From positions 10,149-74,148 of the forward strand of contig JBKJHT010000055.1 of the NCBI GenBank assembly GCA_046598945.1: DNA of 64,000 nt, written 5' to 3'. Below the pieces are notes generated by a model that made no database searches, was not told the origin of the DNA, and saw nothing but the letters and a program-made list of their open reading frames with translations. Both the position numbers and the translations under genes were made by a program. The DNA is from Burkholderiales bacterium. Its GTDB lineage: Bacteria > Pseudomonadota > Gammaproteobacteria > Burkholderiales > JALYOK01. Positions 1 to 64,000 of the stretch are shown in pieces (position 1 is the stretch's first letter; every line of letters begins with the position of its first letter).

Positions 1-2
1 GC

Positions 3-2072
3 TCATACTTTGAGATAGTCGATTTTGCTGTGCATCCAGCGGGCGAGATGTCGATCGGCGGTAGCGGGATCATCTTTCAACAAGCGTTCGGCCCAGGTGC
101 GCGCGGCTTCCAACAGATCGACGTCGAGTTCGAGATCGGCGAATCGTAACATCGGTGCGCCGCTCTGCCGGGCGCCGAGGAATTCGCCTGGACCACGCAA
201 AGCTAAGTCCTGGCGGGCGATTTCAAAGCCGTCGGTATTCTCATAGGTGATTTTCAGCCGCGCACGCGCGGTTTCCGATAGCGGATTTTGGAACAACAAA
301 ATGCAGGTGCTTTGCTGCGCACCGCGCCCGACGCGACCGCGCAGTTGATGCAGTTGCGACAGGCCCATGCGCTCGGCATTTTCGATCACTATCAGCGTCG
401 CGTTCGGTACATCAACGCCGACTTCGATCACCGTTGTCGCGACCAACAGTTGAATCGCGCCGCGGGTGAACGCTTCCATCATCGCCGCTTTTTCAGCCGG
501 CGCTAATCGCCCGTGCACCAAGCCGACGCGAAATTCCGGAAACGTTGCCTCGAGGTGGGCAAAGGTGTCGACCGCCGTTTGCAATTGCAACACCTCCGAT
601 TCCTCAATCAGCGGGCATACCCAATAGGCTTGCGCGCCGTCCCGACAGGCAGCGCGGATGCGCGCGACCACTTCTTCGCGTCGCGCATCGGAGACGAGTT
701 TGGTGACCACAGGCGAGCGACCCGGCGGCAATTCATCGATCACTGACACATCTAGATCGGCGAAAAAGCTCATTGCCAATGTTCGCGGAATCGGCGTTGC
801 GCTCATCATCAACTGATGCGGCTGAACGGCCCCGCGTGTGCCTTTACCACGTAGGGCGAGGCGCTGATCGACGCCGAAGCGATGTTGCTCGTCGATCACC
901 ACCAAGCCTAATTTTTTGAATGCAACGTCGGCTTGAAACAGCGCATGGGTGCCGACAATAAGCTGGGCCGCGCCGTTGCTCGCGGACTCGAGCGCGGTGC
1001 GTTTGGCCTTACTTTTTAGGCTACCCATCAACCATGCGGTTTGCACGCCCAGCGGGGTGAGCATTGCATCGATTTTGCGAAAATGTTGCTCGGCCAATAT
1101 TTCCGTCGGCGCCATCAACACGGCTTGATAGCCATTGGCGATGGTGCGCGCACAGGCCAGTGCCGCGACAATGGTCTTGCCGCTGCCGACGTCGCCTTGT
1201 AACAAGCGCTGCATTGGATGGCGCTGGTCGAGATCGCGATTGATCTCTTCGAGCGCACGGCTCTGCGCGCCCGTCAGCGCAAACGGCAGGGAGGCCAACA
1301 ACTGCGCCACGAGCGCGCCGCTATCACTTAGCCTCGGCGCCGCATGGGCGCGCCGTTCGCGATAGGCGCGGCGCATGGAGAGTTGCTGCGCCAGCAGTTC
1401 GTCGAATTTCAAGCGCCGCCATGGGGGGGCGGACTTGTCTTCCAATTGGCTTTGCGATTGATCCGGCGCGGGGCGATGGAGCAAGCTCACGCTCGTCTCG
1501 AAACTCGGCAATGAGAGTTGTTTCAGTAAATCCTCGCTGAGCGTGTCGCTCAAATCGCAACGCGCTAACGCTTGATGAATAAGTTTTTTAATCGTCGCCT
1601 GCGGTAGGCCGGCGGTGGTCGGATAGACCGGCGTTAAGGTTTCCGCCAGTGGCGCACTTTCGCCGACAACGCGATATTTTGGGTGCACCATCTCCGGCCC
1701 AAAATAACCTTGCCGTTGCTCGCCCAACACGCGCAGCCGCACCCCCGCTTGCAGTTGTTTTATCTGGCTCGGATAAAAATTGAAGAAGCGCAAATACAAC
1801 ACCGCGCTGCCATCGGCGATTTGACACACCAACTGGCGTCGCGGCCGATATTGAACTTCCGCGTGCAGTAACTCGCCTTCCGTTTGGGCATTGCGATCGA
1901 ACGGCAAATCGCTGATGGGGTAGAGAAGGGTTTCGTCTTCGTAACGCAGCGGCAGGTGTAACACCAAATCGAAATCCGTGCGAATGCCTAATTTCACCAG
2001 CCGATTACGCGTCGGCTGGCTGCTGGCGGCCAGGATGGAAACAACGTTAAGTTTTTGTGCTGGCGGCGGCAA
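3..2072 (-). CDS. recG: ATP-dependent DNA helicase RecG
   Basis: 689-aa ORF with Walker A GDVGSGKT, DEQH box VIDEQHRFG and motif VI QLRGRVGRG. TTG start lies 8 nt after the spoT stop. Confidence 0.95.
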   Translation of the reverse strand: MPPPAQKLNVVSILAASSQPTRNRLVKLGIRTDFDLVLHLPLRYEDETLLYPISDLPFDRNAQTEGELLHAEVQYRPRRQLVCQIADGSAVLYLRFFNFYPSQIKQLQAGVRLRVLGEQRQGYFGPEMVHPKYRVVGESAPLAETLTPVYPTTAGLPQATIKKLIHQALARCDLSDTLSEDLLKQLSLPSFETSVSLLHRPAPDQSQSQLEDKSAPPWRRLKFDELLAQQLSMRRAYRERRAHAAPRLSDSGALVAQLLASLPFALTGAQSRALEEINRDLDQRHPMQRLLQGDVGSGKTIVAALACARTIANGYQAVLMAPTEILAEQHFRKIDAMLTPLGVQTAWLMGSLKSKAKRTALESASNGAAQLIVGTHALFQADVAFKKLGLVVIDEQHRFGVDQRLALRGKGTRGAVQPHQLMMSATPIPRTLAMSFFADLDVSVIDELPPGRSPVVTKLVSDARREEVVARIRAACRDGAQAYWVCPLIEESEVLQLQTAVDTFAHLEATFPEFRVGLVHGRLAPAEKAAMMEAFTRGAIQLLVATTVIEVGVDVPNATLIVIENAERMGLSQLHQLRGRVGRGAQQSTCILLFQNPLSETARARLKITYENTDGFEIARQDLALRGPGEFLGARQSGAPMLRFADLELDVDLLEAARTWAERLLKDDPATADRHLARWMHSKIDYLKV

Positions 2073-2080
2073 GGCGAGGG

Positions 2081-4210
2081 CTAGTCGCTGCCCTTGATGC
2101 GACGGATGCGCACCACCTCGGGAACCGCGCGGAGCTTTTGCATCACCATCGCTAAATGGTTACGGTCTTTTACCTGTACCGTAAATTCAATAGTGGTGTA
2201 GGCTTGGGAATCTTTTTCCGTGGTGGCGAAATTTTCGATATTGGAATTTGCCTCGGCGATGCTCGCCGCGATTCGCGCTAATACGCCCGGTTGATTCGCC
2301 GCAACGATTTTAACGCGCACATCGAACACTCGGTCGCTGACATTGTCCCATAACACATCAATCCACTTGTCGGGATCGGTGCGAAACTGCCGGATGGCGT
2401 TACAGTCATGGGTATGAATAGTCAGCCCTTGACCTTTGTTGATGAAGCCGAGAATCGGATCCCCAGGAATCGGCATGCAACATTGAGCGAATTGCACCGC
2501 CATCCCTTCGCTGCCGCGAATCGTGATGCTGCCCAGCTTATGTTCATGTGGAGTTGGGTCGGAGAGCCGGAGCAGCCGACTCGCCACCACCACGTTCAAA
2601 CGTTTGCCTAAGCCGATTTCGGACAGCACAATCTCGCGAGTCTTACTCTTGTCGCCACGCCATAATTGTTCCCAATGGCTGTCGTTAATTTCCTCGGGGT
2701 CAACGCCAAGCGCGCGCAAGGCTTGATTGAGTAATCGCTCGCCGAGCATGACCGATTCGTCAAAGCGAATCGTTTTCAGATAATGACGAATGTGCGAACG
2801 CGCCTTGCCAGTAACGACAAAATTCAGCCAGCCGGGATTCGGCGCCGCGTGTGCCGCGGTAACGATTTCGATACGGTCGCCGCTCTTGAGCCGCACGCGT
2901 AGCGGGGCCAACTCGTGATTGATCTTGGCGGCAACACAACGATCGCCGATGTCGGTGTGCACCGCGTAGGCAAAATCGACGGCCGTTGCGCCCTTCGGCA
3001 GAGATTTTATTTCGCCGCGCGGGGTGAACACATACACTTCGTCGGGAAAAAGATCGAACTTGACGTACTCCAGAAACTCGGTGGAATCGCGACTCTGAGT
3101 CTGAATCTCCAACAAAGATTGCAGCAGGCGGTGGGTACGCTTCTGCAGTTCATTGAGCGAGCCGTCACTGGATTTGTACAGCCAATGGGATGCCACCCCC
3201 GCTTCCGCAATGCGATGCATGTCCTGCGTGCGGATTTGAATTTCCATCGGCGTACCGAACGGCCCGATCAATGCCGTGTGTAACCCCTGATAGCCATTGG
3301 CTTTTGGAATGCCGATATAGTCTTTGAACTTACCGGGAATCGGTTTGTATAAATTGTGCAGCGCGCCCAGCGCAAGGTAACAAGACGGCAAGTCTTTTAC
3401 GATCACCCGCAGCCCGTAAATATCCAGAACCTCGGCGAAGCTCAGCGATTTCTCGATCATTTTTTTATAAATGCTGTAGAGGTGCTTCTCGCGCCCATAC
3501 ACACTGGCTTCGATGTTATCGGCGGCCAGGCGCTCTTCGACGGCATGTTGAATTTTTGAAACCACTTCGCGCCGATTACCGCGCGCCGCTTTAAGGGCTT
3601 TCGTGAGCACGCGGTACCGGGTAGGATAAAGGTGACGAAACGACAGCTCTTGCAATTCTTGGTAGATATTGTTTAAGCCCAAGCGATTGGCGATCGGGCC
3701 GTAGATTTCCAGCGTCTCGCGGGCAATGCGGGTCTGCTGCTCGCGACTAACCGCATCCAGCGTGCGCATGTTGTGCAAACGATCAGCCAGCTTAATCAAG
3801 ATCACGCGGACATCGCGCGCCATCGCCAGCAACATCTTGCGGAAATTTTCCGCTTGCGCATGTTGTTGCGATTCAAATTCGATTTTAGTGAGTTTCGACA
3901 CGCCATCAACCAGGTCGCCAACGGATTTGCCGAAGGCGCGGGTGATCTCGCGCTGGGTCGTGCCGGTATCCTCCACGGTGTCGTGTAACAGGGCCGCCAT
4001 CAACGCTTGCGGATCGAGATGCATATCCGCTAGGATTTTGGCAACGGCGACCGGGTGCGTGATGTACGGTTCGCCGCTCTTGCGAAACTGGCCTTCGTGA
4101 GCGGCCTTGGCGAGTTCAAACGCAGCTTCGACCTGCGCGACATCCTCGGGCTTTAAATAGCTCGAGACCGCGTGGGACAGTTCTGCTACTTCAGCCATGA
4201 CGTACGCCAA
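2081..4210 (-). CDS. spoT: bifunctional (p)ppGpp synthetase/hydrolase (RelA/SpoT family)
   Basis: 709-aa ORF with HD hydrolase motif LLHDTVEDT, a RelA/SpoT synthetase core, and TGS and C-terminal ACT-like regions. Sits in the classic gmk-rpoZ-spoT-recG order. Confidence 0.93.
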   Translation of the reverse strand: MAYVMAEVAELSHAVSSYLKPEDVAQVEAAFELAKAAHEGQFRKSGEPYITHPVAVAKILADMHLDPQALMAALLHDTVEDTGTTQREITRAFGKSVGDLVDGVSKLTKIEFESQQHAQAENFRKMLLAMARDVRVILIKLADRLHNMRTLDAVSREQQTRIARETLEIYGPIANRLGLNNIYQELQELSFRHLYPTRYRVLTKALKAARGNRREVVSKIQHAVEERLAADNIEASVYGREKHLYSIYKKMIEKSLSFAEVLDIYGLRVIVKDLPSCYLALGALHNLYKPIPGKFKDYIGIPKANGYQGLHTALIGPFGTPMEIQIRTQDMHRIAEAGVASHWLYKSSDGSLNELQKRTHRLLQSLLEIQTQSRDSTEFLEYVKFDLFPDEVYVFTPRGEIKSLPKGATAVDFAYAVHTDIGDRCVAAKINHELAPLRVRLKSGDRIEIVTAAHAAPNPGWLNFVVTGKARSHIRHYLKTIRFDESVMLGERLLNQALRALGVDPEEINDSHWEQLWRGDKSKTREIVLSEIGLGKRLNVVVASRLLRLSDPTPHEHKLGSITIRGSEGMAVQFAQCCMPIPGDPILGFINKGQGLTIHTHDCNAIRQFRTDPDKWIDVLWDNVSDRVFDVRVKIVAANQPGVLARIAASIAEANSNIENFATTEKDSQAYTTIEFTVQVKDRNHLAMVMQKLRAVPEVVRIRRIKGSD

Positions 4211-4298
4211 TTATGAGGAAGGCAATAACTTAGTTTGAAAGTTGGAGAATTCCAAAAAGTCTTGAGGCGGCCAGTCTAACAAAGCCATTTCAACGCGC

Positions 4299-4514
4299 TT
4301 AAATTTGCGGCGGTGGCACGCGATTGAGTATTTCAATGCCCACCTTACCCGCGGCGATTTCGCGTAATGCGATGACGCAGGGCTTGTCCTTGTTCGCTTC
4401 GACTTGGGGCGTCGCGCCGATCGATAGTTGCCGCGCTCTCACCGTCGCCACTAACGTTAACTCAAAGCGGTTGGGGATTCTCTTCAAACATTCGTCGACA
4501 GTAATTCTAGCCAT
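4299..4514 (-). CDS. rpoZ: DNA-directed RNA polymerase subunit omega
   Basis: 71-aa [33 protein letters not shown], typical of RpoZ. Located between gmk and spoT. Confidence 0.92.
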
Positions 4515-5136
4515 GTGATTCTCGTTGTGTCAGATTCATTAACAACGACTCGTGTGCCGCGAGTTGTCGCGCGATTTGCAGCCGTTGTGTGCGGATGATG
4601 CCGGATAGATCTTTCACGGCATCGGTGAAGTTATTGTTAATAATAACATAGTCAAATTCCACGACATGGCTGATGTCCTCTTGCGCGGCCGCCAGACGGC
4701 GTTGAATTGTTTCCGGCGTGTCCTGTTTGCGCCCTTCCAAGCGTGCGCGTAGCGCCTCGAGCGTAGGCGGCAATATAAAGATGCTAATGACGTTGGAAAA
4801 TATCTTGCGTAGCTGTTGCGCGCCTTGCCAATCGATTTCCAACACGACATCATGGCCGTTTTTGAGCGTCGCGTCGATCCAGCGCTGCGACGTGCCGTAA
4901 AGATTGCCGTAGACTTCCGCGCTTTCCAAAAACTCGCCGTTGGCCGCCATCTGCAAAAATGGGTCGCGATCGATAAAGTAATAGTCCTTGCCGTGGACCT
5001 CGCCGGGGCGCGGGCTGCGCGTCGTGTGAGACACGGAGAGCCGCACCAGGCGGTCCTCTGCAAGCAATGCCGCAACCAAACTGGATTTTCCCGCGCCCGA
5101 CGGGGCGGCAATAATGAATAGGTTTCCTGTAGTCAT
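4507..5136 (-). CDS. gmk: guanylate kinase
   Basis: 209-aa ORF with P-loop [10 protein letters not shown] and the guanylate kinase core [13 protein letters not shown]. Overlaps the rpoZ start by 8 nt. Confidence 0.95.
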
Positions 5137-5212
5137 CGCTTAAGGCGAGATGAGCACGGACGCACAACGATAGAGACGGGCGAGCCGATCGTTGTCAGTG
5201 TCCACGCGCCAC

Positions 5213-6082
5213 TCACTCTATATTTTGGATTTGCTCGCGCATTTGTTCGATCAAAACTTTCATCTCGACCGAGATTTTCGACACGTCGGACGAAACGGAT
5301 TTTGCGCCCAGGGTATTGGCCTCACGATTCAATTCTTGCATCAGGAAATCGAGCCGCTTGCCAGCAGCGCCGCCCTTACCGAGCACGCGCCGTACTTCAC
5401 TCAGATGCGCCTTTAGCCTGGACAGTTCTTCGTCGACATCGATCTTGCTGGCGAATAACACCACTTCTTGGCGCAAACGATCGTCCTCCGGGCTGGCCAT
5501 GGCCTCGCGTAGCTTCGTCACCAATTTTTCTTCGAACGCGGCGACCAACTTCGGAATAAGCGGCGTCGCTTCGGTAGCGAGGGCATCCAGGCGAGCGCCA
5601 CGCTCAAGCAAAATGGCTTTGAGCTTCTCGCCTTCGCGCGCGCGGCTGTGGCCTAGCTCGGCTAACGCTTCATTGAGCAATGTCAGTGCATCGTTTGCAA
5701 TCCGCTCCACCGGCGGCGAATCTTGATCGAAGATTCCAGGGAAATTCAGGATATTCGAAACGGACAGCGGCGCGCTGCCAGGTACCAGGGATTTGATGGA
5801 TTCGTTGTATTTAAGCAGTTGCCGCAGCACGCCTTGGTTAAGCGGCAATCCCTTCGCCGCGCTCGGGATGGGTGTGAACCCGAGTCGGCAGTCAAACTTC
5901 CCGCGGGAGATTTTTTGATTGATCGCCTCGCGCAGGCCCGTTTCCAGCGACCGCAATTCGTCGGGTAATCGCAGTTGAACTTCCAAGTAGCGATGATTAA
6001 CGGAGCGCAACTCAAGATTGAGCTGACCATAATCGTAGTCTTGGCTGCGGCTGGCAAAGCCGGTCATACTGTTAATCATCAC
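5213..6082 (-). CDS. yicC: YicC family stress-induced protein
   Basis: 289-aa ORF with N-terminus MINSMTGFA and a C-terminal region (DVSKISVEMKVLIEQMREQIQNIE) typical of the YicC/DUF1732 family. Confidence 0.88.
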   Translation of the reverse strand: MMINSMTGFASRSQDYDYGQLNLELRSVNHRYLEVQLRLPDELRSLETGLREAINQKISRGKFDCRLGFTPIPSAAKGLPLNQGVLRQLLKYNESIKSLVPGSAPLSVSNILNFPGIFDQDSPPVERIANDALTLLNEALAELGHSRAREGEKLKAILLERGARLDALATEATPLIPKLVAAFEEKLVTKLREAMASPEDDRLRQEVVLFASKIDVDEELSRLKAHLSEVRRVLGKGGAAGKRLDFLMQELNREANTLGAKSVSSDVSKISVEMKVLIEQMREQIQNIE

Positions 6083-6184
6083 TTGATCGAATCCTATAAT
6101 AAATCTTAGAAAGCGTTGCTAAATACTCGTAATATATGGAGAATAGCCTACCCTTCAATCACCGTACCATACCATTATTTGAGC

Positions 6185-7132
6185 ATGGCGCAACACGCTG
6201 AACTTGCATTGCCGGAAGGCTATCAGTTGCCGGATTATCGCATTCTTCGCAGCCTTTCATCGGGTGGGTTCAGTACCGTCTATCTGGCGCAGGATGCGAG
6301 CGAAACGCAGGTAGCGATCAAAGAGTATTTGCCAAATGGCTTAGTGGTGCGCTCAGATGCCATGGAAGTACAAGCGAATTCACCCGAGAATGTTCCCCCG
6401 TTTCGCCACGGCATGAAGTGTTTTTTCGAGGAAGGACGAACCTTAGCGCAAATCAATCATCCGAACGTGGTCCGGGTTGAAAATTTCTTTCGCGCCAACG
6501 AGACCGTGTATTTAGTTATGCGCTATATGCGTGGGAGGACACTGGATTTTCATATTCGCTCGAACAAGCAATATTTCACCGAAAGTTTTATGCGCCGCTT
6601 GTTCTTGAGTCTGCTCAACGGCCTGCGCGAAGTTCATACGCATAAGTTGTTGCATTTGGACATCAAGCCCGCCAATATATATGTCACTATGGATGCAACA
6701 CCGGTACTGTTGGACTTTGGGTCGGCACGCATGACGCTCAACCACGATCGGCCACAATTGATCCCGATGTACACCAGGGGCTTCGCCGCCCCCGAACAAT
6801 ATCGCGGCATGGCGGGCCTCGGACCGTGGACCGACATCTATTCCGTCGGCGCGACCATGTATGCCTCACTCTCCGGCACCCCACCGCAAAGTTCCGATAA
6901 GCGTGAAAAAGAAGATCAGTTACGCCCGGCGGTTGATGCCTGGCAGGGTCAATTTTCCGCGCACTTGTTGAGTACCATCGATCAATGCTTACGCCTGGAT
7001 CCGCTACAACGGCCGCAAAGCGTTTATGCGCTGCAGAAAGCCTTGCTGGAATCGGGATCTGAAGTACCGGAGGCAAAGGTGAGTCTGCTGAATACGATTC
7101 GGCGCGGCATCAACCGGCTGGGAGCGCGTTAA
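6185..7132 (+). CDS. serine/threonine protein kinase (kinase domain only)
   Basis: Hanks kinase motifs are present: GGFSTVY, VAIKEY, HLDIKPANIY, LLDFGSAR, FAAPEQY. I prefer the ATG at 6185 over the TTG at 6116. No TM or sensor domain. Confidence 0.85.
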   Translation: MAQHAELALPEGYQLPDYRILRSLSSGGFSTVYLAQDASETQVAIKEYLPNGLVVRSDAMEVQANSPENVPPFRHGMKCFFEEGRTLAQINHPNVVRVENFFRANETVYLVMRYMRGRTLDFHIRSNKQYFTESFMRRLFLSLLNGLREVHTHKLLHLDIKPANIYVTMDATPVLLDFGSARMTLNHDRPQLIPMYTRGFAAPEQYRGMAGLGPWTDIYSVGATMYASLSGTPPQSSDKREKEDQLRPAVDAWQGQFSAHLLSTIDQCLRLDPLQRPQSVYALQKALLESGSEVPEAKVSLLNTIRRGINRLGAR

Positions 7133-8043
7133 TGACACTCCCGTTCGATATATTTCAGCAATCCTTGATTAGCGGTCGCAAGACCAACCAAGACCGCGTT
7201 GGCTACGCCTACGCCAATGAGACCGTGTTAATGGTCGTGGCGGACGGCATGGGCGGGCACTTAAATGGCGAGATCGCCGCCGAAATCGCGGTACGTGTAT
7301 TGATCCAGCGTTTTAATGGCGAAGCGCGTCTGGGGCTGAGCAATCCCGGACCGTTCCTGCGCAGCGCGCTAGAAGCCGGGCACGACGCCATCGGCAGCTA
7401 CACCGGCAAAAACAACCTAGTCGAATACCCGCGCACAACCTGCGTTGCCTGCATCGTGAAAAACAAGATCGCCTACTGGTGCCACGCCGGTGATTCTCGC
7501 CTTTATTTGATCCGCCACGGCCACGTATACAAACGCACCCGCGATCATTCCCGAGTTCAGCGCATGATCGACGCAGGATTAATCACCGAGCACCAAGCGC
7601 TCACCCATCCGGAACGCAACAAGATTTATAGTTGCCTCGGCGGCGACCAGTTGCCGACGATTTCCGTTTCGGAAGGTACGCAACTCAATCCCAGCGATAT
7701 CTTGTTGTTGTGTAGCGATGGCTTTTGGGGCACGCTCACATCGGCGGAAATCGAAACCCAGTTGACTGAAGATCCGTTCGCTGTCGCGCTGCCCAAGTTA
7801 ATCCAAAAATCGCTCGACATTGCCGGCGCCCATGGCGACAACCTATCGGTGGTTGGACTGCAATGGCCCGGCGCCGTGGAAAAACTAGAATACATCGATT
7901 CCGCCGTCACCATGCCCGCGGACTTTCTTACCCAGCCCATTGCGCGTTCCGATAACCGCGCCAAGGTCGACGACATGAGCGATGCCGAAATCGAACGTGC
8001 CATCACCGAAATTCAAAACGCCATCCAGAAATTCTCCAAATGA
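7132..8043 (+). CDS. PP2C-family Ser/Thr protein phosphatase
   Basis: 303-aa ORF with PP2C motifs [18 protein letters not shown] and [12 protein letters not shown]. Its ATG overlaps the kinase stop (TAATG). Confidence 0.88.
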
Positions 8044-8777
8044 CAGCAGCCCTAGCCCAACGTCCCAGCGGTCGCGGTATCGACCAGTTGCGCGATATTC
8101 GTCTCACCCGCCGTTACACACGTCACGCCGAGGGATCGGTGTTAATCGAGTGCGGCGATACGAAAGTGATTTGCACCGCGAGCATCGACGAGAAGGTCCC
8201 GCCATTCTTGAAAGGTAAAGGCCAAGGCTGGCTTACCGCCGAATACGGCATGCTGCCGCGCGCCACCGGAACGCGCGTCGACCGCGAAGCGGCGCGCGGT
8301 AAGCAAACCGGCCGCACGCAGGAAATCCAACGTCTCATCGGCCGCAGTTTGCGCGCCGTGATCGATCTGTCAAAAATCGGCGAGCGCACCATCCAAATCG
8401 ATTGCGATGTCATTCAAGCCGATGGCGGCACGCGCACCGCCAGTATTACCGGCGCCTATGTCGCCGTGGCCGATGCGGTCGCCTATCTACTGGCAAAAAA
8501 GAACCTCGGCGCCTCGCCGCTGCGCGATCATGTCGCCGCGATTTCCGTCGGCGTTTATCGCGGCGCCGCGGTGCTCGACTTGGACTATCTGGAAGATTCC
8601 GATTGCGATACGGATATGAATGTGGTGATGACCGGCAGTGGCGGCTTCGTCGAAGTACAGGGCACGGCCGAAGGTGACGCTTTCACGCAGGAACAAATGA
8701 ATTCCATGCTTGCCTTGGCGAAAAAGGGTATTCAGGAATTAGTCACCGCGCAGCGGGCGGCGCTCGGCGCCCAGTGA
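8040..8777 (+). CDS. rph: ribonuclease PH
   Basis: 245-aa ORF containing [41 protein letters not shown], typical of RNase PH. ATGA overlap with the PP2C gene. Confidence 0.95.
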
Positions 8778-9367
8778 TCGCTAAACTGGTCATCGCCAGC
8801 GCCAATCCCGGTAAGCTGCGCGAAATTCAGGCGATCCTGGCGCCGCTGAATATTTCCATCTTTGCCCAAAAAGCGCTGGGCATAAGCGAAGCCGACGAAC
8901 CCCATGGCACGTTTATCGAAAACGCCTTGGCAAAAGCGCGCCACGCCAGCGCACAAAGCGGCCTACCGGTCTTGGCGGATGACTCCGGCATTTGCGTCGA
9001 TGCGCTCAACGGCGAGCCCGGTGTGCATTCCGCCCGTTACGCCGGCGAACCGAAATCCGATGCGCGCAATAATGAAAAGCTCATTCGTGCGCTCAGTGAT
9101 CAAACCCACCGCAACGCTCATTACTATTGCGTGATGGCCTTGCTGCGCCACGCCAACGATCCCGAACCCATCCTCGCCGAGGGGGCATGGCACGGCGAAA
9201 TTATCCTAAGCCCGCGCGGAATAAACGGCTTTGGCTACGATCCCTATTTTTTTCTGCCCGCTTTCGGCAAAACCAGCGCGGAACTCGAACCCGCACACAA
9301 AAACCGCATCAGCCATCGCGCCCAAGCGCTGGAACAGTTGATGCGCAAATTGCAACGGCCGATTTAA
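8774..9367 (+). CDS. rdgB: non-canonical purine NTP pyrophosphatase (RdgB/HAM1)
   Basis: 197-aa ORF with [15 protein letters not shown] and FGYDPYFF motifs. GTGA overlap with rph. Confidence 0.93.
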
Positions 9368-9384
9368 ATCTGTCGTCATCCGCC

Positions 9385-10590
9385 TTGTCGCAAACCCAGC
9401 CCATAGAATTCAAGTCGCAACAATCCAGCGACACCCGCATTGGCGTTGCCGCCTTGCCGCCGCTGGCGTTGTACATCCACATCCCGTGGTGTGTGCGCAA
9501 GTGTCCGTACTGCGATTTCAATTCCCACGAAGCACGCGGCGAGGTTCGCGAAAGCGTTTATGTCGACGCCCTGATCGGCGATCTCGACGCGGCGCTGCCG
9601 CATATTTGGGGACGACCGGTACACACGATTTTCTTTGGTGGCGGCACACCGAGTTTGTTTTCAGCCGCGTCATTGGATCGCTTGTTGAGCGAAGTGCGCG
9701 CCCGCGTCCCGCTCGCGCCGGGAGCGGAGATCACGCTGGAGGCCAATCCCGGTACATTTGAGGTGGAGAAATTTGCCGCCTACCGCAAGCTTGGCATTAA
9801 CCGTCTGTCGATCGGGATCCAGAGTTTTAATCCAACGCATCTCAAAGCATTGGGCCGAATTCACGACGATGACGAGGCGCGCCGCGCCGTGGCGATCGCG
9901 CGCGATAATTTCGACAACTTCAATCTCGATCTGATGTACGCGCTGCCGCAGCAGACGCTGGCGGAAGCGCTTGCTGACATCGATCATGCAGTGAGTCTGG
10001 GCGCGCCGCATATTTCCGCCTATCACCTCACGCTCGAACCCAACACCTTGTTCTACAAACATCCGCCGCCGTTACCCGACCATGACGCCAGCGCCACCAT
10101 GCAAGAGGCTATCGAAAGCAAATTACAGGCGGCGGGATATACGCACTATGAAACCTCAGCCTTCGCCAAGCCGGGCCGTTCGTGCAAACACAATTTGAAT
10201 TACTGGCAATTTGGTGATTACCTCGGCATCGGCGCTGGCGCCCACAGCAAGCTGTCGTTTCGCGATCGGATCGTACGCGAGATGCGCTACAAGCATCCTG
10301 AAACGTATTTGCAGAAAGTAAAAAGCGGCGCCGCGGTACAAGAACATCGCGTGATCGGCGCGGCGGATTTGCCATTTGAGTTCATGATGAACGCACTGCG
10401 CCTAACCGGCGGCGTGGCGCTCGCGATTTTTTCCGAACGCACCGGGTTGCCGATTAACGTTGTGGCAAAAACCCTGGCGCAAGCAGAAGCCAAGCAACTA
10501 ATCGCTCGCGACCACCGGCATCTCGCGCCAACGCGGCAGGGGCAGCGCTTCTTGAACGACTTGTTGGAAATGTTTTTGCCGGATGAATGA
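9385..10590 (+). CDS. hemW: radical SAM family heme chaperone HemW (HemN-like, oxygen-independent coproporphyrinogen oxidase family)
   Basis: Radical SAM cluster motif CVRKCPYCDFNS plus a HemN C-terminal domain. The ORF-track start at 9127 overlaps rdgB out of frame and gives a non-homologous Arg-rich N-terminus. There is no ATG between the rdgB stop and the conserved core, so TTG at 9385 is my guess. Confidence 0.82.
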   Translation: MSQTQPIEFKSQQSSDTRIGVAALPPLALYIHIPWCVRKCPYCDFNSHEARGEVRESVYVDALIGDLDAALPHIWGRPVHTIFFGGGTPSLFSAASLDRLLSEVRARVPLAPGAEITLEANPGTFEVEKFAAYRKLGINRLSIGIQSFNPTHLKALGRIHDDDEARRAVAIARDNFDNFNLDLMYALPQQTLAEALADIDHAVSLGAPHISAYHLTLEPNTLFYKHPPPLPDHDASATMQEAIESKLQAAGYTHYETSAFAKPGRSCKHNLNYWQFGDYLGIGAGAHSKLSFRDRIVREMRYKHPETYLQKVKSGAAVQEHRVIGAADLPFEFMMNALRLTGGVALAIFSERTGLPINVVAKTLAQAEAKQLIARDHRHLAPTRQGQRFLNDLLEMFLPDE

Positions 10591-10634
10591 CTGTGATTTC
10601 TATTTGATCGGGAGACCGACGTTTTAAGGTCATT

Positions 10635-10651
10635 GCCAGGCGGCTCCTGGC
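10635..10651. terminator. GC stem-loop between convergent hemW and nitronate monooxygenase genes
   Basis: GCCAGG-cggct-CCTGGC forms a perfect 6-bp stem. There is no clear U-tract, so terminator function is uncertain. Confidence 0.3.
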
Positions 10652-10659
10652 GTGGTGTA

Positions 10660-11703
10660 TCAAGCGCTAACGAGACTCGCGAGTTCTCGCGTTAATTCTC
10701 CGGCGCCGATTTCTTTGCAGCCGGTCGCGTTTTGGCCGCACCATAGCGGTGAAAAATCGCCGGAGCCGCGCGCTTCCGCTTTCGCACGCAGCGGCGCGAT
10801 CGCCGATGTGGCGAGGGGAAATGCCGGCGCTGCCGGGTTGAGTGGCCCGATGGTTTTCATCACGCTGTTCAAAATACCGCGCGCCGGCCGGCCGGTAAAA
10901 ATGTTGGTGAGTGCGGTGTGGCGCGCCGCCTCGCTTTTCAGCGCCTTGCGATGTACCGCGCTAATGGTTGCTTCCGGGCACAGCAAATACGCGGTGCCGA
11001 TTTGCGCGCCTGCCGCGCCCAAGGATAGCGCGGCGCGCACGCCGGCGGCGTCGGCAATGCCGCCGGCGGCGATGACGGGAATTTTCACGGCGCGCACGAT
11101 TTGTGGCAACAACGACATCGTGCCTACTTGAGTGGTGAGATCGTCGGACAGAAAAATACCGCGATGTCCACCGGCCTCCAATCCCTGCGCGATCACGGCA
11201 TCGACACCTTTATCTTCCAGCCACAACGCTTCCGTGACGGTGGTCGCCGAGGAAAAAATCTTCGCACCGATTTTCTTTACCCGCTCGAGCAGGCGATCGG
11301 ACGGCAAGCCAAAGTGGAAACTCACAACCTGCGGTTTGAATTCTTCGAGTATCGCCGCCATTTCGTCGTTGAAGGCGGCACGCCCTGGGCCGGTTGGAAT
11401 GGTTGCCTCATCGATGCCGAATTCCATATAGAACGGCGCGAGCTTCCGGCGCCAGGCCGCCTCCCGCGCGGTATTAAAAACGGGCGGCATGTGGCAAAAG
11501 AAATTGACGTTAATGGGTTTGTTGGTGTGGCTGGCGATGTTATGCAGTTCATTGCGCATACCCTTGGCATCGAGCATGGCGCAGGGCAGGGAACCGAGTC
11601 CGCCCGCATTGGACACGGCGATCGCCATGGCGCTGGCTTGTGCGCCGGCCATGGGCGCTTGAATGATGGGGAGTTCGATACCGAGCAGGCGTTGTAGTGT
11701 CAT
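10660..11703 (-). CDS. nitronate monooxygenase (2-nitropropane dioxygenase family)
   Basis: 347-aa ORF with N-terminus LGIELPIIQAPMAGAQASAMAIAVSNAGGLGSL and FMN-binding TIM-barrel motifs (IPVIAAGGIAD). Confidence 0.9.
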   Translation of the reverse strand: MTLQRLLGIELPIIQAPMAGAQASAMAIAVSNAGGLGSLPCAMLDAKGMRNELHNIASHTNKPINVNFFCHMPPVFNTAREAAWRRKLAPFYMEFGIDEATIPTGPGRAAFNDEMAAILEEFKPQVVSFHFGLPSDRLLERVKKIGAKIFSSATTVTEALWLEDKGVDAVIAQGLEAGGHRGIFLSDDLTTQVGTMSLLPQIVRAVKIPVIAAGGIADAAGVRAALSLGAAGAQIGTAYLLCPEATISAVHRKALKSEAARHTALTNIFTGRPARGILNSVMKTIGPLNPAAPAFPLATSAIAPLRAKAEARGSGDFSPLWCGQNATGCKEIGAGELTRELASLVSA

Positions 11704-11904
11704 TGCTTAGATCCTATTGAAGTGTCTTTCCGTGGCGCGGCGAAGAATCTGCTTTTGGGTTTGAAACGGAGTTGGCGAAAAGCAGATCCTTCACTTCGTT
11801 CAGGATGACGTAAATAAATGAGTGCGCCAGCAGGCAATTGCCGCGCGCCTCTCAGGCAATGCATCGCCACGGGCCAATATCTATGCGGTTCCTGGCGTGG
11901 CGCC

Positions 11905-12342
11905 CTAGAGCGGTTTGGTAAAGCCGAACACGCGCACCACCATGCGCTCGCGAAAATAAAAGCGGTGGGCATCGGTGCGGTGCGTGCCGGAGTCGAGGTC
12001 GATGCTATGACAACCGCGCGTGCGCGCTTCTTCGGTTAAGCCGTCGAGCAATAATTTTCCGACGCCTTGCGAGCGTTGTGCGTCGTGCGTCACCAAATCG
12101 TCGAAGTAAAGCTTACGCCCCGCGTGGGTATTTTCTATGATACGAAATATAGCGACACCCAAAACGTTTAAGCTCTCCACCGCGATCCACATTTCCACGC
12201 CGGTGGCGAAAATTTCCGCCATGCGTTTAGGATAATCCGTCGGCAGATGCGGACGCAATTGACGGTGCACCGATTCCGCGCGCGCCAGCCACTCGGCTTG
12301 CACAATGCGCCCGCCCGTTGCCGTGACTTTGATAATGTTCAT
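11905..12342 (-). CDS. GNAT family N-acetyltransferase
   Basis: Acetyl-CoA binding motif AQRSQGVGKLLL is present. ATG at 12342 (MNIIKV...) avoids overlap with the thrC stop. Confidence 0.75.
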   Translation of the reverse strand: MNIIKVTATGGRIVQAEWLARAESVHRQLRPHLPTDYPKRMAEIFATGVEMWIAVESLNVLGVAIFRIIENTHAGRKLYFDDLVTHDAQRSQGVGKLLLDGLTEEARTRGCHSIDLDSGTHRTDAHRFYFRERMVVRVFGFTKPL

Positions 12343-12346
12343 GGGA

Positions 12347-13759
12347 TTACCGGCCCGTACGGGCAGCGACATATTTTTTCACCGCATCGACATTCGCGTC
12401 CATCACTTCAAAGCGTTGCGGCAACTGTTCCAATTGGTCGAAGCTGGAAGGCCGCGGCGGCTCGAAGCCCAGCGCCTCGACAATGGTCTCGGGAAATTTT
12501 GCCGGCAATGCCGTCTCAAGACATATGAGCGGAACGCCCATGGCACGGTAACGCAAACCGACCGTAATGCCGTCAGCGGTGTGGGTGTCGACTATGACGC
12601 CGTGGCGGTTATATAGCGCGCGGATGGTGTTCAGTCGATCCTGGTGCGTGCTGGCGCCGGACACGAAACCGGCGTGCGCCAGTGCGGCAAAAAAGGGTGT
12701 GTTGCGCAGGTCGAAGGCGCCGTCGCGATCGATTTGTTGCCATAGTTTTTTGACCACCTCGGGATCGCGGCCCACCAGCTCGAAAATAAAGCGTTCAAAA
12801 TTCGATGCCTTGGAAATATCCATCGACGGGCTGGAGGTTTGCGCCACTTGATTGGATGGGCGCACACGATAGACGCCGGTCTTGAAGAATTCGTCGAGAA
12901 CGTTGTTTTCGTTGGTCGCCAAGATCAGACGATGAATCGGCAAACCCATGCGCCGCGCCAAATACCCGGCGTATATGTTGCCGAAATTGCCCGACGGCAC
13001 GGCGACATCAATGGTCTCATCGTTACTGCGCGTCACGGCGAAATAGGCTTTGAAATAGTAAACCGACTGGGCACAGACGCGCGCCCAGTTGATGGAATTC
13101 ACCGTGCCGATTTTTTGTTTAGCCTTGAATGCCGCGTCGTTGCTGACGGCTTTGACCATGTCCTGGCAATCGTCAAACACACCGCGCACCGCGATGTTGA
13201 AAATATTCTTGTCTTGCAGCGAAAACATCTGTGCGGTTTGGAACGCGCTCATGCGCTCGTGCGGCGAAAGCATGAAGACTCGCACGCCTTTTTTTCCGCG
13301 CATGGCGTATTCCGCGCTGGAGCCGGTGTCACCCGATGTGGCGCCGAGAATATTCAGCTTCTCATTCGTTTTGTCGAGTACGTGCTCGAACAAATTGCCG
13401 AGCAACTGCATGGCGATATCTTTGAAGGCTAGGGTCGGTCCGTTCGAGCATTCGAGAATATGCATGCCCGTTTCCAACGTGGTCACGGGGGTGATTTGGT
13501 CGCTGCCGAATGCTTCTCTGGTATAGCTTTTATCGATCAGCGCTTTAAGATCCGCCGCAGGAATATCGTCAATAAACTTGCTCAGCACTTCAAACGCCAG
13601 ATCGCGATAACTCAGGCCGCGCCAATACTTGAGTTCGGCGCCATTGACGCTTGGGATGCGCGCCGGCACCGTCAACCCGCCATCAGGCGCGAGGCCGCCG
13701 AGCAAAATTTGCGAGAAACTTTGCGGCGCCATGCCGCCGCGGGTGCTGATGTATTGCAT
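12347..13759 (-). CDS. thrC: threonine synthase
   Basis: 470-aa ORF starting MQYISTRGG, with the PLP-lysine region PTLAFKD and GATSGDTGSSA. Lies downstream of hom. Confidence 0.95.
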   Translation of the reverse strand: MQYISTRGGMAPQSFSQILLGGLAPDGGLTVPARIPSVNGAELKYWRGLSYRDLAFEVLSKFIDDIPAADLKALIDKSYTREAFGSDQITPVTTLETGMHILECSNGPTLAFKDIAMQLLGNLFEHVLDKTNEKLNILGATSGDTGSSAEYAMRGKKGVRVFMLSPHERMSAFQTAQMFSLQDKNIFNIAVRGVFDDCQDMVKAVSNDAAFKAKQKIGTVNSINWARVCAQSVYYFKAYFAVTRSNDETIDVAVPSGNFGNIYAGYLARRMGLPIHRLILATNENNVLDEFFKTGVYRVRPSNQVAQTSSPSMDISKASNFERFIFELVGRDPEVVKKLWQQIDRDGAFDLRNTPFFAALAHAGFVSGASTHQDRLNTIRALYNRHGVIVDTHTADGITVGLRYRAMGVPLICLETALPAKFPETIVEALGFEPPRPSSFDQLEQLPQRFEVMDANVDAVKKYVAARTGR

Positions 13760-13761
13760 GC

Positions 13762-15072
13762 TTAGCCCAGTTCTTCTAAACGGATGCGCGTGATTTTTCC
13801 ATCGACGCTGTCAAGTTCCTCGATCTTTTTCATCGCGGCGTTGATATTTTTTTCGCGACACAAATGAGTAAGCATGATGATGTCCACTTGTTCTTCGCCT
13901 TCCGACGGTTCTTTCTGAATCATGGCGTCGATGGAAATGTGATTGTCGGCGAGGATGCGCGTGACGTCGGCCAACACACCGGGGCGATCGAACACACGCA
14001 TGCGCAAGTAGTAAGAGGTCTCGACTTCGTCCATCGACAAAATCGGCGTGTCGGTCAATTGATCCGGCTGAAAAGCAAGGTGGGGCACGCGATGCTCGGG
14101 ATCGGAAGTGTGCATGCGCGTCACGTCGACCAGATCGGCGACGACAGCGGACGCAGTAGGCTCGGCGCCGGCGCCCGCGCCGTAGTACATCGTCGAGCCG
14201 ACGGCATCGCCTTTCACCAGGATCGCGTTCATCACGCCTTCGACATTAGCGATTAGCCGTTTCGTTGGAATCAAGGTTGGATGCACGCGCAGTTCAATGC
14301 CATTCGCGGTGCGGCGCGTGAGGCCGAGCAACTTAATGCGATAGCCGAGTTGTTCGGCGTATTCGATGTCCTGCTTGGTGAGTTTGGAAATACCTTCAGT
14401 GTAGGCTTTGTCGAATTGCATCGGCACACCGAACGCAATCGCCGACATGATGGTGAGCTTGTGCGCGGCGTCGATGCCTTCGATGTCGAAGGTCGGATCC
14501 GCTTCGGCGTAACCGAGTTTTTGCGCTTCCTTCAACACTTCGTCAAAGGTTTTTCCTTTTGAGCGCATTTCCGAGAGAATAAAATTGCTAGTGCCGTTGA
14601 TGATGCCGGCGATCCACTCGATACGATTTGCGGTCAGGCCTTCGCGTAAGGCTTTGATAATCGGTACGCCGCCCGCCACGGCCGCTTCGAATGCGACCAT
14701 CACACCGGCCTTTTGTGCGGCGGCGAAAATTTCGTTGCCGTGGACGGCGAGTAAGGCTTTGTTGGCGGTAACGACATGCTTGCCGTTGGCGATTGCCTTG
14801 AGCACGAAGTCTTTCGCCGGCGAATAACCGCCGATCAATTCGACGACGATGTCGATGTTCGGATTGGTGATGACTTTCATCGCGTCATCGACCACCTCGG
14901 CGTTGTTGCCAACCAGCTCGCGAGCGCGATCGGTGGCTTTGTCCGCGACCATGGCGATGCGTATTTCGCGGCCGGCGCGGCGCGTGATTTCTTCGCGGTT
15001 ACGGCTCAGGACTCGGAACGTGCCGCCGCCGACGGTGCCGATGCCGAGCAGGCCTACTTGCATGGGCTTCAT
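13762..15072 (-). CDS. hom: homoserine dehydrogenase
   Basis: 436-aa ORF with an NAD-binding N-terminus [12 protein letters not shown] and a C-terminal ACT domain. Confidence 0.95.
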
Positions 15073-16253
15073 GACAATCCTTCTTTTCTGAATAGGTCGC
15101 GCACGCCGCGCACCGCTTGTTTGATGCGGTTCTCGTTTTCGATCAACGCGAAGCGCACGTGGTCGTCGCCTAGTTCACCGAAGCCAATCCCTGGCGACAC
15201 AGCGACTTTGGCATAGGCCAAGATTTTTTTCGCGAATTCCAGTGAGCCTTGCTTGCGAAATGGCTCGGGGATTTGCGCCCAGACGTACATGCTGGCCTTG
15301 GGGTTTTCCACCATCCAGCCGAGATTATGCAAGCCTTTCACCAACACGTCGCGGCGGCTCTGATAGGTTTGGCGAATTTCTTCGACGCAATCCTGCGGGC
15401 CTTCCAGCGCCAGGATGGACGCCACTTGGATCGGCGTGAAGGTGCCGTAGTCGTGATAGCTTTTCATGCGCGCCAACGCGCCGACGAGCTTTTGGTTACC
15501 GACCATAAAACCGACGCGCCAACCGGCCATGCTGTAACTTTTCGACAGGGTGAAAAATTCCACCGCGACATCTTTCGCGCCGGGCACTTGCATGATGGAC
15601 GGTGCTTTGTAGTCGTCGAACACGATGTCGGCGTAGGCCAGATCATGGACCACCCAGATGCCATATTCCTTGGCGATCGCGACCACGCGCTCGAAGAAAT
15701 TCAAGTCGACACACTGCGCCGTGGGATTGCTCGGAAAATTAATAATGAGCATTTTCGGCTTGGGGTAAGAAGCCTTCAGCGCCTTTTCCAGCTCGTCGAA
15801 AAAATCCACGCCGGGAATCATCGGCACCGTGACGATATTGGCGCCGGCAATCACCGGGCCGTAAATATGAATCGGATAGCTCGGGTTCGGCACCAGCACC
15901 ACGTCGTCGGAATCCAGCGTCGCCAACATCAAATGGGCGAGACCTTCCTTTGAACCGATGGTGACGATGGCTTCTTTCTCGGCATCCATATCGACATCGA
16001 AGCGCGTCTTGTACCAATTGCAAATCGCTTTGCGCAGCCGCGGAATACCTTTGGAGAGCGAGTAACCATGGGTGTTTTCGCGCTGCGCCGCTTCGATTAG
16101 TTTAGCTACGATGTGTGGTGGCGTGGGCTGATCGGGATTGCCCATGCTCATGTCGATAATGTCTTCGCCGCGGCGGCGCGCGGCCGCTTTCAATTCTCCC
16201 GTGATGTTGAACACATAAGGAGGCAGGCGCTTGATGCGGGAAAATTCTTCCAT
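15069..16253 (-). CDS. PLP-dependent aminotransferase, class I/II (AlaC-like)
   Basis: 394-aa ORF with PLP-lysine motif [17 protein letters not shown]-type overlap with the hom start. Confidence 0.9.
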
Positions 16254-16490
16254 TAATTACATTCTTTGTTGGTTCATTATAAATACCACGCCAGAGGCCG
16301 CACGGATCGTGGCGTCTGGCAATGCATGTGCTGCGAGCCGCACGGGTAGCGCTTCTTCGGGCATTGACCGAAAACGAAATCAACTCAATGACGGGAAATC
16401 CACTGCCGGCGCGCTTCTTCGCTCGGCGATGAGAGGCGCGAAGAAAACCGTTATGATTATACTGATCCTATCCATCCCTCGCCAGAACAC

Positions 16491-16856
16491 TTGAAACTCC
16501 ATCTCGCGCAAAACCCCAACCAAAACCTCATTACCGGCTACGGTGCCGGCTATGTTAGCGTCAACGGCCGGCGTTATGAAAGCAATTTGATCGTGACGCC
16601 CAATGAAATCGTGGCCGACTGGTCAATGCGGGCGGAATTGGATGAGGCGGCCTTAGCGCCCGCCGTGCAACTTGCGCCGCAGATCATCTTGATCGGCACC
16701 GGCAAAACGCTGCGTTTTCCGAAGCCCGAGGTTCTCAAGGGCTTGATCGCGGCCAAGATTGGCTATGAGATCATGGACACCCAGGCCGCGTGCCGCACTT
16801 ACAATATTTTGCTGGAAGAGGGACGCAAGGTTGCCGCCGCGTTAATACTCGTCTAG
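16491..16856 (+). CDS. Mth938-like / DUF498 domain protein
   Basis: 121-aa ORF with TTG start. ITGYGAGYVSVNGRRYESNLIVTP and ILIGTGKTLRFP are typical of the family as I recall it. Confidence 0.72.
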   Translation: MKLHLAQNPNQNLITGYGAGYVSVNGRRYESNLIVTPNEIVADWSMRAELDEAALAPAVQLAPQIILIGTGKTLRFPKPEVLKGLIAAKIGYEIMDTQAACRTYNILLEEGRKVAAALILV

Positions 16857-17001
16857 GGAAGCTCTGAATAAATCCGATTTCGTCATGGCTTTATGGTGGG
16901 CTCACAAAAAATATCGCCTTCCATATCATGCCTATGCTGCGTCGATATTTTTTGTTCGCGCCTTGCCTCATTTAGAACTCGAACTTATTCAGCGCTTCCC
17001 T
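16854..17001. mobile_element. MITE-like non-coding repeat, copy 1 (~148 bp, terminal inverted repeats)
   Basis: Ends are TAGGGAAGCTCTGAATAA ... TTATTCAGCGCTTCCCT. The whole element matches the reverse complement of 28350-28503 at roughly 85% by hand alignment. It has no coding capacity. Confidence 0.7.
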
Positions 17002-17084
17002 CGCAGTTTGGCGTGATCGTGCTGTTCAGCAGCGTGACATTGTCGCGGCGAACAATGAGACAGGAATTTCGCGGGCAAGCACAG

Positions 17085-18236
17085 TTAGGGCAAGGCGCGG
17101 GACAAAAATCGAACGACATTTTCGCCCATGATGCTGCGAATCGCCGTTTCGTCAAATCCGGCTCGCTCCAAGGCGGCGGTGATGGCGCCCATGCCTGCGG
17201 CGTCGATCGGGGTGGCAACGTAGCCATCCCAATCGGAGCCGAGCGCCACATGCCCGATGCCGGCAACCTTGACGGCGTAGCGAATCGCTTTCACGACCGC
17301 TGCGACGTCGCTGCCACAGGTCGCATTCGACCAAAAGCCGATGCCGATTAAACCGCCATTTTTAGCGATGCGCTTGATCTGCTCGTCGCTCAGATTGCGA
17401 TTGTTGTTGCAGGCGCCTTTCACGCCGGTATGCGAAACCATGACCGGGCGTTGCGATAGGCGCAACACATCATCGATGGTTTGTTGCGAGGCGTGGGCGA
17501 GATCGATAATCATGTTTCGGCGCGCCATTTCCATCACCCATTGTTCGCCGAGTGGCGTGAGCCCGCGCTGGCTTTCGCCACTGGCGGACGCGCCGATGTC
17601 GCTGTCGGCAAGGTGGGTCGGCGCGATCATGCGAAATCCCGCTTGGTACAACGCATCGAGATTGGCTAGCTCGCCTTTCAGCGCGTGGGCGCCCTCGATC
17701 GTCAACCACCCGGCTGTAACGCCGCTCTGGGTGCGGCGCTTGGCGATGTATGCCTCAAGCTCCGCTCTGGACTTGATTATCGAGAGCATGCCATTTGAGC
17801 GCGCGGCGAAGTCGTGTAGTTTTTCTGCTTGATACAGCGCGCGCTGTTGCAGGCTGATCCAGGTGCGCGGTGGCCAGCGCTGGGCGATACTGAGCAGACG
17901 AATATTGTCGCTCGCCGCGCTGTTGCGTTCGATGTTCAGGCCGCGCGGGGTTTTGGTGACGACGCTGAAGGCTTGCAACGCGATATTGCCTTTGATCAAG
18001 CGCGGAATATCGACGTGACCCCAAGCGTTTTCTTGCAGCAGATTACGATCCCAGAGCAAGCTGTCGGCGTGCAAGTCGGCGACGATCAGGCGTCGATGTA
18101 AATCGCTCGTCTGGGTCGCGCGCGCGGCGCCGGTGAGTGTGTTGTGGCTGGCGTCGACATAGCGTGGCACGACATAGAAGAAAATCCCCAAGGCGACGGC
18201 GGCGAAAACCGCCACGGCAATGAGAAGTTTTCTCAT
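17085..18236 (-). CDS. membrane dipeptidase (peptidase M19 family)
   Basis: C-terminal GIGHVALGSDWDG and HVSHTG-type metal-ligand regions are present. I prefer the ATG giving MRKLLIAVAVFAAVALGIFF, which forms a signal anchor. Confidence 0.85.
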   Translation of the reverse strand: MRKLLIAVAVFAAVALGIFFYVVPRYVDASHNTLTGAARATQTSDLHRRLIVADLHADSLLWDRNLLQENAWGHVDIPRLIKGNIALQAFSVVTKTPRGLNIERNSAASDNIRLLSIAQRWPPRTWISLQQRALYQAEKLHDFAARSNGMLSIIKSRAELEAYIAKRRTQSGVTAGWLTIEGAHALKGELANLDALYQAGFRMIAPTHLADSDIGASASGESQRGLTPLGEQWVMEMARRNMIIDLAHASQQTIDDVLRLSQRPVMVSHTGVKGACNNNRNLSDEQIKRIAKNGGLIGIGFWSNATCGSDVAAVVKAIRYAVKVAGIGHVALGSDWDGYVATPIDAAGMGAITAALERAGFDETAIRSIMGENVVRFLSRALP

Positions 18237-18243
18237 GCTTTCA

Positions 18244-18963
18244 TCACGCGCCGAGCTGTTCCGCCAGATCAAGAAAATCGTCGGCGTTGATGCCAAAACG
18301 CTTTTCGTGTTTGAGATCGGTCTTTTTATTGGGATTGAATTCTTTCGGCCGAGTCACGAACGCGGTCTGCATGCCGGTTTTCGCCGCGTGATCCAGATCG
18401 TCCTTGTGCGCCGCGACCATCATCACCTGCTCCGATGGCAAATCGAGCAAGCGCGCGGCGGCGAGGTAGGATTCGGGATCGGGCTTGTAGTGTTTCGCCA
18501 ATTCTGCCGACAAAATTAAATCCCACGGCAAGCCGCCGAATTTCGCCATATTGGTCAGCAGCGACACGTTGCCGTTAGACAGCGGCGCGATAATGTATTT
18601 GGTTTTCAGGCGCTTCAAGCCGCGCACCGAATCGGGCCAGGGTTTAAGCCGATGCCAGACCCGATTGAGCTCCGCAATTTCCGTTTCCTTGAGGCCTTTG
18701 ATGACAAATTGTTGTAACAGATCGTCGAGGATCATGCGATGCAAAACATCGATCGTCAGCCACGGCAACTCGCCCTTGCGCACCCGATCCATCGCCGGCG
18801 CATAGCCGGCGCGCCAGGCATCGGCGAACGCGGCTGGATCGACATCCCAGCCCTTACGCTCGGCCAACGCGCGCATTTCTCGAATGATCGTGCCGCGATA
18901 ATCGACCACGGTGCCGAAGACATCGAACGTCAGTGCTTTAACCTGTTGTAAACTGCGTTTCAT
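18244..18963 (-). CDS. haloacid dehalogenase type II (HAD superfamily)
   Basis: Core motif LTFDVFGTVVDY carries the nucleophile Asp. I prefer the ATG at 18963 (MKRSLQQVKALTFD) over the longer ORF, which overlaps msrA. Confidence 0.82.
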   Translation of the reverse strand: MKRSLQQVKALTFDVFGTVVDYRGTIIREMRALAERKGWDVDPAAFADAWRAGYAPAMDRVRKGELPWLTIDVLHRMILDDLLQQFVIKGLKETEIAELNRVWHRLKPWPDSVRGLKRLKTKYIIAPLSNGNVSLLTNMAKFGGLPWDLILSAELAKHYKPDPESYLAAARLLDLPSEQVMMVAAHKDDLDHAAKTGMQTAFVTRPKEFNPNKKTDLKHEKRFGINADDFLDLAEQLGA

Positions 18964-18991
18964 TGACCACCTCCCGATTAGTGAGGCATGA

Positions 18992-19549
18992 ATGATACAA
19001 GCTAACCCTGGCACAAGTGAAGTCGCCACCCTCGGCGGCGGTTGTTTTTGGTGCATTGAAGTCATTTTCGACGAGTTGCGCGGCGTCACCGATGTGTTGT
19101 CCGGCTACATGGGTGGCGCGGGTGCAAACCCGACTTATCGCGAGGTGTGTTCCGGAACCACCGGCCACGCGGAAGTGATTCAAGTGCGCTTCGATCCGGC
19201 CGTGATTTCGTTTCGCGAAATATTGGAGGTGTTTTTTACCGTACACGATCCAACCACGCTAAACAGTCAAGGCAACGACGTCGGCACGCAGTATCGCTCG
19301 GCGATCTTTTATCATTCGCCGCAACAACAATGCATCGCCGTCGAAACCGTTGCGGATTTTGATCGGGAACGCGTGTGGGATCGACCCATCGTGACGCAAA
19401 TCAGCGCTGCGCAAACCTTTTATCCGGCTGAGGATTATCATCAGGAATATTATATGAATAATCCCGCTCAAGGTTATTGCCGCATCGTGATCGCGCCGAA
19501 AGTGGCGAAGTTTCGCAAGCAATTTCTCGCGGCGCTGAAACGCACTTAA
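18992..19549 (+). CDS. msrA: peptide-methionine (S)-S-oxide reductase MsrA (cytoplasmic copy)
   Basis: 185-aa ORF with active-site GGGCFWCIE and no signal peptide. Confidence 0.95.
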   Translation: MIQANPGTSEVATLGGGCFWCIEVIFDELRGVTDVLSGYMGGAGANPTYREVCSGTTGHAEVIQVRFDPAVISFREILEVFFTVHDPTTLNSQGNDVGTQYRSAIFYHSPQQQCIAVETVADFDRERVWDRPIVTQISAAQTFYPAEDYHQEYYMNNPAQGYCRIVIAPKVAKFRKQFLAALKRT

Positions 19550-19624
19550 ACACCACCGGCAATCCAGATATACTTCCGGCAATTGCGCAATTTACCGGCA
19601 ACAATTCACTAGGCGACGCCTGTC

Positions 19625-20152
19625 ATGGTTCACCCTTTCAATCAGTTTTCCACCCTAGAAGACCTCGGCGATCTCGCCCCGATTTTGCGCGCGCGGCCGA
19701 ATATCTTGGCCCTGCTGAAACTGTTTCGCTCATTACCGCCGGACGACGTCGACATCATCGCGCGCTACATGCACGGCTATGTTGCCTTGGAGGACACGGT
19801 AGTGTTCCGCGAAGGCGAGATCGGCGATGCGATGTTATTCATTGTCGAGGGCATGGTGCATGTGTATCGCGGCGATCCGGTGGACGGCGTGACTTTGGGA
19901 CTACTGGATCGTGGCAAATCCTTCGGCGAAATGGCGTTAATCGAAAATATGCCGCGTTCCGCCACCTGCGTCGTGCTGCACGATTGCATGTTCGCCGCGA
20001 TGACGCGAGCAAACTTCGAACACCTGACAGCCGACCATCCGCGCCTCGCGATCACCGTGTTGAAAGACGTCGCGCGCATGCTTTCCAATCGCCTGCGCCA
20101 CGCCAACGAAACACGCGAAGGTGGCATGTTCGATTTTCTTGACCTGCAATAA
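19625..20152 (+). CDS. cyclic nucleotide-binding domain protein (stand-alone cNMP domain)
   Basis: 175-aa ORF with the phosphate-binding cassette FGEMALIENMPRSATCV. No DNA-binding or effector domain follows. Confidence 0.8.
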   Translation: MVHPFNQFSTLEDLGDLAPILRARPNILALLKLFRSLPPDDVDIIARYMHGYVALEDTVVFREGEIGDAMLFIVEGMVHVYRGDPVDGVTLGLLDRGKSFGEMALIENMPRSATCVVLHDCMFAAMTRANFEHLTADHPRLAITVLKDVARMLSNRLRHANETREGGMFDFLDLQ

Positions 20153-20187
20153 CACCTTAGCCCGGCCTATGACCCCGCAGAGTTTGA

Positions 20188-21285
20188 CTATCGCGGGCCG
20201 TACAACTGCATGGTGCAGACATTTCCGTTCGGCCCAGAGTCGAATATGAAACTAACGATTTGCAATTTCACGTAGCGCGCTTTTACGGGTTCAAACGCAA
20301 ACTCGTGAAACGGCGCGCGCATATTTTTGTGGTTGGGGGTATCGAATTCGCCGATTTTTTTGAACGGCCCACGCTCCTCATCCGCGGCAAACAACGCGAG
20401 TTGCTTTAGGTTCCCGCTCCACTGGGATTCAACGTGAACGGCCAGCGTGTTGATGGCCGTCGGCTGTTCTTTGCGTAACCCGATAATTGCGAAGGATTGC
20501 TTGCTGAGTATCGTACATTTAGGCTGTTGAGTTTCGAGAATGCCGCGCCAGGCTTCTTCGCCGGCGGCGACAATCTGAGCGCCATTCTCGGGATCAAGCA
20601 GATTGACGCGTTCTTTAGCGACTGATTTCGCGGTCGTCTGCTCCTGAGGATCGGCCCCCGTCGTGTTATTCGCCACCGGTGGCGCTGTCGTACTCGTGTT
20701 CGTTGCCTCCGGCGCCGATGGCGGTGCGCCTTGAATAGCGACAGTGTGCGACACGCCGACCCAGCCAATCTGCTTGAGCACGGTCAACAGAGCAGCCGCG
20801 CCGACCAGCAACACACCGGCGCCGATGGCCCAACCAATCGGCGTTTGCCACAGCGTCTTAGGGACTTTCGTGTGTGAACTTTGCGGCGCGCCTACCGAGG
20901 CGCCGACCATTTGCCGGACGCTACGTTTGAGCTTCTCGTACTCGCGCTGCGCATTGGGATTGTCGCCGCGCAAATCCGCCGTTTGTAAATGACGGAACGC
21001 CAACGGTGCTTCGACAGCGTCGATTATTACCGGTACCAGCGCATTGCGTCTTTGCGCGCTCGATGCTTCGTTGACGACCCATTCCGAATTGATGGATTCT
21101 CGCGACCATACCACGATCGCACACTTGGCTTGGTCGAGCGCCTGCTCGATGACGCGATGATAGTTTTGGCCATGGGCGATATCGCGATCCCACCAAACCG
21201 AGAATCCAAGTTGCTCTAAGTGTTGGACAATTTTCCCGACGCGTTCGCGATCGGCGCTGGCATAACTTACGAATAGGTCGCTCAT
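20188..21285 (-). CDS. TIR domain protein with one TM helix and a C-terminal discoidin/galactose-binding-like domain
   Basis: N-terminus LFVSYASADRERV...VVWSRESINSEWVVNE fits a TIR fold with the conserved SxWxxxE glutamate. TM helix at aa ~150-176 (WAIGAGVLLVGAAALLTVL), then a P/T/A-rich linker. The C-terminal ARYVKLQIVS...CTMQLYG pattern is typical of F5/8 type C-like domains. Confidence 0.8.
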   Translation of the reverse strand: MSDLFVSYASADRERVGKIVQHLEQLGFSVWWDRDIAHGQNYHRVIEQALDQAKCAIVVWSRESINSEWVVNEASSAQRRNALVPVIIDAVEAPLAFRHLQTADLRGDNPNAQREYEKLKRSVRQMVGASVGAPQSSHTKVPKTLWQTPIGWAIGAGVLLVGAAALLTVLKQIGWVGVSHTVAIQGAPPSAPEATNTSTTAPPVANNTTGADPQEQTTAKSVAKERVNLLDPENGAQIVAAGEEAWRGILETQQPKCTILSKQSFAIIGLRKEQPTAINTLAVHVESQWSGNLKQLALFAADEERGPFKKIGEFDTPNHKNMRAPFHEFAFEPVKARYVKLQIVSFIFDSGPNGNVCTMQLYGPR

Positions 21286-21331
21286 GTTGACGGCGTCTCC
21301 CTCTGACCAAATGCACTAGTGTTGTGCCACG

Positions 21332-21358
21332 AGCCGCACCCGGCTTGCCTCGCGGCGT
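21332..21358. repeat. 27-nt intergenic box, copy A (GAGCCGCACCCggCTTGCCTCgcGGCG)
   Basis: 23 of 27 nt are identical to 23723-23749 in the same orientation. TGTTGTGC lies just upstream of both copies. Confidence 0.55.
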
Positions 21359-21423
21359 GGCATGCGCTGCGAGCCAGCATTCATGCGGCTTTGGCGTTAG
21401 GCCACCCAGCCGGCTCGATGATA

Positions 21424-22422
21424 CTACTGTTCGCGCAACACGCGAACCCGTTCCTGCGTCCCCGGATGGGTAGAAAAATAATCGCTGCCTTGCGCATCGT
21501 CCGCGCTACCGTGCGCTTTTTCTAATCGCTCCAGCATATTCGCCAGATAGCCCGGTGAGAGGCGGTTGTGCTTGAGCAGCGCCGCGCCATAAGCATCGGC
21601 CTCATGTTCGAACTCGCGCGAGTAGCGCGCCTGTAAAATCGCTGCCGGCGCACTGGCAAGAATGCTGCTGACATCGCCAATATACCAACTCACCACCAGT
21701 CCGACGATGGTGCCTTGCAGCAGTTGCCGCAAGCTGTGGCGTTTCTCCAAGTGACCGAGTTCATGGGCAAGCACGGCGTGGATTTCCCGATCGTCTTTCG
21801 TCAGCGCAACCAGCTCGTCGGTCATCACAATATCGCCCGAGGGCAAGGCGAATGCATTCGCGCCGATGCGCGGACTGTTGCGAAAGCGAATCGTATACGA
21901 CACTTTTTTTCCTTCCGCCGGCACGAGTTTCGCAAATCCCTCGATCAGTTGTTGTTGTCGCGCTGGCGCTAAATCACTCGGTTTGAAAACCGATTCGTCG
22001 AGGGTTTCCAACACATGTTCGCCCAACTTGGCGATGGATTTCTCCGGCATTTGTTGCGCAATCGCGTCGGCCAATAGCGGTAAGCCAAAGCGATAGCCCA
22101 CCCAGATGAATGCGATGCTGAACAGCAACGCACCGATCACCCACACGCCATTTTGTTGCCAGCGCACCACGGCTTTTTCTTGATAGCCGGTTTGTGCGAG
22201 CAGGGCGTTAAGTCCGGCGTGGTCGCTCACTTCGCACATCGCGCCGTCGGTAAAGGTGATCAGGCGCGGCGCGCTGCCCATGGGTTCGGACACGCGCAGA
22301 CTGGCGAGGGGCTCGTCGCGGGCGATGCCATCGCCTTCGATGCGCGCACGATCGCCCGCGACGGTCAGAGTTACCGCATGACGCGTGGCGCTTTTACCGT
22401 CGAAATAACTGGCTTGAATCAT
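21424..22422 (-). CDS. M48 family zinc metallopeptidase
   Basis: 332-aa ORF with HELGHLEKRH (HExxH), TM segments, and an N-terminal beta-rich domain (MIQASYFDGKSATRH...). Confidence 0.85.
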   Translation of the reverse strand: MIQASYFDGKSATRHAVTLTVAGDRARIEGDGIARDEPLASLRVSEPMGSAPRLITFTDGAMCEVSDHAGLNALLAQTGYQEKAVVRWQQNGVWVIGALLFSIAFIWVGYRFGLPLLADAIAQQMPEKSIAKLGEHVLETLDESVFKPSDLAPARQQQLIEGFAKLVPAEGKKVSYTIRFRNSPRIGANAFALPSGDIVMTDELVALTKDDREIHAVLAHELGHLEKRHSLRQLLQGTIVGLVVSWYIGDVSSILASAPAAILQARYSREFEHEADAYGAALLKHNRLSPGYLANMLERLEKAHGSADDAQGSDYFSTHPGTQERVRVLREQ

Positions 22423-22528
22423 GGTTGGCTCTGACTTGCGAGACTTATCTTAAGTTCGCGTTCAATCGCTACCGTCATCCCCGCTCCTAGAGGTTTAGTC
22501 GGGGGCGGGGACGGCGGGCATTGCTTGC

Positions 22529-23587
22529 TCAAAACGAAATATCCACATTGAACATCTCCGCCGTCTCCTCGCCGGTGGCGCTTTGTTGCTGGGACTGGCC
22601 AGCGAGGAACGCCTCAAGCGAACCCTGCGGTACAAACGCCATGGTTTCCAGGCGATAACGCAACAAACGAATCGTCGCGAAGGGTTTGTACAATCCGAGC
22701 GTGAGCACAATTAAAATGAAATTCGTGAACGAGATTACGAAAAGCTTGCGCGCCGAGACATTGCTGATGAAGCTATGTTCGCCGAGCTGGGTGTTGTTCC
22801 ATACGACATTTTGTAGCCGTGCCTGAATAAACGGGCCGATGATGGCTTGAAACACGGCGAAAGCCAAAAACAAAAGAATGATTGGGATAATTGCCGCGAA
22901 AGGCGACCGAGGTTCGTCGCCCGTGAGCATGATCATTTTTAAAAAGCCGCCGGCGAGAACACCAAATAAGAACAATGCGCCCAAGGCAAACAAACCCGCT
23001 ATGAAATAAACTTTGTAGTACTGCCCTGCGGTCGCCGAAAAACTAAACTTGGTTTGACCGTAGCGGCTGTTGTCGTGCTGGTACTTCTTGATTTGATGAA
23101 GGGTATAGGGCCAAACGGGCCAGATGAAACTCGCCAGTATCGCGAGCCAGAGAAACACGCGGTACGCCCCACTTGTGGCGCCATCGAAGCCGAAACGCAA
23201 GCCACGGTAACTGCTGTTGAACAGCTTAAATTGCAACGAGCGTTTGATCATCCAGGGAAACACCGCTGCCAACAAAATGATCAACACGAAACCCACCAGC
23301 GGCGCAAACTGCAGCGCCGCCTGAACCCCGATCAAAGCGCCAAAGGCGATCAAGCGGCCTTTCAAAATCGCGATTGGATTGCCGTGATAATCAAAGCTCG
23401 ATCCGGCGAGCGAGGTATTGCGATAAAGGTATTGCATCTTGCGCACCTTGGCCCAGGCGGAATAGATGCCAAGCGTGACGATAGTCAAGGCGATGTTGAC
23501 AATCCAAATACTGAAATATTCCGAGCCTTTGCCGCTGAAAATAAATGGCAGCGCGGTGGCCTGATTGTTGTTAGTTTCTTGTTCCAT
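22529..23587 (-). CDS. YjgN / DUF898 family inner-membrane protein
   Basis: GKGSEYFSIWIVNIALTIVTLGIYSAWAKVR and a repeated multi-TM structure. I prefer the ATG at 23587 (MEQETNNN). The 116-aa upstream extension in the ORF track looks non-coding. Confidence 0.8.
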   Translation of the reverse strand: MEQETNNNQATALPFIFSGKGSEYFSIWIVNIALTIVTLGIYSAWAKVRKMQYLYRNTSLAGSSFDYHGNPIAILKGRLIAFGALIGVQAALQFAPLVGFVLIILLAAVFPWMIKRSLQFKLFNSSYRGLRFGFDGATSGAYRVFLWLAILASFIWPVWPYTLHQIKKYQHDNSRYGQTKFSFSATAGQYYKVYFIAGLFALGALFLFGVLAGGFLKMIMLTGDEPRSPFAAIIPIILLFLAFAVFQAIIGPFIQARLQNVVWNNTQLGEHSFISNVSARKLFVISFTNFILIVLTLGLYKPFATIRLLRYRLETMAFVPQGSLEAFLAGQSQQQSATGEETAEMFNVDISF

Positions 23588-23722
23588 TGCAGCTCCCTGA
23601 TCATATTTCCGGCTAGTGTAGCTGATTCGACTGGCACAGCGTACTCGAGTGAAATTTTGGTTTCGCGGAGCCGTCACGCCAAGAGGCTCGCGGATGTTGT
23701 GCTGCAGCCTTGATGCCTCGGA

Positions 23723-23749
23723 GAGCCGCACCCCTCTTGCCTCCTGGCG
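23723..23749. repeat. 27-nt intergenic box, copy B (GAGCCGCACCCctCTTGCCTCctGGCG)
   Basis: Matches 21332-21358 (see that feature). Lies upstream of the DUF898 gene. Confidence 0.55.
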
Positions 23750-23884
23750 CAGCGTCTTTCGGGAGTCTGTTAGCATTTTCCCTGGTTGCGGGTATAGTGC
23801 ACGCACCCGAATCGCCGTGGCGTGGGATTGGGTAAGTTTCCGGCTCCACCACTGACAAATCGATTTGATCAAAGGTAGACCATC

Positions 23885-24490
23885 ATGAAATTGATAATCG
23901 GCTTCGCGGCATGCTTCATCGCGATGATCGCGCAACCGGGTGTGGCTGCGGAAAACGCAAATTTTGCGAAGGCAACCTTCGCCGGCGGCTGCTTTTGGTG
24001 CATGGAACCGCCGTTCGACAAATTGCCGGGCGTCGTCTCGACGACTTCAGGCTATACCGGCGGCAAAAAATTGAACCCGACCTATCGCGAAGTGTCGGAC
24101 GGCCAGACCGGCCATACCGAAGCGGTGCAGATCGTCTACGATCCGGCGAAGATTTCTTACGATCAATTGCTCAACGTCTTTTGGCGCAACATCGATCCGA
24201 CGGTGAAAGATCAACAGTTTTGCGATCACGGCTCGCAGTATCGCACTGGGATTTTCGCCCACGACGACGCGCAAAAAAAACTGGCTGACGCGGCCAAAGT
24301 GGCGCTGTTGAAATCCAAGCCGTTCAAGGCCGACATCGTCACGGAAATCACCGCGGCGAGCACGTTCTATCCGGCGGAAGACTATCACCAGGACTATTAC
24401 TTGAAGAATCCGGTAAAGTATAAATTCTATCGTTTCAATTGCGGCCGCGACGCGCGGCTGAAGGAATTGTGGGGCGAGTCACCGAAGTGA
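23885..24490 (+). CDS. msrA: peptide-methionine (S)-S-oxide reductase MsrA (exported copy)
   Basis: 201-aa ORF with signal peptide MKLIIGFAACFIAMIAQPGVAA and active-site GGCFWCME. Confidence 0.92.
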   Translation: MKLIIGFAACFIAMIAQPGVAAENANFAKATFAGGCFWCMEPPFDKLPGVVSTTSGYTGGKKLNPTYREVSDGQTGHTEAVQIVYDPAKISYDQLLNVFWRNIDPTVKDQQFCDHGSQYRTGIFAHDDAQKKLADAAKVALLKSKPFKADIVTEITAASTFYPAEDYHQDYYLKNPVKYKFYRFNCGRDARLKELWGESPK

Positions 24491-24494
24491 GTAG

Positions 24495-25562
24495 ATGACA
24501 ACAAAAATCGCCTGGGCCATCGCGCTGGTGGCTATTGCGACGTTACTGATCGTCGGCGCTTGCGCAACGAAGAATCCAAACTTCAACGCGGCGCGCAACC
24601 ATCACACGCCGGACGGTTTTCGCAACCTCCATGCGGACAAACATCCCGGCGGTTTCTGGAAATGGAAGCGCGATCAGTGGCGCGACGGATTACCGAAGAA
24701 GCCCGAGGGCGGCTACCACTTTCCCCTGCTCAAGCCGGATACGGCTTATCTCGCGGCCAATCGTAGCGACACGACCCTGACCTGGATCGGCCACGCCACG
24801 CTGTTATTGCAGATCAAGGGTGTGAACATTCTTACCGACCCGCACTTTTCCGAGCGCGCCTCGCCGGTGGATTTTGCCGGGCCGAAGCGCGTCGTCGCAG
24901 CGGCGCTGACCGTTGAGGAATTGCCGCCGATCGACGTGGTGGTGATTTCCCATAATCACTACGATCATCTCGATGCCGCGAGTGTCATCCAGCTTAACAA
25001 ACGCGCCAACGGTAAGACGCGGTTCCTCGTTCCGCTTGGAATCAAAAAGTGGTTTACGGCGCGGAAAATTGAAAACGTAGTCGAGATGGATTGGTGGGAT
25101 GAGCACAGTGAACTGGGCCTGAATATTGCCTTCACACCGATGCAACACTGGAGCAAGCGCACGCTCTGGGATACCAATCAAGCGTTATGGGGAGGCTGGC
25201 TGTTTAGGGCGGAAAATTTTAAGTTCATTTTTATCGCCGATTCCGGCTACTCGAAAGATTTCGCGGAAATCTTTTCGCGCTACGGCGCGATGGATTTTGC
25301 CGCCGTACCGATCGGCCACTACGAGCCGCGTTGGTTCATGAAAATGCAACACGCCAATCCGCCGGAAGCGCTGCAAATGGTGCAGGATTTACACGCGACA
25401 AAAGCCATCGGTGTGCACTGGGGAACGTTCGATGATTTGACCGATGAATCGCTGTACGATCCGCCGAAGCAGTTGGCGGCGGCCCTGAGCGAGGCTAAAC
25501 TGCCGTCGGAGAAATTAGCCGTGATGACGCATGGCGAAACGCGCAAACTTTCTCCGCATTAA
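24495..25562 (+). CDS. MBL-fold metallo-hydrolase lipoprotein (NAPE-PLD-like)
   Basis: Lipobox LIVGAC at the N-terminus, and metallo-beta-lactamase motif VVISHNHYDHLD. Confidence 0.8.
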   Translation: MTTKIAWAIALVAIATLLIVGACATKNPNFNAARNHHTPDGFRNLHADKHPGGFWKWKRDQWRDGLPKKPEGGYHFPLLKPDTAYLAANRSDTTLTWIGHATLLLQIKGVNILTDPHFSERASPVDFAGPKRVVAAALTVEELPPIDVVVISHNHYDHLDAASVIQLNKRANGKTRFLVPLGIKKWFTARKIENVVEMDWWDEHSELGLNIAFTPMQHWSKRTLWDTNQALWGGWLFRAENFKFIFIADSGYSKDFAEIFSRYGAMDFAAVPIGHYEPRWFMKMQHANPPEALQMVQDLHATKAIGVHWGTFDDLTDESLYDPPKQLAAALSEAKLPSEKLAVMTHGETRKLSPH

Positions 25563-25654
25563 TTTTTTGGGTGATACGCCACGAAGACGCATCCATGCGG
25601 CTTTCCAGGCATAGTTAGCTGACAGCCTCTAGGCATGCGGGTTCTGGCGCGGTA

Positions 25655-26149
25655 TCAGTCGAAAGGCCAATGCTCGCTGAGCAACGTCAATTCGTAGGCG
25701 ATGAGAATGCCGTAGCCGATAAATGTAACCAGCAGCACGTGCACGGCGCGAACCTTAAGAAAAAAGGCGAAACGTTGATGCATGATCAGGATCACCAACG
25801 CGCCCGCGGTTAACGCCATTTTCACTGCGACGAAAAGATACAAGCCCTTGCCGAGCAAGTAATCCATGAAAGGATTGAGTTCCGAACCGCCGCGCGCAAT
25901 CAATTCGAGGGTGAAGAACGCGTCGGCTACGCACAAAAGCGCAATGCCAACGGCCAGCGCGAACAGCGGCGCGCTGTACCAATCCGTATAGTAATCCACG
26001 ACCTCGCCGTCGCGGCGCAGATTGCGCCGCCGGGAAAAGAACAATGCATACCCCATGCTCTTGAAACCGGTTTTTCGACGCTCGGCGTATTGGCGACGGC
26101 TCGCAGCGGTTAGCGGCTCATTGTCCGCCTGATTTTTGTTCAAACTCAT
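25655..26149 (-). CDS. DUF5658 family membrane protein
   Basis: 164-aa ORF with a basic N-terminus followed by 4 TM helices and a GGSELNPFM motif. The family name is from memory. Confidence 0.6.
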   Translation of the reverse strand: MSLNKNQADNEPLTAASRRQYAERRKTGFKSMGYALFFSRRRNLRRDGEVVDYYTDWYSAPLFALAVGIALLCVADAFFTLELIARGGSELNPFMDYLLGKGLYLFVAVKMALTAGALVILIMHQRFAFFLKVRAVHVLLVTFIGYGILIAYELTLLSEHWPFD

Positions 26150-26163
26150 GCCGCTATACTCCG

Positions 26164-26661
26164 TTATTTGCCAATTAATTTTTCCAGTTCGGCACGAGTC
26201 AATGGCCCCACTCGGTGCAGCACCTTCTTACCTTTGGGATCAAACAGAAACGTTGTTGGCAAAACATTGATTTTGCCGAATCGGGCCGTACTATTTTCGT
26301 CGCCCAGAACCAAAGGATAGGTCATTCCTTGCTTTTCGGCGAACTGGAAAACCTGCCTTTCGTCGTCGAAGTCCACCGCGATTCCGATGACCATCAAGTC
26401 GCGGCCCTTGCGCGCCGAGTAAAGCGCGGCAAATTCCGGAATTTCTTCCAGGCAAGGCGGGCACCAGGTCGCCCAAAAATTCACCAATACCCATTGGCCT
26501 TTGTACGCCGACAGATCATGGCTCTTGCCGGTGGTGTCAACCAGGTGAAAGTCGTCGGCAAAACTCAGCGCGCAAGTCAGACTAAACAACAGCCACGCGA
26601 GTAGCGCCGCCACGTGGGCACGAATTTTTGAAATTTTGCAAATAGTTACGCGGTTGCTCAC
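26164..26661 (-). CDS. TlpA family thiol:disulfide oxidoreductase (thioredoxin fold, exported)
   Basis: 165-aa ORF with a signal anchor and redox motif WATWCPPCLEE. Confidence 0.88.
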   Translation of the reverse strand: MSNRVTICKISKIRAHVAALLAWLLFSLTCALSFADDFHLVDTTGKSHDLSAYKGQWVLVNFWATWCPPCLEEIPEFAALYSARKGRDLMVIGIAVDFDDERQVFQFAEKQGMTYPLVLGDENSTARFGKINVLPTTFLFDPKGKKVLHRVGPLTRAELEKLIGK

Positions 26662-26741
26662 ACAGACTCCGATAATTTTTTTGACTTAAATCAGTGACTT
26701 TGCTTTAGAATTCTAGCAACTAAGACGCCCAAAGGGAGAGC

Positions 26742-28352
26742 ATGTCATTTAAGTTTTCCGTTCCGACCGCAGATCCCATCGATTCTGGCGGTTATGTCAT
26801 GCGTGCCAAGCAGGCCAAAGTCTGGCTCGATACGCTGGTCGGCCAGCCCTTGACCGATTCGGCGCGCGGCATTTACGCCGCGTTGTATGGCAGCAATCGT
26901 GTTCGCTTAGACGATGATGAACGTTTCAAGTTGCTCGAAGTGTACCGCGAAAGGCTTTATCCGGTACTCGTTGCTTTGTCCATCGATTTCAACGAAGTTC
27001 GACTGCCGCTTTCCGAGACCGCGCGCGAATCCGCCAATCTGAGCCGCGATCTGTTGATCGAGTATGCGTACGGCTACAAGATTATTTTATTGGAAAAAGC
27101 CAATAAACTGCTGTTGTTTAGCGCGAAACGCCAGTTACCGATCCTGCTCCACCGCGCTATGAGCGCACTGTCGGATCTGTTGACCCTGTCGTACAAAACC
27201 TACACGCCCACGCCTGCCGGCGTCTGGCACGAGATTCACCAGATCTATCACTACGCCCAGTTTCATGGCTTGCACGAACAGCCCCTCGACATCGGACGCA
27301 ACGCGGAGCCATCGTCACCCATCAGCCTCGCCTACAAGCAAGCGCTGTTGCTGGCCCTGGCGGATCCCTATCGTCTGATGCCGGGCGAAGTAGACAAGGT
27401 CGCCAGCATCGTCGCGCAGTTCAGCGGCGGCGCGATCATCATGCCCTACTCCGCCGACATCGCCGGCGCCGGTGCGTTCCTGGTGCAAAGCGACAGCGAC
27501 CGCGCGCCCAAAGCCCTGGCGGGCGCGACCAATATCACGCCCGCGCCGATCGATAAGGTCATCAGCACGGCCAATCTATCGTTCACGCTGAGCGAATTGA
27601 TTCACCAACTCGATAGCGGCGTTGCACTAAAAACGCTCGCTGTGCCGTTTGTCGGCACAGCGGCGCAAGCAAGCGATTTGCTCCGGCGCCTATCGCGCGC
27701 CTGGAGCTTGCCGCCCAAGCGCGGTTTTAATCGTCAAGCCACAGCGAGCGTCGCTGAGATTTGTGCCGGCATCCAAGCGCTGCATCACTATCTGAAGATT
27801 CAATTGGATCCGGCGTTGAGTGCGGAGCAAGCGCGCCTACGATCAGCAGCAACCGTATCTTTGACCGCGGTTACCTCAGGCGCGCTTGGAGAAATCCGGC
27901 CGGACTATTTGACCAGTCATTGCGAGATCGTGAACCAAAGCGCAACCGGCTTAGCGTTGCGCAAAACGCCCGATTCCAAACCCCTGGTGGCGGTCGGCGA
28001 GATCATCGGGGTTAAGTTGCCGGGCCTTAATTCGTGGCACGTTGGCGCGGCGCGCTGGGTGCAATCGAACGACGCGCAGGAAATCGAACTCGGCATACAG
28101 TTTCTCGCGCCGAGTGGCATTCCGCTGCACATCGAACCGGCCAGTGGCCCCTTAGTGCAAAAACGCGAGGCGCTGTTACTCCCCAGCATGGAAGCGCTAC
28201 GGCAAGCCGCGACGATCCTGACATCGCGCGATACTTACCGCGAAGGCATGGAATACAAATTGGAATACGAAGACCGCATCGATCGCATTAAAGCCACGCG
28301 CCTGGTCGAACAAACCACTCACTTCGACCTTTTCCAGTTTATAGCGGTTTAG
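26742..28352 (+). CDS. hypothetical protein with C-terminal PilZ-like domain
   Basis: 536-aa ORF with good coding character. The C-terminal ~110 aa contain NQSATG (fits the PilZ D/NxSxxG motif) and a beta-barrel-like pattern (GEIIGVKL...WHVGAARWVQ...IELGIQFL). A canonical RxxxR is not evident. Confidence 0.6.
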   Translation: MSFKFSVPTADPIDSGGYVMRAKQAKVWLDTLVGQPLTDSARGIYAALYGSNRVRLDDDERFKLLEVYRERLYPVLVALSIDFNEVRLPLSETARESANLSRDLLIEYAYGYKIILLEKANKLLLFSAKRQLPILLHRAMSALSDLLTLSYKTYTPTPAGVWHEIHQIYHYAQFHGLHEQPLDIGRNAEPSSPISLAYKQALLLALADPYRLMPGEVDKVASIVAQFSGGAIIMPYSADIAGAGAFLVQSDSDRAPKALAGATNITPAPIDKVISTANLSFTLSELIHQLDSGVALKTLAVPFVGTAAQASDLLRRLSRAWSLPPKRGFNRQATASVAEICAGIQALHHYLKIQLDPALSAEQARLRSAATVSLTAVTSGALGEIRPDYLTSHCEIVNQSATGLALRKTPDSKPLVAVGEIIGVKLPGLNSWHVGAARWVQSNDAQEIELGIQFLAPSGIPLHIEPASGPLVQKREALLLPSMEALRQAATILTSRDTYREGMEYKLEYEDRIDRIKATRLVEQTTHFDLFQFIAV

Positions 28353-28503
28353 GGAAGCTCTGAGTAAGTTCGAGTTTTAAATGAGACAAGGCGCAAACAA
28401 AAAATATCGACGCGGCATAGGTATGATAAGTAAGTAAGGAGGTAATTTTTTTGTGAGCCACGCAGTATCATGACGAAATCGGACTTACTCAGAGTTGCCG
28501 TAG
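28350..28503. mobile_element. MITE-like non-coding repeat, copy 2 (inverted relative to copy 1)
   Basis: TAGGGAAGCTCTGAGTAAGTTCGAG...CATGACGAAATCGGACTTACTCAGAGTTGCCGTAG is the reverse complement of 16854-17001 with scattered substitutions and small indels. Confidence 0.7.
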
Positions 28504-28507
28504 TTTT

Positions 28508-29104
28508 GTGAGCGAGGTTCTGGTGCTGTATTACAGCCAAGGCGGCGCCGTGAAGCAGCTCGCACAGTTCGTCGCACGCGGGATTGAACAAGTGCCCGGC
28601 GTAAAAGCGCGGCTGCGCACGGTTCCCAAAGTTGCGCCGATCACCCAACAGATTGCCCCCGCGGTGCCCGATTCCGGCGCGCCCTACGCAGAACTCAAGG
28701 ACTTGCAGGAATGTATTGGCTTGGCCCTCGGTTCGCCAACGCGTTTTGGCAATATGGCCGCGCCGCTGAAATATTTTTGGGATAGCAGCGGCGAACTGTG
28801 GCTTAACGGCGCCCTCGCCGGCAAGCCTGCCTCGGTCTTCACCTCGACCGGCTCCCAGCACGGCGGCCAAGAGACCACGCTCATTTCCATGATGCTGCCG
28901 TTGTTGCATCACGGCATGCTGATCGTCGGATTGCCCTACACGGAGTCGGCGTTATCGGCCACCACAAGCGGTGGCTCGCCCTATGGCGCGAGCCATGTCG
29001 CGGGCCAGGCCAACGAAGCGCCGATAACTGATGACGAAAAAAAATTAGCCATCGCTTTGGGCAAGCGGCTGGCGCACGTCGCGCTGAAAGTAGCGCCTCG
29101 GTAA
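28508..29104 (+). CDS. wrbA: flavodoxin-like NAD(P)H:quinone oxidoreductase (WrbA family)
   Basis: 198-aa ORF with GTG start, VLVLYYSQGG at the N-terminus and the SQHGGQETT motif. Confidence 0.85.
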   Translation: MSEVLVLYYSQGGAVKQLAQFVARGIEQVPGVKARLRTVPKVAPITQQIAPAVPDSGAPYAELKDLQECIGLALGSPTRFGNMAAPLKYFWDSSGELWLNGALAGKPASVFTSTGSQHGGQETTLISMMLPLLHHGMLIVGLPYTESALSATTSGGSPYGASHVAGQANEAPITDDEKKLAIALGKRLAHVALKVAPR

Positions 29105-29179
29105 TCGGGCCAGGAAGCAGTCGCCCAAGGCGACCCCGTATTGGCGCGCCTCTGGCCCTAGGCCACCCCGTCGGGCCAC

Positions 29180-30169
29180 TCAATGCGTGACCGATTGCGC
29201 TGCGATGGGATCAAGTCTCGATAATTTTTCCAACGCCTCCGCCAGTGATTGTTTATCGCCCGTGTCGCGATAAGTTTGCGCGATGTAAAACCATGCTTGG
29301 CTGTGGCTCGGCTCAAGTTCGATGGCTTTTTTCAGCGCGGCAATGGCGTCGCTGTAACGATTTAAGCGAAACAGGGATTTCCCCAGCGCGACCCACGGTT
29401 CTGGATTTCCGGCGTCGTCTTTTGCCCATTGGCCGGCATAGAGAAACAAGCCGTTCCAATCGTCGACTGCTTCGCGAGCAATGGCGCGCATGAAGGGTGG
29501 CTGATCGTCGGGCAAACGTTCCCAAAACGCTTCGGTTTTTTTCGCGCCTTCAAACTCCATTGCCCGCGCCTGCATTAATTTCTGAACCCAACTCGCGGGA
29601 ACGGCAAAGAAGAACGACCCGCCGGCCTGGGATTTGAATGTGATGACGCCCAGCAGCTTGCCGGTTTGATCGAACAATCCACCGCCGCTTTCGCCGGAAT
29701 CGAACGGCGCCGAACTCTGGATGACGCGTCCGCCATCAAGGTTATGGAGGCCGCGAATCTGGCCGTCGGTGACTTCCAGGCGGCCACCGCCCGGATAGCC
29801 TGCGGCGAGCACGGGCTGCCCCACGGCGATCGTCGCCGGATCGCCAAACTCGATTGGTTTACCGATGTCACGGCTGACAATCAGCAAGCATAGATCATGG
29901 TCAATATCTTTGACTTGCTCTTTTACTTTCCACTTTGAATTCCACGCCACAACATCGATGGCACGCGCCTCGCGGGTCACGTGGCAGTTGGAAATGATCT
30001 GGTCCGGCGCAACGACAATTCCCGAGCCGGTGGCTACTCGGCCTTGGTCCATCACGGCGTAAACGCGAACGATACTCGGCCAGATTTTTTGATACAGCTT
30101 GCGATCGGGCTCCGCTCGCGCCGTTAGCGCAACGAAGCAGAAGGCGAGCAACACCCAATTGGGGAACAT
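29180..30169 (-). CDS. exported trypsin-like serine protease fused to TPR repeats (paralogue 1)
   Basis: Signal peptide plus a triad context of ISNCHV (His), HDLCLL (Asp) and DSGESGGGLF (Ser). C-terminal TPR-like helices (ALGKSLFRLNRYSDAIAALKKAIELEP). Confidence 0.8.
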   Translation of the reverse strand: MFPNWVLLAFCFVALTARAEPDRKLYQKIWPSIVRVYAVMDQGRVATGSGIVVAPDQIISNCHVTREARAIDVVAWNSKWKVKEQVKDIDHDLCLLIVSRDIGKPIEFGDPATIAVGQPVLAAGYPGGGRLEVTDGQIRGLHNLDGGRVIQSSAPFDSGESGGGLFDQTGKLLGVITFKSQAGGSFFFAVPASWVQKLMQARAMEFEGAKKTEAFWERLPDDQPPFMRAIAREAVDDWNGLFLYAGQWAKDDAGNPEPWVALGKSLFRLNRYSDAIAALKKAIELEPSHSQAWFYIAQTYRDTGDKQSLAEALEKLSRLDPIAAQSVTH

Positions 30170-30244
30170 TGCGCAACTCCATTATTACTATTTTTCAGAA
30201 TCGGCTAGGGTAGCCCGAGAGACGCTAACGATACTTAGTGCGGC

Positions 30245-31237
30245 TTAGGGCAGGACAGGTTCCAAGAAGGCGAGAATTTCTGCGTCGATCGGGCATGGGT
30301 TGCCGGCGCCGCCACACTGCTCGACCGGCTCCAGCCTGCGCAGCCAGTCTTTGCCAAGACTGTGTTGCGCATCGAGCGCGAGCACGTGGCGAAACGCGCT
30401 GAGGGCCTGCTCTTTTCGGCTTAACGCGACGCAGGCTTTGCCGATGGCCATCCAGGATTCCGCGTTGTCCGCTTGTTGATTGTTCCAGCGCTGCGCGACA
30501 TCGAGTAGCCCAGCCCAATTTTGCTGCGATTCCATGTGGGCGGCCTGCAAGAAAAATGGCTGTTTGCCTTGGCCACGCCGATAAAACGCGCCGTCCAAAT
30601 CGCCCGCGAATCGCGCTGAATCGGCGCGCGCAAGGAGGGCATCGACCCAAACCGCCGGCATGACGAAGTGGAAATCGCCTCCGGATACGGCGCGAAAAGT
30701 GAGGATACCGACTAGATTACCCTCGTCGTCGAACAATCCACCGCCGCTGGCCCCCGGATTGAAAGACGCGTTGGTCTGAATGACTTTGGCGGCATCGTAG
30801 GCATGCAGCGCACGCACGGTTCCGCACGAAACGCTGAAATTGCCGCCGCCGGGAAAACCCGCGGCGTGAACGGCCTGCCCGATCTGCAGGGGATTGCCGA
30901 TCGCAACCGCGGCAAACGGAACGCCCGGCGCAGACAACAAGCACAAATCATGTTCCGGATCGGCGGCGATCAAGCGTGCCGGCCAGCGCCCGCCGTCACC
31001 TAGCACTTGGATTTTTTTCGCCCAGACTAGGACATGACAATTGGTGACGAGTGTATCGGCCGCCACCAACACGGCTGAGCCGACCTGTAGGGTACCCGAA
31101 CCGCGCTCGACGCTGACTTTAAAAACAGAGGATTGCAGTTTAGCGAGTATTTCAGGAGAAGAATCAGCGTGAACGCCAATCCCGAACGCGGTTAAAAAAC
31201 CGGCGCAGATTAAACGGAATGTCGTCGAAAATACCAT
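30245..31237 (-). CDS. exported trypsin-like serine protease fused to TPR repeats (paralogue 2)
   Basis: Same architecture as paralogue 1: VTNCHV, HDLCLL, NPGASGGGLF, then TPR-like helices. I prefer the ATG giving MVFSTTFRLICAGFL. Confidence 0.8.
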   Translation of the reverse strand: MVFSTTFRLICAGFLTAFGIGVHADSSPEILAKLQSSVFKVSVERGSGTLQVGSAVLVAADTLVTNCHVLVWAKKIQVLGDGGRWPARLIAADPEHDLCLLSAPGVPFAAVAIGNPLQIGQAVHAAGFPGGGNFSVSCGTVRALHAYDAAKVIQTNASFNPGASGGGLFDDEGNLVGILTFRAVSGGDFHFVMPAVWVDALLARADSARFAGDLDGAFYRRGQGKQPFFLQAAHMESQQNWAGLLDVAQRWNNQQADNAESWMAIGKACVALSRKEQALSAFRHVLALDAQHSLGKDWLRRLEPVEQCGGAGNPCPIDAEILAFLEPVLP

Positions 31238-31454
31238 AGCGTGAATGGGTTGTTCTTTTTCGCGGAGCCTCAACTAGAAGATTGGTCTAGTTGCGCGCCC
31301 ATGTCAACATGACAAGTGTATTACGAACCCTGTTAACATGCCGCCAAACACCGCGCCCTGCTTGGCTTCTGGCACGATATGTGTGAAACGGCGCATGGCT
31401 ATTGGTTTGTGGCCGGGTCAATTTATACAAAAATCGCCCGAATACATTGCAGAG

Positions 31455-31482
31455 CGTTATGTTTCTAAGAATATAACAATCG
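31455..31482. promoter_or_regulatory. possible ModE-like operator upstream of tupA
   Basis: CGTTATgtttctaagaatATAACaatCG contains the inverted repeat GTTAT-N12-ATAAC, ending 7 nt before the tupA ATG. It only loosely resembles AT-rich molybdate-regulator operators. Confidence 0.25.
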
Positions 31483-31488
31483 GATACA

Positions 31489-32307
31489 ATGAATCCCATG
31501 AATTTCCTTCGAACCCTATGCTTGTTCGCTGCAATCTTCGTCGTCGGCCACGGCGCAATGGCCGACGTTCTCAGGCTCGGCACCACCACCACGACGGAAG
31601 ATTCCGGCTTACTCGCCTGGCTCATCCCGGCGTTCGAAAAAGAATCCGGCGACAAAGTTCGCGTCACCTTGGGTGGCACCGGCCAGGTCTTGAAATTCGG
31701 ACGCAATGGCGATGTCGATGTGATCCTGAGCCATAGCAAAAGCGATGAGGAAAAGTTTGTCGCGGACGGCTTCGGCGTTACTCGCCGAAATGTGATGTAC
31801 AACGATTTCGTTATCGTCGGCCCACCGACCGACCCGGCGCAAATTCGCGGCCTCACCGATCCGCGCGAGGCATTCCGTCGAATTTCGCAGGGGCGCTTTA
31901 CATTTGTTTCTCGCGCCGATGAATCCGGTACGCACCGCGCCGAACAAAGGATCTGGCGTGATGCGAAAATACAGCCGAACGGAAACGGGTACCTACGCGC
32001 CGGCGCGGGCATGCTGGAAGTGCTGCGTATCGCCCACGAACGCGATGGCTATGCCCTGACCGATCGCGCCACGTTTGCTAAGCATAAAAAATCCCTGGTT
32101 TTAGAATTGCTAGTGACCGGCGAACCGAAAATCGCGAATCAATACGCCGTGATCGCCGTGAATTCCCAAGGAAATCCGGCGGTGAATGAAGTGGCGGCGC
32201 AGCGCTTCATTGCGTGGATAACGTCGACCGCGGGTCAAGCCCACATTGCAGGATTTCGCATTGACGGTCAGGCACTTTTTTTCCCGAATGCCGAGGTGCG
32301 GCAATAG
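31489..32307 (+). CDS. tupA: tungstate/molybdate-type ABC transporter substrate-binding protein (TupA-like)
   Basis: 272-aa ORF with a signal peptide and the anion-binding region LGTTTTTEDSGLL. Confidence 0.8.
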   Translation: MNPMNFLRTLCLFAAIFVVGHGAMADVLRLGTTTTTEDSGLLAWLIPAFEKESGDKVRVTLGGTGQVLKFGRNGDVDVILSHSKSDEEKFVADGFGVTRRNVMYNDFVIVGPPTDPAQIRGLTDPREAFRRISQGRFTFVSRADESGTHRAEQRIWRDAKIQPNGNGYLRAGAGMLEVLRIAHERDGYALTDRATFAKHKKSLVLELLVTGEPKIANQYAVIAVNSQGNPAVNEVAAQRFIAWITSTAGQAHIAGFRIDGQALFFPNAEVRQ

Positions 32308-32355
32308 ATCCCTGTGAGCATGAACCGAACGCGCAACCATTGCCGCCGCCCCTCT

Positions 32356-32446
32356 CCCTTGATCCCTCTCCCCGAGGGAGAAGGGCCGGGGACGGGGTGG
32401 CCTACGAGGTGGCCTACGGGGTGGCCTAGGGCCAGGGCCACGGCCA
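32356..32446. repeat. intra-operon GC-rich hairpin plus 3 x 12-bp tandem repeat
   Basis: Interrupted hairpin CCCTTgaTCCCTC-tcccc-GAGGGAgAAGGG, followed by GGGGTGGCCTAC/GAGGTGGCCTAC/GGGGTGGCCTAG at 32394-32429. Confidence 0.6.
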
Positions 32447-32483
32447 TGAGTACCGGGCGCATCAGAGCCGGCCTGCGCCCACA

Positions 32484-33188
32484 ATGACCAACGATACGAT
32501 CGGGGACGCGACCGCCGCGGCGTTTGGCTTATTGTTCAGCGGTGACGCGGAACTGTGGCAAACGATATTCATTTCGCTGCGCGTCTCGCTGATCGCGCTG
32601 CTGATCGCGACGCCGTTTGCAATTTGGTCTGGGTATGTGCTCGGCACCGGGCGCTTTCGCGGCCGCCGTCCGTTGATCGTGCTGTTACAAAGCGCGTTGT
32701 CGTTTCCGACGGTGGTAGTTGGCCTGATCCTCTATTTACTGTTCACCCGGCGCGGGCCGCTCGGAGATTTTCATTTGCTGTTTACCCAAGACGCGATGAT
32801 CATCGGCCAAGCGCTGATTGCGTTTCCTGTCCTTGCGGCATTTACCTTGGCGGCGATCCAAGCCGCTGATCCGCGTATCCGCGAAACGGCGCTCAGCCTC
32901 GGCGCCAGCCGCTGGCAAGCCGCGCTGACCCTGTTGCGCGAGGTACGCTTCGGCGTCACGGCCAGCGTGCTCAACGGTTTCGGCCGCGTTATTTCGGAAG
33001 TGGGTTGTGCCATGCTGGTGGGCGGTAACATCGTCGGCGTAACGCGCAATATTCCGACGGCCATCGCACTGGAAACGAGCAAGGGCGAGTTCGCGCAAGG
33101 CATTGCCCTCGGCGCGGTGTTGCTCGCGCTGGCGTTGGGCGTGAACATCATTCTGTCGTTGGTGCAGGGTCGGGGCGGCGCGAAATGA
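32484..33188 (+). CDS. tupB: ABC transporter permease (TupB-like)
   Basis: 234-aa multi-TM ORF with a binding-protein-dependent transport permease signature region (ETALSLGASRWQA). Confidence 0.8.
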   Translation: MTNDTIGDATAAAFGLLFSGDAELWQTIFISLRVSLIALLIATPFAIWSGYVLGTGRFRGRRPLIVLLQSALSFPTVVVGLILYLLFTRRGPLGDFHLLFTQDAMIIGQALIAFPVLAAFTLAAIQAADPRIRETALSLGASRWQAALTLLREVRFGVTASVLNGFGRVISEVGCAMLVGGNIVGVTRNIPTAIALETSKGEFAQGIALGAVLLALALGVNIILSLVQGRGGAK

Positions 33189-33835
33189 CTGCGCTACTTT
33201 CCCTCGAAGGGCTGGAGAAAAATATCGGCGCGCGGAATTTGTTCCGCATTCCGAAATTGGATCTCGAACGCGGCGCGAGTTATGTCTTAACCGGCGACAA
33301 CGGCGCCGGCAAAACGACGTTGTTGAAATTCCTGGCCGGCCTGGAAGCGGCGCGATTCGGCGCGATCCAATATCAAGGCCGCGCCATCGGCGCGGATTAT
33401 CTCGCCGCGCTACGGCGCGACGTGGTTTACGTGCATCAGCACCCTTACCTGTTCGACACCAGTATCACGGCAAATATCGCCTATGGCTTGAAGCTGCGCG
33501 GCATCGCCGCCGACGAGATCAAACGCCGCGTCGAGGCTGGCATAGAGTGGGCGCAATTGGGAGAATTTCGTGACACGCCGCCACAGCGCTTATCCGGCGG
33601 CGAAAAACAGCGCGTCGCGCTGGCGCGGGCGTGGGTGCTGCAAGCGCCGATCATGTTATTCGACGAGCCGACGGCGAGTTTGGATCACGCCTCGCGCGAC
33701 CGCGTCATCGAACTCATCGGTCAGGCCGTCGGCGATAACAACTGCGTCGTCGTCGCCTGCCATGATCACGAAATTATCAACCTGCCGCACGTTAAACGCT
33801 TGCATTTGGATCAGGGCACGATTCGACCACAATAG
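33185..33835 (+). CDS. tupC: ABC transporter ATP-binding protein (TupC-like)
   Basis: Walker A GDNGAGKTTLL, signature LSGGEKQRVALARA and Walker B MLFDEPTASLD. ATGA overlap with tupB. Confidence 0.85.
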   Translation: MTALLSLEGLEKNIGARNLFRIPKLDLERGASYVLTGDNGAGKTTLLKFLAGLEAARFGAIQYQGRAIGADYLAALRRDVVYVHQHPYLFDTSITANIAYGLKLRGIAADEIKRRVEAGIEWAQLGEFRDTPPQRLSGGEKQRVALARAWVLQAPIMLFDEPTASLDHASRDRVIELIGQAVGDNNCVVVACHDHEIINLPHVKRLHLDQGTIRPQ

Positions 33836-33844
33836 AAACCGCAC

Positions 33845-33882
33845 AAAATAAAACGGGCCCGGCGATGGGCCCGTTTTATTTT
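33845..33882. terminator. bidirectional rho-independent terminator
   Basis: AAAATAAAACGGGCCC-ggcgat-GGGCCCGTTTTATTTT forms a perfect stem flanked by A- and T-runs. It lies between convergent tupC and grxD. Confidence 0.85.
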
Positions 33883-33923
33883 GTCATTCCCGCTTTCGCG
33901 GGGACGGCAATCGGTAATCTCGA

Positions 33924-34247
33924 CTAAGCGGTTACTTTTGCAGCATCCAACTGAGTCTTCAACTCACCGCTTTGAAACATCTCGGTCATGATGTCCGAAC
34001 CGCCGATGAATTCGCCGTTCACATAAAGTTGCGGGACGGTCGGCCAACTTGAAAATTCTTTGATGCCCTGACGAATTTCCGGATCTTCCAACACATTCAC
34101 CGTGAAGATGTTGTTCACTCCGCACGTGTTAAGAATTCGCACCGCGTTGGCAGAAAAGCCGCATTGGGGAAAATCAGCCGTGCCTTTCATATACAACACC
34201 ACGGAGTGGCTGGTGACTTGTTGGCGGATGAGGTCTTGAACGTTCAT
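33924..34247 (-). CDS. grxD: Grx4-family monothiol glutaredoxin
   Basis: 107-aa ORF with CGFS active site (PQCGFSANAV) and the WPTVPQLYVNGEFIGG motif. Confidence 0.93.
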   Translation of the reverse strand: MNVQDLIRQQVTSHSVVLYMKGTADFPQCGFSANAVRILNTCGVNNIFTVNVLEDPEIRQGIKEFSSWPTVPQLYVNGEFIGGSDIMTEMFQSGELKTQLDAAKVTA

Positions 34248-34326
34248 TGTGTGTCCTTACCATATAAAAATTACTGCACCATTTTACCCTATTTGAGTGC
34301 CGTGGTGGGCAGGCGGCAAGACATTC

Positions 34327-36834
34327 TCAGCGTCGCAGCGACTCCAGCAAGGTCGAGAGCGTTCGCAGCGCTTGATCCAGCACCTCCGGCGCGGGCATGG
34401 GAAAGCGCAGGTAGGTTTCGCCGGTCGATGCGTCACGCTGAACGAACGATTGCCGGTGGCGATTCGCCGCGCTAACACCGCCGGTTGAAGCCGTAGCGAG
34501 TTGCTGCAGCAACGCTGCGCCTTGCTGCAGCAAACCGCTCCATGGATTTTCGACCTTCGCGGCACTTGCCTCGTCGTCAGCATCGCGACGATCTACCAAC
34601 GCATCGCCATCGACAGATCCACTGCGCGCCACATCTTCCGTGTCGACGGGATCGACCATCGTAGACATCGTCGGTTCGGATATTGAGCCGGTCACTTCTT
34701 CAATGCCTTTCATGAAGCGATTCAGACGAGTGCCGCCCATGAATACATCTTTTTCACCGCCGTCGAGCGCGCCGGCGAATAACGATTTCTTGAAACTCAA
34801 CACGCCGAGCATGCCCTCTTCAATTGTCCCCTGCGAGACGAAGTTCACCACGCGCACCGGCATTTTTTGCCCGAGCCGGTGAACGCGGCCGATGCGTTGC
34901 TCGAGCACCGCCGGGTTCCACGGCAGGTCCATGTTGACCACCATCGATGCATGCTGCAAGTTTAGTCCGACGCCGCCCGCGTCGGTGGAGAGAAAAGCGC
35001 GGCAGGCCGGATCGGTGCGAAATCGATCGACCAAGCCTTTGCGCTGCGCGCTGGGAACACCGCCGTGGAACAGCACGTGGCCCCAGCCGTGCTCGTGGAA
35101 GCGCCGTAGCACCATTTCGTGCATGCCCAGCCACTGGCTGAAAATGACTACTTTTGCCTCGGGCCGTTCGAACACTTCTTCCAATAACATGACCAGCTCG
35201 TCGGCCTTCACACCAAAGTCGGTCACCCGATCGAGCAGATACGTGCTGTCGCACGACATGCGCATGTTCTGCAACGAGATCATCAAACGCCGCTGGTCGG
35301 CCTCGCTCAAGAAACCCATACGCTTCCAGCGTTTCACGATGCCACCGACGACATCGCGGTTCTCTTCGTGCAGCTTGACTTGCTCCGGCGTCATCGGAAC
35401 GAAGAAATTCTTGTCGAGGCGCTCCGGCAATTGCTTCAGCACTTCCTTTTTCTGCCGCCGAATGAGTATCGGCGCAAGGGTTTTGCCGATGCGGTCAAGA
35501 TCGCGGTAGCCCACTACCCGGCCGGTCTCGTCGAGCACTTGGTGCTCATGCAAAAAGCGAAACGTCGGCCCGAGTCGATGCGGGTCGACGAATTGCACGA
35601 TGGAAACCAGTTCTTCGAGGCGGTTTTCAAGTGGCGTGCCGGTGAGTACGATCGCATAGGCCGAGCTGATCTTTTTAACGCTGCGCGCGGCCCGGGTGTT
35701 CCAATTCTTGATGCGCTGCGCCTCGTCCAAAATCACCAGATCGGGCGACCACGCCTCAATGAGATCAAGATCACTATGCACCGTATCGTAGTTCATGATC
35801 TTGAAGAAGCTCGCGACCGCGAATTGCTCCGCGCGGCGCGCCCGTAGGCCGGCGATCACGCTCACGCTGCGTTCGACGAAGCGGGCTATCTCGCGCTCCC
35901 ACTGGTGTTTGAGCGAGGTCGGACAAATCACCAGCACGCGATCGACGCCCAACTCGCGGGCCATGATCTCGGCTGCGGCGAGCGCTTGGATGGTCTTACC
36001 GAGCCCCATCTCGTCACCGATTAGCGAACGCCCCGCCCGCGCCGCGAACAGCGCCCCCTCGCGCTGGTAGTCATACATGGAAATCTTCAGCAGATTCTTG
36101 AACGCGGCCGAAGCAATGCCTTGCGGAAATGCGCGCTCGATCTTCTCGCGCCGCCGCTCGGCGTCACGCACCTCGGCAAGGAAAATGAGTGCATCGTCAT
36201 AGCAACGCAATTCGTGATCCAGGCGCCGCGCGCCACTCAAGAAGCGATCGAACACCGAGTATTTTTCCGGCAGCAACTTGCCGTCCGGTCCGAAGAATTC
36301 GACCGCCAACTGAACCAATTCCGGCGGGCACGCGCGAGCGGGGCGAAAACGAATTTCCCGCTGCGCGCCATAGTGCAAAAACACTTCGCTGTAGGCCGGT
36401 TGAAACCCGGCCTTGAGCGCAGCCTTGCCGCTGCGGCGCCGTGCCAGCGTTGTCAGCGTGAACTCGACGTGCTTGCAAGTTCCGAGTGTATTGGTGGCGA
36501 AGTCCGGACAAGAACAAAAGTTGTCGCCCAGATCGCCGCCGCGAATGGCCACACGGTAGCTGTTCTTGCTCTCAGGATTGCTGACCCGAAATTCGGAGAA
36601 CACCGGCTCGGCGCCGAGGTTCTCGATTTGAAAACGTTGTTCCACGCCGAACTGGCGTCGCAGCGCGCGCTGCCATTCTTCGAGCGACAGACCGTCGGGG
36701 CGTTTAAGCCGGGACAGCTTGCGCGGTCCGCCAGCGACGCTCTTTTTCTTGACCGGCTTCGTTCGACCCTGCATCGCGCGAGATGTATCGTTTGCGGCTT
36801 TCTTGCGCGCCGCACTGGATGGCTTGGTCGCCAT
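34327..36834 (-). CDS. SNF2-family helicase with N-terminal SWIM zinc finger
   Basis: 835-aa ORF with SWIM motif CSCPDFATNTLGTCKHV, helicase motif I DEMGLGKT, motif II ILDEAQRIKN, and a C-terminal helicase domain (QRIGRVHRLGQ). Confidence 0.88.
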   Translation of the reverse strand: MATKPSSAARKKAANDTSRAMQGRTKPVKKKSVAGGPRKLSRLKRPDGLSLEEWQRALRRQFGVEQRFQIENLGAEPVFSEFRVSNPESKNSYRVAIRGGDLGDNFCSCPDFATNTLGTCKHVEFTLTTLARRRSGKAALKAGFQPAYSEVFLHYGAQREIRFRPARACPPELVQLAVEFFGPDGKLLPEKYSVFDRFLSGARRLDHELRCYDDALIFLAEVRDAERRREKIERAFPQGIASAAFKNLLKISMYDYQREGALFAARAGRSLIGDEMGLGKTIQALAAAEIMARELGVDRVLVICPTSLKHQWEREIARFVERSVSVIAGLRARRAEQFAVASFFKIMNYDTVHSDLDLIEAWSPDLVILDEAQRIKNWNTRAARSVKKISSAYAIVLTGTPLENRLEELVSIVQFVDPHRLGPTFRFLHEHQVLDETGRVVGYRDLDRIGKTLAPILIRRQKKEVLKQLPERLDKNFFVPMTPEQVKLHEENRDVVGGIVKRWKRMGFLSEADQRRLMISLQNMRMSCDSTYLLDRVTDFGVKADELVMLLEEVFERPEAKVVIFSQWLGMHEMVLRRFHEHGWGHVLFHGGVPSAQRKGLVDRFRTDPACRAFLSTDAGGVGLNLQHASMVVNMDLPWNPAVLEQRIGRVHRLGQKMPVRVVNFVSQGTIEEGMLGVLSFKKSLFAGALDGGEKDVFMGGTRLNRFMKGIEEVTGSISEPTMSTMVDPVDTEDVARSGSVDGDALVDRRDADDEASAAKVENPWSGLLQQGAALLQQLATASTGGVSAANRHRQSFVQRDASTGETYLRFPMPAPEVLDQALRTLSTLLESLRR

Positions 36835-37169
36835 TGCTTCCTCCTATTGGATGCGCCCCCCAGTTCGAAAAGGAACGGGGTTACTGGACGAGATTTTAAC
36901 GTAATACACCGCAATTTCTGGCGCCAAGAACTTGCGGTGCATTCGCGCCACCGAGATTTACCAATCAACAGTAATTTGATGGTCGCTCCAGTGGGCTGGT
37001 AACGCGCGCCACTAGGCCAGATCCGTATTATCATTACCTATGCAGACCCGATGCCGGTGACAACTAAAATGAATCAATCCGTTACGGTGCGACAAAAAGT
37101 AACGAGAGTTTCAATAATCCGGACCGACGGGTCTGGTGAGTAACTGTAAAGTTTATTCGAGCCGCACCT

Positions 37170-38201
37170 ATGCCGCGCAGGAAAATCACGATATCCAAGC
37201 CCTTTGCCGAGCTACCCACCGACGCTAATCCGAGCGAGATAGAATCGGTACCCTGGATACGCGCCTTCGCCCAGGGACGCGAGTATCCCAAACATACCGA
37301 GTTTGGCGGCAAATGGTTACGGTTCGTGCCAGTGAAAGATATTGATACGCTCTGGCCCAAGATCCGAGATGCGCTACATGCGGGCTGGCTAGGAAACTCG
37401 GCAAAGGTTGCTACCGCAATGTCAAACCCGAATGCGTCTACTCCAAACACGAGAGTAATATGCGTATATACATATGACTCACGAGATGAGTCCGACGTGA
37501 AACGTGTACGGCAATCACTCCGAGATATAGGGATTAGTCGAAAGATCCCATATAAAGCAGACAACGCAACTCGCGCGGCCAATGCACTATCCTTGTCGCT
37601 CGTCGCCGTGCTTCGTGAGCAGATCGTTGGTCAGGTCACGTTTTCGGAGCTAGGTTCCCCAGCGCAGAGCGGGTGGCTCGCCCTCGGTCCGTTGTCGGTT
37701 GAGCCGCCATTGCAGCGGCGCGGTGTGGGCAGCCAACTCATCGACGCGGGTCTTCAGGCGATACGCGAGCAGGGCGCCAAGGGCTGCGTCCTCGTCGGCA
37801 ATCATCGTTACTATCACCGTTTCGGCTTCGTCGTTGCACCGGCGTTTGCGCCGCCTCGATACCCGCCCCAGCATTTCCAGGTTCTCCGCTTTGGTGACTC
37901 CTTCCCGGATGCACCGGTTGCCTTTCACCCCGCGTTCTCGGCCGCGGCTCCGATCCCATCTGAACGCCAGCCAAAATTAAAATGGAATATCCGGGTATTG
38001 TCCAAGTGTGACGCGGTCGATGCCAGCCAGATCTTGATGGATCGTGCCGTTGACGAAGCCCGCTGCGGCCATCAACTCGTTGCACGCATTGCCCTGGTCG
38101 TAACCATGTTCCAACAACAGCCATCCGCCAGGAGCCAAGCGGGACGCGGCGTTTCGGGCAATGTGCGCCAGGGCCGACAATCCACGCGGGCCTGCGGCTA
38201 G
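37170..38201 (+). CDS. chimeric ORF: DUF1917/Bles03-like domain fused to an N-terminally truncated YhbS-like GNAT acetyltransferase (possibly a pseudogene)
   Basis: aa 1-135 carry GGKWLRFV...WPKIRDAL...AKVAT...RVICVYTYDSRDESDVKRV, DUF1917-like as I recall it. aa ~141-257 carry LSLVAV...LGPLSVEPPLQRRGVGSQLI...YYHRFGF, a GNAT lacking its first ~45 aa. There is no stop until 38201, 225 nt into the convergent prmC. Confidence 0.5.
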   Translation: MPRRKITISKPFAELPTDANPSEIESVPWIRAFAQGREYPKHTEFGGKWLRFVPVKDIDTLWPKIRDALHAGWLGNSAKVATAMSNPNASTPNTRVICVYTYDSRDESDVKRVRQSLRDIGISRKIPYKADNATRAANALSLSLVAVLREQIVGQVTFSELGSPAQSGWLALGPLSVEPPLQRRGVGSQLIDAGLQAIREQGAKGCVLVGNHRYYHRFGFVVAPAFAPPRYPPQHFQVLRFGDSFPDAPVAFHPAFSAAAPIPSERQPKLKWNIRVLSKCDAVDASQILMDRAVDEARCGHQLVARIALVVTMFQQQPSARSQAGRGVSGNVRQGRQSTRACG

Positions 38202-38891
38202 TGCCTGGCGCGGTTCGAAGCGCAAATCGCCTTGGGTGAGATGGGGATCGTCCTCGGCGACATAGGGCGGGTTGGAAACGATTAAATCAAACGGCTCTTC
38301 GCTTACGGCGCTGAACCAATCGCTTTGCAAAAATACTACGGCCGATGCCCGGTCGCGCAAAAGCCGTTGCGCGTTTTCCCGTGCGATTTCCAAGGCGGCG
38401 TTGCTGGCGTCAACGGCGGTGATGCGAGCAAGCGGACGATGTTTGGAGATGGCAATCGCGATGGCGCCGCTGCCGGCGCCTAAGTCCAATATTCGCGTCG
38501 ACCGATGCTCTGGAAGCCGCTCCAATGCTTGTTCTACGAGCAGTTCCGTTTCCGGGCGCGGGATCAATACGGCAGGCGTGACCTTGAACGTGAGTCCGAA
38601 AAATTCGCGTTCGCCGACGATATAGGCGACCGGCTCGCCGTTTTTTCTGCGCTCAACGTAGTCGCTAAATTGATTTTTCTCCGCGTCGGTCAAGACTCGT
38701 TCGGGATGGGTCGCTAGATGGGCACGGGTGGCGCGCAGTGTGTGTTGGAGCAGGACGCGCGCGTCCACTTGGTCGATTTGCCGGTACGCCAATTTCATCG
38801 CATCGGCAGTTTTAACGGCAGAATAGATTCCCGCCTCCGCGGCAATGACATCATCATGCGCCGTCGAGTTCCTACCTTTCATTCGGATCAA
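37977..38891 (-). CDS. prmC: peptide chain release factor N5-glutamine methyltransferase
   Basis: 304-aa ORF with SAM motif [12 protein letters not shown] and catalytic NPPY (VSNPPYV). ATGA overlap with the prfA stop. Confidence 0.9.
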
Positions 38892-39970
38892 TTCGATTCG
38901 CCGAGCGCAGCTAGTTGTTCCGCTTGATGTTCGGCCATCAGCGCGTTGGTAATCTCGGACATATCGCCGTCCATAACGAAATCGATTTTGTACAAGGTGA
39001 GATTGATGCGGTGATCGGTGACGCGACCTTGCGGAAAGTTGTAGGTGCGGATGCGTTCCGAGCGATCGCCGGAGCCGATCAGCGATTTACGCTCCGCGGC
39101 TTGTTTGGCATGTTGTTCGCGCTCTTGTTTATCCTTGATGCGCGCGACCAAAACCGACATCGCTTGCGCTTTGTTTTTGTGCTGCGAGCGGCCGTCTTGG
39201 CACTCGACCACGATGCCGGTGGGCATGTGCGTGATGCGGACGGCGGAATCGGTCTTGTTGATGTGCTGGCCGCCGGCGCCGCTGGCACGAAAGGTATCGA
39301 TGCGAATTTCCGCTGGATTGATGACGATATCGCTGACATCGTCCACTTCCGGCAAGATTGCGACGGTGCATGCAGAGGTGTGAATGCGCCCTTGGGTTTC
39401 CGTGTCGGGCACGCGCTGCACGCGATGGCCACCAGATTCGAATTTCAGTTTTGAATAGGCGCCCTGACCGATGATTTTTGCGATGACTTCTTTGTAGCCG
39501 CCGACTTCGCCCAGGCTCTCGGAAATGATTTCCACTTGCCAGCGATTGCGCTCGGCGTAGCGCGCATACATGCGGAATAAATCGCCGGAAAAAAGCGCGC
39601 TTTCGTCGCCGCCGGTGCCGGCGCGAATTTCCAGAAAGATGTTGCGCTCGTCGTTCGGATCTTTCGGCAACAACAGCGTTTGCAAATCTTTTTCTAAGGA
39701 TAAAAGTTTTTCCTTGCCGCTTCTAATTTCCGCTTCGGCGTAGTCGCGCATGTCAGGATCGCTCGCCATTTCTTGCGCGGCAGCCATATCCGCTTCGACC
39801 GTTTGATACTTTTGAAACAGCGACACCACCGGTGAAATCTCCGCGTGCTCCTTGGTCAGTTTGCGGTAGTTGTCCATGCTCGCGGTGACGGTCTCGCTCG
39901 ATAATTGCTTGTCGAGTTCCCCCAGCCGGTCTTTGAGGGACAGGAGTTTTTGTTGTATCGATGCTTTCAT
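38888..39970 (-). CDS. prfA: peptide chain release factor 1
   Basis: 360-aa ORF with the GGQ motif ([11 protein letters not shown]). Sits in hemA-prfA-prmC order. Confidence 0.97.
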
Positions 39971-41232
39971 TCTAGATCGCTGCTGGGGAAAAGCTGATTG
40001 AGGAGGCGGATCAGCGCGGCGCGCTCGTTGGTGTCGACATCTTGCAACGCGCGAGAGGGATGATGCATAAATTTATTCATTAAGCCGCGGCTCAGCGCTT
40101 CAAGCACTTGCTCGGGGTTTTCGCCCCGCGCGAGCAAGCGCTGCGCGCGCTCCAATTCCGCGACGCGATATTGCTCGGCACGTTCGCGCAATTGACGGAT
40201 GGTCGGCACCGAGGCACGTGCTTCGAGCCATTGGCCAAATTCCGTGACGCGGTTGGCGATAATGGATTCCGCCGCCGCGACCGCTGATTCGCGCTTACCC
40301 AAACCTTCTTGAACCACCGCGCCGAGATCGTCGACGGTGTAAAGGAACACGTCGCGCAAGTCGGCGACTTCGGGCTCAATGTCGCGCGGAACGGCGAGAT
40401 CCACCATGAATATCGGGCGGTGTTTGCGCTGCTTAATAGCGCGTTCGATCAGCCCTTTGCCGAGTATCGGCAAAGGGCTGGCCGTCGAGGTGATAATGAT
40501 GTCGTGGGTGGCGATGTGGTCGGGCAATTCGCCCAGCGTAATGGCGCTGCCATGGAATTTGTCGGCCAAATGTTTGGCGCGCTCCAAGGTGCGGTTGGCT
40601 ACGGTAACGTGCTTCGGCGTCTGCGCCGCAAAGTGAGTCGCGACCAGCTCGATCATTTCGCCGGCGCCGATGAAAAGCACGCGCTGATCGTTGATGCGCC
40701 CGAAAATGCGATTAGCTAGCTTCAGCGCGGCGGCGGCCATGGATACGGAGTTTGCGCCAATTTCCGTCGTGCTACGGACTTCTTTAGCGACGGAGAATGT
40801 GGTTTGAAAAAGTTTATCCAGCAACAATCCCAGCGTGCCTGATTCGCGCGCTGTGCGCACCGCTTCTTTCACCTGGCCTAATATTTGCGGCTCGCCGATG
40901 ACCATGGAATCCAAACCCGACGCCACGCGGAACGCGTGTTTCACCGCCGTACCGTCGGCGTGTTGGTAGAAATAGGGTTCGACGTGTTGCGAGTCTAGCG
41001 CGTGATACTGCATCAGCCAGCGCGAAATGGCGTTCGGTGTGCTGGCATGGCAGTAGATTTCCGTACGGTTGCAGGTGGACAAAATCGCGCCCTCGGAGAC
41101 GCCGGGCAATTGCACCAATTCACGCAGCGCGGGCACAAGCAATTCCGGCGGAAAAGCCATACGTTCCCGGATCGCGACCGGCGCGCTTTGGTGATTGATG
41201 CCCAAGGTGAAAATGTGCTGCGAAACCGCCAT
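39967..41232 (-). CDS. hemA: glutamyl-tRNA reductase
   Basis: 421-aa ORF with active-site region STCNRTEIY and NADPH-binding VLFIGAGEM. Confidence 0.95.
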
Positions 41233-41365
41233 GGCAATGAAACGCGAAACCGTTGATGGTTAACGATAAATTATAACATTCGACCTCGCGATCAGGCTGC
41301 GGAACGGTTTGCTCGATCGAGAAGGGAATTTAACGCCATGAGCGCAGTTCGGGCTTACGCGGGAG

Positions 41366-42307
41366 TCAACCGGCGCGCGATTTATTGGCGTGATGACGCT
41401 GCCGCCACAGGCTCACTTCCTTGATGGCGTGATTCAGCGTCGGCAGGAAATTAACGTGATCCACAGTACGCTTTGATCGTGCAATGGCGCTGCCACCTGC
41501 CCAAATTTCAATACTTGAAGATAATTCCCGGCGCAGACTGGCCAAACCTTCGCCGATCAACTTGACGGGATAGGCGCCGGTAAACGAAATCGCGACGATA
41601 TCGCAATGATGAGCCGCCGCCGCGCGGACGATTTCCGCGATGGGTAACTGCGCGCCGAGCGAAATACAATGCGCGCCCTCCACCGCCAGCGCTGCTTCCA
41701 GCATCAGCAGTCCCACGCTGTGCTGCTCCTTCGGTAACGTGGCCAGCAATAGTTTTGGCGGACGCGAACTTTTTTCGTAGTTAACAATGGCATGGCGCAA
41801 CATATTCTGCAGGATCTCGGTGTAGGCGTGCTCCTGAAATATTTCTAGGTCGCCGCCTACCCAGGCTTCGCCGACGTAAGTGTTGAGCGGCGTTAGAATG
41901 TCACAGATGAACGGTTGCACGCCGTAGCGAAGTAGCGATTGTTGCAGGGATTTTTGCAGATCACTAAGTTGGTGGCGCCGGATCATGTCGATGTAGCGCT
42001 CAATTTCTCCTTGGTGCGGCGAACTCGCCGACCGCGACGAGTTATGCTTAGAGGAAATTTTTAACAGTTGGCTGAGTGACTGCTGCACCAGCTTTCCGGG
42101 CCGCATGCCGTGATCCATTAAGCGTTTAATCGTTCTCAGGCGTTCGATGTCCTGCGACGCGTAGGCGCGGTCGCCGTTGAGATCGCGGCTCGGTTGGGGA
42201 AAACCGTAGCGCCGTTCCCAAATTCGCAGTGTATCCTTGCTAATACCCGTTTCGCGCTCTACCACACTGATCGATACAAGCGTGGTTGTATCCGTGGGCT
42301 GAATCAT
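41366..42307 (-). CDS. MerR-family transcriptional regulator with C-terminal cobalamin-binding domain (LitR/CarH-like)
   Basis: N-terminal MerR helix-turn-helix (ISVVERETGISKDTLRIWERRYGFP). The C-terminal Rossmann-like domain carries EQHSVG, which fits the E/DxHxxG B12 lower-ligand motif. Confidence 0.78.
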   Translation of the reverse strand: MIQPTDTTTLVSISVVERETGISKDTLRIWERRYGFPQPSRDLNGDRAYASQDIERLRTIKRLMDHGMRPGKLVQQSLSQLLKISSKHNSSRSASSPHQGEIERYIDMIRRHQLSDLQKSLQQSLLRYGVQPFICDILTPLNTYVGEAWVGGDLEIFQEHAYTEILQNMLRHAIVNYEKSSRPPKLLLATLPKEQHSVGLLMLEAALAVEGAHCISLGAQLPIAEIVRAAAAHHCDIVAISFTGAYPVKLIGEGLASLRRELSSSIEIWAGGSAIARSKRTVDHVNFLPTLNHAIKEVSLWRQRHHANKSRAG

Positions 42308-42451
42308 TTATAGTTTGTCCTAGGCAAATCAGCGGGATGACTGCCCTGTCCCCGTCGAGGGGTAAGCCGATAAGTCCTCATTATTCACTTACGCTGCGCC
42401 TAAATTATCACAGAATTCGGTTAATTACAGCAATTTGTGTGTGCGGAGGTA

Positions 42452-42709
42452 ATGATGAAAATAAGCAAATTGTGTCTCGCAGTTGCGCTCTGCGGCGCCA
42501 CCTTGAACGTCCTGGCGAATGACGCCGCGCCGTCAGGCGCCAGCAAGCCGTTCGTCGATAGCGTCAAACGTGAGCGTCGCCAAGCCTTACCCGAAGCCTC
42601 GGATCTGGACGCTAGGTGGCAACCGTATTTGCGCTGGCATCGTGACGCCACAGCGCTGCGGGGCGCCGACTCAGGCCTCAACGGCCATCAACCGCTGCTA
42701 CAGCTTTAA
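42452..42709 (+). CDS. small exported hypothetical protein
   Basis: Signal peptide MMKISKLCLAVALCGATLNVLA, a GGAGG SD just upstream, and an end 13 nt before gpx. No recognisable family. Confidence 0.35.
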   Translation: MMKISKLCLAVALCGATLNVLANDAAPSGASKPFVDSVKRERRQALPEASDLDARWQPYLRWHRDATALRGADSGLNGHQPLLQL

Positions 42710-42721
42710 CGGCGCTCGCGA

Positions 42722-43264
42722 ATGTGGCGTTATGCGCTCCGGATCATTCTGTTGGCAACGGCATTGACCGCGCAAGCGAACTGCCCCGATCTTCTTGACC
42801 AACATTTCGCGCCGTTGAGGGGCGGCGCGACGCAGAGCCTATGCCAATACCAAGGAAAAGTGCTGCTGGTCGTGAATACCGCGAGTTATTGCGGCAATAC
42901 GCCGCAGTACAAAGGCTTGCAGGCCTTGTACCAAAAATATCGTGCGCTCGGCTTGGTGGTGCTTGGTTTTCCCAGTAACGACTTCGGGCGCCAGGAACCG
43001 GGTGCGGCAGCGGATATTGCGGAATTTTGCGAGCGAACGTATCGAGTGACGTTCCCGATGTTCGAGAAATCGAGCGTTCGGGCGGCCAACGGCAATCCGC
43101 TTTACGACCAACTCGCGGCCCTCTCCGGCGAGCGGCCACAGTGGAACTTTCACAAGTATGTAATCGACCGTAGCGGCAAGAAGATCTCCAGTTTCGGCAG
43201 TTCCATCTTGCCCGAAGACGCGCAGTTGGTTAGGCAAATCGAAACGCTACTCGCAGCGCAATAA
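42722..43264 (+). CDS. glutathione peroxidase (exported, Cys-type)
   Basis: 180-aa ORF with signal peptide MWRYALRIILLATALTAQA, active-site NTASYCGNTPQY and FPSNDFGRQEPG. Confidence 0.9.
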   Translation: MWRYALRIILLATALTAQANCPDLLDQHFAPLRGGATQSLCQYQGKVLLVVNTASYCGNTPQYKGLQALYQKYRALGLVVLGFPSNDFGRQEPGAAADIAEFCERTYRVTFPMFEKSSVRAANGNPLYDQLAALSGERPQWNFHKYVIDRSGKKISSFGSSILPEDAQLVRQIETLLAAQ

Positions 43265-43284
43265 CGGCGCCAACTTAAAATCTG

Positions 43285-43848
43285 TTATTGCCGCGTAAAG
43301 TTTTCCAGCAAAGCGTGGCCATGTTCGGTCAGAATAGATTCTGGGTGAAATTGCACCCCTTCGACAGCCAGGGTTTTATGCCGCACGCCCATGATTTCAC
43401 CATCATCCGTCCACGCGGTAACCGCCAAACACGCTGGCAGGGAGGCGCGTTCGATCACCAGCGAGTGATAGCGCGTCGCGCGATAAGGATTGGGCAAGCC
43501 ATTAAACACGCCGTCGCCGTGATGATGTATCTGCGAGGTCTTGCCGTGCATGAGTTGCTGCGCATGGATAATTTTTCCGCCGAAGGCTTGGCCGATGCTC
43601 TGGTGTCCCAAACACACACCGAGAATCGGAATCTTTCCCGCGAATTGTTTAATCAGCGGCACTGACACGCCGGCTTCGTTGGGCGTGCACGGCCCCGGCG
43701 ACACCACGATGCGATCAGGCTTGAGCGCGGCGATATGCTCTAATGTGATTTCATCATTGCGGTAAACCACCACCTCTTGACCCAGTTCGCCCAGATATTG
43801 CACCAGGTTGTAGGTGAAGGAATCATAATTGTCGATCATGAGTAACAT
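43285..43848 (-). CDS. glutamine amidotransferase component II of anthranilate/aminodeoxychorismate synthase
   Basis: 187-aa ORF with [15 protein letters not shown], catalytic GVCLGHQ, and a His/Glu region in FHPES. TrpG and PabA cannot be told apart from sequence alone. Confidence 0.9.
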
Positions 43849-44116
43849 AGCGATTGAATCTACTGCGGCAAAAAAGTTGACCGTACTTTAGCAGGGATAT
43901 GCGCTCATTGTATAGCGCAAGAGCGCATTCGCGCCGCCAGAGATGCCTGGAGATCCGCGCCAATATTGGCTCCTGGCGCGATTATGTTGGTATACTCGCG
44001 GGATGTTGAGTGATCAAACGGATCAAAGCCCGCAACATCGGGCACTTTTGTTAAGATGCGCGTTGGTCGTGCGATTTCGTCGCAAGCGGCCGGTTGAAAA
44101 AACCTAGGGGAGTATT

Positions 44117-44686
44117 CTGGCAACCTACCAGGAACTATCGGATTTTCTGGCTTCCGTCGAACGCCGCGCCTATAAACAGGCGTTTTTTGCCGTGCGTGAC
44201 GAGGAAGTCGCGCTCGATATCGTCCAGGATGCCATGCTCAAGCTCACGGAAAAATACAGCGGCAAACCGATCGAAGAGTTGCCGATGTTATTCACGCGCA
44301 TTGCCCAGAATGCAATGCGCGACTATTTTCGTCGGCAAAAGGTGCGCTCCACCTGGACAACGCTGTTCTCAAGCTTAACCGGACGAGATAGCGATGAAGA
44401 AGATCGTGACCCGCTGGAAACACTTGAGGTAGAATCAAGCAATAGCGTAGGCGACACTCCTCCCGCGCAATTGGAACAAAAACAAGTGCTTGGAGCGATC
44501 GAGGCGGCCGTGAAGAAACTCCCAACGCGTCAACGGGAAGCCTTCCTGCTGCGTTATTGGGAAGAGTTTGATGTGGCTGAGACCGCTGCTGCGATGGGGT
44601 GTTCCGAAGGCAGTGTAAAAACTCACTGTTCTCGCGCAGTGCAAGCCTTGTCCGTCACGCTAAAAGCTAAAGGTATTACCCTATGA
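44117..44686 (+). CDS. ECF-type RNA polymerase sigma-70 factor
   Basis: Region 2 (ALDIVQDAMLKL...FTRIAQNAMRDYFRR) and region 4 (LPTRQREAFLLRYWEEFDVAETAAAMGCSEGSVKTHCSRA). The conserved N-terminal segment ELSDFLASVERRAYKQAFFAV lies upstream of the first GTG (44192). The only in-frame candidates after the TAG at 44105 are ATT 44114 and CTG 44117. Confidence 0.82.
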   Translation: MATYQELSDFLASVERRAYKQAFFAVRDEEVALDIVQDAMLKLTEKYSGKPIEELPMLFTRIAQNAMRDYFRRQKVRSTWTTLFSSLTGRDSDEEDRDPLETLEVESSNSVGDTPPAQLEQKQVLGAIEAAVKKLPTRQREAFLLRYWEEFDVAETAAAMGCSEGSVKTHCSRAVQALSVTLKAKGITL

Positions 44687-45057
44687 ACGAGCTGGAATTC
44701 GCCAAAAAAGTTGCGCAGCAACTTAATCGCAGTACCCAACAGTTAAACGCCGTTCCGCTTGCCCGATTGAAGGCGGCGCGCGAGCGCGCGCTGGAAGCCT
44801 ATCGTAGCGAGCCGATGTTAGCCCATGTCGGCGGGTCGGCCGGTGAGAGTTGGAGCGATCGGTTGTTGCACCATCCGCGCCTGGCCTGGGGCGGCTTTGC
44901 CGCGCTGCTCGGCCTGGCGATCGGTATCAATTTTTGGCAAGAAACCGAGCGAGAAAGTTCGCCCATCGACGCGCAGATTTTGGCGAGCGACCTACCGCTG
45001 CACACCTTCACCCACCAAGACTTCGACGCATGGTTAAGAGACAACTCCAAGCAATAG
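44683..45057 (+). CDS. DUF3619 family protein (putative anti-sigma / membrane partner)
   Basis: 124-aa ORF with ATGA overlap with the sigma gene and one TM helix (LAWGGFAALLGLAIGINFW). The family name is from memory of this conserved cluster. Confidence 0.68.
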   Translation: MNELEFAKKVAQQLNRSTQQLNAVPLARLKAARERALEAYRSEPMLAHVGGSAGESWSDRLLHHPRLAWGGFAALLGLAIGINFWQETERESSPIDAQILASDLPLHTFTHQDFDAWLRDNSKQ

Positions 45058-45380
45058 CACTGGGCCTGGCGCTGTCCGGGGCGGTCAATGCCCAGGATTG
45101 GAACAGCATTGGCAGCGCGGAGAAATCCGTGCTCGCGCCGCTATCCGGCCAATGGAGTGCGTTGCCGCAGGAAGAGCGCACTCACCTACTCGAAGCAGCG
45201 AAGCATTATCCCAAGATGTCCCCCGCCGAGCAGGATAAATTCCGTGCGCGCTTACCGGAGTGGGGCAAACTCGATCCGGCCGCGCGCAAAGCGGCCCGCG
45301 AGAACTACGACAAGATCAAGAACTTACCGCCCGAGCAGCAGAAAAAAGTAATGGAAAAACTGCGCTCGCAAGAGCGCTAG
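45030..45380 (+). CDS. DUF3106 family exported protein
   Basis: ATG giving MVKRQLQAIALGLALSGAVNA (signal peptide). Contains repeated W...L...E/Q...R helical motifs and a lysine-rich C-terminus. Confidence 0.68.
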   Translation: MVKRQLQAIALGLALSGAVNAQDWNSIGSAEKSVLAPLSGQWSALPQEERTHLLEAAKHYPKMSPAEQDKFRARLPEWGKLDPAARKAARENYDKIKNLPPEQQKKVMEKLRSQER

Positions 45381-45441
45381 TCCGCAACGCTTCCCCGGCC
45401 GGGCGCGCGACGGCCGTTAGACAATTTCCTGCCGCGCTGCC

Positions 45442-45855
45442 ATGCTCCCTCCAAGCTTTATCCGACGCATTCTGTGCATGATTTACGACGGCCTATTGCT
45501 GGCCGCCGTGTTATTTATCGCCGGTTTCGCGTTCATTTATTTGACCGACTATCCCAATCATCCTGGTCTTCGACCGCTGTTGCAGATTTTCTTGCTGGCG
45601 ATTATCGCAACGTATTTCTGCGGGTTCTGGTGTAAATCGGGCCAAACGCTGGCGATGAAAACCTGGCGCATTAAACTGCAAAATCGTGACGCTGGCTTGC
45701 TTTCGCCAAGGCAGGCGCTACTGCGATTTGCCTTGGCGTTCGCCGGATTCGCCCTGGGCGGGCTGACGATTTGGTGGGCGCTATTTGATCGCGAACAACA
45801 GTTTTTGCATGATCGCCTGAGCGGCAATCGCTTAGTGGTCGTTCCTCAACAATAA
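45442..45855 (+). CDS. RDD family membrane protein
   Basis: 137-aa ORF with RRILCMIYDGLLL, three TM segments, and a C-terminal HDRLSG motif. Confidence 0.78.
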   Translation: MLPPSFIRRILCMIYDGLLLAAVLFIAGFAFIYLTDYPNHPGLRPLLQIFLLAIIATYFCGFWCKSGQTLAMKTWRIKLQNRDAGLLSPRQALLRFALAFAGFALGGLTIWWALFDREQQFLHDRLSGNRLVVVPQQ

Positions 45856-45859
45856 CGAC

Positions 45860-45896
45860 CTTGCCAGGAGGTCGATGGCGCGCGCCTCCTGGCAGG
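45860..45896. other. GC-rich stem-loop after the RDD gene (terminator or REP-like)
   Basis: CTTGCCAGGAGG-13 nt-CCTCCTGGCAGG pairs at 11 of 12 positions, 5 nt after the stop. No U-tract. Confidence 0.4.
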
Positions 45897-45958
45897 GCAT
45901 CGCCCGGCCGGGTAGCCTAGGGCCAGAGCCGCTCTGGTACTGGGTCATAGGCCGATCG

Positions 45959-47032
45959 CTAACGCCGTTCTACATACTTCATCATGGAAACGGCAATCGT
46001 GAGAAAAAGCAACGTCGGCAATGCGGCGCTCATGAAGGGATTCCAGTCGTTTAGCACACCAAGGTTCGAGAACAATCGATTAAGTAAATAAAAGCCAATG
46101 CCGAGCATGATGCCGCTGAAAATTTTGCCGCTTAACCCACCGCTGCGCCGCTGATAAATGGCGAACGGCAGCGCCAACGTCATCATCACCAGCAAGGCAA
46201 ACGGATGAATGATTTTCGTCCATTTGGCGATTTCGTAGCGCGTGGTTTTTTGTTTGTTCTCGCGCAAATGCTCGATATAGGTAAAGAGATTCCACACCGA
46301 CATATTTTCTGGCACCACCAGCAGCACCGACAAAATTTCCGGCGTGACAACGGAATTCCAGGTCGCGTCCGCGAGTTTTTTCAGCGCGACCGTGTTGCCG
46401 CTAAACAAGGTTTGATCGACCTCGCTGATGCGCCAGTTGTTCTCACCGCGATACTCGCCGCGCTTCGCCAAGCTGATACTTTTGAGGCGGTGGGCGTCAT
46501 CGAATTCATAGATCTTGAGATTTCGCAGCGTCGTGTCCGGCAACATTTCCTGCACGTTAACGAAAGTTTTCGCATCCTTCACCCACAGGCCGGAGCGGAA
46601 TTCCTGTGCGACTAATGCGTTCATCGCCTGCAGACGATATTTCTGCGCGATACGATCGGAATACGGCGCGATCACATCGCCGAATACGAAATTGATGGTC
46701 GCGAACACTACGCCGATGGCGATTAGCAATTTCATAATCATGGCCAGGGAATAGCCCGATGCGCGCATTACCGTGAGTTCGGAATGGGTCGAGAGTTGCG
46801 TCAGCGCGAAGATCGTGCCGATCAGTGCCGAAATGGGAAAGAGTTGATAGACGTGGCCGGGCAAGGACAGCCACACGAACAGAAACATTTGCGGCAAACG
46901 ATAGCTGCCCTTGCCCAGTTGCGGCAGCTCGAAAATGAGATCGAAGAACGCGTACAGCATCAGCAGCGCCACCAGAACGAGGGCCGTGCCGGCGACGACT
47001 TCTTTCGCCAGGTAGCGTGCGAGGATGCCCAA
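45959..47032 (-). CDS. lptG: LPS export ABC transporter permease LptG
   Basis: 357-aa ORF starting MGILARYLAKEV, with YjgP/YjgQ permease topology. Confidence 0.92.
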   Translation of the reverse strand: MGILARYLAKEVVAGTALVLVALLMLYAFFDLIFELPQLGKGSYRLPQMFLFVWLSLPGHVYQLFPISALIGTIFALTQLSTHSELTVMRASGYSLAMIMKLLIAIGVVFATINFVFGDVIAPYSDRIAQKYRLQAMNALVAQEFRSGLWVKDAKTFVNVQEMLPDTTLRNLKIYEFDDAHRLKSISLAKRGEYRGENNWRISEVDQTLFSGNTVALKKLADATWNSVVTPEILSVLLVVPENMSVWNLFTYIEHLRENKQKTTRYEIAKWTKIIHPFALLVMMTLALPFAIYQRRSGGLSGKIFSGIMLGIGFYLLNRLFSNLGVLNDWNPFMSAALPTLLFLTIAVSMMKYVERR

Positions 47033-47038
47033 TATGAA

Positions 47039-49021
47039 TTACAACGCTTTTTTTAACTGCTCGAGAATTGCCGGATTTTCCAAAGTCGAAATGTCTTGCG
47101 TGATTTCCTCGCCCGTCGCAATCACGCGCAATAAGCGCCGCATGATTTTCCCCGAGCGCGTTTTCGGTAAATTGTCGCCGAAGCGAATGTCTTTCGGTTT
47201 GGCGATCGGGCCGATTTCCTTGCCGACCCAGTCGCGCAGTTCTTTCGCGATGCGCAGCGCCTCGTCGCCGGTTGGCCGCGGACCTTTGGTCACAACGAAA
47301 GCGACGATGGCCTCGCCGGTTAGATCGTCGGGACGACCGACCACTGCAGCCTCGGCGACGAGTTTGCTGTTCGCCACCAGCGCCGATTCGATTTCCATCG
47401 TGCCCATGCGATGGCCGGAGACGTTCAGCACATCGTCGATGCGGCCCATGATGGTGAAGTTGCCGGTATCTTTGTCGCGCACCGAGCCATCGCCGGCGAG
47501 ATACAGCTTGCCGCCGAGTTCGTCTGGGTAGTAGCTTTTCTTGAAGCGTTCGGGATCGCCCCAAATGGTGCGAATCATCGCCGGCCATGGCCGTTTCACC
47601 ACGAGAATACCGCCCTGCCCATTCGGCAAATCGTGCCCGGCCTCGTCGACAATCGCCGCCATGATGCCAGGCAGCGGCAAGGTGCAGGAACCCGGCACCA
47701 AGTGCGTCACACCGGGCAGCGGCGTGATCATGTGGCCACCGGTTTCGGTTTGCCAAAAGGTATCGACGATGGGGCAGCGTCCGCCGCCGATGTTTTCGTG
47801 ATACCACATCCAGGCTTCCGGATTGATCGGCTCGCCGACCGAGCCCAACAGCCGCAAACTGGACAAATCATAGTTGCGCGGATGCGCGCTGGGCGTGCCT
47901 TCCGAGGCTTTGATCAGGGAGCGGATCGCCGTCGGCGCGGTGTAAAAAATCGATACCTTATGCTTGTTAATGGTGTCCCAAAATCGGCCGGCGTTCGGAT
48001 AAGTTGGCACGCCTTCGAACACGATTTCCGTCGCGCCCACGGCGAGCGGGCCATAGGTAATGTACGTATGGCCTGTCACCCAACCGATGTCGGCGGTACA
48101 CCAAAATATGTCGCTCGGCTTGATGTCGAACGACCACTTCATGGTCAGCGCCGCCCACAGCAAATAGCCCGCCGACGAATGTTGTACGCCTTTGGGTTTG
48201 CCGGTCGAGCCAGAGGTGTAAAGAATGAACAGCGGATGTTCCGCATCGACCCATTCAGGCTCGCAGATTTCCGCTTTGCCGGCGACCAAATCGTGCATCC
48301 AGACATCGCGACCCGGAGCGAAGTTGACGTTACCGGCGGTACGTTTGTAGACAATGACGTTCTTAAGTACCTCGCAACCACCCAGCCCAAGCGCTTCGTC
48401 GACGATCGATTTCAACGGCAACGCCTTGCCGCCACGCATTTGTTCGTCGGCGGTGATCAACGCAACTGCGCCGGCGTCGATGACCCGTTCCTGCAAACTT
48501 TTCGCCGAAAAACCGCCGAACACCACCGAATGCGTCGCGCCGATGCGCGCGCAAGCTTGCATCGCGATTACACCTTCAATCGACATCGGCATGTAGATAA
48601 TGACGCGATCACCTTTCTGGATGCCAAGGGACTTCAGCCCATTCGCAAACTGGCAGACCTTGCCATACAGCGCCTTATAGGTAATTTTTGTGACCTTGCC
48701 GTCATCGGCCTCGAAAATAATCGCGACTTTTTCGGCATTGCCATTCTGCAAATTTACATCCAGGCAGTTGTAGGAAACATTCAACCGGCCATCGTGGAAC
48801 CAGCGATAAAACGGCGCGTTCGATTCGTCCAGCGTTTGCGTGAACGGCGTGTGCCATACGAGATTCTCCCGGGCAAGCCGCGCCCAAAATCCGGCGTAGT
48901 CGCGCTCCGCCTCGGCATTCAGTGCCTGAAAAGCGGCGCTGGAAATATTCGCTTGTTTCGCGAACGCCTCGGGTGGCGGAAATGAACGCTTCTCGTGTAC
49001 AACGGACTCTATGTTAGCCAT
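47039..49021 (-). CDS. acs: acetyl-CoA synthetase
   Basis: 660-aa ORF with AMP-binding motif [12 protein letters not shown] and the C-terminal [11 protein letters not shown]. Confidence 0.97.
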
Positions 49022-49227
49022 CTATTTTTCCCTGAGAAATGCGGTTGAATCGATTGGGGAATTATACCGTGGCCGGTCCGACCCGCGTTGCGCGGGAACG
49101 GTGATTTTTGTACTTAACGAATTTCCCCGGGCGATAGCTGCAGACCATTATGGATACTGGCTCTCCCGAAATGCACGGTGGAGCGCCGCTCTCCCATTGC
49201 ATCTCAGGGCATCGGATTGAGCGTTTG

Positions 49228-49256
49228 TTGATTATCAATGTCCCGTGGCATGATAG
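49228..49256 (+). promoter_or_regulatory. weak candidate sigma-70 promoter for the three-gene operon
   Basis: TTGATT-17 nt-TGATAG lies ~50 nt upstream of the ATG. A GGAGG SD sits at 49294-49298. The -10 match is poor. Confidence 0.25.
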
Positions 49257-49305
49257 AAGCTTGGGGGATCGTAGTTAGCCGCAAGAGCCTGGCAACGGAG
49301 GATGA

Positions 49306-51255
49306 ATGGCTTTTTTCACGTTTGTGGCGATGCCGTTTGGAATCAAACAGGGCATCGATTTCAATCGTGTGTTTCGCGAGTACATCGAACCGGCGCTGAC
49401 GGAGGCGCACTTTGAGGTATTTCGCGCCGATGAAGAGATGCGTGCGGGCAATATCCGCACCGATATGTTTCAGCAATTGCTGATTGCCGATCTGGTCGTA
49501 GTCGATCTCTCAATCGACAATCCCAATGTTTGGTACGAGTTGGGCGTCCGTCACGCGCTGCGTTCCCGCGGCGTGATTCAGATCATTACGCAGCGTGAGC
49601 AAATGCCGTTCGATGTGTATACCGATCGGGTGATTCGCTACCACACCAAGGATGGCGTGCCGGATGCGGAATTTTTGCCGCACGACAAAACCAAGCTGGC
49701 GCAATTCGCGATGGAGACCATGGCCTCATGGCACGGGCGCAAGGTGAGTCCGGTCTATCATTTGCTGAGCTACCTCAAAGAGCCTGATTGGAAGACCTTG
49801 CGTGTGGGTGAGGCGCAGGAATTTTGGGAACGCTACGAGCGCTGGGAAGAGCGCATCGAAATCGCGCGCGATAGGCGCCGTCCCGGCGACATCATGTTGC
49901 TTGCCGACGAGGCGCCAACGCAGGCCTTGCATTTAGACGCCCATCGCGCGGCGGGCAAGGCGTTGCTAAAAATGGGGCAGTTCGCCTTTGCCTTGCATCA
50001 GTATAAGGAAGCACTTGAGGTCGATGCGACGGATTTGGACAGCCAACAGCAATCGGCCATTTTGCTCGGTCGGACCGGCCGCAACCAAGACGCCCGGGTC
50101 AAGATCGATAACCTGGTCGAGAAGTTTCCGAATAATGCCGAATGTTGGTCGCTCAAAGGACGCATCGGCAAGGAATCCTGGATCGACACTTGGCGCAAGG
50201 CGAACGGCGCCACAGCGCACATGCGCGCAACGGCGACCGAAGAAGTCGATTGGCTGGAAGAATCCATCGATGCCTACAAGACCGGCTTCATCAAAGACCC
50301 GAGCAATTTCTACACCGGTATCAATGCCGTGGTGTTGTCTTATTTGCATGAACATCTAACCGCTTCGAGCGCTTCGACAAAAGACCGCAAGGCGATGGAA
50401 GGCGGGGTGCGCTGGGTGGCGCGCTGCGCGAAAGAACGCGATAGCGCCAGTTACTGGGCACGCGTGACGCTGGCCGATTTGGCGCTGATGAGCGCACCGA
50501 AAAAAGAAGTCGAGCGCGCCTATAAAGACGCCGTTGCGATCAGTAGCAACAATTGGTTTGCCCTCGATTCCACCTGGCAACAACTCATGGTGTTGCGTGA
50601 TTTGGCGTTTCGCCCCGAGGAAGTGGGCGTCGCGCTCGATGTGATCGAGCGTGAGATCAATCGATTAAAACCACCCTGGCAGCCGCGGTTGACCATTTTG
50701 TTCAGCGGCCATATGGTGGATAAGCCGGATCGCGAGAACCCGCGCTTTCCCGATAGCAAGTCTGGCCTGGTGAGCGGCGCGATTCTGAGCAAACTCAACG
50801 ATCTGGGCGCGACCGAGACGGATTTGGCGATCTGCAGTGCTGCCTGCGGTGGCGATTTATTGTTCGCGGAACTGTGTCTCGCCCGCGGCATGGCGGTGCA
50901 TCTGTATTTGGCAATGGACGAGCCGGAGTTTCTGGAACGATCCGTTAACTTCGCCGGCGAGGAATGGAAGAATCGCTATTTTCGTGTGAAGGATCATCCG
51001 AAATCGACACTATTTATCCTCACCGAGGAGCTTGGGCCGGGAGAGGCAAATGCCAATCCGTTTGCGCGCAACAATATGCGCATGCTCTACAATGCCTTAG
51101 CATTGGGCACCGACAAAATTCGCTTTATCGCACTGTGGGACGGCCAAAAGGCCGACGGGACGGGCGGCACCCAGCATATGATCGAGACGGTCAAGAAACA
51201 TCTGGGCCAGGTGTGGGTACTCGATACCCAGCAAATTTTTGCGAGGGCGCAATGA
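49306..51255 (+). CDS. three-domain protein: N-terminal Rossmann-like 'MPFG' domain, TPR-like helical region (DUF4071/TRAF-binding-like), C-terminal LOG/SLOG-like domain
   Basis: 649 aa. aa 1-125: FVAMPFG...IDFNRVF...EVFRADEE...LLIADLVVVDLS..NPNVWYELGVRHA. aa ~190-455: helical repeats (AGKALLKMGQFAFALHQYKEALEVD; NAECWSLKGRI; DPSNFYTGINAVVL). aa 461-640: ILFSGH, ICSAACGGDLLFAE, FIALWDGQKADGTGGTQHMIE (compare LOG PGGxGTxEE). SD GGAGG is present. Confidence 0.8.
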   Translation: MAFFTFVAMPFGIKQGIDFNRVFREYIEPALTEAHFEVFRADEEMRAGNIRTDMFQQLLIADLVVVDLSIDNPNVWYELGVRHALRSRGVIQIITQREQMPFDVYTDRVIRYHTKDGVPDAEFLPHDKTKLAQFAMETMASWHGRKVSPVYHLLSYLKEPDWKTLRVGEAQEFWERYERWEERIEIARDRRRPGDIMLLADEAPTQALHLDAHRAAGKALLKMGQFAFALHQYKEALEVDATDLDSQQQSAILLGRTGRNQDARVKIDNLVEKFPNNAECWSLKGRIGKESWIDTWRKANGATAHMRATATEEVDWLEESIDAYKTGFIKDPSNFYTGINAVVLSYLHEHLTASSASTKDRKAMEGGVRWVARCAKERDSASYWARVTLADLALMSAPKKEVERAYKDAVAISSNNWFALDSTWQQLMVLRDLAFRPEEVGVALDVIEREINRLKPPWQPRLTILFSGHMVDKPDRENPRFPDSKSGLVSGAILSKLNDLGATETDLAICSAACGGDLLFAELCLARGMAVHLYLAMDEPEFLERSVNFAGEEWKNRYFRVKDHPKSTLFILTEELGPGEANANPFARNNMRMLYNALALGTDKIRFIALWDGQKADGTGGTQHMIETVKKHLGQVWVLDTQQIFARAQ

Positions 51256-52382
51256 CATTCGAAGATAAATTATCGCGCACCGGTCCGAAGCGTCTATTGT
51301 CGCTGGACGGCGGTGGTATCCGTGGACTGATCAGCGTCGCGGTGTTGGCGGCGATCGAGTCGATGTTGCAGCGCCGATTCAAGCGCGGCGACGATTTCGT
51401 TCTGGCCGACTACTTCGACTATATCGCCGGCACCAGCACCGGCGGGATCATTGCCACCTGCTTGGCTTGGGGAATGCGCGTCGCGCAAGTACGCGAGTTT
51501 TATCAAACCAATGGCCAGACTATGTTCGACAAGGCGTCGATCCTGAAGCGCTTTCACTATAAGTACGACGACAAAGCCTTGGCGCAAAGACTACGCAAAG
51601 TATTCAGCGAAAATGGCGCGCCGAGTACACTTGGCTCGACACGCTTGCGAACCCTGTTGATGTTGGTGATGCGCAATAGCAGCACCGATTCGCCGTGGCC
51701 GCTATGCAACTATCCGGCGGCTAAATATAACGCTCGCGATCGCATCGATTGCAACCTCCGGTTGCCGCTATGGCAACTGGTGCGCGCGAGTACAGCGGCG
51801 CCAACTTATTTCCCACCCGAAGTAATTGATGTCGGCGAACACCGCTTCACGTTTGTCGATGGTGGCATCACGCCGTACAACAATCCGGCGTTACAGTTGT
51901 ATTTGATGGCGACAGTCCCGGAATACAAACTCGCGTGGCCGATTGGTGAGGAGAATTTATTGGTTGTGTCGATCGGAACGGGCATTAGCCCGGAGGCGAA
52001 CGAAAATCTCGTGCCAGGGGAAATGAACTTGCTTTACAACGCCGCCTCGCTGCCATCGGCGCTGATGTTCGGTGCGCTGTATCAACAGGATTTGCTCTGC
52101 CGCGTCCTGGGCAATTGTTTGCACGGCGATAAATTGGATCGCGAAATCGGCGATTTGCGCGGTACGCCAAGCCGGGCGGGAACAAGCAAACAATTCACCT
52201 ATGTTCGTTACAACGCCGAGTTGACCGAGGCGGGATTAGCCAAACTCGATTTAAAAGATATCGACGCGAAACACGTGCAGCAACTGGATTCCATTACATA
52301 CATGTCCGAGCTCACGCGCGTCGGTGAGGCGGTGGGGCGGCAAGTAAGCGAAGCGCATTTTCCGACGGTGTTCAACTGTTAA
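51252..52382 (+). CDS. patatin-like phospholipase
   Basis: 376 aa from an ATG that overlaps the upstream stop (ATGA). Oxyanion hole LSLDGGGIRG, nucleophile elbow IAGTSTGG and catalytic Asp FVDGGITPYNNPA are all intact. Confidence 0.9.
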   Translation: MTFEDKLSRTGPKRLLSLDGGGIRGLISVAVLAAIESMLQRRFKRGDDFVLADYFDYIAGTSTGGIIATCLAWGMRVAQVREFYQTNGQTMFDKASILKRFHYKYDDKALAQRLRKVFSENGAPSTLGSTRLRTLLMLVMRNSSTDSPWPLCNYPAAKYNARDRIDCNLRLPLWQLVRASTAAPTYFPPEVIDVGEHRFTFVDGGITPYNNPALQLYLMATVPEYKLAWPIGEENLLVVSIGTGISPEANENLVPGEMNLLYNAASLPSALMFGALYQQDLLCRVLGNCLHGDKLDREIGDLRGTPSRAGTSKQFTYVRYNAELTEAGLAKLDLKDIDAKHVQQLDSITYMSELTRVGEAVGRQVSEAHFPTVFNC

Positions 52383-52397
52383 TGAGGTAAGGATTTA

Positions 52398-53612
52398 ATG
52401 GCTGGCATCTTCATCAGTTATCGCGAGCGCGATTCAAAGGGGTGGGCGCTGAGCTTGCGCGACCGCTTGGTGGACGAGTTTGGCGAGGCGCGGGTGTTCC
52501 TCGACAAAGACACATTGAAGGCGGGGAAATGGAAAGATCAAATCGAGCAGGCTTTGGGTGATTGCAATATCGTTCTCGTGGTGATTGGGCGTGGCTGGCT
52601 GAATGCTCAAGACGATGAGGGTCGCCAACGGCTGATGTCGGAGGATGACGTGCATCGTCGCGAAATTGCGCTGGCCCTCGCTCGGCCTGACGTCACCGTC
52701 ATTCCAGTGGTGGTGGACGGCGCGACAATGCCGAAGCCCGACCAATTGCCGCAAGACATACGTGGTTTGATTCAGCAACAGTCCCGCGCGATAAGCGACA
52801 GCGCGGCACACCGTAGAGTGGATTTGGACGGACTCATGGCGGATATTCGGCGCGTCGGCCGTTTCGAGCCCAAGCCGGTATCGACGTCCACTCTTACGCC
52901 GACACCACCCTTGGCGCCGATCAAGAATAGTGGCAAAGTCATAGCGGCTCTGTGTTTACTCGCCTTGATCTTTTTTGCCGCAATCGCGGAAGAGGGCATG
53001 GATCACGATACTAAAGTGGCGGGTATTTTATTCGGCGCTATTGCGCTTTGGCTGGCGGTTAGCGGATTTAAGGACATCAACGCAGGCCTGGTGAAAGGGC
53101 GCGGGCGGGCCATTGCGGCAATGGGTTTGGGTGGTTTGGCGACGTTGGGAATGTTCGGCGCGTTGACCCTGACCGAACCGGCAGTTGCGCCGAACGCAGG
53201 TAGTCTGGGCCCCTCAGCGACGATAGTTGCGCCCCAACCCGCGCCATCGTATCAACCGCCGCCGATGCAAACCCCTACCGCACCACCTGCGCTGGCTCCG
53301 AGCGCCAAGCCGGCCAAACCGGCGAGTCGGCAAAAGTCCGCACCGGTTGAGCGGGTTCAAACAGTCAATTTTCAGGGCATTTGGCAGGACGAAAACGATG
53401 GGTCGATTTTCTACGCGATCCGTCAGGAAAATAACCTCGCCCGTTTGCAGGAATACAACGCGCTCGGCGTTCTATCGTTCGACGCTATCGGCAAACCCAC
53501 AGAAAATGAATTGATGATCGATCACCCGATGTTGATCGTCAATTTGGCCCTATCGGACAATGGTCAACGAATCAATGGAAGCGTGAAACAAAAGGCTAAC
53601 GGTTTCCAGTAA
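52398..53612 (+). CDS. TIR domain protein with three TM helices and a small extracytoplasmic C-terminal domain
   Basis: 404 aa. The TIR fold spans aa 1-140 (IFISYRERD..., NIVLVVIG, DDVHRREIALAL with the conserved Glu, VIPVVVDG). TM helices at aa 180-197, 207-224 and 237-258. A Pro/Ala-rich linker follows, then an ~85-aa beta-rich domain. An SD (GAGG/AAGGA) lies in the 15-nt gap after the patatin gene. Confidence 0.85.
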   Translation: MAGIFISYRERDSKGWALSLRDRLVDEFGEARVFLDKDTLKAGKWKDQIEQALGDCNIVLVVIGRGWLNAQDDEGRQRLMSEDDVHRREIALALARPDVTVIPVVVDGATMPKPDQLPQDIRGLIQQQSRAISDSAAHRRVDLDGLMADIRRVGRFEPKPVSTSTLTPTPPLAPIKNSGKVIAALCLLALIFFAAIAEEGMDHDTKVAGILFGAIALWLAVSGFKDINAGLVKGRGRAIAAMGLGGLATLGMFGALTLTEPAVAPNAGSLGPSATIVAPQPAPSYQPPPMQTPTAPPALAPSAKPAKPASRQKSAPVERVQTVNFQGIWQDENDGSIFYAIRQENNLARLQEYNALGVLSFDAIGKPTENELMIDHPMLIVNLALSDNGQRINGSVKQKANGFQ

Positions 53613-54054
53613 ACCCATATTGCTTAGAAAAGTGAACCTCGATTCCCTCGACTCTCAATTCGCCGAATTGTTGCGTCCGCTGGTTGAATAATGCCGTGTT
53701 TGTTGTGACGCAGATCGTCAGTCTTGCATCGCTGCGTTAATCTGGTAGCAGATCAGCCGATGACCGGCGCATCATTTTTCTTACGTGTTAATGGAAATAA
53801 CGTATATAATTTAAACAGTTAAACGGCAAAATGGCTGCCTCACCCATTCCCATTCAACGTCGGCTGATGGAAAAACCGACTCTGGCCCGTTAATTGCTTG
53901 GTAAAAGCATAAAACGCCCGCTTAACAAATTAGTTGCAAAACATTTTGGAAAATGTTATCACCAATGGATGACAATCGGCCTTCCATTGAAAAATGAGCA
54001 TTCACCAGTCAACCAAGACGCAATTAACCGCCCCCAAGTGTGAGGAATATAGCA

Positions 54055-55200
54055 ATGAGTTCCGCTAACCGTGGCGACCATTTAACTTCGCGAGAGCATA
54101 TGTCCATCCACGAGATTCGTTCCGCGTCGTCCTACCGAAGCACAGTGCTGGTGATCGATGACCAATCGACGGGGCGCGTCATTCTCGAAGAAATTGTTAG
54201 AGGCGTAGACCCGAGTATCCAAGTACAAACATTCGCCGATCCGTTAGCCGCGATTGAATGGGCAAAAACCCATCCCGTGGATTTGGTGCTTACCGACTAT
54301 AAAATGCCGCAATTGGATGGCGTCGAAACTATCCGTCGCATTCGCGGCATTTATTCATGCATGGACGTGCCGATTATCGTCGTTACCGTACTTGAGGATC
54401 GCGAGATTCGTTACAAGGCACTGGAAGCCGGCGCGACGGATTTTTTAACCAAGCCCGTCGATCAATATGAATGTCGGGCGCGTTGCCGCAATCTGCTCAC
54501 GATGCGGCGACAGCAGATCGTCATCAAGGATCGCGCGCGATTGTTGGAACAGCAGGTGACTGAGGCCGTGCGCGACATTCGACTGCGTGAAGTGGAAACG
54601 ATCTTCCGACTTGGTAAAGCGGGTGAGTTTAGGGATGAAGAAACCGGCAATCACATTATCCGTATGGCCAAGTATTCGCGCCTAATCGCCGAAGACTTCC
54701 GCCTGTCGGATGACGAATGCGACCTGATTGAGCTTGCGGCGCCAATGCACGACATCGGAAAGATAGGCATTCCCGATCATATTCTGTTGAAGCCTAGCGG
54801 TTTGGGCTCGGATGAAACGGCGAATATGCAGCGCCATCCGCGCATCGGCTTCGATATTCTTAAAGATAGCCCATCGAAGTATCTGCGCATGGGGGCAGTG
54901 ATCGCGCTAGGTCACCATGAAAAATTCAATGGCGAAGGTTATCCGAGCCGGTTGGTCGGCGAGGATATTCCACTCGCCGCGCGTATTGTTGCCGTCGCAG
55001 ACGTGTTCGATGCGCTTACTTCCGTTCGACCATACAAAGAGGCATGGAAAGTAAGTGAAGCGTTAGGCTATCTAACGCAGCAACGTGGCCAGCATTTCGA
55101 CCCAAGATGCATCGATTCCTTCATGCGCCAGTTAGATAAGGTGCTGGCTATCCGCGATAAATTTCAAGACGTTACGCGAAGTCAAGCAAAGCTCGTATAG
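54055..55200 (+). CDS. rpfG: two-component response regulator with HD-GYP c-di-GMP phosphodiesterase domain (RpfG-like)
   Basis: REC domain (VLVIDDQ...DLVLTDYKMPQLDG) plus HD-GYP (HDIGKIG, HHEKFNGEGYP). The ATG at 54055 has a GAGGA SD 7 nt upstream. Confidence 0.88.
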   Translation: MSSANRGDHLTSREHMSIHEIRSASSYRSTVLVIDDQSTGRVILEEIVRGVDPSIQVQTFADPLAAIEWAKTHPVDLVLTDYKMPQLDGVETIRRIRGIYSCMDVPIIVVTVLEDREIRYKALEAGATDFLTKPVDQYECRARCRNLLTMRRQQIVIKDRARLLEQQVTEAVRDIRLREVETIFRLGKAGEFRDEETGNHIIRMAKYSRLIAEDFRLSDDECDLIELAAPMHDIGKIGIPDHILLKPSGLGSDETANMQRHPRIGFDILKDSPSKYLRMGAVIALGHHEKFNGEGYPSRLVGEDIPLAARIVAVADVFDALTSVRPYKEAWKVSEALGYLTQQRGQHFDPRCIDSFMRQLDKVLAIRDKFQDVTRSQAKLV

Positions 55201-55224
55201 CGGTCGGCCCAACCCATAATAACC

Positions 55225-57789
55225 ATGTCAAAAGCGCTGCAGCTTTCTTGGCTGACCAAAATCAGAACGAAATTCGCATCCCGTACCGATACGGAACATG
55301 AGCAGGCAATTTTGCGCCTGGCGATCAGCGGTATTCTGATCGGTTATATTTTCCTTCGTTTGAGCGGAGAGTCGAGCCCGCTCGGATTGGCCGGATGGCG
55401 CTGGCCCCTGTCGATCCTCTACCTCCTCGTCGCGAGCGGTATTCTTGCCTGGATACTCGCCTCACCGACGATCAATGTTCCACGGCGGCTGTTTGGCGCG
55501 ATCGCGGATATGGGCATGTCGAGTTACGGCATGGCTGTGACGGGGGATGTGGGAACCGTCATATTCGGCGTGTACCTATTCGTAACATTTGGTAATGGCT
55601 TTCGCTTCGGCAAACCCTATTTGTTTTTTTCCCAGGCGCTGAGCATCGTCGGGTTTTCCTTGGTGTTGGCAACCAACGGTTATTGGAAGTCCCACATTGT
55701 CTTGGGCCTCGGCTTATTGGTCAGCCTGGTGGTATTGCCACTTTATGTAGCAACACTCTTAACGCGAATCACTGAAGCGCGCAAGCGAGCCGAGGAAGCC
55801 AGCGGGGCCAAAAGCCGTTTCCTTGCGGTCATGAGCCACGAAATGCGTACGCCTTTGAATGGCATTATTGGCATGAATGACCTGTTATCGTCGACCGAAC
55901 TGAACGAGGAACAAAAAGATCTGGCGAATACGATGCAGAATTCGGCGAGAGTTTTGCTTTCCTTAATCGAAAATGTTTTGGATATAGCGAAGATAGAGGC
56001 TGGCAAGCTTACAACCGAAGTGATCGATTTCGATTTGCATGCGCTGGTCAATAACACCGTCAAGATATTGGCGCCACAAGCACACGTGAAAAAATTGCAG
56101 TTGCAGCTGCAAATTAACCCGCGCGCCGGTTATTTGTTGAAAGGCGATCCCCATCAACTACGCCAGGTGCTGATCAATTTGGTCGGCAACGCGATCAAGT
56201 TCACCGAACAGGGCGAAGTGTTGTTGCGCGTGGGAATTGTTCAAGAAGATGCGACGGGTATTCGGTTACGCTTCGAGGTGATAGATACCGGAATCGGTAT
56301 TCCGCTTGAAGCGCAGGCGAGTATTTTCGACAGTTTTACACAAGCGGATCAATCCACGACACGATGTTACGGCGGCACAGGGCTGGGCACGACAATTTCA
56401 AAGCAACTTGTGGAATTAATGGGTGGAAAGATTGGGCTTTCTAGCCAAGTGGGTAAAGGGACTGCATTTTGGTTTGAATTACCGTTGCTCAAGCAGCAAA
56501 TGAGCGACGAAACTGCCGAGAGGATGTTCCGCCTCGATAATAGTCATGTGTTGGTGTTGACCCATTCAGATCAGGACGCATCGACAATCGGTGAATATTT
56601 AACCGGTTGGGGGGCACGTTACCAACGCGTATCCAACCTCGCTGGCGCCCTTGAGTTAATAGATCGAGGCGAAGACCATTTTGATGTGGCGATCATCGAC
56701 GCGACTACGATTGAAGATGAGAATGAAGCCGCCAGCCAAATTGGTAAGCGCAATAAACGTGGAAAGCGTATCGCCCTGTTATTGGTAAATACCCAGATGG
56801 CGCTGGATGTCGATACAGAATTGAGCGCGTCGGGCTTTTCCGCGCTATTAGAGAACGCCACCAACAAAACCCTGCTATTCAATGCGATTCACGCAGCGGC
56901 AACCGTCGTGGATGAACAGACTTCGGCTGATGTCATTCCTCTCACGCGCAGATCTTCCGAGCAAATCCGCGAGGCGAATCGCCTACGCGTCCTGGTTGCC
57001 GAGGACAATCCGACGAATCAAAAAGTGATCCGCAAAATATTGGAACGCGCTGGACATGTGGTTCAAGTCGTCGAAAATGGCGAGGCCGCGCTGGATGCGT
57101 TGGAGCAAAACGAATTCGATATTGTTATTGTCGACATGCACATGCCGATTATGGGCGGAGTCGAAGTCGCGAAGTTTTATCGCTTCGTTGATCGCAAACT
57201 ACCACGCATGCCTTTTGTCATGCTGACCGCAAATGCCACTACCGAAGCCATGGAGGAATGCAATCAAGCCGGAATTGACGCGTTCCTAACAAAGCCGGTC
57301 GAAAGCCGGGAGCTCCTCGCGACCATTGCGCGTTTAACTGGCGACGAAAGATCAATCGCCGACGCGGAATCAACCAGCTCAGCGTGGTTGCACAGCACGC
57401 AAAGGCTCAGTCCGACGGAATCTCAGTCGGATTTGTTAAACCTTGTTACGTTGCGCGATCTGGAACGACTTGGCAATGATAGCCGTTTCTTAGCGAGTCT
57501 AATTAACGGTTTTCTTTTCGACAGCGAAGCGTTGATGAATAAAATGCAGATCGCGCTGAACGACGAGGAGTACGAACAGTTCAAAGACCTGGCGCATGGG
57601 CTCAAGGGCAGCGCGGGAAGCGTCGGCGCGACGGCACTGTTCAAGGTGAACTCGAAAGTCTTAAACGTCTCACATAAAGATTGCGCGCGCGAGGGCGTAC
57701 GGCTGCTCGCCGAAATCAAATCAATTTTCAGCGAGACACGAGTGGCGCTCAATGATTACCTGGAGCGCGGCGAAAAAGCCGTCATCTAG
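55225..57789 (+). CDS. rpfC: hybrid sensor histidine kinase (multi-TM input, HisKA, HATPase, REC, HPt; RpfC-like)
   Basis: 854 aa with ~5-6 N-terminal TM helices, H-box SHEMRTPLNGIIGM, G2 box GTGLGTTISKQLVELMGG, REC (VLVAEDNPTNQKV...DIVIVDMHMP) and HPt (HGLKGSAGSVGA). Confidence 0.88.
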   Translation: MSKALQLSWLTKIRTKFASRTDTEHEQAILRLAISGILIGYIFLRLSGESSPLGLAGWRWPLSILYLLVASGILAWILASPTINVPRRLFGAIADMGMSSYGMAVTGDVGTVIFGVYLFVTFGNGFRFGKPYLFFSQALSIVGFSLVLATNGYWKSHIVLGLGLLVSLVVLPLYVATLLTRITEARKRAEEASGAKSRFLAVMSHEMRTPLNGIIGMNDLLSSTELNEEQKDLANTMQNSARVLLSLIENVLDIAKIEAGKLTTEVIDFDLHALVNNTVKILAPQAHVKKLQLQLQINPRAGYLLKGDPHQLRQVLINLVGNAIKFTEQGEVLLRVGIVQEDATGIRLRFEVIDTGIGIPLEAQASIFDSFTQADQSTTRCYGGTGLGTTISKQLVELMGGKIGLSSQVGKGTAFWFELPLLKQQMSDETAERMFRLDNSHVLVLTHSDQDASTIGEYLTGWGARYQRVSNLAGALELIDRGEDHFDVAIIDATTIEDENEAASQIGKRNKRGKRIALLLVNTQMALDVDTELSASGFSALLENATNKTLLFNAIHAAATVVDEQTSADVIPLTRRSSEQIREANRLRVLVAEDNPTNQKVIRKILERAGHVVQVVENGEAALDALEQNEFDIVIVDMHMPIMGGVEVAKFYRFVDRKLPRMPFVMLTANATTEAMEECNQAGIDAFLTKPVESRELLATIARLTGDERSIADAESTSSAWLHSTQRLSPTESQSDLLNLVTLRDLERLGNDSRFLASLINGFLFDSEALMNKMQIALNDEEYEQFKDLAHGLKGSAGSVGATALFKVNSKVLNVSHKDCAREGVRLLAEIKSIFSETRVALNDYLERGEKAVI

Positions 57790-58688
57790 GCTGCTGCTTG
57801 CACCAACGTCGCGTCCGTCGCGACTTTAGCAAATTTCTGTTGTGCCCGGACGAGGCGCTCCATCATTCTTAGATCCTTGGCCTCAAGTCGGAATGCCGCG
57901 TCAACCCAGATCTTCGTGACATCGATTAATGTCTCGTAACGAATCGGCTGGCAGTGCCGACGAACTTGGGCTAAGGCATTCATCGCATTTTTACGACGGC
58001 TTTGTTTTTTGATGTATTCATACAGTGCCGTTTCTCCCTGGCCGTCCTCGGCAACAACATCCACCAGGCCGATCTCGAATAGTTCCTCGGCTGTGTAGAT
58101 ACGTCCACTCAGAATGAAATCTTCCGCCCGCTTCACACCGAGACGGCGACCAATCAAACTGTATGCCCCCATGCCGGGGAAAAGATTGAAGAGCACTTCG
58201 GGCAAGCCCATTTGCGCACTCTTCTCGGCGATAATAACGTCGCTGGACAACGCCGCCTCAAATCCGCCGCCGAGTGCGTCACCTTGCACTAAAGAAATTG
58301 TCGTGATCGGTAAGTTGTAATTGATAATGTTCGGGTACAAGACATCGATACACGCTTTAGCATAGCGAAAAAGTTTTTCCCGCTCGCCGTTGACGATGAG
58401 GTTGCGAAATAGGCTAAGGTCACCGCCAAGATTGAACACGCCAGGAACCTTCGATGCAAGTACGAAATAGTCGATTGAGCGCAATCGCCCTCGGGTCGCC
58501 ATCACGCCGCCGGAGCTTTGAATGATTGCTTGGTAGTCGCGCATGTCGGCCAGAATTCCGGTGGAAAAACAGGGCACGGGTTGCGGGTTCATGTGAGCCC
58601 ACAGAACCCCATATTCGTGATCAAAGCGAGCGGACAATTCACGGTAATTTTGATCAAATAAATTGATCTGTTCGGATATTGCGTTCAT
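57786..58688 (-). CDS. rpfF: DSF-family fatty-acid signal synthase (crotonase superfamily, RpfF-like)
   Basis: 300 aa, collinear with Xanthomonas RpfF as I recall it: VFNLGGDLSLF, GDALGGGFEAALS and GLPEVLFNLFPGMGAYS. The two Glu residues are exactly 20 aa apart, as in the RpfF catalytic pair. Ends with MERLVRAQ. Confidence 0.87.
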   Translation of the reverse strand: MNAISEQINLFDQNYRELSARFDHEYGVLWAHMNPQPVPCFSTGILADMRDYQAIIQSSGGVMATRGRLRSIDYFVLASKVPGVFNLGGDLSLFRNLIVNGEREKLFRYAKACIDVLYPNIINYNLPITTISLVQGDALGGGFEAALSSDVIIAEKSAQMGLPEVLFNLFPGMGAYSLIGRRLGVKRAEDFILSGRIYTAEELFEIGLVDVVAEDGQGETALYEYIKKQSRRKNAMNALAQVRRHCQPIRYETLIDVTKIWVDAAFRLEAKDLRMMERLVRAQQKFAKVATDATLVQAAA

Positions 58689-59065
58689 GTGAGCACCTAT
58701 TTGGTTAAGTTTTGGGTTAGGTAGGGAATACGTTAAGAAGAAATTCAGCCTAGCCTGGAATGTTTTAGACCGCGCTTTCTTGTCGATAATGCCGCATTTT
58801 TGTTAACTCTAGTAAATTAGCTAAAGTGTCTGTTGGTTAGGTTGGCGAAATTAATACAACCATTCTCAGCGTACTATTTCTTCCTCCGCACCCGCTTAAA
58901 GCACGTGATCGCGGCAAAGGAATAGGACACTTTGACGATTACACTATCAAAGATTTGTTAATAATTGCAAACTTTTTTAACGACGGGTTTTCCGGCTGAT
59001 AATGCCACCGCGAATTTTCCGATCGGAAGTCGGTAGAGTTTTATAACTCATTGATTTGGATAAAT

Positions 59066-59620
59066 ATGAATCACAATACTTCGCCGCCGTCAGATTGGGT
59101 CAAGCGCTGGTGTCGAGTGATCGAGGTGGGTGGCCGAGTGCTCGACCTGGCGTGCGGAGCCGGGCGTCATGCGCGCCTATTGCTGAAATGCGGATACAGC
59201 GTGCAGGCGGTAGATTTGGATATCTCCGAATTGGCTGATTTGAACGGTCGAGCGAACTTCGAATTATTGCAGGCAGATCTTGAAAACGCACGATGGCCAT
59301 TCGACAATAATTGCTTTGATGCCATCGTCGTAACCAACTATTTGCATCGCCCGCTTTTTGCGCATCTGATCGCGTCGCTGAAACCCGGTGGCGTTCTAAT
59401 TTATGAGACATTTGCCTCGGGTCACGGTCAGTTCGGCCGGCCAAGCAACCCAAATTTTCTACTGCAACCGGGCGAGTTGTTGGTTGCGGTTGAAGGTTCG
59501 CTGCGCGTGATCGCCTACGAAGATGTTTACGTTGAGAATCCGAAACCGGCGCTTCTTCAAAGGATTTGCGCGGTGCGTAACGGCGGGCGCCCGCGCCATT
59601 TTCCCGTGGCTGGTAATTAG
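59066..59620 (+). CDS. class I SAM-dependent methyltransferase
   Basis: SAM motif I RVLDLACGAGRHA and motif post-I VQAVDLD. ATG at 59066 (TTG at 59051 is also possible). Confidence 0.8.
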   Translation: MNHNTSPPSDWVKRWCRVIEVGGRVLDLACGAGRHARLLLKCGYSVQAVDLDISELADLNGRANFELLQADLENARWPFDNNCFDAIVVTNYLHRPLFAHLIASLKPGGVLIYETFASGHGQFGRPSNPNFLLQPGELLVAVEGSLRVIAYEDVYVENPKPALLQRICAVRNGGRPRHFPVAGN

Positions 59621-59652
59621 GGTAAAATCGCGCTTTATTTAATTATTTTGTC

Positions 59653-60528
59653 ATGATTAAGGGAAGCATAGTAGCCATCGCGACGCCGATGTTCCCCGAC
59701 GGGGGCATCGACTACGCGCGGCTAAAAGATTTAGTCGAGTTTCACGTCGTCTCGGGAACGGATGGCATCGTTGCGGTCGGCACGACCGGCGAATCCCCGA
59801 CCGTGAGTATGGAAGAAAATGTCGCCGTTATCGGCGCCGTCATTGAATATGCCGCCGGTCGAGTTCCAGTCATTGCCGGCACAGGCGCCAACTCCACCAA
59901 AGAAGCGATCGAACTGTCGCGCCACGCTAAGGCAATCGGCGCGAAGTGCAGTTTATCTGTCGTGCCGTATTACAACAAACCGACCCAAGAGGGAATGTAC
60001 CAACATTTCAAGGCGATTGTGGAGGCAGTGGATTTACCACAGATTCTCTACAACGTACCGGGCCGCACGGTTGCTGATTTACACAATGATACGACCTTGC
60101 GGCTGTCTCTCGTTCCCGGTGTGATTGGAATTAAAGATGCAACTGGCAATTTAGAACGCGCCGCCGATCTGGTGCGCCGCGCGCCGAAAGATTTTGCCTT
60201 GTATAGTGGCGACGATGGCACCGCGCTGGCATTCATGATGATGGGTGGCCACGGCGTCATTTCCGTTACGGCCAACGTCGCGCCGGCGCTAATGGCAACC
60301 ATGTGCCGCGCGGCGCTACAAGGCGACTTCGCCGCCGCGCGCGCCGCCAACGATAACTTGCAGGCGCTGCACCGTGATCTATTCGTCGAAGGTAATCCTA
60401 TTCCGGTGAAATGGGTGCTGGAACAGATGGGGCGGATTGGTTCCGGAATGCGCCTCCCCCTCACCCCGTTGTCGGACAATTACCACAGCCGTTTGCGCGA
60501 GGCGATGCACGCAGCCGGAATCCATTAA
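59653..60528 (+). CDS. dapA: 4-hydroxy-tetrahydrodipicolinate synthase
   Basis: 291-aa ORF with GSIVAIATPM, VGTTGES and the active-site Lys region IGIKDATG. Confidence 0.97.
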   Translation: MIKGSIVAIATPMFPDGGIDYARLKDLVEFHVVSGTDGIVAVGTTGESPTVSMEENVAVIGAVIEYAAGRVPVIAGTGANSTKEAIELSRHAKAIGAKCSLSVVPYYNKPTQEGMYQHFKAIVEAVDLPQILYNVPGRTVADLHNDTTLRLSLVPGVIGIKDATGNLERAADLVRRAPKDFALYSGDDGTALAFMMMGGHGVISVTANVAPALMATMCRAALQGDFAAARAANDNLQALHRDLFVEGNPIPVKWVLEQMGRIGSGMRLPLTPLSDNYHSRLREAMHAAGIH

Positions 60529-60584
60529 TGCCCAATAAATCGCCAACTCATTTCACCCTTTACGTTTTGTCCGAGGTTTTCCCG

Positions 60585-61715
60585 ATGAAGTCTTCGCTGC
60601 GCGTGGTTATCGCGTCATCGTTATTAGTACCCATGCTGGGTTGTAGTACCCAGTCTTCGTTTCTCGAAAGCAAAAAGATCGACTACAAGTCTGCGGGGCA
60701 GATTCAGCCACTGGAGATTCCGCCGGATTTGACTTCACCGTCGTCCGACGATCGATTCGCTGTACCCGATGGAAAATCTTCTAGTGGCACCACGCTATCT
60801 ACCTACGAAAGCGGAAAAGTTGCGGCGGGATCTAGCGATAAATCCGGCAAAGTATTGCCGGTGAACAGCAAGATCAAGCTCGAACGCGATGGCAGCCAGC
60901 GCTGGCTCAAAATCGACATGCCCGCCGAAGATCTTTGGCTGCAAGTACGGGATTTTTGGCAAGAGACCGGATTCATCCTCAAAATTGATGCGTCGGAGGC
61001 CGGGGTGATGGAAACCGACTGGGCCGAGAATCGCGCGAAGATACCGCAAGACATCGTACGCAGCACCATAGGCAAAGTGTTTGACGGACTGTATTCCACC
61101 GGCGAGCGCGACAAATTCCGCACTCGCTTGGAACGCGGCAAAGAAGCCGGCACCACCGAAGTCTATATTACCCATCGCGGCATGCAGGAGGTGTATACCT
61201 CGGAGCTGAAGAAGGACACCCGTTGGCAGCCACGCAAAGCCGATCCTGAGCTCGAAGCGGAAATGTTGCTGCGCCTAGCCAATCGTCTCGGCTCCGAAGA
61301 TGCCCGAACCCAGATTGATGCGCAGCCGAAGCCTGAAGATCGAGCCAAACTTGTCAAGTCAGGGGAGGGCAAGAGCCAGCTTGACGTGCTGGAAGATTTC
61401 GAACGCGCGTGGCGCCGGGTTGGACTGGCCCTTGATCGCGTTGGCTTTACCGTCGATGACCGCGATCGTTCGAAGGGCATCTATTTCGTCAGCTATGTTG
61501 ATCCGCAAGACGACAACAAGGTTAAACCCAAAGGATTTTTCGCACGGATCTTCGGTAGTGGCGATCCAAAACCCGGCAAGCAGGAGCAGTATCGGATATT
61601 GGTAAGTGACGCTGGCGAAACCACTGCAGTGCGTATTCAGGATAAAACCGGCACTCCGGAAAAAACCGCAGTAGGCGGAAAAATTCTCGAACTGCTCTAC
61701 GACCAATTGAAATAG
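60585..61715 (+). CDS. bamC: outer membrane protein assembly factor BamC (NlpB) lipoprotein
   Basis: Lipobox VPMLGC after MKSSLRVVIASSLL. Conserved dapA-bamC synteny. The ORF-track start at 60411 overlaps dapA and is rejected. Confidence 0.85.
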   Translation: MKSSLRVVIASSLLVPMLGCSTQSSFLESKKIDYKSAGQIQPLEIPPDLTSPSSDDRFAVPDGKSSSGTTLSTYESGKVAAGSSDKSGKVLPVNSKIKLERDGSQRWLKIDMPAEDLWLQVRDFWQETGFILKIDASEAGVMETDWAENRAKIPQDIVRSTIGKVFDGLYSTGERDKFRTRLERGKEAGTTEVYITHRGMQEVYTSELKKDTRWQPRKADPELEAEMLLRLANRLGSEDARTQIDAQPKPEDRAKLVKSGEGKSQLDVLEDFERAWRRVGLALDRVGFTVDDRDRSKGIYFVSYVDPQDDNKVKPKGFFARIFGSGDPKPGKQEQYRILVSDAGETTAVRIQDKTGTPEKTAVGGKILELLYDQLK

Positions 61716-61718
61716 CCT

Positions 61719-62489
61719 ATGTTGCGCTTCGCCTCGCTCGGCAGCGGTAGCGAGGGTAATGCGCTGATCGTCGAAGCCGGAGAAACTCGGCTGATGCTCG
61801 ACTGCGGATTTGGCTTGTCGGAAACGGAATCGCGCCTGGGTCGGCTCGGTTTGGCTCCCGCTGATATTTCCGCGATCATCGTCACCCACGAACACGGCGA
61901 TCATATTCGCGGCGTCGGCAAATTTTCGCGCAAACATCGTGTACCCGTTTGGCTTACCTACGGCACCTTTGCCAGCCAATCCGATGGGTTTTTGCAGTCC
62001 TATCTCGTACACGAAATTGACAGCCACGCTCCATTCGCCATCGGCGATGTCGAAGTGTTTCCCTTTCCCGTTCCCCACGACGCCCGCGAACCGGCACAAT
62101 TTGTATTCGGCGATGGCACGCTGCGCCTAGGCGTTTTGACCGACGTTGGCAGCACGACAGCGCACATAGAAAGTATGTTGTCGGGCCTCGATGCGCTTGT
62201 GCTGGAGTGTAATCATGACGCCGCGCTGTTACAGAAAAGCGCCTACCCGCATTCGCTTAAAGAGCGCATCGGTGGCCGTTTCGGTCATCTAAGCAATACG
62301 GCCTCGGCGAGCCTACTTGCCAAGCTTGATTGCGGTGCGCTGCAGCACTGCGTTGCCGCCCATCTCAGTCGCCAAAATAATTCCCCGGACCGTGCCCGCG
62401 CCGCGCTGGCGCCGGTTCTTGGCTGTGCGACGGACTGGATTGGCATTGCCGATCAAGACAATGGATTGAATTGGCGTAGTCTTGCATAA
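61719..62489 (+). CDS. MBL-fold metallo-hydrolase
   Basis: 256-aa ORF with LGSGSEGNA and IIVTHEHGDHIRG (HxHxDH). Confidence 0.85.
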   Translation: MLRFASLGSGSEGNALIVEAGETRLMLDCGFGLSETESRLGRLGLAPADISAIIVTHEHGDHIRGVGKFSRKHRVPVWLTYGTFASQSDGFLQSYLVHEIDSHAPFAIGDVEVFPFPVPHDAREPAQFVFGDGTLRLGVLTDVGSTTAHIESMLSGLDALVLECNHDAALLQKSAYPHSLKERIGGRFGHLSNTASASLLAKLDCGALQHCVAAHLSRQNNSPDRARAALAPVLGCATDWIGIADQDNGLNWRSLA

Positions 62490-62649
62490 AACATAAGATA
62501 CAAGTCAATTGACAACACTTCTATGACTTGACTTCTGAGTCTGCCTGGCCCAACCGAGCCAAACTTCAACCGGCCCTCTCAAAGCGCGCCTTAGCTTCCG
62601 CATAAGCGCGAACCCGCCGGTCAAGCTTAGGAGACCGTAAGTGACGTTG

Positions 62650-62814
62650 ATGATTACACACGACGGAAGATGCCTCTGCGGCGCCCTTCGCTATCAAGCG
62701 CATGGCGCGCCATCAGATCTTTTACATCGGAATTTCTCGAACTTGACTCACCGCGGCCAGTGCATTTTCTCGGAACCGGTTCTTCAGCCATCCAACACGC
62801 CTTCATGCGCCTGA
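62650..62814 (+). pseudogene. possible remnant of a GFA (CENP-V/glutathione-dependent formaldehyde-activating) family gene
   Basis: The 54-codon ORF MITHDGRCLCGALRYQAHGAP... matches the GxCxCGxxRY N-terminus of GFA proteins. The expected CHCxxC zinc site is absent in every frame downstream. Confidence 0.3.
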
Positions 62815-63025
62815 TCACCGCGCGCCGGCGTGGCGGCTGCGCTTCGCCGGGGTTTTTATTTGCAGTGGTTGGAAGACTTTGCTGTCTACCGGATCATGCT
62901 CAACCCGGATTAACGTATGCCGCCACGAAGCAACGCCAGCGCGGCTCCTGGCACATATGCCGTCAAGCTCGAGGCTACGTGCGGGTCGTGGCGTGGCGGC
63001 TCAAAAATCTTGCCGCATCCAGCGT

Positions 63026-63928
63026 TCAATCCACACATGACGTCGGACGCCATTGCACCTTAAACATCAAACTTTCGCCCTGGTGCAACACTTTCAATCC
63101 CGGCCGTCCGGGCAAATGAACAGCGTTGATGGGATGGGAGATGGGTTCGAAGCAGAACGTCTCGCCATCCGGCGGGCGATAAAAATGGCAATAGCCTTGC
63201 GCTGTCTGAGCAACACTGATGTCGAGTTTCAATCGATGTTCCGGCCATTCGATGGATGCCGCGCCTGACCATCCGGTGTAGGCATTGTCGATGAGCAAGC
63301 CATTGACCAAGACGGATTCGCGCAGATCCCAGGCCGATGGAAATTGTTGCGTATGCGCGATCGGCAGCGGATCGGCGCCCGTCAGCCAAACACCTTGCAC
63401 CGATGCGCGCAGGTGTGCATGCGGCGTGCGTGTGAACCAGGGATGAATGCCAATGCCATAAGGTAATGGCTCGGAACCGAGATGAACAACGTTGACTACT
63501 TGCTCCATGCCCCAATCTTCCAGCGCAAAAATTTGCGTCGCTTGATAGTCGTGCGGGTTGCCGCCGAATCGGTGTGACTCGAGCGTCATCACCAGGGAAT
63601 TATCTTGCGGTTGGGTCCATGTCCACCGTTGTAACCAGCCGTCGCCATGAATGGGGCAAGGCTCGCCTGCGCGGTTGGGTGACATCGCGTAGAAGCGCCC
63701 CGCGTGCGTGAAGCCGCCACCGCCGATACGGTTACACCACGGCAGCATGGCGAAGGCGGCAAGCGTGTAGCGATCTTCGCTGACACCGCCCCACGGCCGA
63801 AACAAATCCAGTCGCCCGTGTGGCCGATCGAGTTGCCAGGCGGCGACGCCGCCACTCAACGACGGCACGAGGCCCAGATGTTGATCGGCGTGATGGAGCC
63901 AGACGACAGGATGTTTGGCCAACGCCAT
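63026..63928 (-). CDS. aldose 1-epimerase family protein
   Basis: ~300-aa ORF with a mutarotase-like pattern (GGGFTHAGRFY, PIHGDGW, GIGIHPWF, FCFEP). I prefer the ATG at 63928 over the TTG at 63931. Confidence 0.82.
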   Translation of the reverse strand: MALAKHPVVWLHHADQHLGLVPSLSGGVAAWQLDRPHGRLDLFRPWGGVSEDRYTLAAFAMLPWCNRIGGGGFTHAGRFYAMSPNRAGEPCPIHGDGWLQRWTWTQPQDNSLVMTLESHRFGGNPHDYQATQIFALEDWGMEQVVNVVHLGSEPLPYGIGIHPWFTRTPHAHLRASVQGVWLTGADPLPIAHTQQFPSAWDLRESVLVNGLLIDNAYTGWSGAASIEWPEHRLKLDISVAQTAQGYCHFYRPPDGETFCFEPISHPINAVHLPGRPGLKVLHQGESLMFKVQWRPTSCVD

Positions 63929-64000
63929 CAAGCGCCGAAACAGGCAGCAGGCAAGCCCGGGCTATCGATCTCGACTGCGAACAGCGCGCCGGCGAGCGCT
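63928..64000 (-). CDS. 3' end of an unidentified upstream CDS (partial, runs off the window)
   Basis: Open frame ...ALAGALFAVEIDSPGLPAACFGA* whose TGA overlaps the epimerase ATG (ATGA-type coupling). Too short to name. Confidence 0.3.
   Translation of the reverse strand, partial: ALAGALFAVEIDSPGLPAACFGA

Follow-up and report, generated by a model that had tools for sequence, protein, structure and literature searches.

A conserved bacterial TIR protein with a predicted transmembrane helix and a galactose-binding-domain-like ectodomain

Described TIR systems and the gene in the window

The bacterial TIR proteins AbTir, PdTIR and BtpA/TcpB are soluble cytoplasmic or secreted effectors, either fused to a coiled coil or standing alone, and ThsB is linked in an operon to ThsA. 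TIR NADase activity requires oligomerisation, as in SARM1, AbTir and the filaments of TIR-STING. In PycTIR, TIR-STING and TIR-SAVED, a sensor domain in the same polypeptide governs TIR oligomerisation or NADase activity, and these sensors are cytoplasmic and respond to cyclic nucleotides from an adjacent cyclase. To our knowledge, all the experimentally characterised bacterial TIR systems sense intracytoplasmic events. A recent survey of TIR systems of E. coli noted that bacterial TIR systems seem to lack the ectodomain and the transmembrane part that characterise Toll-like receptors (PMC11350192). Moreover, Kaur et al. 2021 (PMC8195603) proposed that discoidin-fold and FGE-sulfatase (FGS) lectin domains serve as sensors for the TIR effectors to which they are fused; these sensors (NPCBM discoidin-fold and FGS) were described as intracellular, lie in STAND-NTPase or caspase neighbourhoods and are enriched in multicellular bacteria.

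The window, which is the whole stretch of 64,000 nucleotides that was analysed, carries at 20188..21285 on the minus strand a gene for a protein of 365 amino acids (plus stop; ATG start; from the listing of open reading frames) with a TIR domain, a transmembrane (TM) helix, a linker and a β-sandwich in this order. All the features listed by an earlier note on this DNA (reading frame, TIR, TM, linker and C-terminal domain) were found present, and the TPR-S/patatin/TIR operon of the window lies, as it had stated, ~28 kb off (49306-53612). The N-terminus set by the start codon is common to the homologues, of which about 100 are full-length (38-95% identity), with the same architecture and from soil bacteria. 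The reading frame is not a chance one, because of these homologues and a whole-gene dN/dS of 0.30, obtained against a 95%-identical orthologue from only 35 substitutions; the value for the TIR region was 0.09. The family, which has never been studied experimentally, is well conserved and under purifying selection. The AlphaFold2 model of the full-length protein has a pLDDT of 82.

The protein resembles AbTir, PdTIR, BtpA/TcpB and ThsB in the TIR fold and the Glu of W-x-x-x-E, with predicted NAD+ cleavage upon oligomerisation, but unlike these NADase TIRs it is predicted to be membrane-anchored and coupled to an extracytoplasmic domain, and in contrast to ThsB it has no adjacent effector. The control of TIR by a sensor in one polypeptide, as in PycTIR, TIR-STING and TIR-SAVED, is also the principle proposed here, whereas the sensor would be extracytoplasmic and there is no linked cyclase; the PADLOC models of those systems match the TIR portion only. 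With the systems of PMC8195603 the protein shares a discoidin-superfamily or lectin-fold domain and a TIR in one chain, and a TIR that is interchangeable with EAD adaptors. On the other hand, its TM helix would put the lectin-like domain outside, this domain is nearer to SUN or F5/8 type C than to NPCBM, and the gene is solitary.

Metazoan Toll-like and IL-1 receptors likewise cross the membrane once, binding ligand on the outside and carrying the TIR in the cytoplasm, ligand binding being only proposed for our protein, and the ectodomain-driven TIR apposition of Toll-like receptors is the logic that we propose as well. However, their TIR is C-terminal (type I) and their ectodomain is LRR or Ig, whereas here the TIR is N-terminal (type II) and the ectodomain a β-sandwich; moreover, the TIRs of Toll-like receptors are scaffolds without catalytic Glu function, and we see no evidence for common descent of the whole architecture. 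The eukaryotic SUN-domain proteins (SUN1/2, Sad1 and UNC-84) provide the top Foldseek matches of the ectodomain and have the same order of an N-terminal compartment-facing domain, TM, luminal linker and C-terminal sandwich. They differ in having a trimeric coiled coil, whereas the 50 residues that precede the sandwich here are disordered, of low complexity and without helix, and in a cytoplasmic part that binds chromatin or lamin in place of a TIR.

Domains and predicted topology

The cytoplasmic TIR domain (aa 1-132; 20890..21285, minus strand) was assigned from Pfam, PDB sequence matches and Foldseek. Pfam TIR_2 (PF13676) matched aa 5-119 with E=3.6e-26 (92.5 bits, cut-off 28; profile positions 2-121 of 122), which bears out the N-terminal TIR noted before from LFVSYASADRERV and SEWVVNE, both present. 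The AlphaFold2 model of aa 1-130 shows the flavodoxin-like TIR fold and has pLDDT mostly >90, with one 10-residue block at 77. Its best Foldseek match was the TIR of the Toll-related receptor TRR-2 of Hydra (4w8h; TMt 0.86, rmsd 1.9), and AbTir-3AD (7uxu) was matched with TMt 0.75. The nearest PDB chains in sequence were the bacterial NADases AbTir (E=8e-7), PdTIR and BtpA, and also TcpB, in an alignment that spans only aa 3-75; the second half of the domain carries a family-specific PLxFRHLQ motif.

E73 (codon 21067..21069, minus strand), in W69-x-x-x-E73, is the candidate catalytic Glu. In the alignment to the AbTir chain it falls on the Glu of 'DWTNYE', and it is invariant in the 108 TIRs of the family and in 17/17 TIR-TM-X paralogues (125/125), whereas E68 is variable. 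By these sequence features the domain is probably NAD-cleaving, and we infer NADase activity for the protein. ThsB-specific profiles did not fit: the NCBIfam model for Thoeris type III ThcB4 gave 19.4 bits against a cut-off of 220, and Pfam ThsB_TIR gave 22.2 bits on the 365-aa protein, far under TIR_2. PADLOC-DB v2 returned no full-length match, only matches to the TIR portion (PDC-S66, SAVED-TIR, Aga-TIR and ThsB), those of the ThsB models being partial domain matches.

The TIR is followed by aa 132-148, disordered in the model, and by a juxtamembrane cap (LWQTPIGW) with a single TM helix (aa 145-172; 20770..20853, minus strand), assigned from hydropathy and the model. The Kyte-Doolittle plot has one hydrophobic segment, with a maximum of 2.23 at aa 152-170, and AlphaFold2 places the helix at aa 150-172, so the single TM helix reported before was recovered by both. 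The cap motif, WWxTxPG, recurs in TM-ectodomain proteins that lack a TIR, with 61 matches compared with a chance rate of 0.5%. Behind the helix lies the periplasmic linker (aa 173-224; 20614..20769, minus strand), recognised from composition and pLDDT; its T/P/A/N-rich nature was described correctly, since the 52 residues of aa 177-228 include T9, A9, P6 and N4 and aa 177-223 are modelled as disordered with pLDDT <50. In the family the linker is 32 to 74 aa long and not conserved in sequence.

K+R residues flanking the helix number 2.4 N-terminally and 1.0 C-terminally, this bias (N>C) being found in 39/48 sequences, and no N-terminal signal peptide was found on the TIR protein. Some relatives carry the same sandwich domain after a Sec signal peptide and a VWA domain. 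The protein is predicted to be a single-pass inner-membrane protein of N-in/C-out topology, with the sandwich placed in the periplasm on account of the positive-inside rule, these signal-peptide-bearing relatives and an all-or-none pair of Cys residues. This pair is formed by C257 (codon 20515..20517, minus strand) and C357 (20215..20217, minus strand), which co-occur across the domains: 69 have both, 116 neither and 1 only one of them. A C257-C357 disulfide probably stabilises the sandwich, judging from this co-occurrence.

The extracytoplasmic domain (aa 225-365; 20191..20613, minus strand) was modelled by AlphaFold2 as an all-β sandwich with pLDDT 93.7 and pTM 0.87. Foldseek, which had been suggested before as a check on the C-terminal domain and did find a β-sandwich fold, returned 204 PDB chains at E<=1e-3 (highest TMq 0.74), the top ones all of the galactose-binding-domain-like superfamily. 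SUN2 and SUN1 came first (TMq 0.69-0.74), followed by IFT25, APC10, the muskelin discoidin domain and CBM32 (E from 1e-7 to 1e-5). In the model, the ectodomain fold is thus a galactose-binding-domain-like jelly roll of SUN/discoidin-like type.

In sequence, the assignment differed between the window protein and its relatives. Among 36 diverse relatives, Sad1_UNC (PF07738) matched 22 and F5_F8_type_C (PF00754) 17 at E<=0.01, and relatives of the family reached Sad1_UNC with E down to 4e-27. The window protein itself had no Sad1_UNC match at E<=1, and its F5/8 type C match (aa 274-345, E=0.069) reached 13.7 bits against a gathering threshold of 28.2. The F5/8 type C ending read from the sequence in the earlier note therefore holds at the level of the superfamily, but the Pfam threshold was missed and SUN matched at least as well. 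On the other hand, the profile of the ectodomain family scored SUN2 chains at only E ~0.9, IFT25 or CBM32-like chains scoring better, and the NPCBM profile matched neither the window protein nor the diverse relatives. The ectodomain matched 238 proteins at E<=1e-3 in a phmmer search of the representative library; this exhaustive search was used instead of a word-indexed one, which gave only 7 matches with the ectodomain alone.

A conserved loop, TPNHKNMRAPFHE (aa 316-328; 20302..20340, minus strand), is a candidate ligand-binding surface picked out by conservation. P317 is invariant, N318, N321, P325, H327 and E328 are each kept in 90% or more of the family, and the wider domain family retains N-x(5,6)-P-[YF]-[QH]-E-F. 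In the AlphaFold2 model the loop is without regular secondary structure, and it may bind a ligand. Moreover, conservation of the ectodomain equals that of the TIR and there is no hypervariability in it, which speaks against recognition of fast-evolving phage proteins.

Related membrane proteins and genomic neighbourhood

The TM-linker-ectodomain part is an evolutionary unit and moves as a cassette. In other proteins it is joined to EAD11 adaptors, with the EAD11 cytoplasmic and ahead of the same TM-ectodomain, and it occurs in short TIR-less forms with a short cytoplasmic tail only, so that the cassette should have a function independent of the TIR. The sandwich domain also follows secreted VWA domains in 1-4 tandem copies. 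The EAD11-TM-ectodomain and VWA-ectodomain relatives lie on short contigs among neighbours without Pfam match. Conversely, TIR modules 45-60% identical to the window TIR precede a TM helix and then FGS, PDZ, trypsin-like or DUF3616 regions. The earlier note had seen in the two membrane TIRs of the window a family of envelope-sensing TIRs. TIRs that are split by the membrane and bear diverse outside domains do form a wider class, but these two, with 24% identity and a pairwise E of 8e-5, are no close paralogues, and envelope sensing may be the role of the TIR protein studied here.

The TIR gene is preceded by an intergenic region of 138 bp (21286..21423, minus strand) with a GGGAG Shine-Dalgarno-like element and is separated from a convergent cNMP-binding gene by 35 bp. 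The M48 gene is upstream and on the same strand, as had been said, but the gap is 138 bp and not 139. No sigma-70-like promoter or terminator was seen on the minus strand of this region. A TGGCAC box is present, but a sigma-54 promoter was rejected: the spacing of the GC element is wrong, and three related loci (L002, L003 and L074) do not conserve the element. Inverted repeats are conserved there, with a stability no better than shuffled sequences (z=-0.46) and only 2 compensatory pairs.

A functional link to the M48/DUF898 pair was also rejected; the pair is conserved in 26/35 metagenome loci of other lineages, none of which has the TIR gene, and it is therefore regarded as an independent module. 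At the distant orthologue locus L071, an M48 gene lies two genes upstream of the TIR gene, but with just 30% identity over 138 aa this could be due to chance. The neighbouring cNMP-binding protein was considered as the sensor of a split PycTIR and dismissed: its PADLOC matches cover the cNMP domain only and the gene is present only in close syntenic relatives. Features of Pycsar were lacking, since the cNMP gene is separate, convergent and absent beside distant orthologues, and no cyclase was found.

Across ~10 independent orthologue neighbourhoods there is no conserved partner gene, in agreement with the orphan status given to the gene before, and no ThsA-type effector (SIR2-SLOG, Macro-TM or others) lies beside the gene in the window or in these contexts. 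With PADLOC-DB v2, the only neighbour with a match was the cNMP-binding gene, at the domain level. The homologues lie among chromosomal housekeeping or transport genes, not in defence islands. The earlier note had named the neighbourhoods as a check and consistent non-defence contexts as a point against itself; what was found weakens an anti-phage role but does not exclude it. The gene of the window is outside any defence island too; it is syntenic among close relatives and was found neither on phages nor on plasmids, so that a classical anti-phage role is not indicated. A physiological role that goes further than classical phage defence, for example in envelope stress, dormancy or social behaviour, is suggested by the housekeeping-like context and, if true, would widen the view of bacterial TIR functions.

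Candidate mechanisms

We tentatively favour a one-component receptor-effector working from outside to inside, in which clustering driven by the ectodomain would activate the TIR NADase; this is nearly balanced for us, with doubt slightly ahead. The sandwich would bind a conserved extracytoplasmic ligand, such as an envelope or matrix glycan or peptide, or something that envelope damage or phage attack exposes or delivers. Binding would change how the protein oligomerises in the membrane and bring the cytoplasmic TIRs into the head-to-tail assemblies needed for the composite active site of bacterial TIR enzymes. The assembled TIRs would then hydrolyse or cyclise NAD+, the output being a loss of NAD+ with growth arrest or dormancy, a signal derived from ADP-ribose, or both. 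Because no conserved partner gene adjoins it, the protein most likely acts alone.

An enzyme-like TIR is supported by the NADases as nearest solved sequences, the AbTir-3AD fold match, the invariant E73 and the dN/dS of 0.09, and a sensor-like ectodomain by the confident fold, the conserved loop and the swap of TIR for EAD11, a predicted conflict-system adaptor. The independent proposal of PMC8195603 and the fusion of this TIR clade through a TM to FGS, PDZ and trypsin-like regions also speak for a sensor. On the other hand, the TIR is matched best in structure by that of Hydra TRR-2, a metazoan receptor whose TIR is not an enzyme, the contexts are non-defence ones and the cassette is functional without TIR.

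The wider proposal is a prokaryotic outside-in TIR receptor whose cassette would respond to a cue outside the cytoplasm, for instance glycans of envelope or matrix, damage to the envelope or the adsorption of phage, and would pass it across the inner membrane by clustering. This would switch on the TIR NADase here and recruit EAD11 death-like adaptors in sister families; we find the proposal possible, and rather doubtful. The outside-in reading, if true, would provide the first bacterial counterpart of Toll-like-receptor logic and a modular sensor cassette common to enzymatic and adaptor-based cell-fate pathways, and the cassette domain may then be akin to the one from which eukaryotic SUN domains descend. 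The family defines a portable TM-linker-sandwich cassette that is found with TIR, EAD11, VWA or a short cytoplasmic tail, and its ligand could reveal what these soil bacteria monitor at their envelope. With a catalytic-type TIR one helix away from a lectin-like domain, in a conserved family under purifying selection, trans-envelope control of a TIR becomes directly testable.

Other explanations share parts of this evidence. The membrane TIR may be an adaptor or may produce a cADPR-type signal for effectors elsewhere, in a Thoeris-like or TLR/MyD88-like logic. The operon at 49306-53612, with its TPR-S protein, patatin phospholipase and second membrane TIR, would be a candidate for the receiving side; a part in TIR signalling was predicted for TPR-S-type domains, and in new Thoeris types cADPR is sensed by TPR effectors. 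Further TIR_2 genes occur within 6-7 kb on several of the homologue contigs, and the EAD11 swap shows that the cassette is able to work via adaptor-type domains. However, an effector or SLOG/patatin gene adjoins the TIR gene in none of the ~10 orthologue neighbourhoods, the characterised Thoeris TIRs are operon-linked to their own effectors and the two TIRs of the window are only 24% identical, and we consider this explanation unlikely.

If the protein is instead a SUN-like tether or organiser of the envelope, the sandwich would grip peptidoglycan, the tail of an outer-membrane protein or exopolysaccharide, and the TIR would serve for docking or regulation in the cytoplasm instead of being an NADase that is triggered. 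The domain order is that of SUN proteins (PMC2837639), and the SUN1/SUN2 structural matches (TMq 0.69-0.74), Sad1_UNC in 22/36 diverse domains, the E of down to 4e-27 to it among relatives, the tandem copies after secreted VWA domains of adhesion type, the TIR-less anchored forms and the chromosomal housekeeping context all fit with it. Yet the linker is disordered, without a trimerising coiled coil, the SUN2 profile match (E ~0.9) is surpassed by IFT25/CBM32-like chains, and an invariant catalytic-type Glu with strong purifying selection on the TIR ill suits a passive anchor. In addition, we know of no KASH-like partner in bacteria, and a tethering function seems quite improbable to us. Still less probable, and in our view very unlikely, is that of a toxin held dilute and inactive by its membrane anchor, the TIR being cut off in the juxtamembrane region under envelope stress or by a protease (the neighbouring M48, for example), after which it would oligomerise and NAD+ would be depleted. 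This would fit the disordered aa 132-148, the M48 gene 138 bp upstream on the same strand, that of L071 two genes upstream and the case of Dictyostelium TirC, which is toxic once its TM helix is removed and for which proteolytic release was proposed (PMC13142454). However, the M48-DUF7092/DUF898 pair is independent of the TIR gene in the 26/35 loci, M48 is absent from most orthologue contexts and weakly similar at L071 (30% over 138 aa), and the highly conserved ectodomain would be left without a role.

Finally, allelic replacement at a fixed locus was considered for one relative (L014), where the TIR gene seemed ~45% identical between flanks of ~80%. It was dropped as an artefact, because three-frame translation, reading through many frameshifts, gave ~80% identity for the TIR gene too; the neighbouring genes are likewise broken.

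Architecture of the orphan TIR protein

The open reading frame at 20188-21285 (-), the longest in its interval, encodes a protein of 365 aa. The Pfam scan gave a full-length TIR_2 match (aa 5-119, E=3.6e-26; 92.5 bits, cut-off 28) and, in the C-terminal region, nothing beyond two sub-threshold signals over aa 274-345, for F5_F8_type_C (E=0.069) and a NedA-like galactose-binding domain (E=0.081); matches to PADLOC and NCBIfam models were confined to the TIR portion. Hydropathy revealed one hydrophobic segment (peak at aa 152-170), and T, A, P and N are frequent among the 52 residues C-terminal to it. The full-length AlphaFold2 model, made from an alignment of 48 sequences, comprises a confident TIR (aa 1-132), a disordered stretch (aa 132-148), a TM helix (aa 150-172), a disordered linker with pLDDT <50 (aa 177-223) and a confident all-beta domain (aa 226-364). 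The earlier note had read a TIR with SEWVVNE, a single TM helix, a linker and a C-terminal domain from the sequence, and all of these were borne out; the gap to the M48 peptidase gene is 138 bp, not 139 bp.

About 100 full-length homologues of the same architecture were found by homology search (38-95% identity, 360-390 aa), and on this basis the gene is judged real and widespread. In the 48-sequence alignment, S67, E68, W69, V70, N72, E73 and P-L-x-F-R-H-L-Q (aa 94-101) are invariant in the TIR, as are W246, F265, G306, P307 and P317 in the C-terminal domain. The reference-genome matches are exclusively soil metagenome-assembled genomes (MAGs) of Burkholderiales or other betaproteobacteria and of Acidobacteriota. 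The Acidobacteriota orthologues are scattered among the betaproteobacterial ones in an unbootstrapped NJ tree; there are hints of inter-phylum transfer of the TIR gene, with MAG taxonomy as a caveat. The orthologue in a Pseudomonadota MAG (L001) is 95% identical to the window protein; dN/dS for this pair is 0.30 over the whole gene, with 0.09 in the TIR and 0.36 in the ectodomain, from 35 substitutions only. In a long-read MAG (L014 6900-11000), many frameshifts across the M48, TIR, cNMP and HAD genes, probably assembly indel errors, lead to apparent strong divergence in tblastn.

The nearest solved sequences to the TIR are AbTir (E=8e-7), PdTIR, BtpA and TcpB, all bacterial NAD+-cleaving TIRs. 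In Foldseek, its structure matches that of Hydra TRR-2 with TMt 0.86 and rmsd 1.9 A, and that of AbTir in complex with the NAD analogue 3AD with TMt 0.75. E73 is invariant in 108/108 non-identical family TIRs and likewise in the related TIR-TM-X proteins (17/17 TIRs), unlike E68, which varies. Because E73 is invariant and W69-x-x-x-E73 aligns on the 'DWTNYE' motif of AbTir, the catalytic signature is kept in the family TIRs, and NADase activity is predicted.

Four independent lines of evidence predict an extracytoplasmic position for the sandwich: the protein begins with a TIR, lacks a signal peptide and has a single TM; K+R counts are 2.4 on the N side but 1.0 on the C side, and 39 of 48 sequences have the higher count on the N side; C257 and C357 are all-or-none (both in 69 domains, neither in 116, a single one in 1, counts that are not phylogenetically independent), as expected for a putative disulfide; and the same domain in relatives is placed after cleavable Sec-type signal peptides and VWA domains.

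The outside domain as a mobile cassette

Modelled separately from 68 sequences, the C-terminal region reached pLDDT 93.7 and pTM 0.87, and all 204 PDB chains matched by Foldseek at E<=1e-3 belong to the galactose-binding-domain-like superfamily, in support of the proposed beta-sandwich. The top matches are the SUN domains of SUN2 and SUN1 (E ~1e-7, TMq 0.69-0.74), with IFT25, APC10/Doc1, the muskelin discoidin domain and many CBM32 modules close behind. Exhaustive phmmer of 1.84 billion representatives with aa 215-365 returned 238 proteins at E<=1e-3; in Pfam scans of these relatives the best values are E=4e-27 for Sad1_UNC (SUN) and E=6e-21 for F5_F8_type_C. In a diverse set of 36 domain sequences, 22 match the former and 17 the latter; a profile search of PDB sequences gave weak values for a GH29 C-terminal module (0.006), IFT25 (0.075) and SUN2 (~0.9). 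The domain family is intermediate between SUN and F5/8-C. The F5/8 type C or discoidin-like assignment of the earlier note therefore holds for fold and superfamily but not at the Pfam level, where the window protein falls below threshold for both families.

In a census of the 150 best representatives, the domain occurs in 31 TIR-TM proteins (1-3 copies), in ~37 proteins, as 1-4 tandem copies behind a long N-terminal region, and in ~42 with just a short N-terminal region, mostly with a TM segment; fragments make up a further group. A VWA domain was present in nine of ten long-N-terminal proteins scanned, most behind an N-terminal signal-like hydrophobic segment. Since the juxtamembrane cap WWxTxPG is common to TIR-bearing and TIR-less forms (61 matches versus a 0.5% shuffle rate), the TM-linker-sandwich unit is the conserved module. 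Secreted VWA proteins with 2-4 tandem copies (P0127-P0135, P0150; locus L113 7001-9556) include some with weak matches to bpX1 of the MoxR-vWA-beta-propeller ternary system, and the VWA gene of L113 is preceded by two same-strand genes (362 and 932 aa) without Pfam match.

EAD11 is an 'effector-associated domain' of predicted conflict systems. In three representatives (P0249, P0251, P0259; locus L111 1460-2731) it is the cytoplasmic module, followed by TM, TPR repeats and sandwich; the same membrane cassette here carries a death-like adaptor instead of a TIR. The sole available context of this form, L111, is a short contig on which DUF2911 and penicillin amidase genes are the neighbours. Conversely, in TIR modules that share 45-60% identity with the window TIR, a TM helix follows and leads into FGE-sulfatase (FGS), PDZ, trypsin-like or DUF3616 regions. 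At the level of architecture this supports the suggested class, in which membrane-split TIRs differ in their outside domains. Extra TIR_2 genes lie a few kb from some orthologues (L069 13501-14058; the JGI contig of P0079, 14517 onwards; L007 5392-5781, directly downstream and 48% identical over aa 1-129).

Genomic neighbourhood

The order DUF898 - M48/DUF7092 - TIR - cNMP-binding - msrA - HAD - M19 is limited to five close relatives (L001-L003, L014, L074). Around ten orthologues at greater distance stand among very different genes: a MacB-type ABC transporter with GDSL lipase, an RND efflux pump, MFS transporters, a MoxR/DUF58/RDD cluster, HSP90/YchF or a GGDEF-EAL protein. Across these contexts we found no recurrent neighbour gene and no known defence gene. 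The upstream genes at 21424-23935 (-), DUF898 and an M48 peptidase with N-terminal DUF7092, form a conserved two-gene membrane module. Because this pair is conserved in 26/35 loci of other lineages (L076-L110), none with the TIR gene, the M48-TIR adjacency is lineage-specific. PADLOC on ten window neighbours matched only the stand-alone cNMP-binding protein (175 aa, 19625-20152 (+)), convergent to the TIR gene at 35 bp; it matches the half of the PycTIR and 'Effector TIR' models that senses cyclic nucleotides (E ~1e-10 to 6e-12), a domain-level match, and accompanies the TIR gene only in close syntenic relatives, being absent beside distant orthologues. Searches of viral contigs, annotated phages and plasmids did not find the architecture.

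Neither a sigma-70-like promoter nor a terminator was detected between the M48 and TIR genes (21286-21423 (-)). After the M48 stop codon, all syntenic relatives carry the inverted repeats CGAGCCrG...CTGGCTCG and GCCACG...CGTGGC, which are not significant; the first has an extra 18-nt insertion in the window and L001. Two msrA (peptide methionine sulfoxide reductase) paralogues, ~50% identical and both present in syntenic relatives, bracket the region at 18992-19549 (+) and 23885-24490 (+), the second with an N-terminal signal-like segment. In a clade of ~43-44% identity to the window protein (L068, L072, L075 and the P0079 contig), a downstream block of three MFS transporter genes is kept and the upstream side differs each time; the TIR gene is at a synteny breakpoint.

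Possible mode of action

A one-component receptor-effector fits this anatomy best, though for its ligand and function we infer it only tentatively, at somewhat less than even chance. The tethered periplasmic sandwich would bind a conserved ligand, the oligomeric state would change, and the cytoplasmic TIRs thus brought together would cleave NAD+; such an oligomerisation requirement is established for SARM1, AbTir and TIR-STING. Because the ectodomain is highly conserved and the context is syntenic and not an island, we argue for a conserved cue from the cell or environment (envelope or matrix glycans, envelope damage) and against a fast-evolving phage protein. It is unlikely that the protein instead makes a signal for, or acts as an adaptor to, effectors encoded elsewhere, for example in the TPR-S/patatin/TIR operon ~28 kb away. 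The likeness to SUN domains would also suit a SUN-like structural tether, which we consider distinctly improbable for a family with invariant E73, and a tethered toxin released by a protease, with the M48 gene adjacent in one lineage, is more improbable still.

The closest published concept is the fusion of discoidin-fold (NPCBM) and FGS lectin domains to TIR effectors, interchangeable with EADs (Kaur et al., 2021; PMC8195603), but those sensors were described as intracellular and in NTPase-rich neighbourhoods. According to a survey of TIR systems in E. coli, the bacterial systems seem to lack the transmembrane and ectodomain features of TLRs (PMC11350192), and recent systematic Thoeris work described TM helices in effectors, not in sensor TIRs. 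Our literature searches, of incomplete coverage and thus giving absence of evidence only, found no published description of the TIR-TM-sandwich family. What appears new is the coupling, across the membrane, of a TIR effector to an extracytoplasmic SUN/discoidin-like cassette with a putative sensor role. Since this architecture is clear and conserved, it allows a direct test of whether a TIR enzyme is controlled across the envelope.

The operon TIR (52398-53612 (+)) is also membrane-split but just 24% identical to the orphan TIR. Besides roughly three hydrophobic segments (aa ~175-260) it has a proline-rich stretch and a small region at its C-terminus. Because the TPR-S ORF (49306-51255) overlaps the patatin ORF (50964-52382) as listed, the patatin start is probably further downstream. 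Directly downstream of the operon on the same strand (54040-57789 (+)) are a response regulator, which carries an HD_5 domain of the HD-GYP type, and a HisKA-HATPase-REC-Hpt hybrid histidine kinase.
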